This document shows positions 1-14,265 of a DNA stretch of 14,265 nt, one piece after another. Both the position numbers and the translations under genes were made by a program. How positions within the stretch are numbered: position 1 is the first letter of the stretch; every line of letters starts with the position of its first letter. This stretch comes from an uncultured Thermococci archaeon (lineage in GTDB: Archaea > CAYQAE01 > CAYVLA01), in contig CAZJVP010000006.1 in the NCBI GenBank assembly GCA_964549615.1, positions 1 to 14,265 of the forward strand, given 5' to 3'. Under the pieces are notes generated by a model that saw only the letters and a program-made list of their open reading frames with translations, did no database searches and was not told where the DNA came from.

Positions 1-374
1 TCGTCCGGATACGTCCTGTCCGAGATATTGTTGCTCTCGTTCACCTCGCCGATCTCCTCTTCGGCAGCCGATAGCTCCCCGTACCTGCCCACGTTCAGCC
101 TGATGCTTCCCCTGAAGAGCGAAGTGTAACCGTTCTTGAGCAAGTAGGTGGAGCCTTCCTCCACCTTCGAGATGTTCTCGTCCCAAAGGGCCATGTACAC
201 CGAGCCGGTGTCATCGCCGACGAGGATATCGGCCACAGTGTGATCCGATCCGTCCCTCGAGTGGACTTCCCTTACGTCGCCAGCCTTCAGAACCTTGAAA
301 AGGACGTTCACGCTCCTTGACCTCGGTCCGAGATCCGCTATCTTCACCGGCGCTGCTGCTCCTGCCTCCTCCAA
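1..374 (-). CDS. ssb: Single-stranded DNA-binding protein, single OB-fold (archaeal SSB/RPA type); 3' end runs off the window
   Basis: Not in the ORF track; translated by hand from TTG at 374: MEEAGAAAPVKIADLGPRSRSVNVLFKVLKAGDVREVHSRDGSDHTVADILVGDDTGSVYMALWDENISKVEEGSTYLLKNGYTSLFRGSIRLNVGRYGEL... The KIxDL...VNV, VGDDTG-x5-LWD and NGY...L-x-VGRYG patterns are typical of archaeal OB-fold SSB. SD GGAGGTGA lies just upstream. Confidence 0.9.
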   Translation of the reverse strand, partial: MEEAGAAAPVKIADLGPRSRSVNVLFKVLKAGDVREVHSRDGSDHTVADILVGDDTGSVYMALWDENISKVEEGSTYLLKNGYTSLFRGSIRLNVGRYGELSAAEEEIGEVNESNNISDRTYPD

Positions 375-378
375 CGCG

Positions 379-386
379 TCACCTCC
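379..386 (-). promoter_or_regulatory. Shine-Dalgarno site of ssb
   Basis: + strand TCACCTCC reads GGAGGTGA on the - strand, 4 nt before the TTG start. Confidence 0.8.
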
Positions 387-401
387 TACAACTTTGACTA
401 A

Positions 402-650
402 GGCTCGCCACCGAAAGTTACCGCAAGCCCCAAAGGTCGAGTTGGCAATGCTGGAGCATACAGGGACGCGCGATCAAACTTCACACCGCCTTGAGAGGGC
501 GGTGATGCGCTTGAGATACGCCCGTTATGCCCAGCAGACCAGGGGTTCTGCTCCGTCGAAGACCCATCAAACATACTTGCTTCCGCCTGTCCGCGCGGGA
601 AAAGCTTGACGGAACGTGCTCCGACTCAACCCCGACAAGCGAACCATTCC
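402..650 (-). ncRNA. Putative structured 5' leader or ncRNA upstream of ssb
   Basis: Hand-folded helices on the - strand: 632-621 with 445-434, 614-608 with 587-581, a long irregular hairpin at 535-450, and 429-423 with 408-402. Most contain G-U pairs that would be A-C mismatches on the + strand. Confidence 0.45.
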
Positions 651-671
651 TATAGCCTTGCTCCTGCCCGG

Positions 672-680
672 TTTAAAAAA
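672..680 (-). promoter_or_regulatory. TATA-box candidate for the ssb transcript; may double as the U-tract terminator of the upstream FN3 gene
   Basis: - strand TTTTTTAAA, preceded by GGAATAC, is the most AT-rich run in the 426-bp intergenic region. Confidence 0.5.
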
Positions 681-800
681 GTATTCCGTGCCTGCCGCTG
701 CACCGTTTACTCGCCACCTCTACCTTAGTGCGCCGAACTCAGCAAATCGCGACGACCGACCCGCATGGCTCACGGCAAGGTCTCCGGCGAACCGGCATGT

Positions 801-1508
801 TCATGCCCTCTTCCGCCGGAGCATCTTCAAGCCCATCCGGACCGATATGCCTACGATGATGACCAGCACAGCAATCCCTGCAAGCACCTTGATCCGCCAC
901 ATCAATACCGGAGCCCATGGGCGGATCGTGGCCTCCACGTAGGAGGGTTTGCTCTGGCCGGCATCGTTCTTGGCAAAAATCTTGAAGACGATCTCATCGC
1001 CCTTCGCGAAGCCGGCAAGTTCGGCCTTAACGATCCTTCTGCCGGTCTGGTTCACGTAGGTGGCTCCTGCATAGGTTGTCTCGCCCTTCCTTGCGTTCCA
1101 GATTGCGAAGCGAGTGATCCGCATGTATTCGGGGCCGTTTCTCCACCGAAGGATCACCGTGTAGTTGCCGTCGCCAGATTTCTTGATCCTCTCTACCCGG
1201 AACCCGGTAGGAGCTGCGGGAACGGCGAAGTTCGTCAGCCAAGTGATGTTGTTCTGCATCTTCGCCAGCTTGTGCTCCAGCTCGTCCACACGGTCGTAGA
1301 GCGTCGCGCTTCTCTTGAGGACGACGTCCAGCTGTCTCTTAGCTAGCGTGAAGTTCTCCTCCAGCGAAGCGAGCCTCTCCTCCAACGCAGCGATCCTCTG
1401 TTCAACCGAGAGGTTAGCGCTGCTCGCGTTTGCCTCAAGGCCCGTGCACGAGCCCAGAATCACGTGGATCGAGCAGAGTGCCAAAATCCAGATAAAGCGC
1501 CTTGACAT
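801..1508 (-). CDS. Membrane-anchored surface protein: signal peptide, coiled coil, fibronectin type III-like domain, C-terminal TM helix
   Basis: MSRRFIWILALCSIHVILGSC signal-like N-terminus. Heptad region VEQRIAALEERLASLEE...VDELEHKLAKMQNN. FN3 hallmarks PAAPTGFRV...VILRW...FKIFAKNDAGQSKPS. TM segment VLAGIAVLVIIVGISV followed by basic tail RRKRA. Confidence 0.8.
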   Translation of the reverse strand: MSRRFIWILALCSIHVILGSCTGLEANASSANLSVEQRIAALEERLASLEENFTLAKRQLDVVLKRSATLYDRVDELEHKLAKMQNNITWLTNFAVPAAPTGFRVERIKKSGDGNYTVILRWRNGPEYMRITRFAIWNARKGETTYAGATYVNQTGRRIVKAELAGFAKGDEIVFKIFAKNDAGQSKPSYVEATIRPWAPVLMWRIKVLAGIAVLVIIVGISVRMGLKMLRRKRA

Positions 1509-1538
1509 GGATAGACCCGGCCGAAGATTGGCCGCGAC

Positions 1539-1547
1539 ATTAAATTA
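1539..1547. promoter_or_regulatory. AT-rich box between divergent genes (candidate TATA for one or both)
   Basis: ATTAAATTA sits in a 71-bp GC-rich spacer, about 30 nt from the ATG at 1508 (-) and the GTG at 1580 (+). Confidence 0.45.
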
Positions 1548-1579
1548 CTTTCCCCGGTATTCACCCCTCGGAATCCGTC

Positions 1580-1855
1580 GTGAAATCCCGAGTCCACGTG
1601 ATCGTTGCCGGGAGGGTTCAGGGAGTCTCGTTCCGATACTTCACCCGGGAGAAGGCCATTTCGCTGGGCCTCAAGGGCTGGGTTCGCAACCTGAGGGATG
1701 GACGAGTGGAGTGCGAGTTCGAGGGCGACAGGGACGCGCTCGAAAGGATGCTCGATTTCTGCCGCGAAGGGCCTAGGTGGGCCAAGGTCACGAAGGTGGA
1801 AGTCGAGTGGCTACAGTTCACGGGGCAATACCCGGACTTCCGGATCCTGGTCTAG
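1580..1855 (+). CDS. acyP: Acylphosphatase
   Basis: 91 aa with the signature GRVQGVSFR, plus GWVRNLRDGRVE and GPRWAKV. Confidence 0.95.
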   Translation: MKSRVHVIVAGRVQGVSFRYFTREKAISLGLKGWVRNLRDGRVECEFEGDRDALERMLDFCREGPRWAKVTKVEVEWLQFTGQYPDFRILV

Positions 1856-1950
1856 TTCCAACTCGTCACAAGCTTCACGTCAAACTCACTGAGCGTGCCG
1901 AACTCCCCGAGGGTTAGCTCCGGGCTGGGCGACCTCTGCACCCTCCCCCA

Positions 1951-1965
1951 GGAAACCGTTTTATT
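1951..1965 (+). promoter_or_regulatory. BRE/TATA candidate for the glycoside hydrolase-like gene
   Basis: GGAAAC-cg-TTTTATT about 40 nt before ATG 2005. Confidence 0.4.
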
Positions 1966-2004
1966 CCGCCGTCTCCGGTGCGCTTTCGGTGTTCATCTTT
2001 GACG

Positions 2005-4098
2005 ATGACCGAACCCGGAGACCGAGATCCGACTTGGACAACGGACGTGCCCTTCACCTACAACATCGACTACTCGCCGGACCACGTCGGCAGCCAATCC
2101 TACATCAAGATGATCGCCGAGGCCCCGCCGGTCCTTCTCCACGTTGGACACGACGTGCCGTTCAAGAGCATGTACGGTCCGGCCGATCAGTTTGACTGCT
2201 TTGGCCGGAGAATACTGAGCCCAAAGGAAGCACAGGAAAGAATCGATGTACTGAAGGACTATGTCGCCCAGCTTCACAAGGCTGGCGTTAGGCTCCTCAT
2301 ACCCTACGTCTGCTCCATGTTCATCTTCGGGGACGCCAAGAAGCGCACGGGCTTCTGGGAGTTCTATGACAACTGGGAGAAGTACAAGGAGTTCGGCTTC
2401 GGGTCCAAGCCCAAGCGTGACCCACTAACATGGTGCTACGACAAGCCGCGGCCCCTGAACGCCAAGGACTATGACGCTGGCTACGTTTATGAGCCGTGCA
2501 TGAACGATCCCGACTGGCGCAGGTTCCTCAGGGCCACGGTGGCACAGATCGCCAAGGTTGGATACGACGGAGTCTTTTCTGATGTGAACTCGACGCGGTG
2601 CTCCAAGGCCTGCTGCAGACAGCTATTCAGTGACTACCTCCAGTCGCGGTACACCTGGGACGAGATCAAGAGACTGTTCGGATTCAACTCGCCCAGGGAT
2701 GTGCGCATGGGACGCGAGGGAGAAGGGTTGCTCTGGGTGGAGACCGTGAGGTTCCGTGGGGAGAGGGCGGCAAACCTCTTCGCAGAACTCAGAAACGAGG
2801 GAAGGAAGTTCCGCGACGCGTTCTTCGTGTTGCCCAACCTAAGCCCCTTCCAGCACGTTGATGGGGTGTGGCGGCGGGTGGGCAACTCCCACGTATTCGC
2901 AAGTTGGGCCAGGGAGTGTCCTGTGATAATGTTCGAGGAGATGCACCAACCGGGACTACTCGCGGAGGGCGTCGTATCCAACTTCATCTTCCAGTACAAG
3001 TATGCCTTCGCCCACACGGCGAGGGCGGGGACCCTCCTGTACCACGCGCAGGATCCGTCCGGCGTTCACATCGGAATTGCCGAGGCAGCAGCTGGCGGAG
3101 GAGGCGCGCTGATTCAGGGAGGCTATGCTTCCCCAGAGGTGAGGCGAAAGTTCCGGACCTTCTTCCACCGACACCCCGAGCTATTCGCGGACATGCTTCC
3201 GTACTCCTTCGTCGGCCTGGTCTTCCTCTATGAGCAACTTGCATGGGGAACGAGGTCCCACCTAGAGAACACCCTCAGGATCGCAGAGGAATTCATGGCC
3301 AAGCACGTGCTCTTCGACCTCATCGTTGAGAGGAACCTGCGGTTGACCGACCTAACGCGCTACAGGGCCGTCGTCGCGTGTGACGTGGAGAACCTGTCGG
3401 ATGTACAAGCCAGTGCCTTGCTGGAGTATGCGAGGCAGGGGGGCACCCTCGTCTCCATCGGACAGCTTGGGAAGTTTGATGACAGAGGCGCGCAGAGACC
3501 CAAGTCCGTCCCAGACGAGATTCCACCCTCGGCCTGGAGAGAGGTCTGCCCCGGGGTACATCAGGCGGAATGCGGCAAGGGCAGATGCATCAGGTCGCCG
3601 GACCTGGGCCACCTCCTTGAGCCTGCGTACTTTGAGCTCTTCATGCACACTGAGGAGGAGGTCAACGACATCAACAAGGTTTTCGAGCTGATAGGGAAAG
3701 CCAGGAATCGCCCCCACCGAGATCGCAATAGGATGTTGGTCCCCGTGGTACGCGAGGCCGCCGGGGAGGTCACCATCTCCGATTGCGAGGAAACGCTGAG
3801 GTTCAACGCCTACACGCGACTGGATGACGACGTGGCGTCGCTGACCTTGCACGCCGTGAACTACAACCTCCCGATCCGGGCAAGAGGACAATCCGGTCCA
3901 GTCGTGCCGGCCAAGCACGTCAGAATCCGACTCCCGCTCCCGAGCGGGTGGAGGGCCCGAGAGGTCCGACTCTACAGGCCCCCGGATGATGAAGCCGTCG
4001 AAATTCCCTTCAGGCAGAGAGCGGGGATCATGTCTCTCGAGATCCCAAAGGCGGACATATATTCCCTGGTGCAGGTCCTCGCGAAGTCCAGCCCATAG
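2005..4098 (+). CDS. Uncharacterised glycoside hydrolase-like protein (TIM barrel, GH42-type trimerisation/class I GATase-like domain, C-terminal beta domain)
   Basis: PCMNDPDWRRFL...GYDGVFSD, Cys cluster CSKACC followed by F-x-x-YL...Y, and a middle domain LTRYRAVVACDVENLSD...LLEYARQGGTLVSIG. No signal peptide. ATG 2005 preferred over GTG 1978, but the start is uncertain. Confidence 0.7.
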   Translation: MTEPGDRDPTWTTDVPFTYNIDYSPDHVGSQSYIKMIAEAPPVLLHVGHDVPFKSMYGPADQFDCFGRRILSPKEAQERIDVLKDYVAQLHKAGVRLLIPYVCSMFIFGDAKKRTGFWEFYDNWEKYKEFGFGSKPKRDPLTWCYDKPRPLNAKDYDAGYVYEPCMNDPDWRRFLRATVAQIAKVGYDGVFSDVNSTRCSKACCRQLFSDYLQSRYTWDEIKRLFGFNSPRDVRMGREGEGLLWVETVRFRGERAANLFAELRNEGRKFRDAFFVLPNLSPFQHVDGVWRRVGNSHVFASWARECPVIMFEEMHQPGLLAEGVVSNFIFQYKYAFAHTARAGTLLYHAQDPSGVHIGIAEAAAGGGGALIQGGYASPEVRRKFRTFFHRHPELFADMLPYSFVGLVFLYEQLAWGTRSHLENTLRIAEEFMAKHVLFDLIVERNLRLTDLTRYRAVVACDVENLSDVQASALLEYARQGGTLVSIGQLGKFDDRGAQRPKSVPDEIPPSAWREVCPGVHQAECGKGRCIRSPDLGHLLEPAYFELFMHTEEEVNDINKVFELIGKARNRPHRDRNRMLVPVVREAAGEVTISDCEETLRFNAYTRLDDDVASLTLHAVNYNLPIRARGQSGPVVPAKHVRIRLPLPSGWRAREVRLYRPPDDEAVEIPFRQRAGIMSLEIPKADIYSLVQVLAKSSP

Positions 4099-4173
4099 CA
4101 GATCTCCAACATTCCGTGCGCGCAGACGGGTCAGGGTTCCAAGCCAACCGGAAAGAGATATCTTCGACCAAAC

Positions 4174-4710
4174 ATGGCGGATCGGAGATTGGTACCGCTC
4201 AGAATAAGACGGGATACGAAGGACGGATACCACAGGCTGCTGGATGTATTCGAAGGGTTCGAGGATTGCCCAGCCATAGACATGGTCTTGAAAGGAAAGA
4301 GGGAGATCCTCAGGGATGCTCGGGTGAGAATCGGGCCCTCGCCCCAGTACATGAGGGTACTGGAGGAGGATGGCTGCATCAGCATTGGGCGGGACTACCT
4401 CAGACACGGCGACCCGGTTCACATCTATCTGGACCTCATCCACGAACTCACGCACGTGAGACAGCACAGGGAAGGCCTGCCCCTCTATGACGAGCGGCAC
4501 CGTTACATCGACCGGCCGACCGAGATCGAAGCGATGAACATGACCGTGGCAGAGGCAAGACGCCTCGGGCTCAGCGAGGAGGAACTTGGAAGGTACCTGG
4601 GCGTGCCGTGGATAGGAGAGGATGAGTACGCTGAGCTGCTCGAGAAGCTGGGCGTGCGTTGGCATCCCCGAGGCGAGAAAGGCGACACCACCAAGAAAGA
4701 GGTGCGGTGA
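4174..4710 (+). CDS. Putative zinc metallopeptidase (gluzincin-like), function unknown
   Basis: LIHELTHVRQ (HExxH) with EIEA 22 residues after the second His. Start could instead be TTG 4189. Confidence 0.7.
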   Translation: MADRRLVPLRIRRDTKDGYHRLLDVFEGFEDCPAIDMVLKGKREILRDARVRIGPSPQYMRVLEEDGCISIGRDYLRHGDPVHIYLDLIHELTHVRQHREGLPLYDERHRYIDRPTEIEAMNMTVAEARRLGLSEEELGRYLGVPWIGEDEYAELLEKLGVRWHPRGEKGDTTKKEVR

Positions 4711-4820
4711 ACGCCCAACTCCCAAGCCTTCCCTGCGCGTCGAGCCTTCATTCGACCATGGGGCAAACCAGCGAAAGAAGCCAGCAATGGAATGACCAGC
4801 CGATCGCCGGGGTGCACCGC

Positions 4821-5213
4821 ATGAGCCTTGCATCATCCCTGCTGAAAATGTCCGGGAGCCTCAAGCGCAACCTCCAGGCACTGTACCTGGCGTACAGGGA
4901 CCCCAGGGTTCCTGTGCGCGCCAAGGTGCTGATCGCTGCGCTGATGGCGTATGCAGCAAGCCCAGTAGACCTCATCCCGGATTTCATCCCCGTCTTAGGG
5001 TACCTCGACGATCTGATACTTCTGCCCATCGGAGTCTCGCTAGCGATCAAGATGATCCCTAAGGATGTCCTGTCCGAGTATATGGACCGGGCGCGCACAC
5101 AAGGCACGGAAATCAAGCGCAAGAACTGGCCGGTAGCTTTCCTCATCATCCTCCTCTGGGCGATCACGATCGTATTCGTCGCAAGGGGCGTTTGGCAACA
5201 TTTCTTCGGTTGA
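4821..5213 (+). CDS. YkvA/DUF1232 family membrane protein
   Basis: Signature DPRVPVRAK...YAASPVDLIPDFIPVLGYLDD. GGGGTG SD at 4809-4814 supports ATG 4821 rather than the longer ORF from 4659. Confidence 0.88.
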   Translation: MSLASSLLKMSGSLKRNLQALYLAYRDPRVPVRAKVLIAALMAYAASPVDLIPDFIPVLGYLDDLILLPIGVSLAIKMIPKDVLSEYMDRARTQGTEIKRKNWPVAFLIILLWAITIVFVARGVWQHFFG

Positions 5214-5284
5214 GTTTGCGCTCGGGGTCCGCGCGGCGATCACGGGTCGCGATGGCTCGCAAGATTCTTATGCTACCTGCGGCC

Positions 5285-6337
5285 ATGGAGCCGCGAACTG
5301 CCGTGTCAAGGATCGTTGGCATTTACGGGCTGGGTTCCATCGGCTCGGCGATTGCCAACTCATTGGGAACCCGCGGAATTGAGATGGCCTTTGCCGTTGA
5401 CAATGACCCAAATAAGGTTGGCAAGGAACTTGGGAGCGTGGGCGGCCCCAAAGGGACGGGCCTGGTTGTCTCAGAGACGCTCGACCCCGATGCCGCGAGG
5501 TCTTGCGACGTGGTCCTCCACTCCACTGGCTCAAGACTTGCCCAGGTCTTCCCCCAGATCGCCGAACTGCTCGAATGCGGATGCAACATAATCTCGACCT
5601 GCGAGGAGCTGTCCTACCCCTATCTGAAACATCCTGACCTGGCCCGCAAGATCGACTCGATGGCCCGCGACCGCCGCGCAACCGTCCTCGGAACGGGGGT
5701 GAACCCCGGGTTCCTGCTGGATGCCCTGCCTGCTTTCATCTGCAAGGCCTGCGCATCGGTGGAGTCAATCGAGGTATCTAGGATCGTGGAAGCGTCCTCG
5801 CGCAGGGAGCCCCTCCAGAGAAAGATCGGACTCGGAATGGACCCGCGCACGTTCGAGGAGAAGGCAAGACAGGGGCTTATCGGCCACATCGGTTTGTTCG
5901 AGTCCTGCGGGCTCGTCGCTGAGGCGGTGGGCTGGGAACTGTCCGAGCTTCGACAGGAGATCAGCCCGGTTCTTGCGGATGGGGAGATGGAGACGTCCCA
6001 CTTCAGAATTGGGGCGGGCCAGGTCAGAGGCATAAGGCAGGAAGCCGTGGGAATCGCGGACGGCGGAAGGATCAAGCTCTTCCTTGAGATGGCCGTCCAA
6101 GCTGGAAATCCCGCCGACTCTTTACTCATTCGGGGCGACCCGCCGATCAGCCTGACCATACCCGGAGGCGTAAACGGGGATCGGGCAACGGTGGCCCGCG
6201 TCATCAACAACATCGAAGAGGTGGCCGCTGCGCCGAGCGGCCTAGCCACCGTCCTTTCGCTGCCGCTCCATTCACGCAAACCGGGCCTCACCCGGCAAAG
6301 GTCTCCAAGGCTGATCGGCAGCGCAAGACTGCTTTAG
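5285..6337 (+). CDS. NAD(P)-dependent 2,4-diaminopentanoate dehydrogenase (Ord)/native amine dehydrogenase-like protein (DapB-like N-terminal fold)
   Basis: Rossmann motif GIYGLGSIG, KVGKELG, IISTCEELSYP, GTGVNPGF, KIGLG, GHIGL-x-ES and GGVNGDRAT...N. Start uncertain (ATG 5285 or GTG 5303). Confidence 0.8.
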   Translation: MEPRTAVSRIVGIYGLGSIGSAIANSLGTRGIEMAFAVDNDPNKVGKELGSVGGPKGTGLVVSETLDPDAARSCDVVLHSTGSRLAQVFPQIAELLECGCNIISTCEELSYPYLKHPDLARKIDSMARDRRATVLGTGVNPGFLLDALPAFICKACASVESIEVSRIVEASSRREPLQRKIGLGMDPRTFEEKARQGLIGHIGLFESCGLVAEAVGWELSELRQEISPVLADGEMETSHFRIGAGQVRGIRQEAVGIADGGRIKLFLEMAVQAGNPADSLLIRGDPPISLTIPGGVNGDRATVARVINNIEEVAAAPSGLATVLSLPLHSRKPGLTRQRSPRLIGSARLL

Positions 6338-6353
6338 AGAGGTGAATGGTAAC

Positions 6354-7709
6354 TTGAGAAGAGAGAATGGTCTCGCGGAGGTCGATGAATACACCCGCCG
6401 AACCCGACGGTCGGCGCGGCTTTTCGCTCGGGCAAGGGAACTCATCCCGGGAGGCGTCTGCCACTCGATCAGGTACTTTCCACCGTATCCCTTCTACGCC
6501 AAGAGAGCGAAGGGCTCCAGGATCTGGGATGTGGACGGCAACGAGTACGTCGATTTCTGGATGGGGCACGGCGCCCTGATCCTGGGCCACACGCCGCAAC
6601 GCGTCCTTGAGGCCATCCGGGATCAAGTCATGCTGGGATGCCAATGGGGAATCGTCAACGAGCTAGAGGTCGAACTTGCGGAGCTCGTCACCAAGCTCGT
6701 CCCCTGCGCGGAGATGGTCAGATTCTGCAACACCGGCGCAGAGGCGACCATGTACGCCTGCCGCCTCGCACGCGGCTTCACGGGCAGGACAAAGGTGGCA
6801 AAGATCGAGGGCGGGTGGCACGGCTACAACAGCGATCTTCTGGCCTTCGTCCACGACCCTCTGGAAGTAAGCGAGTCCCTTGGCCTTCAAGACGAGGCGC
6901 GCTCGGCCATCGTTTCACTTCCGTTCAACGACGTGGAGGGGAGCCTCACAAGGGTGCGGGAGAATGCGGGGGACCTCGCAGCAATCATCGTCGAGCCGGT
7001 CCTAGGCTCGGGCGGCTTCATCCCCGCCGATGTCGATTACCTGCGAGCCCTCAGGGAGGCGGCCGATGAAGCCGGGTGTCTTCTGATCTTCGACGAGGTG
7101 ATCACAGGCTTCAGGCTCTCGCCTGGCGGCGGGCAGGAATACTTCGGGGTGGCCCCAGATCTGGCGACTCTCGGCAAGATCCTGGGAGGCGGGATGCCCA
7201 TCGGGGCGGTCGTCGGACGAGAGGAGGTGATGCGGATCTCAGACTCCACCAAGCTTCCGAAGGGCAAGGCAGTGAGCATCGGCGGCGGAACCTTCTCGTG
7301 TAACCCGATCAGCATGAGGGCCGGGCTCGAGACGCTCCGCTACCTCTCATCCCATACGGGTCTGTATCGCCGCGTTGGGGACCTGGGCAAGAGGGCGAGG
7401 CGATACATCGAAGCCAACCTGTCCGTCGACAAAAGATATGTGAGCTGCACGGGCATCGAGTCCCTCTTCAGAACGCACTTCACATTCGAGGAGGATGTAA
7501 GCCTCAGATCCGCCAGGGACGTATTCGAGAAGACCGACAAGGATCTGCACAACTGGTTCAAGATCGCCATGGCGAACCGGGGCATCTTCTTTGTCGCGGG
7601 AGAGGGAAGGACCTCGACCGCGCACACCGCCGCCGATCTGAAACTGCTCAAGGAGGCATGTCAGGATGCCAGCTCAGGACAGGATCCGGGTTCCGGGTGG
7701 CTAGGTTAG
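6354..7709 (+). CDS. PLP-dependent class III aminotransferase, glutamate-1-semialdehyde aminomutase-like
   Basis: IPGGV, IWDVDGNEYVDF, IIVEPV, LIFDEVITGFR, ATLGKILGGGMPIG (PLP lysine) and GGTFSCNP. SD GAGGTGA at 6339-6345 supports TTG 6354. Confidence 0.9.
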   Translation: MRRENGLAEVDEYTRRTRRSARLFARARELIPGGVCHSIRYFPPYPFYAKRAKGSRIWDVDGNEYVDFWMGHGALILGHTPQRVLEAIRDQVMLGCQWGIVNELEVELAELVTKLVPCAEMVRFCNTGAEATMYACRLARGFTGRTKVAKIEGGWHGYNSDLLAFVHDPLEVSESLGLQDEARSAIVSLPFNDVEGSLTRVRENAGDLAAIIVEPVLGSGGFIPADVDYLRALREAADEAGCLLIFDEVITGFRLSPGGGQEYFGVAPDLATLGKILGGGMPIGAVVGREEVMRISDSTKLPKGKAVSIGGGTFSCNPISMRAGLETLRYLSSHTGLYRRVGDLGKRARRYIEANLSVDKRYVSCTGIESLFRTHFTFEEDVSLRSARDVFEKTDKDLHNWFKIAMANRGIFFVAGEGRTSTAHTAADLKLLKEACQDASSGQDPGSGWLG

Positions 7710-7716
7710 AAGGTCC

Positions 7717-8550
7717 TCACACCCACCCGAGGCTTCCCTCAAGCTGGCATCTCCTCAGGCAGAGCCTGAAGACGAACCATCCCGCGGCGAAAAGGCCCAC
7801 CGACAGGCAGGACAGCTTCAGAAGCGGCGTCAGGATCTCCGGATCGGTTAGATGGTATCCGCCGAAGGCAAGCCTGACCATGTGGTACACGTAGGTGTGA
7901 GGCAGGAACCATGCGAAGCTGTACAGGGCTCCCGAGCCGTCAACCTGGTTCAAGGCACTCGGAGGATAGAAAACGCCCGAGATCATGAAGGAGAAAGACG
8001 TGAGGATCCAGGTGAGTGGATCCCAGCGCTTCGTTACCAGCTGGATGGCAGCACTGATGATCCCTAGGCCCCACATCGCCAGAATGCCCATGATCAGGAC
8101 CACCGCAAAGGTGCCCCAATTCACGGTGACCAGACGCATCCCGAACAGGAAGACCCCGGTGCCGATGAAGATGACTAAGGAGAGCAGGTGCCAGAAGTAC
8201 TCCCATGCCATCGTACCCAGAACGAAGACGGGTATTGGGCAAGGCGTGAGGATTATCCTCTCCAGTTGACCGGGGTTGGCTATCCACAGCGGGGCCTGTT
8301 GGCTGACCTGCAGGAACTGGTTGATCATCATCCCGAGCAACATGAATGTCGCAGCGTTCTGGGCACCGTACTGGATGATGTAGGGCTGTAGGGCAGGACC
8401 CGTAAGCTTGCCCAGAATGCCTGTTGTGATCGCCCATGTGAACATGCCCGCAAGCGAGAAGACGAAGTTGAGCTTGTAGCTTGAGGTGTTCACTGCGTCG
8501 CGCCTGAAGAAAGCGTACATCTGGTAGAACGGGAGAACGACCGACCTCAC
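7717..8550 (-). CDS. ABC-2 type exporter permease
   Basis: 277 aa with about 6 hydrophobic segments, GQLERIILTP and ISGVFYPP...LPHTY. GTG start overlaps the ATPase TGA (GTGA), with GGAGG at 8562-8558. Confidence 0.9.
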   Translation of the reverse strand: MRSVVLPFYQMYAFFRRDAVNTSSYKLNFVFSLAGMFTWAITTGILGKLTGPALQPYIIQYGAQNAATFMLLGMMINQFLQVSQQAPLWIANPGQLERIILTPCPIPVFVLGTMAWEYFWHLLSLVIFIGTGVFLFGMRLVTVNWGTFAVVLIMGILAMWGLGIISAAIQLVTKRWDPLTWILTSFSFMISGVFYPPSALNQVDGSGALYSFAWFLPHTYVYHMVRLAFGGYHLTDPEILTPLLKLSCLSVGLFAAGWFVFRLCLRRCQLEGSLGWV

Positions 8551-9617
8551 TTCCTATCCTCCTTCATACCCTGATTTCCCTCCGTCATCCAGATCAGCGC
8601 ATCCTCCAGGGAGACCTCCTCCATGGTTAGAGAATAGAGGCTCGCGCCGCTGGAGACGATTGCCGCGGAGATGGCTGACACCGCGTTCCTGTCCTCGATT
8701 TCGATCCTCAGCGTGTAGAGGCCCGGCCACACCTTGGACTCAGTTGAGCTTACCGCTCTGACCCCGGGCGTGTCCTCCATCGCCTGCACCATGGATTTGT
8801 CCGCCCGGTCAACCTCGGCAACCACCACGTTTGCCGTCTTGGCCATCTGCTTTATGCCGTCCGGCTTCCCAAGCGCGAGGAGCCTCCCCTTGTGCAGGAT
8901 GGCCACCCCGTCGCAGATCTTGTTGGCCTCCTCCATATTGTGCGTGGTCCAGAGCACGGTCTTCCCCATTTCGCCGCAGAGACGGTCCCTCACCATGCCC
9001 CTGAAATCCCGCGCTGACTTGACGTCCAGTCCCAGGGTCGGCTCATCCAAGAGCAGAATCGGGGGGTCTGGGAGAAGCGCCCTGGCTAGGTCCAGCTTCC
9101 TTTTCATCCCGGTCGACAGCTTCTGTTGCCACTCGTCCGCCTTTTCGGAGAGCCCGACCAGCTCCATTACCTCCTTGGCCTTCGAGTTCAGATCGCCTGC
9201 CCTCAGTCCGAAGAGCTGTCCGTAGAAGAGGAGGTTCTGTCGGCAGGACAAACGCCCGTACCACCCCATGTGGATGTCCAGGACCGTGCCCAGGGATCTT
9301 CGGGTCTCCTTCGGGTATTTGCGGATGTCGTACCCGTTGATCAGGGCGGTTCCAGAGTTGGGCCACAGGAGCGTGCACAGCGTCTTGACCAGGGTGGTCT
9401 TCCCCGCGCCGTTTGGGCCAAGCAGGCCGAAGATCTCGCCCTTCTCAACCTTGAAGCTGACTTCGTTTAGCGCGGTGAGCTTCTCCTTGGTTCTCTTCCT
9501 TAGGACGGTACGTTTGACAAGGTTGACCAGCCCAAGTTCCTTCTCCTGAAGCTGTTTCTTCACAGTGAACGTCTTGGTCAAACGGCTGAGCTCTATCGGG
9601 CAGTGGGTCTCCGCCAA
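8547..9617 (-). CDS. ABC-2 type exporter ATP-binding subunit with C-terminal extension
   Basis: Walker A GPNGAGKTT, signature LSTGMKRK, Walker B LLLDEPT, H-loop TTHNMEEA. SD GGGAGGGGG (9633-9625) supports TTG 9617, so the ORF-track extension to 9962 is unlikely. Confidence 0.92.
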   Translation of the reverse strand: MAETHCPIELSRLTKTFTVKKQLQEKELGLVNLVKRTVLRKRTKEKLTALNEVSFKVEKGEIFGLLGPNGAGKTTLVKTLCTLLWPNSGTALINGYDIRKYPKETRRSLGTVLDIHMGWYGRLSCRQNLLFYGQLFGLRAGDLNSKAKEVMELVGLSEKADEWQQKLSTGMKRKLDLARALLPDPPILLLDEPTLGLDVKSARDFRGMVRDRLCGEMGKTVLWTTHNMEEANKICDGVAILHKGRLLALGKPDGIKQMAKTANVVVAEVDRADKSMVQAMEDTPGVRAVSSTESKVWPGLYTLRIEIEDRNAVSAISAAIVSSGASLYSLTMEEVSLEDALIWMTEGNQGMKEDRK

Positions 9618-9688
9618 CAGGGATCCCCCTCCCTTGCCAACGGCAGGGTCCAGGCGCGCACAGGCAAGCGTGGGGGGCTCTGCCGGGG

Positions 9689-9696
9689 TTATTAAT
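9689..9696 (-). promoter_or_regulatory. TATA candidate for the ABC operon
   Basis: - strand ATTAATAA about 70 nt upstream of TTG 9617. Confidence 0.45.
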
Positions 9697-9787
9697 GGCT
9701 CGTGCGCTCGGGTGAGCATCGTTCCGGTCTGCCACACGCTTCGTCCCGCCGCAGCGGACAAGCCGAGAATGCCGTGCATTCGGGAGA

Positions 9788-9795
9788 TTTTTAAG
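9788..9795 (+). promoter_or_regulatory. TATA candidate for the small Cys-rich ORF
   Basis: TTTTTAAG preceded by GGGAGA, ending 24 nt before ATG 9820 (leaderless geometry). Confidence 0.55.
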
Positions 9796-9819
9796 AGCCA
9801 AGGAACTAGCCCGTCGTGG

Positions 9820-9993
9820 ATGACCGTCAAGAGGAAAACGCGTCCCAGAACGATCAGCCCCACGGAACGGAAGTTCCAGTCGATAAAGCGACGCGGATTT
9901 CCCAACTGCCAGGGGACTTTCCCGGACTGTCCGCAGGAGATAGACAGGAAGGCGCCGCCCAAGATGTGCAGGACCTGCCCTTACTTCAAGTAG
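9820..9993 (+). CDS. 57-aa basic, four-cysteine microprotein (putative metal-binding)
   Basis: MTVKRKTRPRTISPTERKFQSIKRRGFPNCQGTFPDCPQEIDRKAPPKMCRTCPYFK has the pattern C-x6-C-x12-CxxCP. It has its own TATA candidate and fills an otherwise empty gap. Confidence 0.65.
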   Translation: MTVKRKTRPRTISPTERKFQSIKRRGFPNCQGTFPDCPQEIDRKAPPKMCRTCPYFK

Positions 9994-9995
9994 AG

Positions 9996-10036
9996 GCCGG
10001 GCAAACCGGCGGCGAGCTTCAGGCCCTGCGGGGGCC
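9996..10036. other. Two short GC hairpins between convergent genes
   Basis: GCCGG-gcaaa-CCGGC (9996-10010) and GGCCCT-gcg-GGGGCC (10022-10036). No U-tract follows. Confidence 0.3.
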
Positions 10037-10077
10037 AGGACCACTCGGGCCAGCCCTGCGACGAGGAATAAGCACCG

Positions 10078-10845
10078 TTACGGATCTGCGGCCTTGCGCG
10101 TCCCAGGGCCCTTGTCCCTCCCAGAAAGAAGTCGATCGAAGAAGGCCTTCGTGTCTCGCGCAATCAGGAGGGGATCCCTCGGTCGGATCTCAAGTACCGC
10201 GGCCCCAGAGAAGTTGACCGCCTCCAAGCAGTCAAGAAGGTAGTTCCAGTCATGTAACGGGATGTCGCCCGTGCCCGGGACGTAGTGATCGGCGTCGCCG
10301 AGTTTCTCCTGAATGTGCAGATGACATATGTCCCTCTTCAGGCGGTCCAAGAACGCCTTCAGCGGATCGGGGGTGAAGTAGACGTGGCCGGTATCGAGGC
10401 AGATGCCAAGCCCTTCCAGATTGTCAACCGCGCTCGCAAGAATATGCAGAGGTCCGTTCTCGAGCGCCAGGACGATGCCGCGCTCATCCGCCATGTCCAA
10501 TATGGACTGGGCAAACTCAAAGTCGGAGCTTGTGGCGTTCAGCTTCATGTGGTCGGCGTGGACCACGATCACATCGCTCTCGGTGTCCGCGGCTGTATCG
10601 ATCTGTTGCTGGTGATGCTCGACGGTAGCCGGGCCGCAACCATGGATGCTTGAGGGCATGTCCTCGATGAGCATCTTGAGCCGCCTGCGATACAGGGGAT
10701 CGAAAAGGTTGGGCTCGTCGAACCAGGTCGGCCATATCTCCACACCGTACCCTGCGTCCCGAATCCCAGCGATCACCCTTTCCAGAGATCCCACGCCATG
10801 GTAGTGGAAGTAGTTCCAAAGGCTTATCCGGTAGTTTAGCTTCAT
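10078..10845 (-). CDS. Sugar-phosphate isomerase/epimerase family TIM-barrel protein (xylose isomerase-like/AP endonuclease 2 fold)
   Basis: Metal-ligand pattern LALEN, CLDTGH, HLH, DHYVPGTGDI and VLE. ATG 10845 preferred over 10905. Confidence 0.88.
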   Translation of the reverse strand: MKLNYRISLWNYFHYHGVGSLERVIAGIRDAGYGVEIWPTWFDEPNLFDPLYRRRLKMLIEDMPSSIHGCGPATVEHHQQQIDTAADTESDVIVVHADHMKLNATSSDFEFAQSILDMADERGIVLALENGPLHILASAVDNLEGLGICLDTGHVYFTPDPLKAFLDRLKRDICHLHIQEKLGDADHYVPGTGDIPLHDWNYLLDCLEAVNFSGAAVLEIRPRDPLLIARDTKAFFDRLLSGRDKGPGTRKAADP

Positions 10846-10953
10846 GCTCTCCGCCCGGCGCGTCCGCTTCTTTAGTGTTTCAACTAACAGCATGAGGGGG
10901 TCCAAATGAGCGTTTTAAGGCGACGTCTGCGCCGGGTTGACCGGGAACCAGTC

Positions 10954-11172
10954 ATGCCATCGTGTCTCAGGTGCGGAAAGACGCTTGCCGAAGCGGACTT
11001 GGAGACCCAGAACTGGACAGGACACTTTGAGAAAAGGTACTTTAGCTGTGGTCACTGCGGCGCCAATTGGCTCTACAGCAACTCGTACAACTGTCCGGTA
11101 CTTCTGGACCCCAAGTCCGTCAAGATGCGTCACGAAGGCTCGAGAACGAAGGGGCGAAGCTGCCGCCCGTGA
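10954..11172 (+). CDS. Small zinc-ribbon protein, 72 aa (CxxC-x24-CxxC)
   Basis: MPSCLRCGK...RYFSCGHCGANW. TATA-like TTTTAAG at 10913-10919 lies downstream of the ORF-track ATG 10906, favouring ATG 10954. Confidence 0.7.
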   Translation: MPSCLRCGKTLAEADLETQNWTGHFEKRYFSCGHCGANWLYSNSYNCPVLLDPKSVKMRHEGSRTKGRSCRP

Positions 11173-11201
11173 CCTTGTCGCCCACAGCAGTTTGGCCCGA
11201 T

Positions 11202-11897
11202 CTAACCGACCCACTCGAGGATCTCACGAAGGTCCCGGACAACCTTGATGTCGGGCATAGCTTGTCTCAGCCTCCCTGCCCGGTCGATCAGGACCCCTAT
11301 CATCCCAGCCGCGTGCGACGCCTTGGCGTCCGCCCAGGGGTCATCCCCGACCATCATGCACTCCTCGATTCTTGAGCATATCGACTCAGCCGCCACCTCG
11401 AATATCCGCGGATTGGGCTTCGAGAGGCCCACCGCGCCTGAAATGATTATCTCGTCAAAGTAGCTCACGATGCCGCTCTTGTCGAGCAACCACCTGATCC
11501 CGTGCGGCTGCGCATTCGATATGAGGCCGATCTTGCACTTCGGCCTCAGCTCTTTGAGGGTCGGCAACACGTCCTCAAACATCTCGTTGTTCACGCTGTG
11601 CGGACGAAAGCGTCCCCAGACGTAGGCGTCCACTACTTCGTCCGTCGGCTCAAGTCCAAGCTTGGGCATGATTCGCCTGCTGAACTCATGAAGGTTGATC
11701 TCCAGGCCCCTGCTTGCAAGCTCGGCATCCTCCGCCCTGAACGCCGGCTGGAATATCTGCTTGAACTCCTCAAATGATAGCTTAAGCCCTTTGTCCCGAA
11801 GGGCCGTGTAACCCGACATGAGAGTTTCGTCTTCTGGCACCTTCCTCTTCTCGTAGAACAGGGTTCCGCCGAAGTCGAAGAAAACGGCGTTGATCAT
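11202..11897 (-). CDS. HAD-superfamily hydrolase, subfamily IA
   Basis: Motif I AVFFDFGGTL, motif II ISNA, motif III KPNPRIF, motif IV VGDDPWAD. TATA-like CATATAAG (11928-11921) about 24 nt before ATG 11897. Confidence 0.92.
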   Translation of the reverse strand: MINAVFFDFGGTLFYEKRKVPEDETLMSGYTALRDKGLKLSFEEFKQIFQPAFRAEDAELASRGLEINLHEFSRRIMPKLGLEPTDEVVDAYVWGRFRPHSVNNEMFEDVLPTLKELRPKCKIGLISNAQPHGIRWLLDKSGIVSYFDEIIISGAVGLSKPNPRIFEVAAESICSRIEECMMVGDDPWADAKASHAAGMIGVLIDRAGRLRQAMPDIKVVRDLREILEWVG

Positions 11898-11920
11898 GGA
11901 GGGAATCACTGGATGGGATT

Positions 11921-11975
11921 CTTATATGTCTGCGAAGCGAACGCCCCCAGCGCCCGTGCAGCCGGGAATATTTTT
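11921..11975. promoter_or_regulatory. Back-to-back promoter candidates for the divergent HAD genes
   Basis: CATATAAG on - (11928-11921) and AATATTTTT on + (11967-11975), each 23-28 nt from the respective ATG. Confidence 0.5.
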
Positions 11976-12003
11976 CTGCTTTCCGCAAGCGGCCAGCACT
12001 CGC

Positions 12004-12699
12004 ATGGCCGAGATTGAGAACGTCTTCTTCGACATGGGCGACACGCTCGTCCACAGGCCCATCGACAGGCAGATAGGTTACGCGATGCTTCTGAGAAAGT
12101 TCGGGTACGACGTCTCCAACGATGCGTTCTTGCAGGCATACGACAAGGCGCGCACGATGGTGCCGCCAGAAACTCGGTACAAACAGAGCATGGACGAGGT
12201 GGAAACTCGCTTCATGATGAAGATCAGAGCGACCATAGTGAACCTCGGGCTCTCGCCGGTGGACGGGATCGCGGAGAGGCTAGTCACGAGCGACTTCAAC
12301 CCGATACAGCTTTTCCCCGATGTCCTGCCGATGCTACGCCAACTCAGGTCCCTCGGATTTCGCCTGGGCATCATATCGAACTGGGATCCCGCCCTCGCCA
12401 CATTCTGCAAGAAGCTCGGCATCCGGAAGTACTTCGATGCCATCATTGCCTCCAGGGCGCTGGGCCACAGGAAGCCGGAGCCAGAGATCTTCGTGTGTGC
12501 GCTTGCAGCCATAGGCGGGGAGGCCGAGGAATCCGTTCACGTTGGCGACAGCGTCGGCTCGGACGCAGTCGGGGCCATGAGCGTTGGCATGCAGCCGATC
12601 GTCATCGACAGGGAGGGGTCCTATCGAGGCCGTTTCTTCCCTGTGATTCGATCCTTCGACGAGCTGATCCCCACTCTGAGCTCTCTCCGTCGCGACTAG
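12004..12699 (+). CDS. HAD-superfamily hydrolase, subfamily IA
   Basis: Motif I NVFFDMGDTL, motif II ISNWD, motif III KPEPEIF, motif IV VGDSVGSD. ATG 12004 avoids overlap with the divergent HAD. Confidence 0.92.
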   Translation: MAEIENVFFDMGDTLVHRPIDRQIGYAMLLRKFGYDVSNDAFLQAYDKARTMVPPETRYKQSMDEVETRFMMKIRATIVNLGLSPVDGIAERLVTSDFNPIQLFPDVLPMLRQLRSLGFRLGIISNWDPALATFCKKLGIRKYFDAIIASRALGHRKPEPEIFVCALAAIGGEAEESVHVGDSVGSDAVGAMSVGMQPIVIDREGSYRGRFFPVIRSFDELIPTLSSLRRD

Positions 12700-12704
12700 C
12701 TTAG

Positions 12705-12713
12705 ATTATTATT
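12705..12713 (+). promoter_or_regulatory. TATA candidate for the AlkP-family gene
   Basis: ATTATTATT 20-29 nt before ATG 12734. Confidence 0.5.
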
Positions 12714-12733
12714 CCTGCAAAGAATGCGGCGCC

Positions 12734-14265
12734 ATGCCACCCAAAGTGCCGAGAAGGCCCAGGAGGGCCATCATAATCGGTTTGGACGCCATGTCCCCCA
12801 AGCTGGCCCTCAGGTTCGCCAAGGAGGGCATACTGCCGAACATCGCTAAGCTCATGGACAGGGGCGTATTCGCGAAGGCCCTACCCTGTTTCCCTGCTTG
12901 GACGCCCACCAATTGGACAACCATAGCCACCGGCGCCTACCCGGGCACCCACGGCGTTTTCACCTGGGGCACGCACAAACCGGGCACCGCACAAGATGAC
13001 CGTGCCGGCAGACAGACGATGTCTTCAGACATATGCGAGGCCGAGTACCTATGGGAGGCCGCGGCCCGGGCTAACAGGAGGTCCGTCTTGTTCTACTTCA
13101 TCGGCTATCCCCAGACCACCAGGATGGCCGTCCACGTGGACTGGTTCATGAACCCGGGGAGCTATTACTTCGAGCTGTGCCCCGCCGCGTGCTACACGAA
13201 CCAAGGCCCAGTCGGCGAGAAGCTCGGCTTCAAGCCCTGCAAAGGATGGCGGAACATGCCCAAGGGCATGACGAAGCCCCTCGGTTCCCGCATCCACGTC
13301 ATGCCGAAGTCCCGCGGTGCGGGACCGGAGTACGACGTCCTCCTCACTGGAGCGAAGGGAGGGTATGACCGAGTACTGATCTCGAAGGAAAAGGATTTCG
13401 ATAAGGCGGTTGTGCTCAGGGTCGGACAGTGGAGTGGTTGGCTGTATGAGGAATTCCGTCTCGGAGAGGGCGCGGTCAGGGCGCCCGTGAGGTTCAAGCT
13501 CGTCGAACTCTCGCCGGACGCAAGCAGACTGAGGCTCTACCGGTCGCAGGTCTATCCCCTCGGGGGATTCACTATCCCGCCCGGTCTTGCGGCGAAGCTC
13601 ACGAGGAGGTTTGGCCCTTACCTGAACGAGGCGGTTGGGGACGCCTTCTACCGGGGCTGGGTCGACTGGGAAACATTGGAAGAGGAGTATAGATACCAGA
13701 TAAGGTGGATCGGCGCCGCATCAAGATATCTCATTGAATCCACTGACGCCGCTCTGTACTTCAACCACTGGCACTTCCTCGACCTTCTCCAGCACCACTG
13801 CCTCGGAAAGGTCGACCCGGTGGGGGGAGAGTTCGACCCCTCCAGGGCGGCGGAAGCGTGGGACATGCTAAGAAGGGGGTATGCCCTCGCTGACGAGCTT
13901 GTCGGCGAACTTGCCAGCATGGCCGACGAGGACACCCTTGTGGTCGTAGTTTCCGACCATGGGAATTCGCCCAACAGGAAACGTGTTAGCCTCGTCAACT
14001 ACTTTCTGGAGAAGGGATGGATGCACGCCTCGCCAGGGCCGGACGGCAGACCGCGGCTGGATCGCGCGAAGTGCAAGGCGTTCATCAACTCGCTGCACAT
14101 ATACATCAACCTCAAGGGTCGGGAGCCCGAGGGAGTCGTGCCTCCGGATCAGTATGAACCGCTGCGCGACGAAATCATCAGGGCCCTGCGCGATCTTCGC
14201 GACCCAAAGGACGGTGAGCCCGCCATATTTCTTGCCGTAAAGAAGGAGCAAGCGGGGTTCATGGG
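12734..14265 (+). CDS. Alkaline phosphatase superfamily protein (nucleotide pyrophosphatase/phosphodiesterase-like, COG3379-like); 3' end runs off the window
   Basis: Not in the ORF track because there is no stop in the window; hand translation is open to the end. Motifs: IIIGLDAM, LPNIAKLM, PAWTPTNWTTIATGAYPGTHG (Thr nucleophile), DLLQH, VVSDHG, YINLKGREPEG. No signal peptide. Confidence 0.92.
   Translation, partial: MPPKVPRRPRRAIIIGLDAMSPKLALRFAKEGILPNIAKLMDRGVFAKALPCFPAWTPTNWTTIATGAYPGTHGVFTWGTHKPGTAQDDRAGRQTMSSDICEAEYLWEAAARANRRSVLFYFIGYPQTTRMAVHVDWFMNPGSYYFELCPAACYTNQGPVGEKLGFKPCKGWRNMPKGMTKPLGSRIHVMPKSRGAGPEYDVLLTGAKGGYDRVLISKEKDFDKAVVLRVGQWSGWLYEEFRLGEGAVRAPVRFKLVELSPDASRLRLYRSQVYPLGGFTIPPGLAAKLTRRFGPYLNEAVGDAFYRGWVDWETLEEEYRYQIRWIGAASRYLIESTDAALYFNHWHFLDLLQHHCLGKVDPVGGEFDPSRAAEAWDMLRRGYALADELVGELASMADEDTLVVVVSDHGNSPNRKRVSLVNYFLEKGWMHASPGPDGRPRLDRAKCKAFINSLHIYINLKGREPEGVVPPDQYEPLRDEIIRALRDLRDPKDGEPAIFLAVKKEQAGFM

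Follow-up and report, generated by a model that had tools for sequence, protein, structure and literature searches.

The ssb gene of a hot-spring archaeon, coding for a small nucleic-acid-binding protein, is preceded by a long leader whose 5′ part forms a conserved module; both are real and uncatalogued. With moderate confidence, the segment from about 375 to 650 on the minus strand is interpreted as the untranslated leader of ssb, transcribed from a promoter at 671-689, and its 5′ module as an element which acts in cis on gene expression at the post-transcriptional level. A first-pass annotation of the same DNA had proposed an undescribed archaeal cis-regulatory leader in the form of a large multi-branch RNA. 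The long, non-coding leader, which is under selection in parts and has no Rfam match, stands, but the fold that had been drawn for it does not find support.

The window, i.e., the whole stretch of DNA analyzed here, comprises the first 14,265 bases of contig C6 in an archaeal assembly of 3.2 Mb and 104 contigs. The locus (positions 300-900 of the window) is present in four sequencing runs, all of them DNA and all from hot-spring metagenomes. In the GTDB-based collection the whole phylum consists of only five species genomes. No tRNA or tmRNA genes were found in the window using ARAGORN. The following features of the locus are needed here:

3..374, minus strand: ssb, coding for a single OB-fold SSB-like protein (Pfam Ssb-like_OB, E = 1.4e-13), its 3′ end truncated by the contig end
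379..386, minus strand: Shine-Dalgarno (SD) sequence GGAGGUGA, read from the sequence, 4 nt ahead of the ssb TTG
409..533, minus strand: middle of the leader, about 125 nt, fast-evolving, including the region of an 86-nt hairpin (450-535)
534..648, minus strand: 5′-terminal leader module (model R1), about 115 nt, with conservation possibly reaching on to about 506
645..650, minus strand: predicted transcription start site (TSS), placed about 22-27 nt past the TATA box, as is usual in archaea
671..689, minus strand: BRE/TATA promoter ACGGAATACTTTTTTAAAC, with the T/A box at 672-680, in a conserved motif
801..1508, minus strand: next gene upstream of ssb, on the same strand, coding for 235 amino acids with weak coiled-coil matches

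The start codon of ssb is a TTG at 372-374, and the sequence GGAGGTGA at the SD is present in all five homologues compared below. The co-directional spacer between ssb and the gene for the 235-residue protein measures 426 nt. The latter gene and an acylphosphatase gene form a divergent pair with a common spacer of 71 nt and a single A/T box, and both would have very short leaders or none. The leader of ssb stands out because these neighboring divergent genes would have almost no leader, a contrast which had been pointed out before and which holds for the two nearest genes.

The family set consists of this genome (G000), G001 from the same genus, G002, and G003. A scan of metagenomes with SSB patterns added the loci L052 (its upstream region being identical to that of L053), L054, L055, L056, and L057, of which L056 is nearly identical to G003. 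The ssb orthologues are 72-90% identical (L052 and L054 90%, L055 76%, L057 72%) and, where full-length, have a tail rich in RGG. The arrangement of a homologue of the 235-residue gene, a spacer and ssb is kept in all relatives except G002, in which an extra gene is inserted at the locus. Homologous leaders were found in five sequences, namely G000, L052, L054, G001, and L055, three of the five being close to each other. A sixth relative is represented by contigs in the runs X3/X4 only.

The TATA-like box at 680-672, noted in the first-pass annotation, is real and lies within a conserved promoter motif. The motif RGAATAC-TTTT(TT/A)WAA was found upstream of ssb in the five sequences with homologous leaders as well as in G003/L056, and a variant of it, TTTATATG, upstream of ssb in L057 and G002. 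Thus, eight distinct loci of the family have a promoter-like motif at a distance of 110-300 nt ahead of the ssb start. In the genome it occurs once at up to three mismatches. The spacer between the TATA box and position 650 varies freely, as 8 of its 18 positions differ in the X3/X4 relative. Conservation sets in about 24 nt past the TATA box with the heptamer GGUUCGC (645-639), which is invariant in all five homologues. By inspection of the sequence, neither an oligo-T run of at least five nor a second A/T-rich box was found between promoter and SD, and a terminator scan returned nothing in 375-690. This argues for a single transcript which extends from about 648 into ssb; both the TSS and the co-transcription of the leader with ssb are predictions from these sequence signals.

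The regions of the leader differ in their conservation. Identity of this genome to L052, L054, G001, and L055, in this order, is 0.88, 0.90, 0.77, and 0.69 in the 5′ module and 0.84, 0.84, 0.73, and 0.59 in the last 37 nt of the leader, which comprise the strand GCGAGCC, an A/U-rich 15-nt spacer (387-401) and the SD. In the middle of the leader the best global identity reaches 0.65, 0.64, 0.55, and 0.43, and at the four-fold degenerate sites of ssb identity is 0.52, 0.47, 0.36, and 0.33. From these identities, the module and the segment before the SD are judged to be under purifying selection, and the middle is not. In the alignment of the five homologues, invariant runs within the module reach 25 nt. 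The distance from the first base of the module to the start codon is 219-276 nt across the five homologues, and the distance to the promoter is kept as well. The contig of the X3/X4 relative matches positions 506-695 and diverges on both sides. The leader would accordingly consist of three parts, which are a constant 5′ module of about 115-145 nt, a free middle of about 125 nt and a conserved end of 37 nt.

Judged from its reading frames, the conserved module is non-coding. Each of the six frames is interrupted in at least one of the four close sequences, a 26-codon ORF at the start of the module is broken in G001 and L055, and the substitutions are distributed over the codon phases as 15/13/16 with no phase bias. 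The earlier statement that the leader holds no convincing gene agrees with this, since no frame is kept open across the relatives in the conserved part.

The covariance model R1, built for the module, detects one copy in this genome and one in G001, both ahead of ssb. Among 94 other ssb loci it matches only L052, L054, and L055, the rest scoring no better than an E-value of 0.28, and it was not found in G002 and G003, the other two genera of the family, or in G004. Elsewhere in the 3.2-Mb genome, short-word BLAST and motif scans gave chance-level matches only. A regulon, in which the same module would precede several genes of a pathway as riboswitch aptamers do, is ruled out by this, with one copy per genome and that copy at ssb only. 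A known RNA family is likewise ruled out. A search of Rfam 15 with the whole window at gathering thresholds gave no match, the segment 300-820 at E-values up to 10 returned nothing beyond two spurious matches of 12 bits (E 2.6 and 3.4), and 11 related loci at E-values up to 1 returned none, which bears out the view that the leader is uncatalogued. Inspection by eye for H/ACA, C/D-box and k-turn RNAs found no ACA box after the rod described below and no conserved C/D boxes. In full-text literature searches, as far as their result listings and the opening parts of abstracts go, no paper on the leader of an archaeal ssb gene was found.

RNAalifold proposes a rod as the consensus fold of the module:

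540..635, minus strand: rod fold, helices P2 to P5
635-628/547-540, minus strand: P2, GGGGUU/RRCCCY
625-619/561-555, minus strand: P3, GUCGRAG/CUUCGAC
613-602/578-575 plus 570-563, minus strand: P4, CCGUCARGC/GUUUGAYGG
598-595/586-583, minus strand: P5, CCGC/GCGG

The rod is derived from the same five sequences on which it is scored, and there 84.5% of 155 alignment cells are paired, compared to 30-54% with slid partners; this percentage is matched by 3 of 500 shuffles. Five of the 31 pairs show a double change, and as many are seen in 67 of 500 shuffles, the count resting on five sequences only. The covariation term of RNAalifold amounts to +1.8, which is a penalty. Helix P5 is paired in all five sequences, with one swap of C-G to U-A in L055 and a change of C to U in the X3/X4 relative that keeps a wobble pair; by reading of the alignment, P4 is broken in G001 (5/9 paired). 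All four listed differences of the X3/X4 relative within the module are located at unpaired positions or keep the pair (C-G to U-G). The rod is a proposed model which, together with the hairpin before the SD, fits the relatives better than the multi-branch fold, with weak covariation.

The second structured part of the leader is this hairpin:

402..429, minus strand: pre-SD hairpin, the best kept of the helices in the first-pass annotation
429-423/408-402, minus strand: its helix GGCUUGC/GCGAGCC (H5), 92.0% of cells paired, full in this genome

Its 3′ strand GCGAGCC is invariant in four sequences and reads GCGAAUC in L055. The 5′ strand occurs in the variants GGCUUGC, GGaCUCGC, and GGUUCG..C, and its pairing with the 3′ strand persists. 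An alternative partner for the same 3′ strand would be the extreme 5′ end of the leader. The heptamer GGUUCGC (645-639) is matched in each of the five homologues by a fully complementary GCGAGCC or GCGAAUC (seven of seven positions) located 26-29 nt ahead of the start codon; in L055 this pairing comprises 10 bp. For a single sequence, such a partner would arise by chance with a probability of 0.07-0.17, and the idea was formed after the data had been seen. The strand GCGAGCC, having two mutually exclusive partners beside the SD, would give the leader a switch-like look. A duplex test of the 5′ end against the pre-SD segment in eight leaders gave z-scores of +0.15 to -2.5, plus -6.97 in G002. 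As it was designed post hoc, used mononucleotide shuffles and is dominated by G002, its trend is suggestive and it is not used as support.

The module could also be a small non-coding RNA gene in its own right, about 115-145 nt long and expressed from the promoter at 671-689, with ssb being transcribed by read-through or from an unrecognized promoter closer to the SD. This would suit the discrete outline of the conserved block, which extends from the predicted TSS to about 506-534 and is followed by unconserved sequence, as well as the ability of the module to fold as a self-contained rod. Such a gene is nevertheless unlikely. No oligo-T terminator follows the block, since the only run of four T (CUUUUC) lies inside it and is absent in G001, and no A/T-rich box that could drive ssb is found between 400 and 640. 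Moreover, the block invariably precedes ssb, with its place and orientation unchanged, was never found elsewhere, and has no match in Rfam.

Alternatively, the block may be conserved as DNA, as a site for a regulator which binds downstream of the TATA box and represses or tunes the transcription of ssb. Words such as GTCGR at 636-621 and its inverted copy CTTCGAC at 561-555 could serve as examples of such a site. The invariant runs of up to 25 nt exceed what helices need and are compatible with sequence-specific recognition of either DNA or RNA, and the module has no thermodynamic signal. Furthermore, a 16-mer like GTCGGGGTTGAGTCGG, with two mismatches, is located 237 nt upstream of ssb in the Thorarchaeota locus L035, ahead of the promoter of that gene. 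However, this match may be due to chance, as the 3.2-Mb genome contains nine other matches with two mismatches, and the word GTCGGGGTYGAGTCGG was therefore rejected as probably common to the two by chance. A length of about 115 nt is also long for archaeal operators, and the variation in the helices is biased to changes that keep pairs, including G-U pairs, which is sensible only in RNA of the ssb strand. The strand-specific G-U pairs pointed out in the earlier reading are indeed found in the better-kept helices and work on the ssb strand only. A DNA site is thus distinctly unlikely.

A further alternative is a long UTR that has no function of its own and whose helices are chance pairings in G+C-rich sequence. 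One argument for it is the folding energy. For positions 375-680, RNAfold gave -114.9 kcal/mol on the ssb strand, compared to -110.4 +/- 5.3 for shuffles (z = -0.86; 21 of 100 shuffles as good), and -91.3 kcal/mol on the opposite strand (z = -0.36; 32 of 100 as good), so that a comparison of both strands with shuffles reveals no excess stability. Trimmed to the interval from the predicted TSS to the start codon, the leader of this genome reaches -110.0 kcal/mol (z = -1.97; 1 of 100 shuffles as good), and the trimmed leaders of the four homologues L052, L054, G001, and L055 have z-scores of -0.43, -1.01, +1.85, and -1.06, the one of G001, from the same genus, folding worse than its own shuffles. 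For the module alone, the z-scores of the five sequences range from -1.6 to +0.8. The free evolution of the middle 125 nt fits a functionless UTR as well. On the other hand, the module is 0.69-0.90 identical, compared to 0.33-0.52 at four-fold sites, and both the distance to the promoter and the leader length of 219-276 nt are kept in five homologues, which makes this alternative very unlikely.

The leader contains one ORF which deserves consideration:

398..574, minus strand: ORF of 58 codons, probably not a gene

Its start, at leader position 72-75, is AUG in four homologues and UUG in L055, with a conserved GGCGG 8 nt upstream, and the frame is open in all five homologues over 58, 65, 58, 52, and 47 codons (this genome and the four others). 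It ends 4-26 nt before the ssb start; in L052 and L055 the stop codon is the UGA of the SD. From this it could be supposed that the ORF is translated and that the translation, not the peptide, is coupled to or controls the initiation at ssb. This is highly improbable, as the open runs are within reach of chance (shuffle P of 0.08-0.21 each; P of 0.43-0.69 for the longest run in any frame) and GC3 is 0.43-0.57, unlike the 0.62-0.79 of seven genes in the window. In addition, the peptides lose all resemblance past residue 15, and in G001 the ORF is in a different frame with respect to GCGAGCC. Among nine unrelated ssb leaders (three of the family and six of Thorarchaeota), an ORF which has 20 or more codons and ends just before ssb was found only in that of G003; the ORF in the leader of G002 overruns the ssb start, and L035 has an ORF of 25 codons. 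None of the ORFs 295-609 (plus strand), 398-574 (minus strand), and 616-942 (plus strand) has a Pfam match, and they were rejected as genes.

The multi-branch fold was compared with the relatives helix by helix, using the five-sequence alignment. Apart from the pre-SD hairpin, it consists of the following helices:

632-621/445-434, minus strand: closing helix H1, 64.6% of cells paired, 11 of 12 positions in this genome
614-608/587-581, minus strand: H2, UUCCGUC/GGCGGAA, 82.4% of cells paired, 7 of 7 in this genome
minus strand: small hairpin H3, GCAGAACC/GGUCUGC, 71.4% of cells paired
535-450, minus strand: four helices of the 86-nt hairpin H4, 53-61% of cells paired, full in this genome

All helix strings quoted for this fold were found at their minus-strand coordinates and pair as described, including the 11 of 12 positions of the closing helix; for the hairpin GCAGAACC/GGUCUGC both strings are present, but it shares 2 nt (534-535) with the helix that follows. 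Over the whole model, 66.9% of the cells are paired, compared to 40-47% with slid partners, a figure which includes the near-perfect pairing of this genome itself. In L052, L054, and G001, no more than 6-7 of the 12 positions of the closing helix are paired, as changes have occurred in its 3′ strand but not in its 5′ strand, which is located within the invariant module. In L052 and L054 a long hairpin starts from the same UCUGCU(G/C)GG and finds its 3′ partner elsewhere, and in G001 and L055 the middle of the leader folds differently. This part of the leader may merely tend to form some hairpin.

As a functional structure, the large multi-branch fold is not upheld, as its energy is at the level of shuffles and its closing and inner helices are not kept. 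Of the conservation and covariation expected for it, conservation was found in the 5′ module and in the last 37 nt; the fold itself is not kept, and covariation is weak. That function resides in one large structure with 632-621/445-434 as its closing helix, acting as a riboswitch or thermosensor, is extremely improbable: all its helices are present in this genome, the trimmed leader reaches z = -1.97 and the pairing exceeds that with slid partners (66.9% vs. 40-47%), but the closing helix is reduced to 6-7 of 12 pairs in three relatives and competes with the better-kept P2 and P3, 53-61% of cells are paired in the inner helices of the 86-nt hairpin, and the z-scores are -0.86 for 375-680 and +1.85 in G001. 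A hand-drawn fold of many helices in G+C-rich DNA is by itself no evidence; what counts here is the conserved 5′ module.

The preferred reading remains an untranslated leader of ssb with a cis-acting 5′ module. Transcription from the BRE/TATA promoter at 671-689 would yield a leader RNA running into ssb, and its 5′ module would be a control element for the amount of the OB-fold/RGG nucleic-acid-binding protein. The most likely mode of action would be a platform at the 5′ end which is recognized by a protein, possibly SSB itself, comparable to the cold box of cspA or the operator of gene 32. The state of the module could reach the ribosome-binding region via GCGAGCC, which may pair either locally with GGCUUGC or with GGUUCGC at the 5′ end. 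Any regulatory effect of the leader is presumed, and autoregulation by SSB or thermosensing, as had been suggested in the first-pass annotation, is speculation.

Leaders of other kinds precede ssb in further relatives. The leader of G003/L056 is about 250 nt long and that of L057 about 190 nt, counted from the TATA box; both are of unrelated sequence (z = -0.88 and -0.74, respectively). The leader of G002 is a near-perfect hairpin of 79 nt which begins right after the predicted TSS and stops 10 nt short of the SD (z = -5.07; none of 200 shuffles as good). Thorarchaeota, whose SSB is 54-59% identical to the one described here, possess a conserved ssb leader of about 130 nt, in which UGCAGGU at the 5′ end forms a helix with an ACCUGCA located about 25 nt ahead of the start.

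Post-transcriptional control has been little explored in archaea and, to our knowledge, few archaeal cis-regulatory leaders have been described beyond a handful of riboswitches and the k-turn leader of L7Ae. Here, a core protein of replication and repair, or an RNA chaperone, has a long leader with a selected module, in a phylum from hot springs of which few genomes have been sampled. Considered along with the leaders of unrelated sequence that precede this gene in the sister genera and in Thorarchaeota, this suggests that in these archaea the amount of SSB-like protein is, as a rule, controlled at the level of the mRNA. A wider generalization, which is tentative and rather doubtful, would be that in several archaeal phyla all small OB-fold/RGG proteins of the SSB-like type are under the control of long leaders, which have been re-invented or have diverged beyond recognition (270 nt, the 79-nt hairpin and the 130 nt of Thorarchaeota). 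Each of them would place its 5′ end by the ribosome-binding region, and the module would be the site at which the protein, or a signal of temperature or stress, sets its own synthesis. If true, this would be an archaeal counterpart of cspA or of gene 32 autoregulation.

Among the systems compared is the leader of the Thorarchaeota ssb genes. Like the leader described here, it is a conserved non-coding segment between the promoter and the start of the same kind of gene, it has no match in Rfam, and its 5′ end can pair with a segment 25-30 nt before the start. It differs in its length (about 130 nt compared to about 270 nt), and the module described here is present in a single copy in this genome. 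Model R1 gave no match in seven Thorarchaeota loci, and a model of six Thorarchaeota leaders (R2) gave none in the window, L004, L005, L006, L052, L054, L055, L056, and L057 at E-values up to 10; judged from these searches, the two are not detectably homologous.

The 5′-UTR of ompA contains a stem-loop at its 5′ terminus that stabilizes the mRNA of this abundant bacterial protein. A stabilizer of this type shares with the module the position of a conserved structure at the very 5′ end of the mRNA. Unlike such a stabilizer, the module has its first 13 nt single-stranded in the rod model, and its conserved part is far longer.

The cold-shock gene cspA of Escherichia coli carries a 5′-UTR of about 160 nt with a cold box at the 5′ end and is represented in Rfam by the cspA thermoregulator. 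Here, too, a long leader of about 270 nt precedes a small nucleic-acid-binding protein with an OB-fold, the most conserved part is at the extreme 5′ end, and the SD is set apart from the conserved module. However, there is no match in sequence or structure, including none to the cspA thermoregulator of Rfam, the organism is a hot-spring archaeon, and the fold is not unusually stable. The only hint of alternative folds of the cspA type seems to be the strand GCGAGCC with its two possible partners.

The operator of T4 gene 32 is the classical example of autoregulation by a single-strand-binding protein, in which a 5′ pseudoknot nucleates cooperative binding along the unstructured, A/U-rich ribosome-binding site. 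The A/U-rich stretch here is only about 15 nt long, and the likeness, which is not one of homology, lies in two traits. The product of ssb binds single-stranded nucleic acid, and a structured 5′ element of its leader is followed by an A/U-rich stretch (387-401) by the SD that is probably unstructured.

Within the untranslated ssb leader of the window, a short open reading frame runs towards the gene.

Window 398-574, minus strand: ORF of 58 codons inside the ssb leader

Positional counterparts with a length of 47-65 codons are present in all five homologous leaders. The ORF terminates close to or within the ssb Shine-Dalgarno (SD) sequence, and its composition is not gene-like.

Between ssb and the next gene upstream, the spacer comprises 623 nt in the same-genus genome G001 as compared with 429 nt in the window.

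Positions 869-1195 of the G001 ssb locus (L004): approximately 330 additional bases in the interval from the upstream gene to the ssb promoter

These additional bases have no counterpart in the window.

Further genes in the window include a divergently transcribed pair, followed by a large ORF.

Window 1509-1579: divergent spacer of 71 nt, flanked by a gene for a predicted 235-aa coiled-coil protein (minus strand) and the acylphosphatase gene
Window 1580-1855: acylphosphatase gene (Pfam, E = 6.3e-28)
Window 1978-4098, plus strand: ORF of 706 aa

The divergent spacer contains only one TTAAATTA box, at approximately 1540-1548, which could serve as a bidirectional element for both genes. Therefore, the leaders of these two genes would be very short or absent. 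The sole Pfam match of the 706-aa ORF, a beta-galactosidase trimerisation domain, is below the threshold (E = 0.0066; 16.4 bits, cut-off 25.8), and the ORF may encode an uncharacterised glycoside-hydrolase-like protein.

A word resembling the search word GTCGGGGTTGAGTCGA was also identified at a Thorarchaeota ssb locus (L035).

L035 1264-1279, same orientation as the window copy: GTCGGGGTCGAGTCGG, 237 nt upstream of ssb

It differs from GTCGGGGTTGAGTCGA at 2 of 16 positions and from the window's own copy at one of 16. Since nine comparable matches occur elsewhere in the 3.2-Mb genome to which the window belongs, this match may have arisen by chance.

In a sister genus of the same family (G002), the ssb leader is unrelated in sequence to the leader under study.

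Positions 1860-1975 of the G002 ssb locus (L006), minus strand: ssb leader

It is made up of a near-perfect hairpin of 79 nt (AUUAUAUUAGGCUUG...GAGCCUAAUAUGAU), which extends from directly after the predicted transcription start site to 10 nt before the SD. Its minimum free energy is -44.6 kcal/mol (z = -5.07), and none of 200 shuffles folded as well.

Finally, a conserved leader of approximately 130 nt precedes the ssb genes at six Thorarchaeota loci.

L038 and L042 1340-1470, L043 54-184, L034 and L036 1331-1467, L035 1356-1485: Thorarchaeota ssb leaders

This leader is not detectably homologous to the one under study. It has a closing helix, UGCAGGU/ACCUGCA, in which the sequence changes and the pairing is retained (e.g., UGCAGGU/ACUUGCA in L036), as well as a small hairpin, UCGC/GCGA, before the start codon.
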